This document shows positions 1-64,000 of a stretch of 64,000 nt of DNA, one piece after another (position 1 is the stretch's first letter; the number at the start of each line of letters is the position of its first letter). The DNA is from Blepharisma stoltei ATCC 30299 (taxonomy: Eukaryota > Protista > Ciliophora), in the NCBI GenBank assembly GCA_965603825.1, contig CBFDEM010000027.1:620001-684000 (forward strand), given 5' to 3'. Both the position numbers and the translations under genes were made by a program. Below the pieces are notes generated by a model that did not search any database, was not told where the DNA came from, and saw only the letters and a list, made by a program, of their open reading frames with translations.

Positions 1-1
1 T

Positions 2-481
2 AGATTACATAGAAGGGTAAAGTATGAGGATGACGGACGATATGTGGTTTCTCGATCAGTATTTTTAGGAGTCCATGCAAAAATTAGTTTATTACTTGGA
101 TGACTTTTAATTCTTTTCCTCCACAGAATTTTCATCTGTTTATCCTTCTCCGAAACATCCTACAATCTCCTAGGCTGGCCCAACGAAAACTGGTCAATTT
201 TAGCATTATGCTTGGCCTTCGCAATTGGTGTAATTTTTATGAGTACATATAAAGACGTTTTTTACGCCATATCTTTAGTCTATTCCTTTATTGGCATTTA
301 TGTCATGCAGAACCACAGCCATATATGCAAATCCGTGATGCAAGAAAACTGTAGCGAAGAAGTAGGGACTTGTGCTATAGCATTGGCATCAATTTTTCTT
401 ATATTCATCCTCATCACCTTGATCTTTTATTATGACACTGTCTGCTACAAAAAGCGCCGAATTGTCCCCAGCAACCTATAG
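2..481 (+). CDS. 3' part of a multi-pass membrane protein (tryptophan-rich sensory protein/TspO-like); 5' end lies outside the window
   Basis: Frame is open from position 2 when TGA 101-103 is Trp (LLLGW). Several hydrophobic helices; TAG stop at 479-481. Confidence 0.55.
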
Positions 482-546
482 CCTGCTATTCTAATAAACC
501 CAATCCTAACTAATTCATAAACTGATAATCAATCAGTTACTTTAAA

Positions 547-3500
547 ATGGAGCAATCGAATATTTTCGAAGGCAAAGGGCCACGCATCATATTCGTTACT
601 GGAGGTCCAGGAACTGGCAAAGGAACCCAATGTGCCGTTCTTGTTGAAGAATATGGCTTTATGCACATCTCAATAGGAGATCTTATGAGACATGAAATCA
701 GAAGTGGAAGCGAAGAAGGCCAAAACATCAAAGCAATTGTGCAGAGCGGAAATTTAGTCCCAAAAGAACTCACTGTAACGTTACTAATGAAAGCTTTAAA
801 ATCTACAAGCGCCCATACAGTGCTGATTGATGGGTTTCCCAGATCGGTGGATCAGGCAGTTTACTTGGAACAAATGGGCTTAAAAATCAATTACCTGCTG
901 CATTTTGATACAAATAAAGAAGACGTGCTGCTAAATAGACTGATTGAGAGAGGAAAAACAAGTGGGAGAGCTGATGACAATGAAGAGACTATCGTTAAAA
1001 GATTTAGAGTTTATAAAGCAGAGTCATTACCTGTGCTGCAGTTATATGAACCTTTTGGAATTGTGAGGAAAGTTGATTGCTTAGCGACAATCCCTGAAGT
1101 GTTTCATAGGGCTGTGTGCACCTTAAGGCCTGAACTTTTATTTGTAGCTGGTTCTAAGTTTTCAGGAAAAACCACCTTAAGCAAGATTTTAGCTGAAAGG
1201 TACTATTACTACTATATGTCATTGGACAGTATTTTAGTAATCAAAAGAGAAGGGCAAAAAGTGAAAATAACTGATGATGAAGAAATTGCTAGAAGGCTTG
1301 CAAAAAAATTACAGAAATTAAAACACCATACACGAGTACTAGTTGATGGGTTTCCGAAGAATTTAGCACAGGCTCAGCTGTTTGAAGGACTATTAGGAGC
1401 GCCTAATAAAGTGATTTATTTACATTGTCCAAGAGATATGTGTCAAAACAGACAGTTAAGTTTAGGGAAAAAATCAGAAAATTATATTTCGTCAACCCAA
1501 TTCAGCCAGCTCTATAACCAATCAATTTTTGGAAGTGCTGAGCTAATCGCTTATTATAAAAAGACAACACTTTTGCACGAACTAGACTCTGGGGTAGACT
1601 TAGAACATTTGAGGCTGAGAGCTGGAGATGCAATAGAGCCAGAAGTTGTGATGGTGAGAGGCGAAATTAAATTCCCATTTTTGAAGTACCTTGAAAATTC
1701 AGGCTATAAACTTGTCAATGCAACCAATTTAATGGATTTATGGAAAAATGCGAGGGGATTGTCAAGAGCTCAATATGAAACTGATTTCGATGACCCAGAA
1801 ACCATTGATGTCTTGCTCAATATGATATACTCTGGCAACGCAACCCTTAAATTTGCACTATATAACTTTGCAGTAAAAAATTTGAATTTAATAAGCGAAT
1901 TCGAAAAAAGGGTCTGCAAAATCCGGAAAATTTATTACATACATACAAATTCATGGCCCAATATTGCTGATCCTGTCTCAGAATATTATTATACCACAGG
2001 AAGGCTGATTAGGTTAAAGTTAAATGAAATACCAAACGTTAAAGAAATCAATGAAAACTATGAAGAAGCCATTAAGTATGAAATTGGCATTCAAAGTCCT
2101 CCTGAAAAAAGCTGGCTTATTTTTGTGTCAGGTCCTTCTCTAAGCGGCCGTACAACAGTTACAAATTCCCTAGTAGAGCTTGGTTTCAGAACCCTCGACT
2201 TTACAAGCATTATTGAAGAAACCAAAACTCGGCTTTCCACAGAAGAAGACGCCAAAGAAGAACTAACCTTTATGGAAATTATTTCTGGTATAAAAGAAGA
2301 TCTCAAAAAAAATCCTTACCAGCCTGTAGTAATTGATGGAATCCTTCCCCCAGAAGTTCTTCTAGCTAAAGACCCTTTATACCCAGTCCCAGAAATAGGT
2401 GAAGAAGATGAAGAAGGTCTAAACTACGACGAAAAACCTATTTTGCATGCAAGAGTTTCTTCTACAGTATACAGATACAAGCTATTTTATTCTTCTTTTA
2501 ATGTTCTATCAGCTATAGAATTAAGATGCTCTATGCCAGAATTAGAAAAAAGAGCAAGAATTAAATTTGAGCTGCAAGAAGAAGACGATTTAACATCTGA
2601 ACAAAGAAGCGAAATATTAGAATCATGAATGATAGCAGAAAGAGTGTCTGAGACAACAACACTAAATCCTGTTAAAATCCCTGAAAGACTTGTAATAGAA
2701 ACTGATACAAGATCACTAGCAGAAAATAAGAAATTGCTAGGCCATTATTTTAAAAGAAAAGTTATTTTAGTGCAGTCTGCTTATAAAGCAGGGTATGAGG
2801 CGATTAAAAAATTCTGCTGGAAAAATCAGTTATATTATATAGATTTTGATCTGGAATTGAAGTTAGCTGCACAAGAGACTGATGAAATAGGGATAAGGTT
2901 GCAGAGTGGAGAAAATTTGGAAAATATTAAATTTGAAATATTGCTAAGAAGGGTCAAGAAGGTCCAAAATCGGCACAAGTTTGTGGTGTTAGCTGGGTTT
3001 CCTTTGAAAATGGATGAGCATAACACTATTTTAGAAGAATTAGTGAGAATCGAAGGGCTGATTGGAAGCTTATATGCATTTATTAATTTTGATGAGAGTA
3101 CTTATGAAGCAGAAATTGCAGAGATACCAGTAAGAAAAAGACCTGTTAAGGTAGTAGCTGAAGAGAAAAAAGATAATGATGAAGACGAGCCAAAAGAAAT
3201 CGTTCCAATCCAAAATGTTCCTGAAGAGCCTACCCCAATGTGAAACAATTATGAAAAATCAAGCTTATTCCAGCTTTTCCACAACTACAAAGGAAATAAA
3301 TCAAATATCATCATCAAAAACATAGACTCAGATGGATTTTCAGCAATTGAAAATCTTCTAACAGAAGTCGTTTCTTTTACAGATTGTCGAAAAATTGTCC
3401 AATTCGTCCTCTCCAACTCTGAAGCTGGCTTTCTCTACAATACAATCATAAACCTCGACTCCTCCCCAATCCTTTTCAAAGAAAACCTAGAACTCGATAT

Positions 3501-5925
3501 CACAGGTCTGAACCTCCACAAAGAAGATCTAAAAGTCCTTACAAATCCTCGTGCCAAAAATTTTTATGAAACCTATCTAAAAGGCCATTCCAGCCCATTC
3601 AGCATTTTCTTTGAGTCTTTCTGCAACCTTCTCAAGCTTGAAAACATTCAAATTACTAATGGCCTAAGAATAGCTATAAAAGACCAAATTGATACCTATA
3701 AAAATAATTTCGTCTGTGCTGAACAAGTTAATGCCTTTTTCAGTTCTTGGGAAAGTCCTGAAGACAAGGCAAAAATGATCGCAAAAGCTGAAAGAAAAAA
3801 CCAGCAAGAAGACAGTGATGCCTTATCTTATAAAATCCTTTTAGTAGTAGAAAACGTAAACCCGGACCCTGTCACCCAAGTAGTCAGCTTTAATAGAGGA
3901 GACGCCTTTGAAATCACATATGAAGGGATGCCAAGTTCTGCAAGATTCTGTGCAGACCGCTGCGTGTATTTTGGAAAAGAAAATCGTCAGGTGAAAAATG
4001 ATGTAGAATTCAGCTCAGCTGACACAAGAATAAAAAACCTTCATTTCCAGATATATAGTAGAAAAGATGGGTATTATTTGGTAGATAATGGAGAAAATGC
4101 TGGCTTGAAGCTCAAAGTTATTGACTACCCAGTTTTGCTATATGAAGACGCAGTTATTACATTTGGGGAGTATGAGTGCAAGATAGTTGAATGTAAAGCT
4201 CCTAAATATGAAGAAGCCTCTGATATATGGCTTTCTGATTTTAAAGACCATAAAGACTTCATTGGAGTAGCTAGGCTAGGACTATTTTTTACATCAGAAA
4301 AAGTATATGGGCTTCATTGTGTATTTACTGGTGATGAAATCATTACAGTGGGAGGCAGCTCAGCATGCGATGTAGAGCTTGAAGGCTTGATTTCAAATCA
4401 TGCTAGAATTGAACTGAGATCTAGTGGCTGGAATTTAATTGATAATCATTCACCGTCTGGGACTTGGATTTCTGTAAATTCCGGAGATAGGATTTTGCAT
4501 AAAAAACCTTCAGATCCATTAAGGCTTGCAAATAATATGAGATTTAAGCTACCAGGACTTGAATTTAAAGTGCTTATGGAAAGCAGCCAAGATTTTAAAA
4601 TCCAAGTTGCTGATTTTGAGAATTTCAGGTCAGAAAATTTCAAATTTTTATATACAGTTTTAAGAAAAATCAAATCCGAAGGAAATTCACAGATTTTCTT
4701 ATGCAAGAATAATTTCACAAAGAAAGAATATTCAGTGAAAATAATAAAAATAAAAGATTTGACTGAAGATATGATAAAAGAAGTATCAATTTATAGAAAA
4801 CTAGACCATCCTAATATACTCAGAGTAATTGATACTATTCAAGATGGTGGGAATGCTTATATTATTTCTGAATACTGCTGCGGAGGAGAGCTTTTTGAAA
4901 GGATTTTGGAAAGAGGAACTCATAATGAGCAACAAAGCGCCAGAATTACAAGAGAAATTTTACAAGCTTTAGCTTACTTGCATTCAAGTGGAATAACTCA
5001 TAGATACCTCCAAGCAGAGAATTTAGTTTTTGTTGATCAAACCTCAGATTCTCAGCTAAAACTCTTTAACTTCGCACCGCCAGCTGTAGGATATTCCTAT
5101 TATATTGCTCCTGAGTCTCTTAAAGGAGCTTTTACACCTAAAAGCGATGTGTGGGCAGCTGGTGTAATTTTATATATTTTATTAGTAGGAGCTCCTCCAT
5201 TTTCTGGCAAAACAGATGAAGAAACAAGAAAAAAAATAGCAAAAGGAAGACCTTCTTTTAAAGAAAAAGCATGGGAAAGAATTTCAGGCCATGCGAAACG
5301 TGCTGTTAGACTTATGCTTGAACCTGATGTGTATCGCCGCGCAACTGCTGCAGAACTTTTAGACGATCCTTGGATAAAGCAGTCACTTAAGTTTATCGAT
5401 ACTACAAAGCCTATGATGGCCCGTACATTAAAAAATTTCAAACACTTTTATTCCTCATCCAAACTCTATCAATCAGTCCTTCTTTTTATGACAAATTCTC
5501 TTATATCAGATGCTGAAAGAAAACAAGCAATGGATATTTTTATAGAGATGGATAAAAATGGAGATGGCAAGCTCAGCAAACAAGAAATACTAGAAGGCTT
5601 TAATAAATCGTCTCTGCAAATAACTGAAGAAGAGGTAGATAAACTTATGCATGAAGGAGATGGAGATATGGACGGGTATTTGAATTATTCAGAGTTTCTT
5701 ATGGCTATAGTAGACAAACAGAAATTATTAAATGTTGAAAATATTGAAAGAACGTTTAGTGCTTTTGACCAGGATGGAAGTGGAGATATAACGACTGCAG
5801 AGCTTAAACGGATTCTTGGGCATAATGAAAGTTCCTGGGCACAGTTAGTGAACGAAATTGATGAAAATAAAGATGGGAAAATTGATTTGAAAGAATTCAA
5901 AAACTTGCTGCTTTCAAGAATTTAA
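547..5925 (+). CDS. 1792-aa fusion: three adenylate/UMP-CMP kinase-like domains, two FHA-like domains, degenerate CDPK kinase domain, four EF-hands
   Basis: ORFs 547, 2629 and 3775 share a frame, separated only by TGA (2626-28, 3241-43); 3244-3774 has no stop. P-loops GGPGTGKGT, GSKFSGKT, GPSLSGRT; LIDGFPR; GRADDN; ISNHARI..LIDNHSPSGTW (FHA); EF-hands DKNGDGKLS, DGDMDGYLNYSEF, DQDGSGDIT, DENKDGKIDLKEF. Confidence 0.88.
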
Positions 5926-5983
5926 GTAAAATAATCATAGAAATTGAAAAGATTAATAATAGGAAAGAAATAATTGGACTTGT

Positions 5984-6943
5984 TTAAAAAATAATTATAA
6001 GCAACCCAATCAATGCTAAATAGCTTGCTGAGCATTTATTTGCCCACTTTTTTAATTGTTTGAATTTAATCAGCTCCTGTGTATCTTTAAAATAGCAAGG
6101 TTCAGCTCTTTCAATTATTGGGTAATTTAATTCATAGTACAATAAAAAACTGCTGCTTTCAATCCTTCCATCATTAGCAGCAGCAAGATAATTTTTAACT
6201 GGCTCATCAGAGTCATGCAGCCTGCAGTATTTTTCTCTGCGGCTATTTGGTACACATATACATTCACCTTTCGCCCCATCACTCGCTATACAGTCATCAT
6301 CACTTTCACATAATTTTGGTAAGTCGCTTCCAGTTGTAGCTGAAGATTCACTACAAATCCCATTAGAAAGTTTAGCTGAGGAGCATGCTAGTTTTGAGTC
6401 TGCTGAATTTCCTGAATCTACTGTGAAATACTCTACACATATTCCTTTATTGCAAATATTCCCTATTTCACAGTCGTCTAAATACTCACAAATGTCTCCA
6501 CTAGAAGCTCTTCTGGTACATATAAGTGCTCCTTCTTTGCAAAAATAGTCAGGATGGCAAGGGATGGTTTGGTTGCATACGTCATTTTCATATGCATATA
6601 TGACGCAATCAATAGATGGCGGCTCGTAACTATGCTCTGCTTGTACACATTCGACTGATTCAGGAGGCGATGATAGGCTAAAACTAGGACAATAAAAATT
6701 GTCTTTACAGTCACCTAATTTGTGGGTGTCACCAGAAGTGGTTAAACAATTGTCAACATATTCATCTAAGCATATGTATTTTGGACACACTGAAGCTCCA
6801 GATGACTGATCTTGTGATTGGACTTCTAAAGGATCATCACTTGAATAAGACTCTGAGGTGTGTCCTTGCTGAAGGCTTATAGAATCTACTCTTTGTGCAA
6901 ATATTCCTAGATATGAGCACAGGAAGCTAATAATGAGTACCAT
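5984..6943 (-). CDS. Cysteine-rich secreted or surface protein, probably GPI-anchored
   Basis: N-terminal signal peptide, many Cys in short repeats, hydrophobic C-terminal tail with no cytosolic part. Confidence 0.75.
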   Translation of the reverse strand: MVLIISFLCSYLGIFAQRVDSISLQQGHTSESYSSDDPLEVQSQDQSSGASVCPKYICLDEYVDNCLTTSGDTHKLGDCKDNFYCPSFSLSSPPESVECVQAEHSYEPPSIDCVIYAYENDVCNQTIPCHPDYFCKEGALICTRRASSGDICEYLDDCEIGNICNKGICVEYFTVDSGNSADSKLACSSAKLSNGICSESSATTGSDLPKLCESDDDCIASDGAKGECICVPNSRREKYCRLHDSDEPVKNYLAAANDGRIESSSFLLYYELNYPIIERAEPCYFKDTQELIKFKQLKKWANKCSASYLALIGLLIIIF

Positions 6944-7421
6944 TTTGATTCTATAAATGATGACGTCTGTGAAAATCTGATTTCAGATGCCAGCAGATAA
7001 TTATTTTTGTTAATAAAAAATTTACTAATATTGGCTTTGAATTTATTAAAAGATGTATATATCTCAATGAAGAAAATGCTAAAGTGAAGAGTAAGAAAAT
7101 TAAACTGAAAAATTAATTATTGGTTAAAATAGAGAGCTATTATGATGATTTATGAGTCTTTAATGATAGAAATAATTTATGAAGGTTTTTATCTAAAACT
7201 TACCCAAATAAAAACCATAAGATAAAGATACGACCAGAAAAAGTTTGCTTGACTTGACTCTCCCTAACCCTTATTTTCGGTCTCATTTAAAGAGGGGCCG
7301 AAGTTAGAATCCTAGCAAATGGGAACTGGAAAAAAAAAGTGGTCATAGTAGGAGTGACTACCCAAAAAGACGTTACACTAAATAGATTAAACAAGTAAAA
7401 ATCAATTTCTACTAATATCTA

Positions 7422-10400
7422 TTATCTACTTAATCTCTTCGATTTGTAGTTATCTTCTGCAGGACTGGAAGCTCTTTTCTGTTCTTTCCGCTTCAAATAG
7501 TCTAAAGTAGGATAGTCTGTGATAAGTTTTTCAATTAAGATTTCTAAGTTTTCATCACCAAGCTTTTTTCTTTCATTAATTATCTCATCTTCCGACCCGT
7601 CTCCACCACATAGCCTTAACTGGTTTAGAATTCGACATCCTTGAGTAAATCATGTGTTTATATTTATAGCTTGTTCCATGCTAAATGGCTCAAGTTCCTG
7701 AATCAATATGTTTCATTTTGGTAGATCAGATTGATAAAAGACAATCCCTCGAACAATTATACTTTTAAAATAATTATAATCTTGGCTGGTGTTATATAGT
7801 GAAATAGCAATATCCATATATTTTTTAACAAAAATTTGCCAGAGAGCATTTGTAGCATGAACTTGAGCATTCTCGATACTCAACCGATCGAATTTTTTAT
7901 ACTCATGTATAATTATAGTACTGCTCAAATTGGCCACAGGAAGAAAAATTGCATCCGCTTTGTTCCTGAAATTGTTAGGCCTTTCTGAGTATATTGTTCA
8001 TGCAGAGTTATCAATATTAATTGAAGCAAGCCTCGCTATTCCTCCCAGTAAAGTCTGAAAATCTGCTTCAGTTCTATCAGCGCTTTCTTCAAAATTTCAA
8101 AGCAACTCATTTTGAATTAGGTATTGAAGTTTTTCGCAATTCCCCAAGTTTTCAATAAATTCTTTTGCGATCTCATAAATATTGATTTTGTTCTCTCCAG
8201 TTTTTATATTAATTCACATTGTAAGCAAGTATTCGTAGAAGTCTCATTTTGCTTCTTTATTCGGGATAACATAAGTTTGCCGCATTTTGTCATCAATATC
8301 AGGTGTTATATATCCACAATGCAGCAGATAGGCCAAAAAGTTATTTTTTATCTCTCTAATGTCTCCAAAATGTATCTCTTCAGGAATTTTTGTATTCAAA
8401 GTGAGGTACCCAGTTTTCATTATCTCATATAATTCATTAAAATTTTCCAAATTACTAAATGTAGAAATCAATATACTGTAGCTGCCTGTATTTATTCAGT
8501 AAGGTTGAAGTGGAAAATCAGATTTCTCACTTATGGCCTGCAAACAACTCGTTATTGATCAAGGATTGTATATTCGTATCTTACCAACATTGTAGCCATT
8601 ATATCACGTCTTAATTATGTTACTTTGCTCTATAAAATCTTCTTCAGATTCATAGTCTAAAATTTTTCTAAACAATTCAGTTACTTCTACCTCAGTAAAT
8701 CCGAAGCAATCTGCATAGAGAGAATCATTTTGAATTGTGCATGCCTCTACATTGTTCATGCCTGATAAAAATGTATCCTGTGCGATCTTAAGAATCCCAA
8801 TGAAGATTACTTTATCAATAAACTCTGGCAGGTCTTTAAATAGCAGATACAGTAATCCTCTTAACTCAATAGCAGCATCTCTTTCCTCACTTATATTGAT
8901 GAAGTCATTAATTGGCCTATCATATTCATCCACTAGCACTAAAACAGGCTTATTATGAACACTATAAAGTATTTGTGCCAGATTGATTATAGCATCTTCA
9001 ATTTTAATTTGCGAACTATCATTTATGTATGTCCTGAATAGTCTAAGACTGAGACTTATTTTTATATTATGCTGATCAACGAATCATTCTAGCATTCGAG
9101 TACTCGTATTTGTATAATCAATATTATGATGTGGGTTTTTCAAACATCATTCTTTTACTTCATTTTCTAAATCTTGACGATATTCATATTCATGCTTGAG
9201 ATATGCATTTCAAATCGAGTCACGTATTCCTTGGATATTGGGGTTGCCATTTTTTCTATAGCCAAATATTCTACCAAAGCTCAGCAAAATTGTTGGCTTA
9301 CTTCCGAAATATTTTCTATATCGTCCATCGTCTAAAGTCATTATTTTCAAGCATCTGCTAAGATCTGAATTATTTAGATCTGTATTATCTTTTCCGCCAG
9401 TAAATGCATGCAAATTCGCGAAATTTCCATTTTCATCATATTTTGGGTGAAAAAAAGCTTTAAGCATTCGCATGTTGAACGTCTTTCCCCATCTTCTTGG
9501 CCTTGTAATAAGAATTAATTTATTGAGATTGTCTATAATTTTTTTGATAAAATGGGTTTTATCGACAAAAGCATCTTCACTTGTGGCATTTATAAAGTCT
9601 ACATTCCAGCAAGAAATAATAGAATTTTTTTTAACTTTTAAAGCAGACTGCTGAGTTTCAGGCGAGTTATCTGTAGCGCTTATAGGATGGCGTGGTGTCA
9701 CACAAATTGTTGGATCGTTTAAGTCAATGCTATAATTTTCTAAAATTGCTCTCACTTTACTACTTTGATCCATATCAAATCTATAAAATGAGCCCAAGAA
9801 CTTATAATTGCCTTTTGAAATAAGCATGACTGTATTAAATAAACACCAGAGACCGCTTTCGTAAGGATACATGCATTGTTTAGCGAAGGATGTATCAGTT
9901 ATTTTAGCATTTGGAAAGAACCCGCCCAAAGAAAATTGCCCTATATGCGAATCTTCAAAATTAATTTTTTCCTTTAATAGAGATTTTATATTTTCAGGAA
10001 TTCGAAAATCATTCCCTGACGAGTCTATTAGAAAAATTAATTCAGATGGGTTTTCTAGAGGACTTTTATCGATAAGTATGTGATTCTTCGGGAGAATTAC
10101 TATTGTTTGCCAAAAATAATTAAATTTGAGCTCTTCATCTGATAATTGATGCTTTTCTTCAACTGGTACTGCTTTTCAGCAAGATACAATTGGAATCCTC
10201 AATTCTGGGCCTGAGGCTTGCAATATTTCTTCGATTTTTACAATAAAATCCAGATTTCCTGAAGTTTCATCAGTTAAGGTGGGGGACCCGCACAAAGAAA
10301 ACTCTTGATCTATGAAATGGATTTTATTATTATATATCATCTGAAATGCGTTTTTGATTGTCTGAAATGATGCATAACCTTGATTAAGGCTAGTCTCCAA

Positions 10401-10454
10401 TCAATCGTCAAGCTGCAAAAAATCCCTATATAAGCACTTTTCTGCAGATGGCAT
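7422..10454 (-). CDS. Intact 1010-aa AAA-ATPase-like + PD-(D/E)XK nuclease protein with N-terminal degenerate Ulp1/CE-clan protease-like domain
   Basis: Five track ORFs share one frame; no TAA/TAG between ATG 10454 and TAA 7422; 14 in-frame TGA. Motifs FVDKT, TRPRRWGKT (Walker A), VLVDEYD (Walker B), FGFTEVEV, WYNGY, IYNPWSI, YWINTG, LLHCGYIT, IPNKE, KADAIF...IIHEYKK, QI..KKY. Confidence 0.88.
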
Positions 10455-10639
10455 ATTTTTTATTATATAACTAACAAATTTTAATAAAGAAATCATTATA
10501 AAGTTCATTACTCATTTGCAGACAAGCATTGTCTAGATTATTTGCTAGTGCCGATGCTTGATCTAATGACAAAAAAATGCTATTTGCAGTTGTTACTCCT
10601 CATTTAGTATTTCTAAAATTTATAATAGTAAAGGCTAAA

Positions 10640-11684
10640 TTAAATGATTATAGGGCGGATTGATGTTAAAAATGAGACATACCTATCATGAAGCTCTTCA
10701 GTACTATTTCCATCAAGAACTGTTACATCAGTTAATAAAGCAGAAACTACATATGGATCTGAGTTTGAGGCGGGTCTTCTATCTTCAAAGTAGCCTTTTC
10801 CATCATTTGCCGTGACTCTTGGTATCCTTATTGATGCCCCACGGTCTGCGACTCCAAAGCTAAAAGTATTAATATTTGATGTCTCGCATGCCCCTGACAA
10901 TCTTTTTGCATTATCTTTCCCATAACCATCTATACAGTACATATGTTTTTCCCTCAATTTCTCAATATAATTATAAATTGTCTGTATCCCTCCTTCACGT
11001 CTAGTTGAGTTTGTAGAAAAATTCGAATGGCAGCCAGACCCATTCCATTCCCCAATAACAGGCTTGCATTCCCAATTAACAGACGTTCCATAATGTTCAG
11101 CAACTCTTAATAAGAGGTATCGAGCCATCCAAACTTGGTCACCAAGGTGAATTCCAGTAACAGGCCCTATCTGGAATTCCCATTGTCCAGGAAAAACTTC
11201 GCTATTAGTCCCAGAAATTGAAATCCCTGTATATAAGCAGCATCTATAATGAGCCTCCATAATCTGTCTTCCAAATGCACAGCCACCTCCAACACTACAA
11301 TAATAAGGCCCTTGAGGAGCTGGGTAGCCCCCTTCTGGGAAGCCTAAAGGTCTATGTGGGTAAGTATCATTACGATAGAGTACATATTCTTGTTCAAACC
11401 CAAACCAAGGCTCTTCATGAGCTGCTTTATTCATAACTTTTAAGCACTCAGAGCGAAATTGGTGTTTGTAGGAGTTCCATCTGGTTTCCAAGTGTCGCAG
11501 AGGACTAAAATATTATTTCCGAGTCTGAAGGGGTCTGGGTAAAAAACTCGAGGCTTGAGAAGAATTTCATTATCATGACCACTGGCTTGAAATGTAGAAG
11601 AGCCATCATAGTTTCATTCTGGGATATCAGAAAGAGATTTTATCTTTGGGATATCAAGGGTGCGGCTTTTAGAGCGGATATCTA
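10640..11684 (-). pseudogene. Glutamine synthetase pseudogene (5'-truncated duplicate with frameshift)
   Basis: Near-identical to 15835-16880 but lacks the start and about the first 37 codons. One-nt deletion near 11456 (gcgaaattgg versus gcgaaaattgg). Confidence 0.85.
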
Positions 11685-11688
11685 TTAT

Positions 11689-14446
11689 CTATGTTCCACT
11701 TAATCTCTTCGATTTGTAGTTATCCTCAGCAGGATTGGAAGCTCTTTTCTGTTCTTTCCGCTTCAAATAGTCTAAAGTAGGATAGTCTGTGATAAGTTTT
11801 TCAATTAAGATTTCTAAATTTTCATCACCAAGCTTTTGTCTTTCCTTAATTATCATATCTTTCGATCCGTCTCCACCACATAACCTTAATTTGTTTATAA
11901 CTCGACATCCTTGAGTAAATCATGTGTTTATATTTATAGCTTGCTCCATGCTAAATGGCCCAATTTCCTGAATCAATATGCTTCATTTTTTTTGCAGATC
12001 AACTCGATAAAAGACAATCCCTCGAACAATTATGCTTTTAAAATACTGATGATCTCTGCTGTTTTTATATAATGAAATAGCAATATCCATATATTTTTTA
12101 ACAAAAATTTGCCAGAGAGCATTTGTAGCATGAACTTGAGCATTCTCGATACTCAACCGATCGAATTTTTTATACTCATGTATAATTATAGTACTGCTCA
12201 AATTGGCTACTGGAAGAAAAATTGCATCCGCTTTGTTCCTGGAATCGTTAGGCCTTTCTGAGTATACTGTCCATGCAGAGTTATCAATTTTAATTGAAGC
12301 AAGCATCGCGATACCTCCCACCAAAGTCTGAAAATCTGCTTCAGTTCTATAATCACTTTCTTTAAAATTGTCAAGCAACTCATCTTGAATTAGGTTTTGA
12401 AGTTTTTCGCAATTCCCCAAGTTTTCAATAAATTCTTTTGCCGTCCCATCAACATTGATTCTGTTCTCTCCAGTTTTTTCATTAATTCACTTTTGAAGCA
12501 AATATTCGTAGAAGTCTCTTTTTGTTTCTTTATTCGGGATAACATAAGTTTGCCGCTTTTTGTCATCAATATTAGGTGTTATATATCCACAATGCAGCAG
12601 ACAGCCAAAAAAGTTATTTTTTATCTCTTTCATGTCTCCGAAATGTATCTCGTCAGGAAGTTTTGGATTCAAAGTGAGGTACCCAGTTTTCATTATATTA
12701 TATAATTCATTAAAATTTTCCAAATTACTAAATGCAGACATCAATATATCGTAGATACCTGTATTTATTCAGTAAGGTCGAAGTGGAAAATCAGATTTCT
12801 CACTTACAGCCTGCAAGCAATTCGTTATTGATCAAGGATTGTATATTCGTATCTTGCCAACATTGTAGCCATTATATCACGTCTTAATTATGTTAATTTG
12901 CTCTTTAAAATCTCCTTCAGATTCATAATATAAATTTTTTCTAAGCAATTCAGTTACTTCTGCCTCTGTAAATCCGAAGCAATCTGCGTAGAGAAAATCA
13001 TTTTGAATTGTGTATGCCTTTAAATTTCTCATGCTTGATGAAAGTTTATTATGTGCGATTTTAAGAGTCCCAGTGAAGATTGATTTATCAATAAACTTTG
13101 GCAGGTCTTTACATAGCAGATTCAGAAATCATCCAAAATTAGCAGCAATATCTCTTTCACCATTTTTATTAATGAAGTCATTAATTGGCCTGTCATATTC
13201 ATCCACTAGCACTAAAACAGGCTTTTTATGAATATCATAAAGCATTCGTGCCAGATTGATTATAGCATTATCAATTTTAATTTGCGAGCTATCTTTTATG
13301 TATGTCCTGAATATTCTAAGACTGCGACTTATATATATATTATACCGATCAACGAATCATTCTAGCATTTCAATACTCTCATTTGTATAATCAATATTAT
13401 GATGTGGGTTTTTCAAACATCATGCTTTTACTACATTTTCTAAACCTTGACGATAATCATATTCATGCTCGCTATATGCATTTCAAATCGAATCACGCAT
13501 TCCTTGAAGATAAATGTCAATATTGGGGTTGCCGTTCATCCCATAATCATTTATCAACAAAAGTATCATCACTTATAGCATTTATAAAGTCTACATTCCC
13601 GCCAGAAATAGTAGATTTTTTTTTAACTTTTAAAGCAGACTGCCGAGTTTCGGGTGATATATCTGAAGCTTTCGTAGGACGGTGTGGTGTCACGCAAATT
13701 GTTGGATCATTTAAGTCAATGCTATATTTTTCTAAAATAGCTCTCAATTTACTACTTCGATCGATTTCAAATCTATAAAATGAGCCCAAGAACTTATGAT
13801 TGCCTTTTGAAATAAGCATGACCGTGTTAAATAAACACCAAAGACCGCTTTCGTAAGGATATGTGCATTGTTTAGCGAAGGATGTATCAGTTATTTTAGC
13901 ATTTGGAAAGCACCCAGCAAAAGAGCTTTGCCATCCATCCGGATCTTCAAGATTAAATTTTCCAGTTAATAGAGATTTTATATTTTCAGGAATTCGAAAG
14001 TTATTCCCTGATGAGTCTATGAAAAAAATTAATTCGGATGTGTTTTTCAGAGGACTACCATCGATAAGTGTGTGATTCTTAGGGAGAATTACTATTGTTT
14101 GCCAAAAATAATTAAATTTAAGCTCTTCATCTGATAATTGGCGGTTTCCTTCAACTGGCAGTGCTTTTCAGCAAGATACAATTGGAATCCTTAATTCTCG
14201 GTCTGAGTCTTGCATTATTTCTTCGATTTTTTCAATAAAATCCTGATTTTCTGAAGTTTCATCAGTTTCGGCGGGAGACCCGTACAAAGAAAACTCTTGA
14301 TCTATGAAGTGGATTTTATTACTATAAAGAGTCTGAAATGCGTTTTTAATTGTCTGAAATGATGAAAAACCTTGATTAAGGCTAGTCTGCGTTCATTCAT
14401 CAAGCCTTGAAAAATTCTCATACAAGTACAGTTCAAAAGATGTCAT
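11689..14446 (-). pseudogene. Second copy of the AAA-ATPase/PD-(D/E)XK gene, disrupted
   Basis: Colinear with 7422-10454, but about 293 nt (copy-1 9261-9557, including Walker A) is missing at about 13548, which shifts the frame. Confidence 0.85.
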
Positions 14447-14944
14447 ATTTTTTATTATAGAACTAAAAGTCTGAAGATAAGTATTGCTTAGATTAATTTG
14501 TTAGTGCCGATGTTTGATCTAAGCTGCCAAGGACTCTTAAAATCCTCATGGATATGCTTATGATAGCAAAATAGCACAGTGCATAATTCGTTTACCATCT
14601 GGAGTATTTTCCCACGCAGTTGTTGTGACTTTATTAGTTTGCTATTAGTTCGTCAAGAAATAGGCAAGATGTTGACACATCACGATCAGAGACTGAAACA
14701 CTTCGTTTATGACTAAATCAAATCTGCAAAATTTGATTATCAAGAATCTCTCTCAATATATTTTGTGTGATCTTAGTTAGGATCTAAAATTACCATATAT
14801 TCAAATGCATTATTATGTTGGGTGCAATTTTATATTTTCATATTATGTTAACAAATCCCATCAGCATAGTCTCGATTATTCATGCAATTAATTGATAGGT
14901 GTTAAGTGATGGCATAATAATTTAAATTTTATTTAATACCAGCA

Positions 14945-15627
14945 ATCAAACAAGATAAGCTTAACTTATTTTGCATGATAATGTTCTTAAGACATATAAG
15001 ATATCATCATAATTTATTAGTTTAAATCATTGAAATTCTAAGAAATTTAACAATAGAGCAGACATTTTTTAAATATTTATTTAATTTGAATGAAGTTAGG
15101 TCTTTGATTCGACATTTTTTGGGCTTAAATTCATATATATTAATTTTATATGTTAAAACACGTGTCTTGTTTCTTCTCTTAGGACTCGCCTTTTACAACG
15201 ACAAGCCTAAAAACATATTGAAGCTCACTGATGATACTTTTGAAGAAGTTTTATCCACAAATCCCTATGTCTTTGTCGAGTTTTATTCACCATGGCGTGC
15301 TCATTGCCGATATTTTGATACGCTTTATTCTAAAGTTTCCATTTTATTTAGATAAAATATCCCTAAGGTCATAATTCTCAAGATAGATGCCACAGTTCAT
15401 TTAGAAGCTGCAGAAAAATACGATATAAACGCTTATCCAACTAAGCTCTTCATCAATAAAGAACCAATTGATTATACCCGTCCTCGATCGAAAAATGGTA
15501 TGATCAATTGATTTTCAAGAAAATAAACCCTCCTGCATAGCACCTACAGTCTTTAGATAGAGTCAAAACCTTCTTAGAAGACAACAAGCTAGCTTTTGTA
15601 CTTTTTACTACACATGGCTCAGCTCAA
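14945..15627 (+). pseudogene. Inverted partial duplicate of the PDI gene (upstream DNA plus first ~480 coding nt)
   Basis: Matches the reverse complement of about 57130-57800. ATG 15150 is followed by a 1-nt deletion; active site WCAHC became WRAHC; premature stops. Confidence 0.88.
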
Positions 15628-15834
15628 TAATATCACCAATTTTTATGAAAACTCAAAATCTCTTTTCTGAATAAAGTGAGCAAACCCAAAATACTCTTCA
15701 TCATTAATCTTCAAACAAAAAACATAAGATAAATTTCATAAAAATTAACTGATTTTAGTCTGGAAACGTTAAATTGCTTTTGCTGTTGTGCTCCTCATTT
15801 AATATTTCTAAAATTTATAATAGTAAAGGCTAAA

Positions 15835-16992
15835 TTAAATGATTATAGGACGTATTGATGTTAAAAATGAGACATACCTATCATGAAGCTCTTCAGTACT
15901 ATTTCCATCAAGAACTGTTACATCAGTTAATAAAGCAGAAACTACATATGGATCTGAGTTTGAGGCGGGTCTTCTATCTTCAAAGTAGCCTTTTCCATCA
16001 TTTGCCGTAACTCTTGGTATCCTTATTGATGCCCCACGGTCTGCGACTCCAAAGCTAAAAGTATTAATATTTGATGTCTCGCATGTCCCTGACAATCTTT
16101 TTGCATTATCTTTCCCATAACCATCTATACAGTACATATGTTTTTCTCTCAATTTCTCAATATAATTATAAATAGTCTGTATCCCTCCTTCACGTCTAGT
16201 TGAGTTTGTAGAAAAATTCGCATGGCAGCCAGACCCATTCCATTCCCCAATAACAGGCTTGCATTCCCAATTAACAGAAGTTCCATAATGTTCAGCAACT
16301 CTTAATAAGAGGTATCGAGCCATCCACACTTGGTCGCCAAGGTGAATTCCAGTAACAGGCCCTATCTGGAATTCCCATTGTCCAGGAAAAACTTCGCTAT
16401 TAGTCCCAGAAATTGAAATCCCTGTATATAAGCAGCATCTATAATGAGCCTCCATAATCTGTCTTCCAAATGCACAGCCACCTCCAACACTACAATAATA
16501 AGGCCCTTGAGGAGCTGGGTAGCCCCCTTCTGGGAAGCCTAAAGGTCTATGTGGGTAAGTATCATTACGATAGAGTACATATTCTTGTTCAAACCCAAAC
16601 CAAGGCTCTTCATGGGCTGCTTTATTCATAACTTTTAAGCACTCAGAGCGAAAATTGGTGTTTGTAGGAGTTCCATCTGGTTTCCAAGTGTCGCAGAGGA
16701 CTAAAATATTATTTCCGAGTCTGAAGGGGTCTGGGTAAAAAACTCGAGGCTTGAGAAGAATTTCACTATCATGACCACTGGCTTGAAATGTAGAAGAGCC
16801 ATCATAGTTTCATTCTGGGATATCAGAAAGAGATTTTATCTTTGGGATATCAAGGGTGCGGCTTTTAGAACGGATGTCTAGGCCTCTGCCACCGATTCAG
16901 ACGTATTCAGCTATTATTTTGTTATTTTGGGGAAGTTTGTTGAACTGGTAGTCTCCTCGGCCAACGCTTGATACCTTATCAGTAACCTTCAT
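15835..16992 (-). CDS. GLUL: Glutamine synthetase type II (385 aa)
   Basis: AEYVW(TGA)IGG, PEW(TGA)NYDGSST, PWFGFEQEY, PGQWEFQIGP, WNGSGCH, RGASIRIPR, GYFEDRRPASN. Confidence 0.96.
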
Positions 16993-17279
16993 ATTTGTAA
17001 AAAATTATTTAATGATCTCAGAAATATGGAAAAAATCTGTTTAAATAAAGAAAATTCTAATCAACTTTTTAAAGTTAATTTCATAGATTTGCACTTATAA
17101 ATTTGATTTCTTAGATCTAAAATGCATATTTTTCATTCTAAAAAGTGCTACTCTCAATTTATGAATATATAATTCTCTTATATACTAAGTATATTGCATT
17201 TGGATCCAAATATCTCTAGCAGAATAGCATCTTATGATTTTTTAACTTAATTTTTAAAAAACATCACAAAAATATAATA

Positions 17280-17951
17280 ATGTCCGAAAGCTGCAAAGCC
17301 GACTTTTCAGCAAGCTCCATAAAGCTTGAAAGATTAAACAGTGTAACATCTTTATACTCCCACGACAAATCAAGCAGTTTTTCAGGAGACGAGCTGAGAA
17401 ATCCTCCCAGAAATGACAGATCACTTGAAGCTGACAGCAATAGTTCAAATGATACAAAAAAGCTATCTCAAGGAAAGGTCTCTCAAGGAGTTTCCACATC
17501 TTTTGAATTCTCCAACTCTTTTACTCAAACTGAAGCTGTAGAATACCGAGACAAAATAACTAGCATTGAAGTAAATTTCGATAACAAAGAGACACAATAT
17601 GATTTACCCACAATGGTCGATATGTCAATAATCAAAAAAATCCTGACAGAAGAGGTAAAAGAATTCGTCCTGAAACATAAAGTACAGTTTCCTATAAGTA
17701 ATGTGAATAATGAATGCTCAAACTGCCAAAAAAATATACAGAATGAGATTAAATATGCATGCTCTATTTGCACAAATTGGACCCTTTGTGAGGACTGTGA
17801 GGATAAAAGCAACCATCCTCATCCTATGTATAAGTTTAAGCTTGCAAGAGATTTAAATGGTAAGAAAATTGAGCAAGAAAGAAAAGAATTTGTGGAGAAG
17901 CTGAAAACAAAAAAGAGTTTTTCAAGCTGAAGCAAGGCTCTTGAAGAATAA
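17280..17951 (+). CDS. ZZ-type zinc-finger protein
   Basis: CSNC..KYACSICTNWTLCEDCE..HPHPM; reads through TGA 17928-30 to TAA 17949-51. Confidence 0.8.
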
Positions 17952-18019
17952 ATTAATTTTATGCTATGTTAATATCAATAATTTGACTATAAATTAAAAG
18001 AGAATTTATAGTAAAAAAT

Positions 18020-18799
18020 TTAAACTTTTTTCGCTACTTGAAGATCTATACTATGAACTGTTTCTACCACTTCATGGCCTGTGTTTTTATTTCTTTTCTT
18101 TTCTTTTACTTCTTCAAGCTTAGGAATCGTTTTTTCTGGTGGAAAATGAATAATACATGCTAGTCCTGCAGAAATAAATATAGCTATTACTGGGGCAGTA
18201 AAATATAGCCAAAGATATTCAAAATGTTCTGAATCCCCAGTTCTGATTCCTTGTATAATATTCACTGTAAAACAAATAGTCGGATTAAAGCATGCGCCTG
18301 AAATATGGCCAACTGTTTCTATCCCTGCAGTCAGTGCACCAGATACCACCAAACTCCCTATCAATTTATTATCTGGCCAGAATGTAATACCCATTGTACA
18401 CAGAATAAAATGGACAGAAAATAACATCTCAGCAAAAAATTTCTGAGCATCATTGTATTTGTGTCCTGTTTTGTAATAGAAATCTGAATCATATATCCAC
18501 CATGCAGCGAAAACACCAGGAATTGCTCCTATGATTTGGGCAAAGATAGACCATAGCAAGTACTGTCTATCTTTATTAGTAAGCTGATTTAAGGCTTTTT
18601 TGTGAATGATTGATGCAATTTGGACGCATGGATTAAAGTGGAAGGAGTGAATCATGTTTGTGCCTTGGATGCACATCCAAAAGGCACAACCAACTAGTGG
18701 ACCGTCGAGATTTTTGCCTACGATAACGAGGGTCAGGAGAGCTGTAGCGTAGGCTTCTGCACATAGCTTCTTTAATAAGTTCATTTTTATTTGAGCCAT
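18020..18799 (-). CDS. Aquaporin / MIP family channel
   Basis: AEAYAT, HFNPCV, FFAEM, ISGACFNPT, WLYFTAP; six hydrophobic helices. Confidence 0.88.
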   Translation of the reverse strand: MAQIKMNLLKKLCAEAYATALLTLVIVGKNLDGPLVGCAFWMCIQGTNMIHSFHFNPCVQIASIIHKKALNQLTNKDRQYLLWSIFAQIIGAIPGVFAAWWIYDSDFYYKTGHKYNDAQKFFAEMLFSVHFILCTMGITFWPDNKLIGSLVVSGALTAGIETVGHISGACFNPTICFTVNIIQGIRTGDSEHFEYLWLYFTAPVIAIFISAGLACIIHFPPEKTIPKLEEVKEKKRNKNTGHEVVETVHSIDLQVAKKV

Positions 18800-19555
18800 T
18801 AAAATGGCGTTGGCAATTAATGAGAATTTTCGAATGAATGTGAGAAATATTAATAAATTGCTAGAAATTAAGCGTCAGTATCGATATTAAGTGATTGGGT
18901 AGCTGAAGAATTTTTATGATCTTTAAATAAAGTGACATATATCGCTCCTTTATTAGCTTAATTTATATACAGTAAATTGAGCATAGTTAAGGATAATAAT
19001 TTTTCTTCAAAATTATTGACTTTCATATTTTTAGATTCTTAGCTCAAGCTTTGTGCAATTTAAGAATAATACTCACATAAAAGGCTTGATATTTCTTAGA
19101 TATAATTACTACTGGAATGGAATTTTAATAAAATTTAATTCATGTTGCAAAACTTCGAAATAATTAATGCTACATTATCCATAATAAGTTTAGCCAATGA
19201 TCTTGGTAATATTTAAGAATAAATTTTCTTATCTAGACAAACCTCAAAACCTCATTTAAATTATAAAAATGGAGATCGATTTTCTTACGTAAATCCATAT
19301 ATTATTTCAGAATTAATTAGCCTATGGTCAGCATAAGGTTGGTAAAGCCTCATTAAATTCCATGATTTATATTTATTGCCAGATAGCCTCAGAACTTTAT
19401 AATTTTTGACTTAGTTGCCAAAATGCAATTGATAAAGCAATTAATAGCTATACTGCTATTAGAGGAATTGCATGGCAAACCTGTCTATTCTGATCAAGTT
19501 TAGCTATGATTATTACAGATAAGGCTGTCATGAAGTAAGATTGTAACTTATTAAA

Positions 19556-20908
19556 TTATTGCCGAGCTAAAGAAATAACTTGGTCAAGCAATATTTTTAC
19601 CCCATCTGCAATTGATGAAGGTGTCCCTTTAAACGTGCAAATTCTAGCAGGAACTCCATCAGGCGTTTTTACATCACTAGTTTCTGGTTTCTGGAAGGAA
19701 ATATTGCACCCTGTTTTATTCATGATACTTTTGACGTTTTCTCCTCCTTTTCCGATTAATCTTGCAACAAGCATATCAGGAATGGTTACATTGATGGATG
19801 ATTGGTATTTTCTTCTTGGAGATTCACCTCTTCCATGAGAGCTTCTAGGCGATCTTCGATCAGGGGTTCTATGCCTTTTGCTCTCTAATTTGACTATAAA
19901 AGTCCGAATAATGTCTTCTTTAGTTCTCTTAGACCCACTTATAATGATAATTTTTTTATCTCCAGCTCTTTCAATTCTAATAGTCGCAGTTGTGAATTTA
20001 TCTGACAGATCATTAATAAAGGCTAAGTAAACTTTACATGTCGAGCCTAGTGAGCTTTCTGTATCAACTACAAGCTTGAACGCGTCATTTAACTCTCTCA
20101 GCCCCAAGATAAACTCAAAAATCGCATCTTCTATATCAGCTGGGGCGCCTTTTACCGTCTAAAGTTAGTTTTCAGCATAAATTTTACTTACAGCTATAGT
20201 TTCTGAATTTCCCACTTCTTTGCCAGTGAAGGCTTCTAGATTAAAATCGCTTCTAGCTCTTCTCACAATAGAGCTCGCAATATCTGATGGTAAAAGAAAA
20301 TTAAGGCTCGGCCCTTCAATCTATATAAAATTCACTCTTTTGACAGGACTTGGAGGCTTTCTTTCTCTTCTTGGCGAGCTTATTTTCCTTTCCATGACAA
20401 TTCTATATATCTTTTCAGCAGCGTCTTTAATATTGTTAGGTCTTCCTTTTATTTTGATAATTCTATCTTTCAAGCTTGACGCTTTATCGATGACCGATAC
20501 ATTTGCATCAGATTGTCTTTGAATTGCTTGGATTTGTTGACCACTTCTGCCGATGATTGAAGAAACTGCAGCGTCAGGGATTAAAATGGTGGTGGTGAAT
20601 TCTGAATAGTCTTTTAATCCTGCCAGTTCGTCAATTATCTAAGTAAAAATCACCATGCTCATTGCATTGATTTTTGAAGATACTGAATTTGATTCAATAG
20701 AAACCAATGCTTCGTCAAAGCCGGGAACTTTGTCCATAAAGCTGATGTCAACCTTGGTATCGCTGCGAATGCGATTGATGAGCTCAGGGTCGCTGATTTG
20801 GCTTGCATGCTCTAAGGGAATACCTATCTTGAGAGGATAGGAGGTAAAATCGTATGGAGAACGGGGAGATCTACTGCGAGAATGCCTGCCAGTTTGATCA
20901 AAGCTCAT
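19556..20908 (-). CDS. Multi-KH-domain RNA-binding protein with RS/SP-rich linkers (3 introns)
   Basis: KH motifs IPDAAVSSIIGRSGQQI and IPDMLVARLIGKGGENV. Removing introns 20639-20653, 20321-20335 (15 nt) and 20159-20191 (33 nt) gives one frame. Confidence 0.85.
20159..20191 (-). other. 33-nt spliceosomal intron
   Basis: GTAAGTAAAATTTATGCTGAAAACTAACTTTAG; contains in-frame TAA and TAG, and removal restores the KH protein frame. Confidence 0.7.
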
Positions 20909-21206
20909 ATTTATTAAAATTCATGGGGGTAAGAAACAAAAATAATTCAGCTTATCATAAAAGAGCGTATTCAGCGTTATTTTGTGCTTAAAATTGATGA
21001 GCCAAGAATGATTAAATGATCTAGCTAAATTTAATTCAAAAAATAGATACCTAGTGTATCAATTGTAGCAACTTGAAAATAATTATAAATACACAATTAA
21101 CTGATGTTTTTAAATTTAATTCTTAAATACTCAAATTATCAAATCCCAAGCACCTTCTCCTTAAATTCGCTTTCTGTGTCATCTTCTTAATAAATCATAT
21201 CAAAAA

Positions 21207-21638
21207 ATGGTGAAACACAATAACGTGGTCCCAAATGCTCATTTTCATAAGGATTGGCAAAGCTACGTAAAGACCTGGTTTAACCAGCCTGCCCGCAAAC
21301 AGCGTCGTCGTAAAGCTAGAAGTCTTAAACTCGCCCAGTCAGCCCCCACTCCTCTGAAAACTCTAAGACCAATAGTCCAAGGTCAAACCCTCAGATACTG
21401 CTCAAAGTCCAAGACCGGCCGAGGCTTTTCTCTTCAAGAGCTTCAAAAAGCCCACTTAACAGCCCAATTCGCCAGGTCAATTGGAATTAAAGTAGACCAC
21501 AGAAGAAGAAACAAAAGTGCTGAGACTTTACAAAGGAACGTACAAAGACTAGAGCTTTTCAAGTCAAAACTTACACTTTACCCACTCAAAGCTGGAAAAC
21601 CAAAGAAAGGGCAGGTCAATGATGCAGTTTTAGCTTAA
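21207..21638 (+). CDS. RPL13: 60S ribosomal protein L13 (eL13), C-terminally short
   Basis: HFHKDWQ..VKTWFNQPARK, GRGFSLQEL, ARSIGIKVDHRRRNKS, NVQRL. Confidence 0.92.
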   Translation: MVKHNNVVPNAHFHKDWQSYVKTWFNQPARKQRRRKARSLKLAQSAPTPLKTLRPIVQGQTLRYCSKSKTGRGFSLQELQKAHLTAQFARSIGIKVDHRRRNKSAETLQRNVQRLELFKSKLTLYPLKAGKPKKGQVNDAVLA

Positions 21639-21664
21639 CTTAAATGCTTTTTATCAATTTTACA

Positions 21665-24034
21665 TTAATTAAGTCTATGGGAAACAGTTTGGCTGTTAAA
21701 AAACGAGAAAATTAAGCCTGCTGATTTAGGGTCTATGAGTTTTTCAAGGTCTGATTGGGAGGACTGGGCAATTTTGGAGATTGAGGCGAAATTTTGGAGA
21801 ATTATGTGAATGTTTTCTGAGGATATTCCTGGGATTGAAGGAAGCATTGAAAGGGCGTCAGAGGAGCTGCAGCCTTTGTGGAGGGCTTCAGAAAGGATAG
21901 GATCTGGCTGATTTTGCTTAATTTTAAGGAAAAAACGGGCGGATTGCTCAGGGCTTGTGGACCATAAAAGAGATATGCCTGGGATTTTGTTTAAAAGCTG
22001 GGATAAATGAAGACAGGCTATTGAGCGGCTGTTGGTTGCAGATAAAGAAAATTCTGTGTCTTCACGGAATTCTATTAAAAGGACACAACGATCGTAGTAT
22101 GATTTCATTTTGATAAGCTGGTCATGAAGCCTTCCAGAGCTTAGGGACTGGAAAATGTCATCTGTTGTCACACTTTTTCTTTCAACGCAGATAGAAGGTG
22201 ATAATATGTAGTCTCCTACTTGCAGCTGGGCTGGGATTACTCGGATTCCTTGCTTGTATAGCTCATATGGGAGGATGCTTGAAAACTCTCTTTTATCTAC
22301 TATGATTTTTGCAGCATTTTCTCTTAGAGAAATCACTCTAGGTATCTCACAAGTCAACAAATGCTTAAAACCAGCTATTTCCGCTTGCTGCGAAAACGAA
22401 TAAAGCAAGTTTTCATACAACGGTGCCGCAAACAGCACAACATTTTTTAAAGGAAATTCCAAGTCCCTACATATCGCAGCATAAATTTCGATTTTCCTTA
22501 TCAATGACAGATCATAAGAACAAATAAATATATGCGTTGGGTTAATATTCATAAAATTATCAATTTGATGACGATTTAAGATCTTAATATCTCAATTAGG
22601 AACTTGGAAGTCATTTCATGAGTATCCAAATGAGTCTAATACATATTCCTGCAATATTAAATCACTTTCATCAAGCTCTTTGTTGAATACTGGGGTTGGA
22701 AAAGATTCTGAAGGGTGCAAAGAAAAAGAAACTTCATATTTAGATTTCAGCTCATTTAACATGTTGCTAAGCTGCTCCTGGATTAGCTGATTTTTAGACT
22801 CATAAGTAAGCAGAGGATTAAAAGATTCTAGAAGACATTTCAGCTTGAACTCTAAGATCACCTCAGGAGTTCCTTTTAAATAGGCGACAATGTATTGCTT
22901 AAGATAAGCTTGGTGGACACTATATGGGTTAATAATTAAAATAGATCCGCTTTCTTCAGTTTCTATAGTATTTTTAACCATTTTTCCGAGTGTTTCTCAT
23001 TTTTTGCTTGGTGAAAGATTGAAATTTACATTATTTTCATCAATTTTGATCACTCTGTCTCTAGCTACCTTAATCAACTCTTCTGTTTCATTTTCCATAT
23101 TATGCCAAATTCCTTCACTCGCCCTATAATCTGACACCTGCTCTCTTATAAATTTCATAAATCTCAGCAAATATTCTAAAAATTCAAGACTGTCACAATG
23201 CTCCAATTTCTTCAGCATTTTTCTGACTTGTTCGATATTATCACACAGTGTTTTGGTTTTTGAAGGCAAATTTCTCAATTTAAAGTCCATTGTGGATTTC
23301 AATATCTGATAATGCTTTTTCAAAACTGCTGATTGTAAGTCAATTTCTTGAAGATCAAAGTTTTTATTAGACCTTTTTATTTCATTAATACACACTTGCA
23401 GCATATCTATAAGCAAGTTATGGATTTTGAGAGCTGCGCCTGATGGCTGAAGCGTTATTTTTTGTCAGTTTCCAGCGAAGTTTTCAAGCTCTTCAGCAAT
23501 CTCATATCTACTTTTAGGTCAGCACAATACTTTTGATATCCCGAATTCTTTTATATCATTTAAATTCACCCAAAAAGGGTTTTCTGTGACTAATTTTACA
23601 GAAATCTCTGGATTTTTTTCCAATAATAAATTTACAATAAACATTTCATTACAAGCTGACCCCAGCTTGTCAACATTATGTATCACAATTCCTTTTACCT
23701 TATTTGGGTCTATTTTTTCTTCTAAAATATCTGTAACAGCCGTTCTTCCTGTTACATGCACAGCTCCTCCTTTTTTATAAGTAATTTCCCTTGATCGGCT
23801 ATCAATCTTTTCACTCCCAATGTCAACTACCTCAAATAATGAAGTCAGCGTGCTGATTTCCTGCTGGCTAAAATTAAGCAAAATCCACAAATTTTTGGCG
23901 TCTGCATCTAAATTTGATCTCAAAAATACAGAAATTACTTCAAGACTCCCAAGGCCAGTCCCAAGACATAACAGTGCGTTCTTGTATTTTTGTAAATCAT
24001 TTGAAATAATAGTATGAAATCTAAGGGTTGCCAT
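21665..24034 (-). CDS. ERCC4: DNA repair endonuclease XPF/ERCC4/Rad1 (789 aa)
   Basis: Four in-frame ORFs joined across TGA. VDKREFSS, VGDYILSPSICVERKS, C-terminal HhH, degenerate helicase-like N-terminus. Confidence 0.9.
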
Positions 24035-24076
24035 ATAATTTAGCTATTTATTTATAAGAATCTTCTCTTGAGTAAA

Positions 24077-25273
24077 TTAAATTACACTATACTCCTCGAT
24101 GGATTTCTTCGCAATATCAAATCTATATACTTGATTATTCGATAAAGCAAAAAATATGCTCTCATCATGGGTGACAGCACACGATAACGGCGAAAATCTA
24201 ACTATTGACGCTTCCCAAAGGTGCTCCCACACTCTCAAATCTTTTATCGCGCTTTCATAAATTCTACCACTGCTTTCTATAATAAACAGTCTACTATTAG
24301 CCCCACATAGCACTTTTGATCTTACAGGAGTCAGGCTAAAAAGCTCGTCATAAGAATTTAAGAGAGGGTCATATGAATAAAGCTTGGAATGCATGTTTCC
24401 TGATAGAATAATTTTCTCTCCAAAGGCGATACATGAACAATAGTCTGAAGGCTCTGGCAATTGGGAAAGTTTGCTTCAGGAATCAGTAGAAATTGTATAT
24501 TTTTCAGCCAGGCTGAGAAGGCCTTTGTGGTTGTAACCTCCAAATACGTATATACATCCACGTAGGTAAGTACCCCCAGAGCAGTGGCAAGGGATCCCAT
24601 CAGATAGTTTTTTGACGTTAAATTGGGAATCTATAAGGAGACTGAGGCCAGAATAGGAATAATCAGCGTAGTTTCCGTAGCAGAAATATTTCCTACCTGG
24701 GAGCATACACATGCAAGTACTCTTTGACATCGGCTGAGGAGTATTGAGGGTATAATTTATAGTGCTTTTGCTGTCAAGATTTATGACTGCCAGATCTTTT
24801 GTAAAATTTCTGAAAATAGGGATTTGGAAAGATTTTGGGGTAAAAACGTGTTTCTTGAATAGCGAATTGACGTGAAATATGCCTTTTATCATGGATTTTA
24901 GCTTAGAGGAGCTTATAGAGAGGATTGGATATTCAAAATCGTGAGCTTCAAGTAGCTCAGTTGGCTCCATTTGTAAAAACCTGATTAGCTTTGGGGAGAG
25001 CTTGGGATTAGAGAGACACATTAGTGAACAAATCATCCTGTCCAGCTTGGACTCGTTCTTTTTCAGCTTTTTTAAAGCACACTTTGAAGCTTCTTCAATG
25101 CTCATGATGATTTCTGATGTTTCACGGATTATCTCAGAATGGTAGACTTTGTGGAGTTCTTTCATTTTTCATAGCTTTTCTAGCAGGATTTCTTTGGATT
25201 TTGGGTTTGAGCTGTGGTGACAATGGTCCAGAAGACATTCGCTAGTATCTTTTGAAAAGGCATGGCTAAGCAT
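24077..25273 (-). CDS. Coiled-coil plus Kelch-type beta-propeller protein
   Basis: IYVFGGY..AEKY..DSW(TGA), YSYDP; one frame from ATG 25273. Confidence 0.78.
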
Positions 25274-25547
25274 ATTTTTTTTATTTTATATTTAAAGAGT
25301 TCAAGCAGAATTTTCCGTTTTATTGATCATATGTATATTATTAAAATTTGATTCAATAATTTCATAAGCGAATTTGGTATAAATTTAAGAATTAGGATAT
25401 ATGGATAGAGTCAGGGTCAAATATTTTCGAATTCAAAATAGGATATCTTAAGGCTCCCGCCATTAATTCTAAAAGTAAAAACTTCTGCTTATAACAAATA
25501 CTTATCTATTTTAGCTTGAGCCATTAATTAATTAGAATTAATTTTGT

Positions 25548-26495
25548 TTATTCATGCCCTTCTAGCAGTAACAATAACGTTATTATTGTAACTCCAAACA
25601 TAAGTGAACAGAATTTTGGTCACTTGTTTTTTGAAACTGCAAACTCTTCTACAACAATCTCAGATGCTGAAATATAAAGAAAAGTCCCAGTTGTAAAGCT
25701 CAGCAGTATTCCAACTATAAAAGAAGACACATAGGTCATAATTAGCATCCCTATTACTATCCCAAATGGACTTGCCATAACAAGTAAAGCTACAGCAGTG
25801 ATTGAATGTTTTTGGTTCATATCTCCTATACTGATGCATAATGCCAAGATTTCCGGAACCTTGTGGAGGGTTACTGCAATCACAAGATTTATTAAATCGT
25901 TTATGTCTTCTTGCAGCCCAATTGCAAATCCTTCAAGGATACCATGAAGACATAAAGCGAAAACAAGCAAAATTGAACTGATATATGATGTATGTCTTTT
26001 ATGACAGTTGTCTAATAAAGGCTCTGTGAGGCTTTCACAAAGCGCTATGCAGTTTTCACCACATCCTGTACCTAAGTGACAGACAACACGATTTCTTGTC
26101 GAAATGAGATGTTTCAGCCTGTTTTCTTCTTCGTCAGCGACTGGCTTATGATTGTGCACACCAAGGTCAACATGCCGATTTCCATGTGTTACTAAGTGAT
26201 GGCTGTCGAATGCAATTTTGTCAATAAACAAAATAAAGAGGTATCCTAATAACGCTATTAAAAATCCTAGAGGCAGCTCTTTGAACTCTTCCAACTTTTC
26301 TACTCCTTCAGGAAGTAAATGCAATAATGCAATTGCAAGGAAAGTCCCACCAGCAAAAGAGCTGAAGACTCCTGTCAGTCTACTAGGTATTTTCTTCCTA
26401 AATAACTCTTACAGAACAAAAGCAGTGTACCCAACAGATATAGACACGAAGAGTATCGTGAGTAGTGAGAGAATCTTCCAAACATAAAGTTCCAT
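25548..26495 (-). CDS. ZIP-family zinc/iron transporter
   Basis: FAGGTFLAIALLHLLPE, LHGILEGFAIG, LHKVPE, GTFLYISASE; intron 26398-26412. Confidence 0.92.
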
Positions 26496-26663
26496 TTTAA
26501 ATCAAATATTAAAATCAACTTAAAACCAGTGTTTCCGCCAGCCATAGGACTTATATATTAATTGTGCTCAGAAATTAATTTTCTTTAAAAATAAATCATT
26601 TATTATGACAATAACCTACTTATAAATTATATAAAAATCAAATGGCTCATTTATCAAATAATC

Positions 26664-27683
26664 ATGGGACAAATTAGCTGCTCATCGTGCTCATGCAGCG
26701 ACAAAGAAAAAGAAGTAAAGCTAGAGCCTGAAATTGTGGAGGAAAATCTAAATAATACATCTCGCATGAGAAGAGCCCAAGCAAGTGAGATTCCTGAGTC
26801 CATTATGAATTTAGATGAAATTTCCGTTGATCTCACGTCATTAATAAAAATACAATCACTGTGAAGAGGCTACCAAGTGAGAAAACAATTGACGCATTTA
26901 AGTAAATCAGTAAATAAGCAGTCATACTTTAACGAAGAAATCCCAGTTTTCAAAGATTCAGGCTCAATGCCGTTACAGAGAGAAGAAAGAGCTCCGTTTA
27001 TGTATAAGAACGGAGCTGTTTATAATGGTCAATGGCTTGGGAATTTGAGAGATGGCTATGGATCTCAAACTTGGCCAGATGGTGCTAAATATCAGGGGTA
27101 CTGGAAAAATAATAAAGCAGAAGGGTTTGGGAAGTTTTGGCATATTGATGGAGATATTTATGAAGGTAACTGACGATATGATAAAGCTAATGGAAAAGGA
27201 GTGTACTCACACATGTCAGGAGCTAGATATGAAGGAGAATGAAAAGATGACCTACAAGAAGGCTTCGGAATCGAGACCTGAGCAGACGGCAGTCAGTATG
27301 AAGGCTTTTATAAATATGGGAAAAAGCATGGCTTTGGGCTGTATATATGGAATGACGGGTCTAAATACATAGGCCAATGAGTAGAAAACCAAATTAATGG
27401 CTCTGGGACTTACTCGTGAACAGATGGGAGGAAATATGAAGGCGAATGGGCCAATAACAACATGCATGGGTATGGAGTTTATGTATGAAAGGACGGAAGA
27501 CGATATGAAGGAGACTATAGGCTCGACAAAAAGCATGGGCATGGGATTTATACATGGGCGGACGGAAGAAAATACAGAGGAGAATGAAAAAATGGGAAAC
27601 AGCACGGACAAGGCGAAATGATTATGGTCGATGGGACTGTAAAAAAAGGGTTCTGGAGAGAAGGCAAAAAGGTTGGAAAATAA
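26664..27683 (+). CDS. IQ-motif plus MORN-repeat protein with predicted N-terminal lipidation
   Basis: IQSLW(TGA)RGYQVRK; repeated YEGEW..G.G MORN units with many TGA at the Trp; N-terminus [11 protein letters not shown]. Confidence 0.9.
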
Positions 27684-27748
27684 TGAAAAAGCTGACTCAA
27701 TTTGAAATAATAAAAAAATTCATAATAAATTCATATTTTATCCAGGAG

Positions 27749-30013
27749 ATGCTAGGGGAAGAGCTACAAATGGGGATTGATAGAACGATATCGAACCAAG
27801 CAGATTCAGTGATTTATTTGATAAATGAGCACTCACAATATGAAACTCCGAATCTTCCTATTGACCAGAACATTTTGGATTTTTCACAAAGACAAATGGA
27901 TTTCAAATTTAAAGTTACTTTATTTTGTGACTCAGAAGATTGCAAAAATTTATCAAAAGAATTAAAATCAAAACTAGTCATTTATTACATTTTTTATACA
28001 GGTGCTTTGGCAATTAAATTGATGTCTGAAATTTTATTTAGTTCTGAATACACAGTTCCATGATCCCACATGCTTTTTCATATTTTATCTTGTGCATGCT
28101 TATTTTGCATTTCTATGGTGATTTTATTTTTTGTGTGTATTTCTGGGGTCGCGTTGACTTTTAATAGAGAGCTTTATACGTTATTGAGCGTATTGACAAT
28201 AATTTATTATTGTCTAGGCGAAGAAAGTATTTTATCAGGAATTACATCAGATAGTTACGATCACCAATTCCCCAACGGAGTAATTTACATTGTCGCCCTT
28301 ATCTCAGTCACAAAAGCCTTAATTTTCAACTGTTTCAAATACGTCACATTTTTATCAGTTTTCGGATCCTTATTCTATTTAATTATAGGTTTGATTTTTA
28401 CTAAAGCCAGCTCCTACACTATAGTATGCGATTTTCTCATAATGCTTTTGCTTCTTTCCCTACAGACGTTTGATGCCCATCAAGTCGATTACAGGACTCG
28501 GCAGTTATTTTACCGAAAAATTCAGGAAGAAGAAGCCTTAATGCCTATAACCAGTTATGCCAACCGTGGAGTAAGGACTATAAACAACGTCAACTCTGAA
28601 GTCGAACAAATCGTAAAATGCTGTGACCACATAAAATCCCACATAAAAAGCGCAGCCAAAATTATCATGTTCAATGACGTCAAAAAGAATTTAAAAGAAG
28701 CTGCCAATGAGATAGAAAAAATCAAGCGTAGAGTAGCCCACGGCTCATTTTTAGCTGACATAAAAATAGAGCCAAGTTATGAAATAGACGAAGAAGACCG
28801 AGTTTTCCTGACCCAGATGTTTTCTGAGCTAAAAACTCCTACACCACGTCGAAGCCGAAGACCAAGCATACAACAAATGTTAGAAAGGATCAATAATTTC
28901 CCATTCGCTAACTATGGCGCTGCTGAGCTTGAAAATGTGCTAACAGGAATGGGGAAAAACTGGAGTTTCGACATATGGTTCGTGTACAATGCCACAGGAC
29001 ATAGTATAATAATCGTTGCAGACTATCTATTTCAGAAATGAGGACTGAAAAACGAGTTCCGAATAAAAGACGAAACAATCCAAAACTACTTCAAAAGCTT
29101 GGAACAAGTAAGGAATAATTAGACATACAAGCCAGTTCCGTATCATAATGCCTGCCATGCTGCAGATGTCCTGCATACTATCATGTATTTTATTACTCAA
29201 AGCGAACAAGGATTTTCTTCATTGTGCGCTCTTGATACAATAGCCATTTTTGTAGCTGCGTTAGGACATGATGTGGGGCATCCTGCAGTAACAAATAGGT
29301 TTCTTGCGAATAATAGAGATGAGCTGGCTATAAAGTATAATGATTGCAGCGTCTTAGAAATGATGCATTGCTCTATTACTTTTGAAATTATGACTTATCA
29401 TGACCATGATATATTTTTGCATTTATCCAATGAGGAGTGGTTTAAAGCGAGAAAAATGATTGTGGAGATGATACTGCAGACGGATATGTCGAAACATTTT
29501 GAATTTTTGGGGAAGTTTAAGACCAGGGCTATAAGTCTGTGTGATATTTCGCTTGAAAATGATGATGATAAAAATTTTATATTATCAATGGCACTTAAAT
29601 GTGCTGACTTAGGCCATGCAGCGAAATATCAAGAACTCCACGAAAAATGGACAAGCTTTATATGTGAAGAATTTTTCAGACAAGGCGATATGGAACGAGA
29701 ACGGAAGCAGCCAATTTCAGTTTACTGTGACAGAAACGACACAAATGTGCCTAAAAGCCAAGTCGGGTTCTTAAAAAATGTAGCCTTTCCTCTCTACGAA
29801 GCCTGGTGCACTTACTTGAACGAAGACACAATTAAACAAGTTTGTTTAGAACAAATAAAAATGAATATAGCCTTCTGAGAATCCAAATGCATTGACAGGA
29901 GAAACACTATGATCATAATAGGAAAAGACAAAGACTCTCCAAAAAACCCTGCAATTGTAAAGAGACATAGTAATTTCTATATAGCCGACTTCAATCCAAA
30001 ATCCAAGCTTTAA
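27749..30013 (+). CDS. Membrane-anchored class I cyclic-nucleotide phosphodiesterase (start uncertain: 27683, 27749 or 27770)
   Basis: YHNACHAADV, HDVGHPAVTN, LEMMH, TDM, KCADL, EEFFRQGD, SQVGF; intron 29108-29122; N-terminal TM helices. Confidence 0.88.
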
Positions 30014-30058
30014 TTAGTATTTCTACTAAAATTAATGTTAATTGTATTCCCCATTATA

Positions 30059-31261
30059 ATGGACAAAAAGATAGTCGCAGTTGCTTGTGAAAATTTAGGC
30101 ATCAAAAATATCACTTCTGACGCCTCAGCCACCCTAATCAACGACTCTGAGATGCGAATTCGCCAAGTAATTGGTCTGGCTATCAATTTTATGAAAAGAA
30201 GCCACCGGTCTCAGCTGCAATCTAAAGACATCAAACGCGCAATGAAATTATGTGGACTTGACGTAATCCAAACTTAGAACATTTATGGCTTTCCAAGCAG
30301 CGTCCCTTTAAAGTACAAAAATCTGCCAAATGACGAAGATGCCTGGATTATTGACGATGCAGAAATCCAGCTTTCCGAGTTTTTGACTAGTAAAATCTCC
30401 CCACCTTTTGATGTATCTTTGCATTCCCATTGGCTCGCTATCAATGGAAAAGTCCCAAATATCCCTGAAAACCATACAGAAAACGTCGTAGAAGAAGAAA
30501 TCAAAGAAAATGTCCCGAACGACAAAATTTTGATTGGGAATGTCACACATCAGCTGTCACTGCAGCAGCAGCTGTATTATAATACCATTTTAGAGTCCTT
30601 GCAGACAGGGAAAAAGCTGCAGGTGGCGCTTGATTCTTTGTATAATGATTCGAGCATTACACAAGTGGTACCTTATTTGGCAAGATCTTTTTACCAATTG
30701 GTCTTTGAGAGCAACTCTTTAGAATTACTAGACAGAGCTATGAAAATGCTGGGGGCGCTGGCACTGAATCCGCATCTAAATTTAGAGCCTTATCTTCACC
30801 AAATAATCCCAACTTTGCTTTCTGGAGTTGTGAGGACTAATTTATTAGAAGAGGGGCATTGGGTGTTTAGAAGGAATACAGCAGATATAGTAGCAAAAGT
30901 ATGTGAGAAATATATACAATATTATGATGACTTAAAAGCTAGGGTTATTCAGCTTTATGTTAGTGTACTAGAAGATCCCTCAAAGCCAGCGTGCACTCAT
31001 TATGGAGCGATACAAGGGATTAATGCTTTTGGAGCACAAACAGTCAAAACTGTCCTGGTTTCACTACTGGGTGAATATATACCGCATGTGCTTGAGCCGA
31101 GATTGAGAAGCCAGGACTCGTTTATGTGGAATCAAGTAAAAGGAGCTTTAATTGTAAGGGATATTTAGGAGGGATGTAGAAAGGTAGTTAAAGAAAACCC
31201 AGCAGCTTATTCAGGATTAGAAGAATTTTTTGGAAATGAGCTGGCTATTATAGAAAGTTAA
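30059..31261 (+). CDS. TAF6: TFIID subunit TAF6
   Basis: H4-like fold, HWLAINGKVPNIPEN, HQLSLQQQLYY, LEPYLHQIIP, HYGAI; introns 30263-30277 and 31154-31168. Confidence 0.92.
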
Positions 31262-31653
31262 AAATAAATAATAACCAAATATACATGCTAAAAATCGCAT
31301 ATAAATAATCTTATTTAGATAAGATGCCTAAAACTAATTTATTTAAACTAAATTCTGATTTAAGGCATTTTAATATTAAAAAACTTAAAAAAAGGCTTTT
31401 ATAAATTCAAAAAAATTCAAAACTCAGATATGGCTTTGTAAATAGTAGTTGGTGAATAAATTAATAATATTTTATTTTAAGGTGATTTAATTAAAAGTAC
31501 AGATTTATAACTCTAAATAAAACTATAGTAAGCAAAAAGCTTATAAACGTGGTGAAGAAATTAATAGACATGTTTTATTTTCAATTTTAAGTCTCTATTT
31601 AATTATTCCTTTACGAGCAAGCTATATTATGCAACTAGTTAATGTTACAACTC

Positions 31654-32367
31654 CTAAGAATTCACCTGCATCCAAACTGACATCATATAAAGGTTCATTA
31701 ATTGCTCCATATTTAAAACTGGGACATCACCTTTTTCATCTTCAAAACCCTGGTTTGGCTCAATGGACTCTTTTTTCTCTTCCACAGTATAATTCAACAG
31801 CTCTTTCGAAGCATAATCGTAGTAAACAAACCACAAGTCGCTTCCTACCTCACATTTCTTATTAAGCTCAGCCTGTCCGCACTCAGCGAACCACTGCCTA
31901 TACTCTTTTATAAAATTCTGATGAGAAAACAAGAAATCTTTGTATTTTTTCCCATATGACAAGAATTTGCCTCCTTTGTCAGGCTTGCCTTTCGAGCCTA
32001 AATAAAAGAGCCAAAATTCTTTGTCTTCTTCTGTAAGAGAGTTTTCTATCTGAGGATAATGAAACTTCATATAGCTCCTAAAAGATCTAAGCCAGTATTT
32101 ATCTTTTTCTTCTGTTTTTTTCTTAATAGGGTCAAAAGGCCTCAGAGGCTTCCTACCTCTTTTTTTCTTAACATTGTTATTATTTTTGGTGCTTGGCGAC
32201 TCCTTGGACTTGGCATTATCATTAATCTCACATAAATTGGGTGAAATGCCAATTGAAGCAATGGCAGGCCAATTTAGCCAAATGTCCTCAGGATAACTAA
32301 AAGCTGGAACTGAGGAATTGTTTGGTAAGTTTTGTGGGAATTCTGACAGATCTGGGTTAAAGTTCAT
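31654..32367 (-). CDS. Hypothetical nuclear protein with AT-hook-like KKKRGRKP
   Basis: 237-aa ORF; basic motif followed by an aromatic-rich globular region. Confidence 0.65.
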   Translation of the reverse strand: MNFNPDLSEFPQNLPNNSSVPAFSYPEDIWLNWPAIASIGISPNLCEINDNAKSKESPSTKNNNNVKKKRGRKPLRPFDPIKKKTEEKDKYWLRSFRSYMKFHYPQIENSLTEEDKEFWLFYLGSKGKPDKGGKFLSYGKKYKDFLFSHQNFIKEYRQWFAECGQAELNKKCEVGSDLWFVYYDYASKELLNYTVEEKKESIEPNQGFEDEKGDVPVLNMEQLMNLYMMSVWMQVNS

Positions 32368-33537
32368 ATATATTTGATGGAGTAAAAATTAATTATTACT
32401 GTAAAAAATGTAAGTTACTTTAGTGACATCATGAAATTTCAAATAATTTTAAACAATAAGCATATTAACATATAATTTATGACTATGAAATGTATTCTAA
32501 GTGCATACTCCACAAAATTAATATTATCGAAACAATGCTGAATCTTTTTCGTACTGAATGACTTACTTGCTAGAGCCCTATTTACCAGTGATCTTCGCTG
32601 AAGCCACTTTGTTGCAAATTTTCCTCGACTTTTTCTATTGTAATAAAAATTTCACATAAAAACTCAGTATCTATTGCCGGATAGGTTTTATATAGATAAA
32701 CTAATTGGTATTTGTATGAAATGCTACAAATGCCTTAATAAGTTTATAGTGAGCAGCTTTAATTGCAGTAGAAGAAATACAAGTTGGAGAGGAAAAAGAT
32801 TATATTTTGTTTTTATGAAATTTATTCCAATTTTAAATAAAGAACAAATTTTTTGAAAGTTATGACGTCGTGGTGGGTCGACAAATATTTGGCGAGAAAT
32901 TAAAAAATGCAGTGACATTTTTATTGAAATGACTATTACATATAAACACCAAAGTTTTTAAAAACCTGCAATAAATACATTTTAATTGTTCTTTAAGTTT
33001 CAAATTTGCTAAAATGAAATATATTCATTCAATTATGATAATATTTATTAAATTTCATAAATTTTCCTAAATATTAATCTTTAGCTCACCTTCAAATTGA
33101 TGACGTGTTGCCATAAAACTTCATCTTTATATCGACTTTAAATAAGTAGTTTTGTGATGTTTTGCTCGATTTAAATGGCACATAATTAAAAAACGGGCTA
33201 CAGGATTTTTTGCTGAATGGGAACAGCATAAAGCATTTTGGTATTTCAATTTATAGTTTATTTTAAGACATTTGTAAGCAGAAAGAGCTTATTATATAGA
33301 AATATGCTAGCAAAATGTTAAATATAAATATAAATATTTTATTTCTTATTTATAATTATCTGAGACCAGCAAAACCAAATTTTCAATAATAATGACAACC
33401 AAATTATAATTTTAAAACAAATTTAAATGCTTAATAAATATTCATCAATAAATGCTGATTTTCCTATCTAAGACCAATTGTTTTATAGCAATTTTCTTAT
33501 TTTATTACAATCACTCACAAAATTTAAGTTATAAATA

Positions 33538-34989
33538 ATGAAAGGGTTGACAAGTATTTTTTCCTTCATATGTCTATCAGCTTTAGCACTCAGACCCGGC
33601 ATAAGAACTTCAATTTCCCAAAATGCCCTGATAAATATAAAAAATTCTATCGTCCCGAACGTGATCACTGAAATTCAAGCAAATAAAATTCCAGATTTTG
33701 ATGTGAAATTTGGTTTGTTGAAAATAAATATCACTGATATACAGTTTCTAGAATTTAATTTGACAGCTGAAAATGTAGGTGTAAAATTAGTTATTGATGA
33801 TACTATCAGTTATATCAATTTGGAACTGATAAATCTGAGCTTTAATGCTACGTCAAAGATTGCGTTTAGGACTCCGTTTTTAGTGAAGGGGACAATAAGC
33901 TCGTCATTGGAAAACACGAATTTGACAATACCAATTAAAATTGGGACAAATAAAGGAAAAGTCAGTTTAGAAATTTTAGCAGCACGAGGAAATTTAGACA
34001 GCTTTAAGATGAGAATAAAAACTGATAGCCAAATAATATCATTTTTCCAGCTGTTTAATCACTTTTTGCCCATCAATATGCTGACAAATGCGTACAAGCG
34101 CAAGCTGGTAACTCATATAGGAGAAAGTTTTAATCCTCAAATACAAAAAATTCTAAATTCTATTGTTTATGTTGAAGAAATCCCAAATTTGCCTCTAAGT
34201 ATTGATTATCATATTGAAGCTTTACAAGTGGTGCAAAATCAATATATAGAAGGTCTAATTAATGGAACATTTTTCTTGACGAAAAAGCCAAAACTCGTTC
34301 CTAATGTAACATTGCCAGAAATTCCCCCAGCTTGGGTAAGCTCACAGGATTTCAAAATTCAGATTTCAGAGTACTTTTTTGATACTTTTCTCTGGGGTTT
34401 GCAAGACTCAGGAATTTTGAACATTAACATCACCAATGATATCATACCAAAAGAAATCCCTATCACTCTATCAACTACTGGACTATCAGAAATTTTACCA
34501 AACCTTCCCAAAGTTTATGGAAATGACAAGCCTATCAATATGAACTGCATTGTGAGCAGTCCTCCTCAATTCACTATTTCAGAGGTTGGTACTTTATTAT
34601 CTAATTCCTATTGTGACTTTGTCGTAACCACAGCAGAAAATGCCTTTAAAACCGCATTTAGGCTAAACATGCAAGCTATGACTCAATTTACAGGCTACGT
34701 TGTTAATAACAGCACCGGCGTCTATCTATTTGGAAGCATCCTTCCTAATTCTACAGAATTTACAGTCTTTACAGCCACTAACAGTACAATCGGTCCAATA
34801 AACCTCCAAGACGTCCAAGACGCTCTTAATTATTTTGCTGATGCAATAGCAAATTATATTGACCAAAAAATAGAAAATCAAGGAATCGTGCTACCAATCC
34901 CTCCGACAAGCCAAGTAGAAAATGCGACTATGGTGATGAATGAAAACTTTATTGAAATTGGTTTTACAAAGAGGTTTTCTAATTATTAA
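33538..34989 (+). CDS. BPI/LBP/CETP-family lipid-binding secreted protein
   Basis: Signal peptide, PGIRTSISQNAL, IPD, ISEYFFDT, two-lobe length (483 aa), GIVLP near the C-terminus. Confidence 0.82.
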   Translation: MKGLTSIFSFICLSALALRPGIRTSISQNALINIKNSIVPNVITEIQANKIPDFDVKFGLLKINITDIQFLEFNLTAENVGVKLVIDDTISYINLELINLSFNATSKIAFRTPFLVKGTISSSLENTNLTIPIKIGTNKGKVSLEILAARGNLDSFKMRIKTDSQIISFFQLFNHFLPINMLTNAYKRKLVTHIGESFNPQIQKILNSIVYVEEIPNLPLSIDYHIEALQVVQNQYIEGLINGTFFLTKKPKLVPNVTLPEIPPAWVSSQDFKIQISEYFFDTFLWGLQDSGILNINITNDIIPKEIPITLSTTGLSEILPNLPKVYGNDKPINMNCIVSSPPQFTISEVGTLLSNSYCDFVVTTAENAFKTAFRLNMQAMTQFTGYVVNNSTGVYLFGSILPNSTEFTVFTATNSTIGPINLQDVQDALNYFADAIANYIDQKIENQGIVLPIPPTSQVENATMVMNENFIEIGFTKRFSNY

Positions 34990-35009
34990 TATTTTTTAGA
35001 AATGATTAA

Positions 35010-37214
35010 TTAAGGCTCAGTCAGTATATTTTGTCTGGCTGCAAAGGTCAGAGTTCTTCTTGATAGAGCAGAACCTCCTGCTATAGTTTTCCTGATATTT
35101 AGATGAGGGACTCCTCCAAAGTGGCTTATAGAAGCTCTAGCTGTCTCTTGCTGCAGATTGATTTGCTTTAATGAGAACTTAGCTGATTTATATTTTTCAC
35201 GGTAATGGTTGACTTTATTTTCAAGCTCAGTACATTTATCAGTAATTCTTTTCATTTTTTTCTCATTAGCTTTCCCCTCTATTTTCAGCTTGGCCTTTTT
35301 GGCTGACAAAATATGATATTTCTTCGTCAGCTGCTCCAAGCTTCTTTGTAGTATTTTATTTTCAGTTTGCAGATCTTTTTCATCCCGATTCAGCGCTACT
35401 TCAAGCTCTTTGCATTTTTTCTTAAACTCGTCTAGTTGCTGATTCAGCGAAATTATGCTATTTGTCTTGTTTTGAAGATCTACTACTAGTAATTTTTTTT
35501 CATTGTCCCAGAGCTCTTTTTCTTCTTTCATTAAATCCCATGACGGAATAGTCGAGGCGCTTCCCACCTTTTGGACTCCTTCATCAGTATCAAAATCTTC
35601 CCATTGAGTTTTAATTTCAGACTCTTTTTCGAGTAAAGCAGCCTGTAGTTTTTTAACATCAGTTCTTAGCTGTTCTAGTTCCACGTCTTTTCCTATAACA
35701 GCTTGTTCCAGTTTAAGCTCTTTTTCAGTGAGTGCTTTGACTTCTTCGACGAGTTTTTCATTAACGTCAGTTAATGTGCAGATTTTTTCGTCTTTGGCTT
35801 CTGAACTGGTTTTTAAGGCTTTGTTGAGGTTGTTGGCCTTTTCCAGCTCTTTCATCATGTATTCGTTGACTGCTTTTAAGCTTTCTAAGTCTGTTTGGGT
35901 GACGCCGAGTTCTTGACGTAAAAGAGAGCTAGCTTGGCATTCTTCAGAAAGCCGAGTTCTGGCTTCTTCTAGTTCTTGGATGACTTCGTCGTATTCTGAA
36001 GCTTTGGACATGTTGAGGAATGAGGAATCTTCGTCTTCAGTAGATTCTATGATCTCTGGAATTTGGATTCCAGACTGTTTTAAGCTTGTTTCCAGCTCAA
36101 AAATCCTCTTATCCTTCATCACGATTTCTTCTCGAGATTTAGACAGCAGCAGCTTCAGCTCTGCAACTGTATACTCACGATTCACTTTAGGCTTGTTTTT
36201 AATCGCCTTAGCTCTGATGCCAAATCTCAGCGTGCTTACTGTTTCACTTTCATTATAAGGTGAAGGAGAACAAGTTACAATTAAGGTAGTCTTAGAGTTC
36301 CCTCCTAAAGAATCTTGTAAAACTCTGGTCAATTTAGAATCTCTATAAGGAACATGAGTGGATTTTCCATCAGTCAGTGCTGAAATGACTTGTCCCAGCG
36401 TAGTCAAAGATTTATTTATGTTTTTGGCCTCTTCCAGCCTTTTCCCTTCAGCTCCAGTTTTTCCGACTTTTTCACTGCCAGCTAAATCAACTAGGTAAAG
36501 TTTGCCTACTTTTGATGAGAAATCTTTGGTATTTGACTGACTTATGGTGATTATGAATATAGAATGTGACCTTGAGGATCCTGCATTCATATTAGTATAG
36601 CCAACTTCTCTATTATCAAGCCCTAAAGCCATTAAATCGTAGACCTCTTGGTCGTCATTTGCATATCTCTCAGAAATTCCGGAGATATAGACTCCTCTTA
36701 TTCGGTCTTCATGGATTTTTAAATTATTTTTACTCGGTTCAAGTAAATCTTTGATCTTTTCCATATAGATTTCACAATAAGATACTTTTACTTGGAATTC
36801 CAAGTATTCCTCTGACATAGCAATCTGATCAAAAACAGTGCCTACCATTCTAGGAATGATGCCCATTAAGTCTTGATCAGTAAAATCTGGACCAGACATC
36901 GTAAATGTTTTGCCACTGGATGTTTGACCATAAGCAAACACAGTACCATTAAACCCTTGCATTACTGACTCTACGACAGGCTTAGCAGCTACATCATACA
37001 CTGAAGATTGATGAGATGATGGATCAAAGACATAGTCGAAGTTAAATTTCAAAGGCTCTGCGCTCTCAGATTGAGCTCTGACATGGACAGTTCGCTTGTC
37101 AGGGCTGAAATCAACACAAGTTTGCATTGAAATTTCTTTTTCTTTTTGATTTAGAGGGCGGAAACGACACACAACTTTAATATTACCCAACCCAGAATCT
37201 TCATTTTCTTCCAT
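35010..37214 (-). CDS. Kinesin heavy chain-like motor (kinesin-1 type); alternative start 37235
   Basis: VVCRFRP, AYGQTSSGKT, SSRSH, LVDLAGSE, HVPYRDSKLTR; coiled-coil tail. Confidence 0.95.
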   Translation of the reverse strand: MEENEDSGLGNIKVVCRFRPLNQKEKEISMQTCVDFSPDKRTVHVRAQSESAEPLKFNFDYVFDPSSHQSSVYDVAAKPVVESVMQGFNGTVFAYGQTSSGKTFTMSGPDFTDQDLMGIIPRMVGTVFDQIAMSEEYLEFQVKVSYCEIYMEKIKDLLEPSKNNLKIHEDRIRGVYISGISERYANDDQEVYDLMALGLDNREVGYTNMNAGSSRSHSIFIITISQSNTKDFSSKVGKLYLVDLAGSEKVGKTGAEGKRLEEAKNINKSLTTLGQVISALTDGKSTHVPYRDSKLTRVLQDSLGGNSKTTLIVTCSPSPYNESETVSTLRFGIRAKAIKNKPKVNREYTVAELKLLLSKSREEIVMKDKRIFELETSLKQSGIQIPEIIESTEDEDSSFLNMSKASEYDEVIQELEEARTRLSEECQASSLLRQELGVTQTDLESLKAVNEYMMKELEKANNLNKALKTSSEAKDEKICTLTDVNEKLVEEVKALTEKELKLEQAVIGKDVELEQLRTDVKKLQAALLEKESEIKTQWEDFDTDEGVQKVGSASTIPSWDLMKEEKELWDNEKKLLVVDLQNKTNSIISLNQQLDEFKKKCKELEVALNRDEKDLQTENKILQRSLEQLTKKYHILSAKKAKLKIEGKANEKKMKRITDKCTELENKVNHYREKYKSAKFSLKQINLQQETARASISHFGGVPHLNIRKTIAGGSALSRRTLTFAARQNILTEP

Positions 37215-37446
37215 GATTTTACTATCAGATTTCATGCTACAAGCCAATTCAAAACTTAAATGAGCTAATTAAAAAATAAAAACTATTTTCGCCAAATTCC
37301 TGGTAATTTTTAATCATTTTATTATTTAATTTCCACACTATTTCTAGTCACACAAATCTCTTATATTCATTTAAATGATTTTTTTGTCAGTTTCATATGC
37401 CCACACTGGTTTCTACACATATTTTTAAATAATAATCAAATCTGCA

Positions 37447-38001
37447 ATGATTTCTTCGGGTGTTCCCAGATTTGATCTAAAGCCCCAAGAACTAGGATCA
37501 AGGCCTCGTCTGATATCTCAAGAAAGCTATGACTGCGGAATGAACTTCAACGACAACTCAGACTTTGAACCCAGCTCGCCTTCTGAGCAGAAAACTGAAG
37601 AATCTTTGCCTTTAATTTGTCTGCCCAAGCTTGAAATTTCTCATGGTGTTTTGGAAGCTAAGGACTCTATTGTGACATCACACTGTGTATATGAGCACGA
37701 AAGATTAGGATTTACCCCGCTTTCTCATACGATCTGTAGTGATGGAGGAAATAGTGTATCTGAAGACGATTTTTCATTTGGGATGGATATGGACTTAGAA
37801 ACAAATTATAATCCTTTTCAAGAGCCTACTGAGATAATCTCAGAAGATATCAAAGCTGCAATATATAAAAGATATTGCGATATGGCTAACAATGTCAAGT
37901 TGTTCAATTTTCGTGGAGAGAAAATATCTCTCTATGAACAGCTTTCTGAACTCCAAACAAGGATGAAAGGATTTAGAGAGACAAGATTAAAGCTTAGATA
38001 A
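37447..38001 (+). CDS. Hypothetical protein
   Basis: 184-aa ORF with AT-rich flanks; no recognised motif. Confidence 0.6.
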   Translation: MISSGVPRFDLKPQELGSRPRLISQESYDCGMNFNDNSDFEPSSPSEQKTEESLPLICLPKLEISHGVLEAKDSIVTSHCVYEHERLGFTPLSHTICSDGGNSVSEDDFSFGMDMDLETNYNPFQEPTEIISEDIKAAIYKRYCDMANNVKLFNFRGEKISLYEQLSELQTRMKGFRETRLKLR

Positions 38002-38315
38002 TTTAGATAAAGATGGAATTAAGGTTGATCTAGCTTTTATATGCTGAAATGGATATTTAAAGCTTACTCATTTTAAGAAGCATTAATTTTGTCTATAATT
38101 TATTATAGAAAGATTTCATTTCTTAAGAAATTCGGCTTTTTTTGTAAATTCTGTCAAATTTTCTGTATAAATAGAAATTAAAAGCTTTATAATTTTTTCG
38201 TTTTAATAATGTTTTCTGCACCATTATCTTACAAATTTCTTTTCATCTTCTTAATCCATTCTTTATTATAGTTATCTAAGTTACAGTAACCCTATAAAGC
38301 TGTTAATTAAAAAAA

Positions 38316-39449
38316 ATGGAAGGCACAAAAAGTTCACGATGGGCTGATTGGAGCGACGAAGACTGTTCAAACGATGAAGAAAATCCAACCGTCACAGACC
38401 AAAACCCAGAACCTCCAACAAACGAGCAATCCCAAGAGGTTACTGAACAAAAATCAAAGCTGGAATCTCAAAGTCCGCCATACACATTAAAGCTCACAAA
38501 TGTCCCTTATAAAGTCCGCCACGAAAACGAAATTAAAACATTTTTTGGCCTTACTAACGAACAAATGGACCAAGTAAAGGTGAAAATGGTAATAGAGGAC
38601 AACAGATTTATTGGGCAGGTTTTTGTGAAGATAGATCAAAAGCAATTAGCATTGAAACTGCTTGAGAAAGATAGGGCAGATTTCAATGGAAGAAATATAA
38701 GAGTATATGCTTCAAATCCTCATATATCATATATTAACGACAGAGTAAATAGTAAAAGGGATTATGAAAATCAGAGGAAAGGGAGATACAACGAAGAAAA
38801 AAATCAGTATAATGGTAATGAGAGAAGGCAGTATGGTCAAGAAAATCGAAACTATAGGACTGATACTAAGAAAAAGTACATCAAAAAAGAAAGTCCAGTC
38901 ATAAAAACTTCTCAAAAAATTACAATTGCGCCAGATCCAGAAAATAAACCGCATCCACAGAAAATCATCATAGCTTCAGATTCTCAAACTAATGTTAAAA
39001 CCCCAGCTAAGAACGAAGAACGAAAATATCCTGAAGAAACAACTTATAATTTGAAAAGTATTGAAAAGCCAGTCGAGGTGAAACCTACCATAGTTTCAGA
39101 CGAAAAGCCAAAGCCAAAATCAAATCCATTTGCAAGTGCAAAACCGATAGACACCACAAAAAGAGACTTAATTTTTGAAGAAAAAGCTAAAGCCGAGAAG
39201 TCAAAAGTCCTTGAAGATGAAACTTATCATATTGGGAAAATTTCATCTAAGAAAAATGAAGAAGAATGTGTCCCAGAAAAAGTGGTTGAAGTAGAGCATG
39301 ATCAAGAAATAAAAAATTCCTCGGAACAAGGAAATAACCGTGAAGATTACTATCAACGAAGACCATACAGAGGAAGGAACTTTAATTCAAGAGGTAGCAC
39401 AAGAGGAGGGTATGACGGAAGGTATCGCCGAAAAGAATATATAGACTAA
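38316..39449 (+). CDS. eIF4B/eIF4H-like RRM protein
   Basis: WAD acidic N-terminus, PPYTLKLTNVPY RRM, SNPFASAKPIDT motif, RGG-like tail. Confidence 0.75.
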   Translation: MEGTKSSRWADWSDEDCSNDEENPTVTDQNPEPPTNEQSQEVTEQKSKLESQSPPYTLKLTNVPYKVRHENEIKTFFGLTNEQMDQVKVKMVIEDNRFIGQVFVKIDQKQLALKLLEKDRADFNGRNIRVYASNPHISYINDRVNSKRDYENQRKGRYNEEKNQYNGNERRQYGQENRNYRTDTKKKYIKKESPVIKTSQKITIAPDPENKPHPQKIIIASDSQTNVKTPAKNEERKYPEETTYNLKSIEKPVEVKPTIVSDEKPKPKSNPFASAKPIDTTKRDLIFEEKAKAEKSKVLEDETYHIGKISSKKNEEECVPEKVVEVEHDQEIKNSSEQGNNREDYYQRRPYRGRNFNSRGSTRGGYDGRYRRKEYID

Positions 39450-39710
39450 CACATCCAGATTTTTATGATATGGAAATCTAATTTATCATTATTTAGTTAA
39501 TTTTTGCATATAAATTATTTTAAAAGAAAGAAAGAGAAAATGCAATTAAATTTTAATTCTTTGACATTTTTAAGATTCTGCACTAATTATACCATAAAAA
39601 CTGAATACAAATTAGCGCAGTCCATAAATCTAATATATCAAACAATCCATGAATTTTTCAAGGCAATTAATACAAATAATTTAACCTTAAATTAAAAGCA
39701 AAATAAACTC

Positions 39711-40613
39711 TTATTCATAATATAAGTTTGAAAGAGCTAAATCTTGATAAATACCATTAGAATTTCCTTCTTCTCTTCGAGATTTGTTTTTTCTTCATTT
39801 TAATCATGCGTATTTAGAGAAAAAGAGCGTCATAGTGAACACTAGAACAACTAAATACACAATTCCTACAATAATTCAGTCAATCCCTTCTAATGTTGAA
39901 GGAGCAGCTACTAAATAGTTCGCTTGACACTGATTTAAACAATTATTACAAGAGCAGGGCTGAACTTGATAGCCGTATGCATTGGTTACATTTGCACTGC
40001 AAGGTAAAAACTGCAAATCCAAAGCATCAGGGCCATCTGAAAAATAAAAGGTAGTTCAAACCAACCCTATAGGGATGCCTTCATACCCTTGAAATTCTAA
40101 AAATCCTTGTGGGCTTTGCATAGCAGATACTTCAGTGACATATGGGCACTTTTGACAAGATTGGTATATTTCGCAGGATAGAGAATTCGTAACAGTAAAA
40201 TTTGTTAATAAAGCTAGAACAAGCTGAGTTGGCTCTACAGGACTAGGAACATATTTTTGTTCACCAGTTTTTACATATTGAGATTGAAGAGGGTGGCATG
40301 TAAAGTGGCATCACAAATTTTTTAAATTCGCCGCACATATATCACAACCACCTACAGAATGGCCAAAAGTTTCATCTAAAAGAAAAAACTTGTAATTCAT
40401 TGCTTCATTTTGATCTTGACTACAACAAACTTCTTGACCTAAAAACATCGGACAAGCATAAGGAGCAGTAAAGTTTTCCATAAACGGAGGAGAAGGAGGG
40501 TTAACAGAAAACGGAGTTTGACAGTCATAAGGCGGTTGCACACAATTTTGTCTTAATGAGCATAGAGAATAAACCTGAGCAAATAATAATAAAATCCACA
40601 TCTTGGTCACCAT
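39711..40613 (-). CDS. Stand-alone NPC1 N-terminal-domain protein, single TM (paralog A)
   Basis: ACP..VCC..Q, CAANLKNLW(TGA)CHFTCHP.Q, IYQSC, PCSCNNC; reads through TGAs to TAA 39711. Confidence 0.82.
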
Positions 40614-40752
40614 TTATTTTATTATCTGGTGATCAATAAAAATGTTGCTTTTCAATTAAGATTTTTGCGCAGAAGTAAAATTTCTCATTATTATTGGCTT
40701 TAGGGTAACTAGCCTATGGTTTGAGCATGAGATATATATATAAAAATTAATT

Positions 40753-41646
40753 TTACGAAGTTAAACTACTTATGCTGTCTGCAGGATCATGGGCTACATA
40801 AGGCTGGATATCTCGCATTTTTTTCTCTAGATGCTTTTTCCAAGCAAACTTTGAGAAAAATATGATCATTGAGACACCAAGAATTACAAGATAGGCGATT
40901 CCGACTACAGGCCAATCAAGCCCTTCTAAAGTTGTGGGGGAAGAGACGTAATAGCTTGCAGCACAAGAATTCAAGCATGTATTGCAGGTGCATGGCTGTA
41001 TTGGATATCCCCATACACTTGTCACATTAGAATTACATGGGAAAAATGTCAAATCTAAAGCTTCTGGCCCATCTGAAAACTGAAAAGTCGTCCACACAAG
41101 CCCTATAGAAATACCTTCATACCCTTGGAACTGCAAAAATCCTTCAGGACTTTGCATTGCCGAGACCTGTGTAACATAAGGACATTTCTGGCAGGACTGA
41201 TAAATTTCGCAAGCCAACGAGTTCGTTACAGTAAAATTCGACAGCATAGTCCATATCTTTTGTTGTGGGTCCACAGGGTTTGGAACAAATTCATTAATTC
41301 CAGCTTGTACAAATTGTGCTTGATTAGGATTGCATGTGAATTGACACCACATGTATTTCATATTAGCAGCGCATATATCGCACCCTCCGACAGAATGTCC
41401 AAATGTCTCATCCAATAAAAAAAACTTATAATTCATAGCTGAATTTTGGTCATCATTGCAGCATACATCTTGGCCTAAGAATGTGGGGCATGCATATGGA
41501 GCTGTAAAGTTCTCTTTAAACGGCGGAATATGAGGATTAAGAGCCACTGGTGCTTCACATATATAAGGAGGCTGTGAGCAGTGCTGAGTAAACGAGCATA
41601 ATGCAAGCACATTTGTTATCAGGAAGCTCAGCAATATAATCTCCAT
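40753..41646 (-). CDS. Stand-alone NPC1 N-terminal-domain protein, single TM (paralog B)
   Basis: Same Cys pattern (VCCNDDQ, CAAN..WCQFTCNPNQ, CTCNTCLNSC), signal peptide, one TM helix. Confidence 0.82.
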   Translation of the reverse strand: MEIILLSFLITNVLALCSFTQHCSQPPYICEAPVALNPHIPPFKENFTAPYACPTFLGQDVCCNDDQNSAMNYKFFLLDETFGHSVGGCDICAANMKYMWCQFTCNPNQAQFVQAGINEFVPNPVDPQQKIWTMLSNFTVTNSLACEIYQSCQKCPYVTQVSAMQSPEGFLQFQGYEGISIGLVWTTFQFSDGPEALDLTFFPCNSNVTSVWGYPIQPCTCNTCLNSCAASYYVSSPTTLEGLDWPVVGIAYLVILGVSMIIFFSKFAWKKHLEKKMRDIQPYVAHDPADSISSLTS

Positions 41647-41682
41647 TTAATGTATAATTAAATTAAAAGAAAAATGCCAATT

Positions 41683-42771
41683 TTATGGTGACTTCGGGTC
41701 ATTTCGAGAATAAGGGATCACGGTAATTTCTAATGGACTATCTAAATTTGCTTTTTGAAGATTTTTTTTCTCAAAATCTGAAATCTCATATAAAGTTGTT
41801 TTGGATTCATCAACTGAGATAGATGAAGATCTTTTGGTTTTGTAGCTTGAGGAAATAAGTGAAACATCAGCAGAACCAAAGGAGGAATTAATTTTTGACA
41901 GAGCATTAGGAAAATCGACTTTCAATAGACCTCGAAAATCGTGGTGCTCTAATAGTTTTTCTAGTTTTTTTATACGAGGTCTGCTTAACTCTTCTAGCCT
42001 TTTAGATGCTGTATATGGTTTTTTCGAAGTTAAGCTTGTGTTAAAATCTTCAACAGTGCTTTCTGGGATTTCATTAAGCCTGTATTTGACAATTCCAGAT
42101 TTTCTTTCCAAATTTAAGCTGTCATTATGTCACTGTGCCAGCTTATTTCTCAGTTTCTGCCTTTTTTGTTGTTTTTGTTCTTCGAAATAATCTTCCAGCT
42201 TTTGCAGTTCTTCAGTTTTATTTAAAATATTTTCAAAGCCTTGGCTATCTTTTTCCAATAATTTATTAGGGTAAGCTGATTTTAATTTCGCCGGTGACAA
42301 ATGTCCAACTCTTTCCCACTCATTAACAGGGACTCTTGGTCTATGTGATTCTTGTGAATTTAGTCTTTTTCTTATAGGCATATTTAAATCTTTCCCATCT
42401 AAAGATTCCACAAATAATTCAGGGTCTTCTGATTTTTGTTTGCTATGAATTTGAATCTAAATTACGTTTACAAGCTCTCTTTCTGCTTTTCTTTTCATCA
42501 GCCTCTGTCTTGACTGAAGCTTCTGTTCAACTGTCTTTTGGCTCCTTTCAAAAGACTCTAATTCAGCTTGCAGCTTTGCCATTCTTTCAGGCGAGTATGG
42601 CCCTGAATTAAACTCTTCTTGGATTTTATGATAAAATTGTGATATTTTTGGGGACGAAAAATATTTGTGATTCCATAAGTTGTCCATTACGTGGAAATAT
42701 CGGTAGTCTTTACGAATTGAAGGAATATTTGGAAATTCTTTTGGGGTAACAAATTTGTTGTTAATAATCAT
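41683..42771 (-). CDS. Hypothetical coiled-coil protein
   Basis: Three in-frame ORFs joined by intron 42457-42471 and TGA 42130-32. Confidence 0.7.
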
Positions 42772-42908
42772 AAAAATAATTTTAAGATACTTATACTTCA
42801 TAAATGGTTAAATAATGATGCAGACTTCTGTTAGCGTAAGAAAATAATCCATTTTATCATAATAAATGAATTTCTATTGTAAAACGACTATTATATAAAT
42901 TTAAAGAT

Positions 42909-43862
42909 ATGACTTATGACAGAAGAGAGCTTGGGATTGGAGCAGGAATTTGGGTGTCTGCAATAATTCTTGTGTTTGCAACATTTCTTGCGTTGTGGAA
43001 TATCTATGATCATTATAAGCATATGTATTATCCTCAAGCTCAAAAAATCCTTATGGTTATTTTGACAGCGCCAATTTTGATTGGTTGGCCTAGTTGGGTC
43101 ATAGTTCTAGTAGGAGAAGATGTAGGAATTCTTGAAGTTGTGACTGATATTGTGAAATCAGTGATGATTATTCTTTTCGTAGAATATACTCTAAGACTGA
43201 TCGGATGGAGAATTGACAGCACAGGCTCTCACTATGACTATGAAAAAGTTGAATCCTCATTTACTCAGCTTGAAAATGGTACTCATCTTTGCCCTTGTTT
43301 TGGAAAAATCCCTCTAAAAACCCCAGAAGATGTCAAAATTTTTATATGGAGGGTCAGATTTGCAGGAATTCAATATGGCATAGTTTTTTTCTTTGCTGCG
43401 ATTGCTGCGACTCTTCTGCTGACTGTAGATGGAGATAATTATCATTATGGAGAACTTGACCCTCAGTATGGGTATTTTTGGATTAATATGATTAAAATCG
43501 TTGTCAGTGCAATTGCAATGTACCATTTATTGCTTTATTTAACAAATGTTCATAAAATTCATGAACTAAAACATATGAATGTTAACCCGAAGTTTATGGC
43601 AGTCAAGATTGCTTTCATTGGGACACAAATCCAGCCTACCTTTATAGGCTTTTTAGCTGACTGGGGTGCTATAGCAGACACTGATGAATACGACGTAGAC
43701 CAAATTACAAGCTACACCACTTATTTACTTCTAAGTATCGAAATGATCATTTTTGCGTTTGTGCAAGGATTGATATTCCCACCTAGAGAATATAAATATA
43801 AATACAGCAAGAAATCAGTGGATTCCGAGAAAGAGCCATTGGTTTCTGCTGATAACCAATAA
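42909..43862 (+). CDS. TMEM184 / OST-alpha family transporter
   Basis: HY..P..QK.I..IL..P, HLCP, IQY, IAMY.L, KFMAVK...Q, LLSIEM; seven TM helices. Confidence 0.85.
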   Translation: MTYDRRELGIGAGIWVSAIILVFATFLALWNIYDHYKHMYYPQAQKILMVILTAPILIGWPSWVIVLVGEDVGILEVVTDIVKSVMIILFVEYTLRLIGWRIDSTGSHYDYEKVESSFTQLENGTHLCPCFGKIPLKTPEDVKIFIWRVRFAGIQYGIVFFFAAIAATLLLTVDGDNYHYGELDPQYGYFWINMIKIVVSAIAMYHLLLYLTNVHKIHELKHMNVNPKFMAVKIAFIGTQIQPTFIGFLADWGAIADTDEYDVDQITSYTTYLLLSIEMIIFAFVQGLIFPPREYKYKYSKKSVDSEKEPLVSADNQ

Positions 43863-43901
43863 TTAATTAATCTTTTTTATTATTAATTAATTTTGAAATT
43901 T

Positions 43902-44609
43902 TTATTTTACTATTGGATTATTATGAAATTTTGGCTGAGGATAAAAACTTTCAAGGACTCTATATTGTGCATTTAAAGTAAACTGAGAAATATCTAAAAG
44001 GGTATTAACTGCAGATTTCTGCTGGTATAAACTGTCTACTTGTCCTTCTAAGAACTTTCAAGTGTGGCTGAAATCTGGGCTGTCTGTTAGGAAATATATT
44101 TCTGTGAATAAATATGCTCTTCCATATGCAGCTCTTGCAAGTAAGTGCTGGGGAATCGCAAAATATTGAAGAGATGGTGTTTCACTGCTGAGGTTCAAAA
44201 TTAAATCCCAAGTGTCTCATAATATTTTTGTTGTATTAAAAACATTGCTTGGAGATGCACCCATTGTCATTGCTTCTTTTCATACATCTTTATAAGGAAT
44301 AATGTATTCCATTCTTCTTTTAGTGAAATAATAAACTTTTTCTTTTGTGCTCATTTTAGCGACTTCATTTGTGATTGCATCTTCATTTAATTTTTCCTGC
44401 CAAGACTCCATTAAATGATATACCAGTGCGACAGGGCCCTCTGGAAATATATGTCCGATTATTGCCTAATTATGGATTACTGGAGACACTGCAGTTTCTT
44501 TAGCAGCAATTTGGAAGAGGTTTGGGCTAAATCCTAAGGTTGGGGCGAGTTCTTGGCTTTTAAGAAGTATCAGTTTACGAATTGCTTTTAGTTTGCCTGT
44601 AGAACTCAT
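43902..44609 (-). CDS. COQ9: Ubiquinone biosynthesis protein COQ9-like (absent from the ORF track)
   Basis: My translation: IFPEGPVALV, RMEYIIPYKDVW(TGA)KEAM, TEIYFLTDSPDFSHTW(TGA)KFL; intron 44466-44480. Confidence 0.78.
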
Positions 44610-44645
44610 GCAAATTTTTATTATCTAATTTATTATGATGATAAT

Positions 44646-45290
44646 ATGAAAGAAAAATACGTCGCTATTTGTGAACAACTCAGAGTAACCCCCAACTCCA
44701 GCGTTTTAAAAGCAATAGAAGAAGAGCCAGACCTATTTTTCAGCGACAGGTTTGCTTTACCTCTAAACTATTTAGGAAATAGAGGAACACTTGCTGTTCT
44801 TCCATTCTTGTACGACAACTCTGCGTTAAGAAGCTTAAATCTTAGAAATCAAGGCTTAAAAAGTGAATGCGCAATGGAATTAGCTGAACTTTTCCGATAC
44901 CACCCAGGCATAGCTTCAATAGATTTAAGTCATAACAGAATTGGCAGCAACGGAGGGCAATCTTTGATGGAGCTTTTCGAAAATAATGAAAATATCAAAA
45001 TTTTAAATGTAGAGGATAACCCTATGGATTGGAAAATTATTAAAAAAATTACTGAGCTGCAGAAGACTAGAGAAAAGAAAAAAACACATCACGTGCCAAG
45101 AGACCAAGCCAAGCATGAGCAGGCAATGATGGAATGGCTGAATATAAATATTGAAGAATCAGGAAGTTTGGCACCTATTTTTACGCCATCTCCGAGCCAG
45201 ACTATTTTGTCACTGTTTTCGGCGAAAGATGAAAGGATGCATACTCAGTATGACCATGAAGATACAAATAGATCTTTAAGAAATATATAA
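44646..45290 (+). CDS. RNI-like leucine-rich repeat protein
   Basis: LRSLNLRNQGL, IDLSHNRIGSNGG, LNVEDN. Confidence 0.8.
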   Translation: MKEKYVAICEQLRVTPNSSVLKAIEEEPDLFFSDRFALPLNYLGNRGTLAVLPFLYDNSALRSLNLRNQGLKSECAMELAELFRYHPGIASIDLSHNRIGSNGGQSLMELFENNENIKILNVEDNPMDWKIIKKITELQKTREKKKTHHVPRDQAKHEQAMMEWLNINIEESGSLAPIFTPSPSQTILSLFSAKDERMHTQYDHEDTNRSLRNI

Positions 45291-45405
45291 TTATTATAAT
45301 AAGGAGAGAAAAAGTATATTTTAATAATTTTCATCATATGCAAACAGAAAAGTGCTATTAATTTTACAATTTATTATGATATATTTGTATATTAAAATAT
45401 CAAAT

Positions 45406-47439
45406 TTAAGCGAAAACACTATAATGTATTGAAATAAGCATCTTAAAAAGAGCTGCACAATCAATGGCTTGCACATGAGCAGCTCTCCCAATCAAATTCC
45501 CCAGCGATATTTCTGGGATATCAAAGATCGAATCAATCCTATATACTGCCTCAGCGTTAATATTTGACATAATCGCAGACGCCATTTCCAGCTGCAAAGT
45601 ATCATCTTTAAATACCCCTTTTCCAGCCTCAATCCTAGCTGATTGAAAAGGGACATACCCATCTTGTAAAGAGCTCACCAAAAATATTTTTTTAAACCAC
45701 CCTATACAAGGGTCAAAAGCAAGGCGATAAATAAACGAGTTCCTTGGGTCTTCAGTATCTTTAAGGGCCAATTGCTGAATACTAACATTTTTCTTGCTCA
45801 TTCTTAATAGTCAACATCCAGCTCCTACAAGCTTAGAATCTCCATATATAGACCCTAAATGTGGAGAACATAAACTGATAAAAATATTCATTTTTTCTTT
45901 ATATATTTCTAGATGCTCCAAAGCTGCACGTATAATGATGCCTCCTAATGAGTGTCCAATAAAAGAAATTCTTTTGATTTTAAATGAATTCTGTAGATGG
46001 ACATAAGAAATTACTTCTTGGGCTAGCAAAAATCCCATATCTTTTATGCTTCCCATAGTGTTTTTTTCATTGGCTCTAGACATTAGAAATTCTGCATTTG
46101 GAAAAGCCAAGCCTATTGTGTCACGGATTTTTTTCATGTCTATAAAAGACCCTGACAAGCCATGGACGAGCACAAAAAGGTGGCTTTCGCTTTGGGAGTA
46201 TTTATTTTCTGATGAAGATTCTAGGTTTTCATAGACTTCTTCAAATATTATAGGCACATTTTCCATACATGAAGTATCAATAATATCAGGGTCTCCTTTA
46301 TAAAATACTGCTTTTCTCATAGCAATGGTCATTTCGCTATGAACTAAATTTATATCAGAATCACTGAAAAGCTCACATGGAAATAATTTTTTTTCTATAC
46401 AAATAAATTGTGATCAAAAATTTTTAATGGCTTCATTATGCTGAATTTCAAATTTTCCTATAATATAAGTAGATCTAACCCTCATAACTTCAATAAATGC
46501 GTGTTTTATTACGCATAAACTGCTGACAACTTCGCGTAGCTCATTAAGAATGAACCTAAAAAGCTCATATTTATTTCTTGTTTTGACATATTTGCTGAAT
46601 AAGCATCTTGAGACTCCTTCTTCTGGGACTAAAAATAAATCGTCTTCATTGATATTATCTACTCATATAGGCAGACTTATTTCCTCAGTAACACAATCAC
46701 TGAGATTTTCTATTTCTGTGTCATTTATTGCTTTTAATACATAATTTCGTATTTTATTATGAATTATTGTAAGATGCAGCACATGTTCTTCATATAATCG
46801 GTCCAGCTTTTCTGAGCTCAAGCTTGTATCATTTTTAGGGAAAATACTGTCATAGCCATTATTAAATTTGAAATCTACAAGCATGGTATGAATAGAGACT
46901 TTTAAAACTGATGAATAAAATTCTGAAAAAGAGACTGGCATCATCTGATTAATGCCAAAAATTGGCCGATTTATTTTCAATTTATTTAACCCCACTTGTT
47001 TAAACTGAGTAAATCTACTTGGGTCCCTCATTGTGTCTAATAGCTCTTCATCTGGAATTGCGTTACTTGGTTCTGAGAAAAACAGTTTTGTTTCTACAAT
47101 CAGCGGAATATCTCTATTAGGTCTTGTCATTTCAAACTCAGCTCTAAACACAACAATTTCGCTTAAATTTACAATTTCTTGGCAATATTTTATCAAAAAA
47201 ACCTTTGATCTATATAAATTATCTGAATCCAGCATTTGAGGATTAAGAATATTATGTTCGTAGTAATGTGAAACATCGTCAGACTGATGAATAACTTGAG
47301 GACATGCATAGAGCCTATTATTCCCTGGCATTGTGAAATATGCCTTGCATTCAATGTAATAGAAGCCTTTAAAAAATAAATCGATGTTTCTAAAGGAATC
47401 AAGGTGGACTATTGCTTCGAAAATCCCATTTGCTGGCAT
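45406..47439 (-). CDS. FAM135-like putative lipase (DUF676 alpha/beta hydrolase)
   Basis: HLDSFRNIDLF, HLFVLVHGLSG, SFIGHSLGG, SPHLG, QDGYVPFQSARI, IGRAAH; single frame across TGAs. Confidence 0.88.
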
Positions 47440-47696
47440 AGTTTTATTATGAAATGCAAACTTCTATGAAATTAATAGAGAATTATACTTCCTTTTTATT
47501 TTATTTCCTATTCTTTTAATCAAATCAATTTTCTTTTATTATCATTCAAATTAATGATTTAGGCTATTGTTTAAAATCTTATCAATTCAATATTTTCTCG
47601 GAAATCAATTCAATACTTTTAATTCAAAAATATTAAATAATAAGATATATCAAATCCACAAACTGTCTTAAATGAAGAAAAATAAGGTAAATAAAT

Positions 47697-48380
47697 ATGT
47701 TTTCTTTACCTTTTATAAGAGGGAGAATCGTAAATCCAATCCCTAAGAAAGGAACAAAAGAATATAAAGATCTGCAAGACCGGCTTCATCAAAGAAAAGA
47801 AGCAGAGTTAAACAAATCTACTGCAGTTGCTGCTCCCAATGACACTAAAATACCGAAATTTCTAAGATGGATGCTTTGATTCAGTGGAGTTCCAGGCGTG
47901 GCTGGAGCTTTTGGGATTATTAAATCAGACTATAACACAAGCGAATACAAGAAATACATGGAGTTTTCAGGAATGTGAATAGGTTTATTCAGCACATTTA
48001 TGGGTTCATGCATATGTGGGGTTGAAGCAATGCAATATAATTTAAAAGCTTATGAAGTGGCAAGAAATAAATATTTTATAGGATTTTATAGAATACTTGC
48101 AGGCTTTGCTTATATACCATTAGGACTATATTTTATACATAGTGTCCAGCAAGAGAATTGAAAAGGATTGACATTTTATCTTCTCGCTCATGAAGCACTA
48201 AACTTATACCAAGGTGCAGGTGCAACCCGAAGATTGATGCCTATGTGGGTTAGCAATATTCAATGGCCATGGTCTATTTACTCGGGAACTGTAGTGCTAT
48301 TTATGATTTACTCAATTTTGAATAAAAATAACTACAATGAAAGAATGAAGATAGCTAATCAATTTTCTAAGAAAGAATAA
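47697..48380 (+). CDS. Membrane protein, possibly TMEM69/DUF3429-like
   Basis: One 227-aa frame through three TGA; about five hydrophobic segments; LMPMW near the C-terminus. Confidence 0.55.
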
Positions 48381-48440
48381 AGACCTTATTTTAATCACTA
48401 TCCTTAGTATCAGCAATTAATTTTTAAAATAATCTTAAAT

Positions 48441-50720
48441 CTAATAAAAAATATTTTGGCAGCAATACTGGAATCTATCATAGCACCTTGTAGTCCAATT
48501 ATCCAAACTCTCGTCAATTAGCATATTTACATAACCTTTACAGTCACTTTCTGACATTTTTTCTCTCGGCATCAGCCGAGCTCTCAATTCTTTTATAGCT
48601 TCTTCACCCCTACAAAAGCATGGTAAGCTTGCCCCAGACCCAGTCCTCATCATTTCTACTAATAAAATAATCTGTTCTGCCTTAGCTCTTAATGCAATAA
48701 ATCCTTTCACACACAATGACCTAAATTCAATAAAAATTTTTGACCTTCTCCCTCCTAGAATTCTTTCAAATTCATCTGTAAGTTTAAATGGAGCTTTTTC
48801 GAAGTTTAAGTTTCCACCAGGACTGTTGCTGAACAAAAATCCAAAATCTATATGGATTAGGTGCCCATGTCTGTCAATTAAAATATTGCCATTATGTCTG
48901 TCTTTTATTTGTAAAATATAACAAAGGAGACTGTAGCCTGCGAGGCTCCGCATAAAATTTTTTTTGGCCCGTTTGTACCTTTTAGAGTTTTCGTCGCCGA
49001 ATTGGATTCTGAAGAAGTCATAAAGGGTGTTACGGTCTGCAGGCAAAGATTTTTTTAAGCCATCTATAGAAACAGCGTCTTGCACACATTCAATTATTCC
49101 ACAGTCTAAGCCTGTCGCTAAAATTTCGTACGCATATAAATAAATATCTAGCTTTTTTTCTTTAAAAGTCTGCCAAAAAAATGATATCAGCTGCATTGCA
49201 AGCTGCTCCTGCCTCAGATCGTCCCCACTCTTGACAATGACCCTTACCAAATCCCACGTTTTAAGCTTCCCAAAAGGGCTTTTTGCCTTTATCCTATTGG
49301 CTTGTTCTTTAAAGGACTCTTTTAAAGCACTTGGATGCTGCTCTACATTTTCATTAGTTTCCATTTCTTCTTCCTCATCTTCAATATTTCCATAAATTAC
49401 CCCAATTGTAGTAGCCCTAGGGTCTATATTTGAAAATACTCCATCATAATGTAATGCTGGGCTCAGACCTGCAAAGCTGTTTTGGAGCTTAAAAGCGCCT
49501 TCATCACTGTTTCTCTGTACAAAAGACTTCATTAGTTCATTGATACCTTCTGGCTCTACTGTAGTAGGATCATTAAAGTCTTCACTGTGCCGGTTTTCTA
49601 GCTTAAAAGGCAGGGTGTTAGCTCTTATTATTCTTCGTCTTAGATCTGGCTCGTTGTGTAGGTCCATGTCTTGAAGCTCTTCATATGGTCTGAAAACTTC
49701 AATACAGATAAGGAAAGGAGCCCTTTCTTTCGTGGTAAAAACTTTAGCTTCTGAGATAGGGATATGTAAGATTGAAGAGTTCCTGCAATTTAGGTTGCTG
49801 AAAGGGATATAAACTGCGGCAGGGAGAAGTAAATTTAGGGATTTTAGCTCTTCTTTTAGCAGCTCACCTTTTTTAGGGAATTTTAAAAGTTTTAAAGAAA
49901 TTTGTGTTAGTCTGTCATAGAACCAGAGGGTAGAATGGTATCCATCTATTATATCATTATTTGGGAAAGGATTCAAAGGGATATATTTTGGATTTACATC
50001 AATAGGAACTTCTGCATTTTTTCCAATTTCATTATACATTTTAATGACCTCCCTAACCTGGATTTGTTTATCATTTTCTTCATTTACTATCTCTGCAAAA
50101 CTCTGTGTATTTGTTTTCTCAGCATCTAGTCCTTGTTCTGCTAACAAATTTAACAATTTTTTTCCTTCACCCAAAAACACTGACTGAGAATCTGATGAAA
50201 TTGTCTCAATACTTTTGATTAGATAAAATGGGTCGACATTCGGTGGTTCCAAAACTGAAAAATCAGTGGAATTTAAAAATCAATAAACCTTGTGGGAGAA
50301 CTGAAAACTCAGCTTGCATAGGACCAGGACGGTTTTTACAAGCTCTTCTAAATTTTCATGAAAATCGTATAGCAGAAGGTTGCTGACTAGTTTTTACCAT
50401 AGTTGAGGAGCATAAAATTCTAAATCATCACGCTTGAATTTTGTGAATGACGGACTTATTTTGCATTTTTCCAGCTCACTTATCACGTTTTTTTGCTCAT
50501 AAAGATCAAGCAAAATGTTATAAGTTCGGTCAGTGTCTTTTTTCTTTGATATTCTATCACGGATTATTTTTCAAAATTGTTTGCGTTCTCGCTTTGTGTT
50601 TTCCTGCATAAAATTTACTTCATTCTTGGTACAGCAGAGAAATATATGACTAGAGAAAGTATTTCAAAAGGTTTTTCTTCGGTAATTTCTACGAGGAGGA
50701 ACTAGGCAATATTTATCCAT
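48441..50720 (-). CDS. Phosphatidylinositol 4-kinase (PI4K-beta/Pik1 type)
   Basis: EFYAPQLCNL, KERAP, IVKSGDDLRQE, QIKDRHNGNI, HIDFGF, FEKAPFKLT; intron 50383-50397. Confidence 0.93.
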
Positions 50721-50766
50721 ATTTTGATTTTAATTGAGATTTATTGAAAAATATACATTCTAATTA

Positions 50767-51495
50767 TTATTCTTCGGATTTTTCTCCTAATTTCGATACA
50801 TCTTCAAGCAGCTCAATCGATACTATTTTTGCAAGTTTTTCGTGTTTTTTGGTATTTTTCAAAAATCCATCTGTGATTCAGAACATTAAGGAATTGAGGA
50901 TTACCGGTATTATTATCATAACCATAATCAGCTCAAGGTTCGGGTACTTTACAAAAGGGCTGAGGATAAAATCGCCTACACCTTCTAAAAATTCATGCAA
51001 AATTATCATTATAGCGACAAGTAGTATTTTCATAGACACAGCAATAATTAGTCATAATAAAAGCTGATACGCCCACCATCCCCAGCGAGGAGGAGAGCCA
51101 TAGTCTCCAGATTTAAAGGAAAGTAGAGAAGAAAACGATAAAATGTACTCTAGGGCGTATAAAAATAAATAGCAAATTCCCATCCCAATTAAAGTGTCTG
51201 TTGTAAAGTTTAAAAAATACCAGGTGCATTGATTTGACTCTTCTTCAGCATTCCCAATAATATAAGCTGCCGTTAGATTAAGACTGTGTAGGAGACAGGT
51301 GCTTGAAGCTTGTTTGGACGTGTCCATAAACCAAATCTTTCAGGATCGCCGATTTTTTTCAACGTATCTCTTGACTATATGAAAATTACTTATTAACGAA
51401 CTAAATGACATCATCCCTAATATAGCTTGGATGAGCCATCCAAACTCTCCAAAGAGATGGCATTCTCCAGATTGCTCAAGTAAAAATGATGCCAT
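50767..51495 (-). CDS. STIMATE/TMEM110 family membrane protein
   Basis: CHLFG..IQ, KR..E..RRSW(TGA)KIWFMDTSKQ, CTWYFLN, SGDYGSPP, FW(TGA)ITDGFLK; probable intron 51375-51389. Confidence 0.88.
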
Positions 51496-51520
51496 TTACA
51501 ATAATCGCAACAATTTTATT

Positions 51521-52384
51521 TTATAAATCCATTACTCTTAGCCTACTTGGAGAATTTCTTGAAATTTTAATATTTCTCAGCCGGTCTTCATTTTTTTGAA
51601 TTTCTGCCTCAAGGTAATTTGCATATGAGCTGTCCCTGAAATCATAAAGTTTTTGCCTTAGCTCGTCCTGCTCTTTTTCAATATTAGTAATTAAATCGCT
51701 AATATCATTACTAGAGCTGTCTCTCTTTGTATGTCTCGTTGACAAAGGTGCATCTAAATTTGCAAAGGATTTCGGTCTTTTAATTTTCAGCTTCTTTTTC
51801 GCAATTTTTTTAATTATAGTGTTGCTTAAGCCTTTATTATCCGGCTTTTCTTCATACTGTTTGAGTGCTTCTTTAAGTTTCTATATATTTTTTACCATAA
51901 TTGTCTTATCTTTATCTGCAATTACCTTATAAAGCTCCTCTTCTCTAATTTCAAGCTTGTTTTTTCATGTTTGTTCCCTAAATTTATTTTTGTTATAAAC
52001 TTCGTCCAAATTTTTCTGCGATTTTTCATAATCCAGCTGAATCTGCTGGATAATTTTTTTCAATTGTTTTTTGTCCTCGTCGTATTTTTTGATTAATTTT
52101 CTTTTTTCTTTTTGCCATTTGCTGGAAGATGATGCATGTTCTTCTATGTGGAGTTCTTTTTCATTTTTGACGATTTGTAGCTGAATAGTTAACATTTCGT
52201 TGTCTTGTTTTAACTGCTGAACTTCAGCTGTGAGGTTTTTTACATCATTTTCTAAAGATTCAAGAGCTTGGATCAATTCGTTTTCTCGTTTTTCTTTGTC
52301 ACCCATGAGTTTTACGTATTTTTCGCATCATTCTTGGCTGTTTGTAGTGTAGATGTCATGCAGGCTTTGATCACTGGAGTCCAT
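51521..52384 (-). CDS. Coiled-coil protein
   Basis: Heptad-rich frame through TGAs; intron 51881-51895. Confidence 0.7.
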
Positions 52385-52794
52385 TTTGTGAGCAAAAAGT
52401 TATTAATAAATATCAATAATTTTTATTCCAGTAATTCAGATTGTTCTGAATAGCTCTAAATTAATAGAGCCTTAGATTATTTGTATGAAGTATACGTTAT
52501 ATAGCATAAATAATTTATCCTATTATAAGAAATAGCCTTATATGCTGTATCACAAGCACTTTATGATAATAAAATGAATATAAATATTTAATTCAGTTTC
52601 CATCCTTCCTCAAAAAATGATAATTTATCATTTTATTATTCTTCATATTTTCACTCTCAATAAATTTAAATCTTATATCATCAAGAATAATTTATTTTGA
52701 TTAAAAATACGTTTTTTACCTTCAATTATTAACTATAATTTTCTCTACAACATCCTTGCTATTTTGAAAAATATATAAAGCAGTTATAATAAAT

Positions 52795-53283
52795 ATGTAC
52801 GCAACTACTAATGGAGACTATGGAAAGTCATGGGTATCAACTCAAGGCCAAGACCCCAGAAAAACCACCACTCAGATAAAGAACTATCGAGAGATCGCCG
52901 AGACTGATCTAATGCAAAAAACTGGGCTAAAACTCTTAAAGGCGAAAATTATGAAAGAAAAAGAAATTGAAGACATTGAAGCAGGCGAGCCTGACCAGCA
53001 TGTATACGATCCATGCATCCCTCAGCCCAGAATCACCTCTCTAAATGTAAAAGCTGAAGAAATGACATATCCAGAGATAGGCATAAATGTTGGGCAAAAT
53101 CCAAAATACATGACAAGGAATAGTGAATATGGAAGACTTCACCCAAATCAGCATGATTTACCAGCGAAATATTTCCCAATGAACAATAAGTTCACTACAA
53201 GCTTTGTGGCAGAAAGAGTTCCAGATACTGGGCTGAATACGTTTAAGAATCCTAGTAGAGTCCATTATTTGTTTGATTCTTAA
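52795..53283 (+). CDS. Pierce1/DUF4490-like ciliary microtubule inner protein
   Basis: YMTRNSEYG..P..HDLPAKYFPMNNKFT..DTGLNT resembles the DUF4490 pattern. Confidence 0.65.
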   Translation: MYATTNGDYGKSWVSTQGQDPRKTTTQIKNYREIAETDLMQKTGLKLLKAKIMKEKEIEDIEAGEPDQHVYDPCIPQPRITSLNVKAEEMTYPEIGINVGQNPKYMTRNSEYGRLHPNQHDLPAKYFPMNNKFTTSFVAERVPDTGLNTFKNPSRVHYLFDS

Positions 53284-53431
53284 TTATTAAGAAATTTATA
53301 AAGATAATTGGCTTTATGATAAATTTATTAGGAAAGGAGCTTATGCTATTGGATATAGCAAGACAAAATGGCAATAAAATTATTGTAAAAATAGATTGAA
53401 GAATTGGAGTTAGACCCCCTTATAAAAATAA

Positions 53432-53746
53432 ATGAGTGAAAAGGAAAAGGAGATTTTTGAAAGCGGGGAAACTGAAAAGAAGCCTTATGGTACAATAATT
53501 GATGACTTCAGATTGAGAACTTTCAATAGACCGAAAGATGATATTGAATATTCTATTGGAAAAATGATTAATTTTATGTACACAATTTTGACAAGGTATA
53601 GGAGAAAATGTTCGAAAAGATCGTTCAGATCAACACTTCTACACAAAAAGGTAAACGAGCTCAAGAAAAAGACGCTTTCAATTAGAGATAGAAGATGCTC
53701 TTTTAGAGCAAAAATAAAGATTTTAATTGAAGAAACTAAAGTCTAA
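53432..53746 (+). CDS. Small basic hypothetical protein
   Basis: 104-aa ORF with aaataaATG context; no motif. Confidence 0.4.
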   Translation: MSEKEKEIFESGETEKKPYGTIIDDFRLRTFNRPKDDIEYSIGKMINFMYTILTRYRRKCSKRSFRSTLLHKKVNELKKKTLSIRDRRCSFRAKIKILIEETKV

Positions 53747-53759
53747 TTAATTAATAATT

Positions 53760-55481
<1,722 letters not shown>

Positions 55482-55502
55482 AATTCGAATTTGTGGATTA
55501 GA

Positions 55503-56003
55503 TTATCTAGGATAATTCATCTTATCTTTTTTCTTAGACTTTTTGGTATTTCGAGCATTGATTTCAGCCCGAACGCTTTCAAACACTTCTTTTTTCGAAG
55601 ATTTAGCTTTGCCTTTCTGCTGATTTTGCTTGTTATCTTCTTCATGTGCCTGCTGCTCAGCTGTTTTATCTTGTGGCTGTAAGCCAAATTCTTGCAGAAT
55701 CGAGTCAAGCTCATCAAGCTCTTTTTTTTGCACTTCTTTCTTAGAGGCTGTTGTCCCATCTGGTCTTAGATTTTTAGCTTCAACTTTTTGTTCAGCCACA
55801 ATCTTAGTTGTGAGATTTGGATCCACTTTTTCTTCTTCTTCCTTAGGTTTTGACTTTGATTTCTTTTTCTTTTTGGGTTTGGGCGCTTTGGCGTCTTCTA
55901 ATGTGGGAAGAGAAGTGATGATGTGCTCATCTTGAGGTTTTACTTCTTCTTCTTCCTCTTCAGAGTCAGACATTACCCATCTATTTTTAGGCTGAGGTTC
56001 CAT
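55503..56003 (-). CDS. Low-complexity Lys/Glu-rich hypothetical protein
   Basis: Clean ORF; KKELDELDSILQEFG. Confidence 0.65.
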   Translation of the reverse strand: MEPQPKNRWVMSDSEEEEEEVKPQDEHIITSLPTLEDAKAPKPKKKKKSKSKPKEEEEKVDPNLTTKIVAEQKVEAKNLRPDGTTASKKEVQKKELDELDSILQEFGLQPQDKTAEQQAHEEDNKQNQQKGKAKSSKKEVFESVRAEINARNTKKSKKKDKMNYPR

Positions 56004-56199
56004 CTTAGCTTTATTATTGAATAAGATCATAAGGAAGGAATTTTCAGATAAAGTTTACAAAATATGTAATTCTATCAGATTCTATCAATAATTACTTATA
56101 GAAAAAAAAATCATTTAAATAATAATTTTAGTTTGTTTTGTTCAATTAATTATTTAATAATTTGGTCAATTATATATATAAAATCCTAATAATTTATTT

Positions 56200-57609
56200 T
56201 TAAAGGTCATGCTTCATTTGCTTTTGAGTTGGGGTGTTATTTTTGATAAACTCAATAATACTTTCTGCATCTCTCGAACCATTATATTCTATTCCTTCTT
56301 TATTTTCTGTTGTAAAGTATTTTATTGTTGGGAATTTAGTAATTTCATGTCCAGGGATTTCATTTTTCGTTGCATCCAGCATGGCCACTGCAATTGATTC
56401 AGTCCCTGAGAACCTTTCAGCAACTTTTTTAAATTCTGGGGTAAGTGTCCTGCAATGTCCACACCAGGGTGCATGAAATTGTACCAAAACGTTCAAAGAG
56501 CTATTATAAACAATATCTTCAAAGGTGCTGGCGACTAAAATTTTGATGTTATCGTCATAGTCTTTTTCAGGGACTGGCTCACTTTTATAGTAAATTGGGA
56601 GGATTCCTTTTTTATAGTCCTGCAAGAACTGTAGCAAAGTTTCTTCAGTGATTTCTCCACTCAGCATGTATTTTTTGGTTTCTGAATGCCATATAAACGC
56701 CATAGGCATCGAATCTGGGGAAACTCCAATAGAATTTCCCAGTCTTATATTTATTGAGTCCCATAAGTCAGCATATGTCATAAAAATTTCTCCTTTTACA
56801 TGTTTAGAAATATGCTGAAGAAGTTCGTCATATTGTGAGTCCTCTTCTTTTCTGAATAAAAATAAGCAAGGATTCTCTTTTCCAAACACATATTCAATAG
56901 CTTTCCCTTCGAATCTCATTACCCAAGGTAACTGATGCTTTTCTATGAATTCAGTTAAATCACTTTCATTGAATTCTCCTTTGTATTCTGCTTTGCCATC
57001 ATCATAATGTTTAAACACAACTAGCTGAGGGATGTTCACCCCATATTCCTTTGCAGCTTCTGGGTCTGTTGAGATTGCATAATAGCTCCCTTCAAGCGTT
57101 TTTGCAGTCTCTTCAAATATTTTTTCTTCAGCTGAGCCATGTGTAGTAAAAAGTACAAAAGCTAGCTTGTTGTCTTCTAAGAAGGCTTTGACTGTATCTA
57201 AAGACTGCAGGTGCCATGCAGGAGGGTTTATTTTTTTGAAAATCCAATTGATCATGCCATTTTCCGATCGAGGTCCGGTATAATCAATTGGCTCTTTATT
57301 GATGAAGAGCTTAAATGTTGGATAAGCGCTTATATCGTAGTTTTCTGCAGCTTCTAAATGAACTGTAGCATCTATCTTGGAAATTATGACCTGAGGGGTA
57401 TTTTCACTAAATAAAGTGGAAACTTTAGAATAAAGCGGATCAAAATATCGGCAATGAGCACACCATGGGGAATAAAACTCGACAAAGACATAGGGATTTG
57501 TGGATAAAACTTCTTCAAAAGTATCATCAGTGAGTTTCAATATGTTTTTAGGCTCGTCGTGGCAAAAGGCGAGTCCTAGGAGAAGAAGTAAAGACACGTG
57601 TTTTAACAT
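56200..57609 (-). CDS. PDI: Protein disulfide-isomerase
   Basis: Signal peptide, WCAHC and WCGHC, a-b-b'-a' layout, C-terminal KHDL ER-retention-like signal. Confidence 0.95.
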   Translation of the reverse strand: MLKHVSLLLLLGLAFCHDEPKNILKLTDDTFEEVLSTNPYVFVEFYSPWCAHCRYFDPLYSKVSTLFSENTPQVIISKIDATVHLEAAENYDISAYPTFKLFINKEPIDYTGPRSENGMINWIFKKINPPAWHLQSLDTVKAFLEDNKLAFVLFTTHGSAEEKIFEETAKTLEGSYYAISTDPEAAKEYGVNIPQLVVFKHYDDGKAEYKGEFNESDLTEFIEKHQLPWVMRFEGKAIEYVFGKENPCLFLFRKEEDSQYDELLQHISKHVKGEIFMTYADLWDSINIRLGNSIGVSPDSMPMAFIWHSETKKYMLSGEITEETLLQFLQDYKKGILPIYYKSEPVPEKDYDDNIKILVASTFEDIVYNSSLNVLVQFHAPWCGHCRTLTPEFKKVAERFSGTESIAVAMLDATKNEIPGHEITKFPTIKYFTTENKEGIEYNGSRDAESIIEFIKNNTPTQKQMKHDL

Positions 57610-58297
57610 ATAAAGTAATATATATGAATTTAAGCAAAAAAAATGTCAAATCAAAGACCTAGCCTCATTCATTTAAATAAATATTTGGAAATTGCTTTCT
57701 CTATTGTTAAATTCCAATGATTTTAACTAATAAATTATGACGATATCTTATATGACGAAAGAAAATAATTGCATCTATGAGTTAAGCCTATCTTGTTTAA
57801 TTTCACAAATCAACTTATATGGCTTGTCCTTGTTCGGTTAAAGAACTGTTATCTTTGGATAATCAGGGAAAAACCGCTATGCCTTCCATTTCCTTGGGAC
57901 CATGAGTCCAGCTGTATATCGTTAGCATTTGCAATATTATACTTAAAACTCTAATAAAATTGCAAAAATGATAAATTTCGTATTAGCATCTTTCCAATTC
58001 CAGCATTTCCCGATATTTTTAAATCTTTTCTTTCTGAGCCTATCTCTAAAGCAAATCCCTATTATATTTATAAATGCTTCGCCTACTGTATAAATCAAAT
58101 ATAATCGTATATGAAAAAATTTTTGGGTGCCTTGATTCCCATAATTGAAAAAAATTGTTCCAAAAATCCTTCAGGTGTATAAGTTTTTAACAGCGGGGCT
58201 CTCCAGCATTTTTAGTCAAGGGAATATCAAAAATCTTCCAATATTTATCGCCTATCTCTTTAGTTTATTTATCACTATTTACTATTTTTAAATAAAA

Positions 58298-59827
58298 ATG
58301 GATTGGATGAGCACTTTTTGTGTAGTCACTTTTGACGAAGATTTAGGGCAGAAGCTAGAAAAACAATTTCCAGAAATATTAAATGAGGAGCAGCAACAGC
58401 AAATAGCATTTTTAGCGTTTCCAGACTCAAATTCAGTTAATTCTTTATGAAATTTATCTTATGTTTTTAGTTTGAAGATTAATGATGAAGAGTATTTTGG
58501 GTTTGTTCACTTTAATCAGAAAAGAGATCCTAATAAAAATCGGGGTTTTTCTCAAAAATCAGTGGTATTATTGACAAGACACCCATTTATTTCACTTTTT
58601 AAACAAATTGTTGATATGGTAGGACCGTGATATTTTCAGCATGGAGAAGAAGTTTTTGATATGGCTTGGTTTGCAATAAGGAGCTGAAGCCCAATTAATC
58701 CTGGGTTTACAATAGAGCTACCTATACTAGGGACCGTTATTTCTTATACAGTTCCTTCAACTGAAATAGCATTTGCGCCTCAGTCATGTGGAGAAGGACT
58801 AAGCGAAATTTTAGACAGCATAAATCAGGGCTTTCCAGGCCAATTTCAAGATATAAATATTTATGAAACATTTGGAATTTCTGTAATTAAAAAGCATTTA
58901 TGAAATCTCTGAGAAATTTTAATTACCGGTGAAGCACTTATGCTATTAACTGAAACTCCAGAAGCCTGCAGTTTCGCTGTTTTAGGCTTAATTTCACTGA
59001 TTTCTCCATTAATATACCAAGGAGACTACTATCCTTATTTTACAATATTTGATCATGATTTCCGTAAGCGGCAAACTCAATGCGAAAACGGCGAACTCAG
59101 CTCAATTTTACTCGGCATTACAAACCCGTTTTTCTTAAAAGCTCTTAAAAACTGCTCAAATATTTTCCAATTTGAGGGCGACAAAGGACATATAAGATGC
59201 ACACATAAAACAACAAAGCATGGCTCAGCAATCCACCCAGTAAAATCTGTCTTAAATCAGCTTATGAAAAATGATTCCCGAGAAGCTATATCAATTAATA
59301 ACTCAGTTCTAAAAAAACATTTTCACGAGCTGACTTTATCATTTCTTCAGCCATTTCAGCAATATTTTCAAATAGATGTAGAAAAAATCAGAGAAACCCC
59401 GTATTCTTTAAATACATTTTATAAACCTTTTACTGAACAAGAATTTATTCGCGATTTAAATAACTCGAAAAATTTGTTTCCTATGATGAGATATGCATCA
59501 AGGCCGAGGTGTATTCAGCTTTATACAAGATTTTTGCAGTCTTCGACGTTTAGGTCGTGGATTGCACATCAGAGACAGAAATGCAATGAGGATGCGCAAG
59601 AATTAATGCAAAAAGCTATGCATAATTTTGATATAGAAAACAGCATTGTTAATATGGATACAAATGCGCGGAGGTCGTTGTATAAAAAAATCGAAGCAAG
59701 ATTGAAATATGAACAGAGCTTGGAAAATAATGAAGAAGCTATAGGGAAATTGAAAAAACAACTGTCTGTGCTATTGAGTGCGATAAGCGGAATACCACAA
59801 GAAAATTTACAAAATATATTTATTTAG
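58298..59827 (+). CDS. DENND6 / FAM116 family Rab GEF
   Basis: CVVTFDEDLGQ, LAFPDSNS, RGFSQKSVV, LW(TGA)E, PYFTI, LGITNPFF, HFHELTLSFLQP. Confidence 0.9.
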
Positions 59828-59968
59828 GAAATTTGTTAGTTATTATAATTAAATCATATTGCTATTTTAATTTGTAACATTACTTAATAAATCTAGTTAC
59901 TTATTCCAGAAATTTTACAATTAAAATTAGATTTTTTTTCAAATATTTATAAATCATCATCATATTAT

Positions 59969-61133
59969 TAGACGGCTATAGCCGCCTAGCGATCCTTATG
60001 GATCATCTTTAAGTCAATCTGTAATTTTCTCTACTTCAGCTCTTCTCCATCACCCAGAACCAATTCCTCAAGATGCTTCCTTGCTCTTTCCTTCTGTACC
60101 TAGATTTTGATGATTTACACCAAGCTGTTTGGGCTTTTTTCTCTTTTTTCGTGTTTTTTTCACCACATTTTGGTTTTTCCACCCTTGCGTATTTTTGGGG
60201 CTTTTTAGTTTTTGGTCTTTTTGGAATTTTGGGCTTTTTGGGTATTTTGGACCTTTGGGCTTTTATGGCTTTTATGGCTTTTATGGCTTTTATGGCTTTT
60301 ATGGCTTTTATGGCTTTTATGGCTTTTATGGCTTTTATGGCTTTTATGGCTTTTATGGCTTTTATGGCTTTTATGGCTTTTATGGCTTTTATGGCTTTTA
60401 TGGCTTTTATGGCTTTTATGGCTTTTATGGCTTTTATGGCTTTTATGGCTTTTATGGCTTTTATGGCTTTTATGGCTTTTATGGCTTTTATGGCTTTTAT
60501 GGCTTTTATGGCTTTTATGGCTTTTATGGCTTTTATGGCTTTTATGGCTTTTATGGCTTTTATGGCTTTTATGGCTTTTATGGCTTTTATGGCTTTTATG
60601 GCTTTTATGGCTTTTATGGCTTTTATGGCTTTTATGGCTTTTATGGCTTTTATGGCTTTTATGGCTTTTATGGCTTTTATGGCTTGTCTGACTTTTTTAG
60701 GCTTTTTTGGTATTTTTGGCTGTCTTGGCTTTTCTAACTATTTTGACTTTTGGTCTCCTTACTTTCCACCTTTACCCATTCGATGATCTCTATCGGTACC
60801 TACTTGATGGATCCTGTGGCTAGGATCAGCTCTCCACCATCCAGAATCACACCTTCCTGTCCAGCGAGCCAGAGTCTCAGACACTCCGCTTTATCTGTTT
60901 CTTCATCAACAGCTTTTTTTTCATTATCCCAGGCTTCTTCTCCCAATTCATCCTCCACCATTTTTATTTGCAAGTCAAGAAAGTCTATTTCATCCCAAAT
61001 TTCTTCATCTGAGCAAAATTCATCAGTTTCTGAATCAGTTTCGTCAAAAAGCTTTGCCACAGCCTCAGTAATTTCTTCCAAAAATTCCCCATATTTTTCT
61101 TTCACAATTAAAATCCCCTGATTTTTCTTTCAT
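59969..61133 (-). pseudogene. Decayed coding-like island (acidic segment followed by Lys/Pro tripeptide repeats)
   Basis: Acidic frame 60800-61105 has no upstream ATG; TAA/TAG interrupt every minus-strand frame. Confidence 0.4.
60258..60685. repeat. Perfect 9-bp minisatellite (GGCTTTTAT) x47 plus a partial unit
   Basis: 60258-60680 is 423 nt, i.e. 47 identical units; degenerate 9-mers flank both sides. Confidence 0.97.
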
Positions 61134-61353
61134 ATTTATTTTCACTAAACATTAAAAATCTGATAAAAAAATATAATTGCAGCTAAAATTTGGTATTTTC
61201 CATTATTTAAAAGCTCCACAAGCACAATAGGCAGCGATATAATTGATATGGAGATTAATATTTATTAAAAAATATTTTTTACAGAAAATGGAGATAAGAT
61301 GCTATATTTTAATATTTGAAATGAATCAATTACTTTTAAATTCATAATTTATG

Positions 61354-62739
61354 TTATTTTTGTGTATTTTGTCTTGTTTCTTTTAGCATGAAGGAGCATG
61401 AAGCACAAATAAGGAAAACCATTCCAAAAAATACCAGCGATATTTCATGGCCATTTTTTCAATCAAGAACTACCCCCGCTAATAGAGGGCCAGTAAGAGA
61501 CCCCACTCCCGAAGATGCTAAAAAGACGCCTTGAGCAGTGTTTTCTACCTCAATAGGATAGCTTTCTACTGCAAATAAAAACAAAGATGCATATGAAAGG
61601 GTGTTTACTCCCATCAAAACTGAAGTTATAATTATGATCTAAATAAAAATTACGAGAATCGGCTGCTTTATAAAAGCAAATAAAATCACTGCCAAAGACA
61701 TAATAATTTGACAATAAACCAATGTATATTTTCTGCCTAGTTTTGAATTAACTAAATAAGGTGCGAAAAATAAGCATGGAAATCCAGCTAAGTTTTGGAT
61801 TGCGATTATAATTCAACTTAAAATTACGGGAAATTGGCTTAGGTATTCGGGCATAAACATAACTACACTTACTGTTGCAAAACTCGTAGTAAAAAATACC
61901 AAACAAAAAAATATTGTTGATCTGACAAAGGTTTTAGAAAATAGCATTTTTATATGGCTTTTTGGCTGCGAAGGAATTCCATTTTCGTTCATTTCACAAT
62001 CATACTGTAAATTTATTGGAATTAGTCCATCTTTCCCATTATAAGTTTGGATTTTTTTCAAAATTTCTTCGGCTTTAGAATATTTTTTGTGGACAACTAA
62101 AAATCCGGGTGTCTCGTCCATATCGATTTTTAAGATAGAAATAATTAGATTGCAAAAAAAATTTATTATTGCAATCATTTTTCAATTTTCAATATATTGA
62201 GAATTAAATATTTCAATCAATACAGCTGCTAAGCAAAAAATTACCCCGCCACTTGGAGCTCCTAAATTTAGCCTAGGCATTAAATTCAAATTTTCTGTTG
62301 GGCAAAATTCCTTAAAAGTCACAGAGATTAGAGCTAAATGCCCAATCACCCCAAATCCAAAGAAAAATAATAATATAGTAAGCCCTATGTAATTTTCCGA
62401 AAAAATTATAATAAAGCAAGAAAACACTATAACAATTGAGTCTATTTTCATTGCGAAAGTGCGGCCATAATGATCAGATAAGGAGCCTCATAGATAAGAC
62501 CCTACAATGCAGCCCAGTTGAAACATTGTGCTCATAATACCCTTTTCCTTATTTGAGATTCCTCATTCATTTTCAAGATCTGATGCATAATAGCTAGGAG
62601 TAATGACTAGGCTTTGAAAGCTCATGTATGACTAATTTAAAGTTACCAGAAAACATTGCTGGAAAATATACCATTGATATTTTCCCCAACCTATTTGGTC
62701 GATGTAATGTGAAGCTAAATCATCAGTAGTTTCTGCCAT
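61354..62739 (-). CDS. MFS transporter, SV2/SVOP-like (paralog A)
   Basis: IGWGKYQ, LSDHYGR, EFCP, ETP, LGRK, ESYP, LKETR; introns 62632-62646 and 61639-61653. Confidence 0.88.
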
Positions 62740-62874
62740 TGAGAATTTTCAATAATAGAATTTGATTTTTATTTAAATTTTACTGAAAAAAATTATTTGG
62801 GCCGAAATCTAAAAAGCTTAAGCATAAATACTTTTTTGAGGCAGTAAAAGACAGCTAAAGAGAATTTATAAGGC

Positions 62875-64000
62875 CTAATTTTTAATAATTAATCCTTCTT
62901 TTGTAATTATTGGCCTAGTTTCTTTTAAAAATAATGCACAGACTGCTCCAATTAAGAAAGCGACTGCGAATATTGCAAAGGCAAGCTCTTCACCACCTTC
63001 TGTGTCTAGAAGTGGGCCAGCAATCAATGGAGCTATAACTCCTGCAGCTCTTGAGCTTGAAAGAAATAACCCTTCAGCTGTGCTTCTAACTTCTGAAGGA
63101 AAGGATTCTGGAGCCATTGTGAATAAAGCTCCATAAGCTGTAGAACTGATGCCTGCCCATATAGAAGAAACTATGATAATCTATATTATTAGTACCGAAA
63201 CGAAATTTTTTGAAAAAATAAACAAAAATGATGCAAAAGCTGTTATAAGCAGTGAAATTGATAATGTGTGTTTTCTTCCTAATTTTGTGTCAATCATATA
63301 AGCAGAAAGGTATGCGCATGGAATACCTACTCCTTGTTGCACACAAATTATTATATATTTTACTACAAAATTGTACTGGCTAAGAAATTTTGGCATAAAT
63401 AAGATAAAGCTCCAATATCCAAAAAGAATCATAAAAAATATTGTGGACATAAGCAGTGTTGATTTGATATGTTCTCTATTAAATATAACATGAAGTCTGG
63501 TTTCTTTTTTTTTCTGCACAGGATTTATGACTTCTTCTATTGTTTCATATTCGCTAGAGAATTTATTTTCTTTTGCTATTTTATGCAAAGTTTCATTAGC
63601 TTTGTGAAATTGTAGTTTTGTGCAATGATATTCTGGACATTCATCTAAATCCAGTCTTGGTATGGCCACGAGAATTTGATAAAAAAATATCAAACCAGCC
63701 ATAAATAGCCAATTAGCTAAATAATTGCTATTAATTCAGTAGATAATAATAGCACAAATCGCAAAAAATGATCCTCCCGCATACCAGCCACTTGTTAATT
63801 TTGTCATATAGTTTAAGTTCTGTTCTGGGCAAAATTCTTCAAAAACTACAGGCAAAATAACAATTTCCGCAATATTCCCAACTCCTGAAATAAAACACAG
63901 CACCAAAAGCATTGGAAAATTTGAGGAAAATAGTCATATAAAACTCGAAAAGACAAGTAAGAGCGCATTGATTTTTAAGCTGAAAATTCTACCAAAATTG
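62875..64000 (-). CDS. MFS transporter, SV2/SVOP-like (paralog B); 5' end outside the window
   Basis: EEFCPE, LGRK, PESFPSEVRSTAEG, LKETR; intron 63181-63195 at the same position as in paralog A. Confidence 0.88.

Follow-up and report, generated by a model that had tools for sequence, protein, structure and literature searches.

A ciliate DUF1703-type ATPase-nuclease joined to a predicted CE-clan pseudo-protease in Blepharisma stoltei

A three-part protein is encoded by Blepharisma stoltei: an N-terminal CE-clan (Ulp1/DUB-like) domain, which by its residues is predicted to be incapable of cysteine-protease action, precedes a DUF1703-type AAA+ ATPase and a PD-(D/E)XK nuclease. The gene occupies positions 7422-10454 of the analysed window, a stretch of 64,000 nucleotides. 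It is host-encoded, not a contaminant, is apparently functional and belongs to a family that expanded lineage-specifically. The protein may well be an ATP-controlled nuclease of the conflict or defence type with the dead protease as a non-catalytic module, a reading that we hold with middling confidence. DUF1703 ATPase-nucleases occur widely among bacteria, with striking expansions in intracellular symbionts; here such a module has become established in the nucleus of a ciliate and has expanded there. Its fusion partner, a deubiquitylase-type domain, looks active in uncultured relatives and is putatively dead yet conserved in Blepharisma. The features of the locus are as follows, with residues numbered according to the 1010-codon open reading frame (ORF) of the window.

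7422..10454, minus strand: complete ORF, 1010 codons with TGA = Trp, terminal TAA at 7422-7424
9687..10436, minus strand: CE-clan (Ulp1/DUB-like) pseudo-protease domain, residues ~7-256 (AlphaFold model, VIA-align, profile matches)
10113..10115, minus strand: Phe114 (codon TTT) in place of the catalytic His, next to the invariant Trp115 that follows it (family alignment)
10023..10025, minus strand: Asp144, catalytic-triad Asp position, retained (family alignment)
9876..9878, minus strand: Gln193, oxyanion-hole Gln position, retained, variable among paralogues (family alignment)
9855..9857, minus strand: Ser200 (codon AGC) at the catalytic Cys position (family alignment)
8070..9629, minus strand: DUF1703-type AAA+ ATPase (PF09820) with helical domains, residues ~276-795 (Pfam, VIA-align, Foldseek)
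9480..9503, minus strand: Walker A, R-P-R-R-W-G-K-T, residues 318-325 (motif match to the DUF1703 definition)
8919..8939, minus strand: Walker B region, D-E-Y-D, residues 509-512 with D509 and E510 (motif match to the DUF1703 definition)
7695..8069, minus strand: PD-(D/E)XK nuclease (PDDEXK_9-like), residues ~796-920 (alignment to PF08011-positive homologues, model)
7425..7694, minus strand: C-terminal helical extension, residues 921-1010 (alignment, model)
11689..14446, minus strand: second tandem copy, broken, 89 % nucleotide identity (local comparison)

Reading frame and host origin of the gene

The initial annotation had proposed a single intronless ORF of 1010 amino acids with TGA read as tryptophan, and this description held. 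Fourteen in-frame TGA and five TGG codons, with no TAA or TAG, precede the terminal TAA; the expected probability of 1010 codons free of TAA and TAG is ~e^-64 at the base composition of the window. P0153, the public gene model of 1024 aa, consists of the window ORF preceded by 14 residues from an ATG further upstream, thus the gene is intronless. Public protein entries of B. stoltei coincide exactly with genomic loci of the present assembly.

The ATPase-nuclease part is bacterial in type and the best named non-ciliate matches are Tisiphia/Rickettsia proteins, as would be expected if the gene were a bacterial contaminant, part of a chimeric contig or a dead pseudogene. Such an artefact is, however, barely credible. 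The 14 in-frame TGA codons are stops in Rickettsiales and Trp in Blepharisma, and those at W617 (W-Y-N-G-Y motif) and W632 (N-P-W-S) occupy Trp positions conserved in bacterial homologues. The GC content of the gene equals that of the flanking DNA within a contig of ~1 Mb, and the adjoining genes are eukaryotic, use the same genetic code and are ordinary host genes, e.g., glutamine synthetase. The TGA usage, the host-like composition and the position inside this contig establish that the gene is host-encoded, and together with the eukaryotic neighbours they contradict the chimeric contig that the initial annotation had considered as a refutation. The distribution of paralogues across 9 contigs, the dN/dS values below 1 and the occurrence of the same architecture on environmental contigs beside the eukaryotic neighbours kinesin, Myb, EXS/SPX and uS5 argue in the same direction.

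Domains of the protein

The architecture of a dead CE-clan domain, an AAA-ATPase-like domain and a PD-(D/E)XK nuclease, suggested earlier from the sequence, was borne out by motifs, by PF09820, by the family alignment and by AlphaFold models. PF09820 was the sole Pfam match on the TGA-free pieces of the ORF (47.4 and 42.6 bits) and on P0153 (78.5 bits, cut-off 26.1). The proposed intactness of Walker A, Walker B and the nuclease residues was confirmed at residues 318-325, 509-512 and E824/D834/E851-x-K853/Q873, and all these motifs agree with the published DUF1703 definition, in which Walker A reads R-P-R-R-x-G-K-S/T and Walker B D-E-Y-D (PMC1913061). In VIA-align, the ATPase module of the P0153 model matched PABY2304 (Z 16.4), SSO1545 (15.6) and the plant NLR RPP1 (14.9), with CED-4, Avs5, ORC/Cdc6-like and TnsC-like proteins among the further neighbours; BrxC was the best match in Foldseek. 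On the model, the ATPase with its intact Walker A and B motifs would belong to the archaeal-ATPase/ORC/STAND structural class.

All four nuclease motifs are aligned with those of PF08011-positive homologues, the secondary-structure pattern of the nuclease is present in the P0153 model, and VIA-align placed CidB ND1-ND2 on this region with Z 11.4. The Pfam model PF08011 (PDDEXK_9) gave no match at E ≤ 1 on the ORF pieces, at E ≤ 0.1 on P0153 or in the six-frame scan at the locus. For Peptidase_C48 (PF02902) and the RickCE-like model (PF22179), likewise, neither the ORF pieces nor P0153 gave a match, and the six-frame scan of the genome had none at the locus. The earlier assignments to PDDEXK_9 and to a Ulp1-like protease therefore stand on family alignment and structure, while the Pfam models PDDEXK_9 and Peptidase_C48 miss the protein. 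In the alignment, the C-terminal extension is confined to the rows of the eukaryote clade; it ends in a Lys/Arg-rich tail, which may be a nuclear localisation signal.

The CE fold of the N-terminal part was recovered in two AlphaFold models. The P0153 model reached a pLDDT of 88.2 (~90 in the CE part), and its CE part was superposed by VIA-align on ASFV pS273R (Z 13.7), OtDUB (13.0), ChlaDUB (12.4), SnCE1 (12.1) and Ulp1 (10.4). For the model of a paralogue, an unbiased VIA-align search of 48,161 PDB chains returned CE-clan proteins on all ranks from 1 to 30, with OtDUB at the top (Z 12.0) and RickCE at Z 10.8. A profile search with the N-domain yielded 137 matching proteins, most of which have kept the His, Asp, Gln and Cys residues; among PDB entries, the profile of this CE subfamily detected RickCE (1.3e-4) and the DUB domain of CidB (1.6e-3), and PF02902 matched 18 of 49 subfamily members at E < 0.1 (best 1.1e-4). 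The CE-clan motif spacing read in the initial annotation proved correct: its motifs fall in the same alignment columns as G-x-H-W, F-x-D-S and Q-Q-x-G-x-D-C of the relatives. By hhalign, the Blepharisma-only N-domain profile gave no significant match to canonical C48 proteases of Blepharisma (probability 1.2 %); the short stretch that was aligned, though not significant, is the His-Trp/Asp-Ser region.

The exchanges of His for Phe and of Cys for Ser, noted earlier for both local copies, are present as F114 and S200 and as the same residues in copy 2. All Blepharisma paralogues lack the catalytic His and Cys; the His position carries Phe, Leu, Ile, Ala or Ser, and the Cys position is Ser in most copies and Gly in two paralogues that also have Asn at the Asp position. 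The search for members with both residues found none in Blepharisma and found them in the CE domains of uncultured relatives; outside Blepharisma, the subfamily keeps its catalytic residues. With Phe at the His position and Ser at the Cys position, the domain would be devoid of cysteine-protease chemistry. An enzyme that works with other residues, with Ser200 as nucleophile or as a YopJ/ChlaDUB-like acetyltransferase, appears very unlikely to us. The Cys position changed to Ser in most copies, not to a random residue, Asp144 is retained, and the acetyltransferase CE members AvrA, PopP2, HopZ1a and ChlaDUB1 were among the structural matches. Against such an enzyme, the general-base His is replaced in all Blepharisma copies, two paralogues carry the Gly/Asn pair, and no substitute conserved His was found, the His of P-K-N-H being Tyr in several paralogues. 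A Ser-nucleophile protease was judged unlikely because of the loss of His in all copies. The predicted complex between the CE domain and one unit of Blepharisma ubiquitin, run without controls, scored 0.00, a value that speaks neither for nor against binding.

Family, relatives and possible function

The genome-wide count suggested in the initial annotation revealed at least 11 intact paralogues and many fragments in B. stoltei, arranged in tandem clusters over 9 contigs; 11 copies retain ORFs of ~1000 codons with conserved catalytic motifs. Copy 2 of the window has lost its Walker A region and its continuous frame through a net deletion of ~281 nt near 13520-13549; what is left is a CE-only ORF of 324 aa (13472-14446) and a remainder of 627 codons. 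The dead CE domain is maintained under purifying selection, with dN/dS of 0.38-0.68 and a 95 % interval below 1 in 4 of 5 pairs. Among intact pairs, dN/dS was below 1 in all three domains; the overall value of ~0.5 is also compatible with constraint that is no more than relaxed. A family that is selfish or in decay could also give rise to tandem arrays in which many copies are dead.

A selfish or addictive element, i.e., a bacterial-derived nuclease gene that was multiplied in tandem and mostly decays without benefit to the host, has a small probability in our view. In its favour are the tandem clusters, in which many copies are truncated or frameshifted, copy 2, without Walker A region and with dN/dS of ~1.15 in its ATPase part, and the bacterial homologues, which adjoin IS elements and occur on conjugative elements. 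This explanation conflicts, however, with the 11 full-length copies and their conserved catalytic motifs, with the values below 1 in all three domains of intact pairs and with the ordinary host genes in the flanks.

The trees placed bacterial proteins as nearest outgroups of the ATPase-nuclease module, in line with the bacterial affinity claimed earlier. The ciliate proteins and environmental eukaryote sequences form a deep clade of their own, with Tisiphia and Rickettsia elsewhere. The acquisition from an endosymbiont, considered possible in the initial annotation, was not upheld. A recent origin from a Tisiphia-like endosymbiont, suggested by the named matches, was rejected on the trees, in which the gene does not fall within the Tisiphia/Rickettsia proteins. 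The three-part architecture recurs in uncultured Blepharisma relatives, where the protease triad is intact, and in some relatives of the same clade the N-terminal regions were unmatched by the CE profile. Elsewhere, the CE subfamily is fused to NACHT, ABC-type AAA_21, DUF1703, the OTT_1508 deaminase (a toxin domain) or ankyrin, and one CE relative is located on a bacterial conjugative element.

Several observations were counted as signatures of a conflict-type system: the tandem-clustered paralogues (at least 11) with their fragments, the overall dN/dS of ~0.5, the varied N-termini in the clade, the CE fusions with NTPase and toxin domains, the NLR/Avs/BrxC structural neighbours and the DUF1703 expansions in symbionts. 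In an ATP-controlled nuclease of the conflict or defence type, the DUF1703 ATPase would govern assembly or DNA engagement, the PD-(D/E)XK nuclease would act as effector and the dead protease as a non-catalytic binding or regulatory module. The latter could bind a peptide ligand, for example the C-terminal tail of a ubiquitin-like protein, or it could autoinhibit the enzyme; a sensor or decoy role is conceivable for it. A more specific proposal, a ciliate innate-immunity receptor assembled from parts of bacterial origin with the dead DUB-like domain as bait or sensor, we consider rather unlikely. In such a receptor, the CE domain would either capture a ubiquitin-like tail or serve as a mimic of what intracellular bacteria target with their effectors, and ligand binding would release the ATP-driven assembly of DUF1703 and thereby switch on the nuclease. 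If true, the receptor would be a protist functional counterpart of NLR and Avs proteins with a pseudo-enzyme as sensor.

A role in ciliate DNA metabolism, e.g., in programmed DNA elimination, macronuclear fragmentation and amplification, or repair, with the dead protease docking on ubiquitylated or SUMOylated chromatin, is likewise improbable. The intact nuclease and ATPase motifs, the basic C-terminal tail as possible nuclear localisation signal, the ORC/Cdc6-like and TnsC-like structural neighbours and the extensive developmental genome editing in Blepharisma (PMC9942806) would agree with it. However, core DNA-processing genes seldom form at least 11 fast-diverging paralogues with many pseudogenes, and the family is unmentioned among the candidate excisases in the genome paper (PMC9942806).

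No function or biochemical characterisation of DUF1703 members is reported in PMC6387759 and PMC1913061. Blepharisma offers a culturable system for asking what DUF1703-type NTPase-nucleases do, how a pseudo-protease is put to new use and how conflict modules travel between protist hosts and their intracellular bacteria, and the protease subfamily is one that was repeatedly joined to other NTPases and to toxin domains.

Comparison with known systems

Bacterial and archaeal DUF1703 proteins (PF09820 + PF08011), including the expanded sets of Cardinium cCpun, Torix Rickettsia/Tisiphia and Simkania, share with the Blepharisma protein the core of ATPase, helical domains and nuclease, the unusual Walker A R-P-R-R-x-G-K-S/T, the Walker B D-E-Y-D and the nuclease residues E, D, E-x-K and Q; identity to a close paralogue of the window protein is ~29-31 % over ~600 residues (E ~1e-55). 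The expanded sets in intracellular symbionts are multi-copy like the Blepharisma family (PMC6387759). Unlike its bacterial counterparts, the Blepharisma gene is nuclear and reads TGA as Trp, and its product adds the N-terminal CE-clan domain and the basic-tailed C-terminal helical extension, has a nuclease diverged past the reach of the Pfam model and stands in a separate clade with other eukaryote sequences.

With OtDUB, RickCE, ChlaDUB, SnCE1, the CidB DUB and Ulp1/SENP, the N-terminal domain shares the fold and the order of the His-Asp-Gln-Cys motifs; the Asp and the Trp after the His position are conserved. In contrast to active CE proteases, His is changed to Phe and Cys to Ser, a state predicted to preclude cysteine-protease chemistry; moreover, the Pfam C48 and RickCE models miss the domain, and a profile comparison gave no significant match to the canonical C48 proteases that Blepharisma itself encodes.

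Wolbachia CidB likewise unites restriction-endonuclease-fold and CE-clan domains in one protein, and the comparison drawn in the initial annotation is fair at the level of the fold (CidB DUB domain Z 9.4, ND1-ND2 Z 11.4). The domain order is reversed: CidB has N-terminal nuclease-like domains, a C-terminal DUB and the partner CidA. It has no AAA+ ATPase, whereas the Blepharisma protein carries one between the CE and nuclease domains. The nuclease-like domains of CidB are inactive and its DUB is active; the activity states appear opposite in Blepharisma, with a putatively dead protease and intact nuclease motifs.

LRR, TPR or WD40 repeat sensors are typical of STAND immune receptors. The Blepharisma family differs in this respect, as a repeat-type sensor of these kinds was absent from P0153 and the paralogues by Pfam, and its ATPase is by sequence DUF1703/PF09820, not NACHT or NB-ARC. 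In structure, the ATPase superposes on NB-ARC/STAND ATPases, the kind present in Avs, plant and animal NLRs and CED-4/Apaf-1, on ORC-type ATPases and also on BrxC; NB-ARC, CED-4 and Avs5 reached Z 12-15, with PABY2304 (16.4), SSO1545 (15.6) and ORC equal or better. With the STAND/NLR systems, the Blepharisma protein shares a plan in which an accessory domain, an NTPase and an effector are combined.

Reading frame, ATPase and nuclease of the window gene

The gene occupies 1010 codons of a single frame at window 7422-10454 (-) and ends at TAA. Fourteen in-frame TGA and neither TAA nor TAG precede this terminal codon; from the window's own composition, the probability of 1010 codons free of TAA/TAG was about e^-64. 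The tryptophan codons are 5 TGG and 14 TGA. Two of the latter, W617 (in W-Y-N-G-Y) and W632 (in N-P-W-S), coincide with sites where bacterial homologues conserve tryptophan, thus the reading of TGA as Trp is directly evident for this gene. The window corresponds to G000:C27:620001-684000 of the source assembly (41.46 Mb, 64 contigs). All 15 database proteins checked, 13 of them public proteins named B. stoltei, were exact substrings of loci in this assembly translated with TGA as Trp. The public gene model P0153 (1024 aa) equals the window ORF plus 14 N-terminal residues from an ATG 14 codons upstream (window 10455-10496 (-)), therefore it is intronless as well, in agreement with the single intronless ORF described in the initial annotation. 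Paralogue alignment favoured the downstream start, ATG at 10454. The window gene is intact and host-encoded.

PF09820 (AAA-ATPase_like) matched P0153 with 78.5 bits against a cut-off of 26.1, and no other Pfam domain was found on P0153 or on pieces of the ORF. Walker A (R-P-R-R-W-G-K-T, residues 318-325) and Walker B (D-E-Y-D, 509-512) were intact, as had been claimed, and identical in form to those that Knizewski et al. (PMC1913061) describe as specific to the DUF1703 family. An AlphaFold model of P0153 from an 84-row family alignment reached a mean pLDDT of 88.2 and a pTM of 0.72. Its residues 290-820 (P0153 numbering) resembled the archaeal ATPases PABY2304 (Z 16.4, 315 aligned) and SSO1545 (Z 15.6) and the plant NLR RPP1 (Z 14.9); further structural matches were CED-4, Avs5 and ORC/Cdc6, and the best Foldseek match for the ATPase was the BREX ATPase BrxC.

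The Pfam model PDDEXK_9 (PF08011) gave no threshold match on the window protein, either in pieces, as P0153 or in the genome scan. In alignments with Tisiphia and other bacterial homologues, the C-terminal region corresponds to the part of these proteins that matches PF08011, and it retains motifs I (E824), II (D834), III (E851-x-K853) and IV (Q873). Of the proposed PDDEXK_9 nuclease, the D...EYK-type residues have thus been retained, but not the Pfam assignment. The nuclease-like domains ND1-ND2 of CidB matched the P0153 model with Z 11.4. At the sequence level, the motifs of ATPase and nuclease are complete. The nuclease fold is less strongly supported than the folds of the CE domain or the ATPase, since it was modelled only within the whole protein. 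A Lys/Arg-rich C-terminal tail suggests possible nuclear targeting.

The N-terminal CE-clan pseudo-protease

The TGA-free N-domain of a paralogue (L015:2319-3188) was modelled with a pLDDT of 62 and a pTM of 0.66. Nearly all Foldseek matches of this model were CE-clan, and in a Foldseek-independent search of 48,161 representative chains the clan filled all of ranks 1-30, with OtDUB (Z 12.0), RickCE (10.8), Lpg1148 (10.0) and the CidB DUB domain (9.4), together with ASFV pS273R, ChlaDUB, SseL, NEDD8 protease, adenain, poxvirus I7L, SENPs, Ulp1 and the YopJ family. Past rank 30, Z fell to about 5 with matches on an unrelated helical tail. The N-domain of the P0153 model matched ASFV pS273R (Z 13.7), OtDUB (13.0), ChlaDUB (12.4), SnCE1 (12.1) and Ulp1 (10.4). 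Profile searches support CE homology independently of the structure models: in 1.84 billion proteins, a profile of the Blepharisma N-domain had 137 representative matches, the majority with G-x-H-W, F-x-D-S and Q-Q-x-G-x-D-C in the corresponding columns; searched against the PDB, a CE-subfamily profile found RickCE (1.3e-4) and the CidB DUB domain (1.6e-3); and 18 of 49 CE-subfamily members matched PF02902 (Peptidase_C48) at E < 0.1, the best at 1.1e-4.

In the window protein, Phe114 takes the place of the catalytic His and Ser200 that of the Cys, while Trp115, Asp144 and Gln193 are retained. The CE-clan motif spacing and both replacements noticed in the initial annotation were correct in detail, with the fold obtained from two models and the profile aligning relatives with intact His/Asp/Gln/Cys. 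Catalytic His and Cys were absent at the aligned columns from all Blepharisma paralogues, which carry Phe, Leu, Ile, Ala or Ser in the former and Ser or Gly in the latter. The domain is a CE-clan homologue that fails at the catalytic residues, a pseudo-protease and not a peptidase; with these residues Cys/His protease chemistry is impossible. The Trp115 column holds Trp in all alignment rows that cover it. In SENP/Ulp1 structures the Trp that follows the catalytic His contributes to holding the substrate's Gly-Gly tail in place, and a preserved ligand groove would fit the conserved Trp115.

The CE-domain tree united every CE domain of the fusion family in one 18-row set (support 100), the dead domains on long branches; P0007, P0008, P0011 and P0009 also belong to this set. 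P0009 (L037:8001-15251), a bacterial protein of 2416 aa, combines a catalytically intact close CE relative with NACHT, a second RickCE-like domain and a DnaJ region, and is encoded on a bacterial conjugative element with TrwC, TraG and HicAB. Intact CE-subfamily members (P0018, P0027, P0031, P0014, P0034, P0015) are fused to an OTT_1508-like deaminase, AAA_21 (ABC-type) ATPases or ankyrin repeats, a repertoire typical of effectors and polymorphic toxins. P0255 (1304 aa) has a DUF1703 ATPase with a C-terminal RickCE-like domain, the order opposite to the ciliate proteins, which suggests an independent CE-DUF1703 fusion.

Local duplication, paralogues and constraint

Second copy and glutamine synthetase genes in the window
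10640-11512 (-), glutamine synthetase after copy 1 (Gln-synt_C, E ~5e-15), 290 codons
11689-14446 (-), copy 2 of the window gene
13472-14446 (-), 324-aa ORF within copy 2
15835-17004 (-), glutamine synthetase after copy 2 (Gln-synt_C, E ~5e-15), 389 codons

A glutamine synthetase gene comes next after each ATPase-nuclease copy, thus the duplicated unit comprises two genes; of the two glutamine synthetase ORFs, the first is the shorter. Copy 2 shares 89 % DNA identity with copy 1. It has lost a net ~281 nt, with codons ~300-403 including Walker A, so that the frame is shifted, and its ATPase part has a dN/dS of ~1.15 against copy 1; therefore copy 2 is either decaying or reduced to the 324-aa CE-only ORF. 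This ORF amounts to little more than the dead CE domain by itself and has a protein entry of its own (P0145).

At least 11 intact full-length paralogues (1013-1110 aa), frequently in tandem, are present in the B. stoltei genome on contigs C54, C22, C62, C40, C32, C58 and C27, besides numerous frameshifted or truncated copies. Walker A GK[ST], the first Walker B Asp and the nuclease E-x-K occur in every paralogue; at the second Walker B position they carry Glu or Asp, except for Gly in P0156. Most paralogues (L014, L015, L021, L016, L018, L019, L013) carry a helical insert of ~90 residues between CE domain and ATPase, missing from both copies in the window and from the copy on contig C14. Nei-Gojobori dN/dS values (ciliate code, 95 % bootstrap intervals) for the CE domain were 0.38 (0.26-0.59) for the window copy versus the C14 copy and 0.51-0.68 for four other pairs; for four of these five comparisons the whole interval was below 1. 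By these ratios the dead CE domain is under purifying selection and does not drift, and a dN/dS of ~0.5 indicates moderate constraint on the whole gene. Separate from the expanded family are a more canonical 461-aa ORF with PF09820 only and no CE domain (E 5.5e-34; L045:3508-4893, G000:C22:336508-337893) and a short canonical PDDEXK_9 fragment (E 3.9e-16; L031:2280-2546, G000:C56:427280-427546).

Origin, putative function and known systems

The CE-ATPase-nuclease architecture was also found among environmental sequences, which are eukaryotic by their gene neighbourhoods, the origin of most rows being judged from few gene contexts. P0141 neighbours kinesin, Myb, MORN and PX genes, P0160 adjoins EXS/SPX genes, and P0023 is one of two tandem members on a 44-kb contig; the uS5 encoded there has a B. 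stoltei protein as nearest named relative (74 % identity). At this locus of a Blepharisma relative (L032:4499-11027) the adjacent members measure 1030 and 1008 aa; the protease triad of P0023, the second of them, is intact, but its nuclease Asp column holds Gly. P0023 and P0037 both retain His, Asp, Gln and Cys, whereas P0010 and P0012 retain His with Ser at the Cys position.

All trees were unrooted quick-search trees. For the ATPase-nuclease region, the IQ-TREE tree (52 rows, LG+C20 PMSF) has a branch (SH-aLRT 89) that separates the 22 eukaryotic or presumed eukaryotic rows from all others, and the Blepharisma rows form a single clade (98); FastTree with 122 rows agreed. Contexts of the nearest outgroups included bacterial ones, with gyrase and Mur ligase, with DnaA and DnaN, or on an IS-rich contig. 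The best named non-ciliate matches were Tisiphia/Rickettsia proteins (E ~1e-55, 29-31 % identity). The bacterial affinity assumed for the ATPase-nuclease was supported. In both trees the Tisiphia/Rickettsia proteins are placed elsewhere, away from the ciliate proteins; hence the suggested endosymbiont acquisition, as a recent gift from a Rickettsia-like bacterium, was not borne out. As the family is mostly bacterial, both in these searches and in PMC1913061, a transfer from bacteria to eukaryotes is inferred, the tree itself being unrooted, and the data fit an old transfer followed by expansion.

The window protein may be an ATP-controlled nuclease of the conflict or defence type, because the family has expanded with rapid turnover, clade relatives have N-terminal regions unmatched by the CE profile, the CE subfamily is repeatedly paired with NTPases and toxin domains, the ATPase is structurally like STAND, ORC and BrxC, and DUF1703 expansions are known in intracellular symbionts (PMC6387759). 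Our best guess, and only a guess, is that the dead CE domain could serve as a binding or autoinhibitory module.

The public annotation of the gene reads merely 'AAA-ATPase-like domain-containing protein', and the B. stoltei genome paper (PMC9942806) makes no mention of AAA-ATPase, nuclease or Ulp1. The DUF1703 members described by Knizewski et al. in 2007 (PMC1913061) and in the Cardinium genome paper (PMC6387759) are all prokaryotic. Against these papers the DUF1703 core is known, and the combination of domains in a eukaryote and the expansion there would be new for this bacterial NTPase-nuclease family, which is uncharacterised. The core belongs to DUF1703 by its PF09820 score and all published motifs, although the PF08011 model fails. 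The protein is not a CidB-type factor, since its domain order differs, it contains an ATPase and its predicted activity states are reversed. In layout and ATPase fold it is similar to STAND receptors, but it lacks a repeat sensor.
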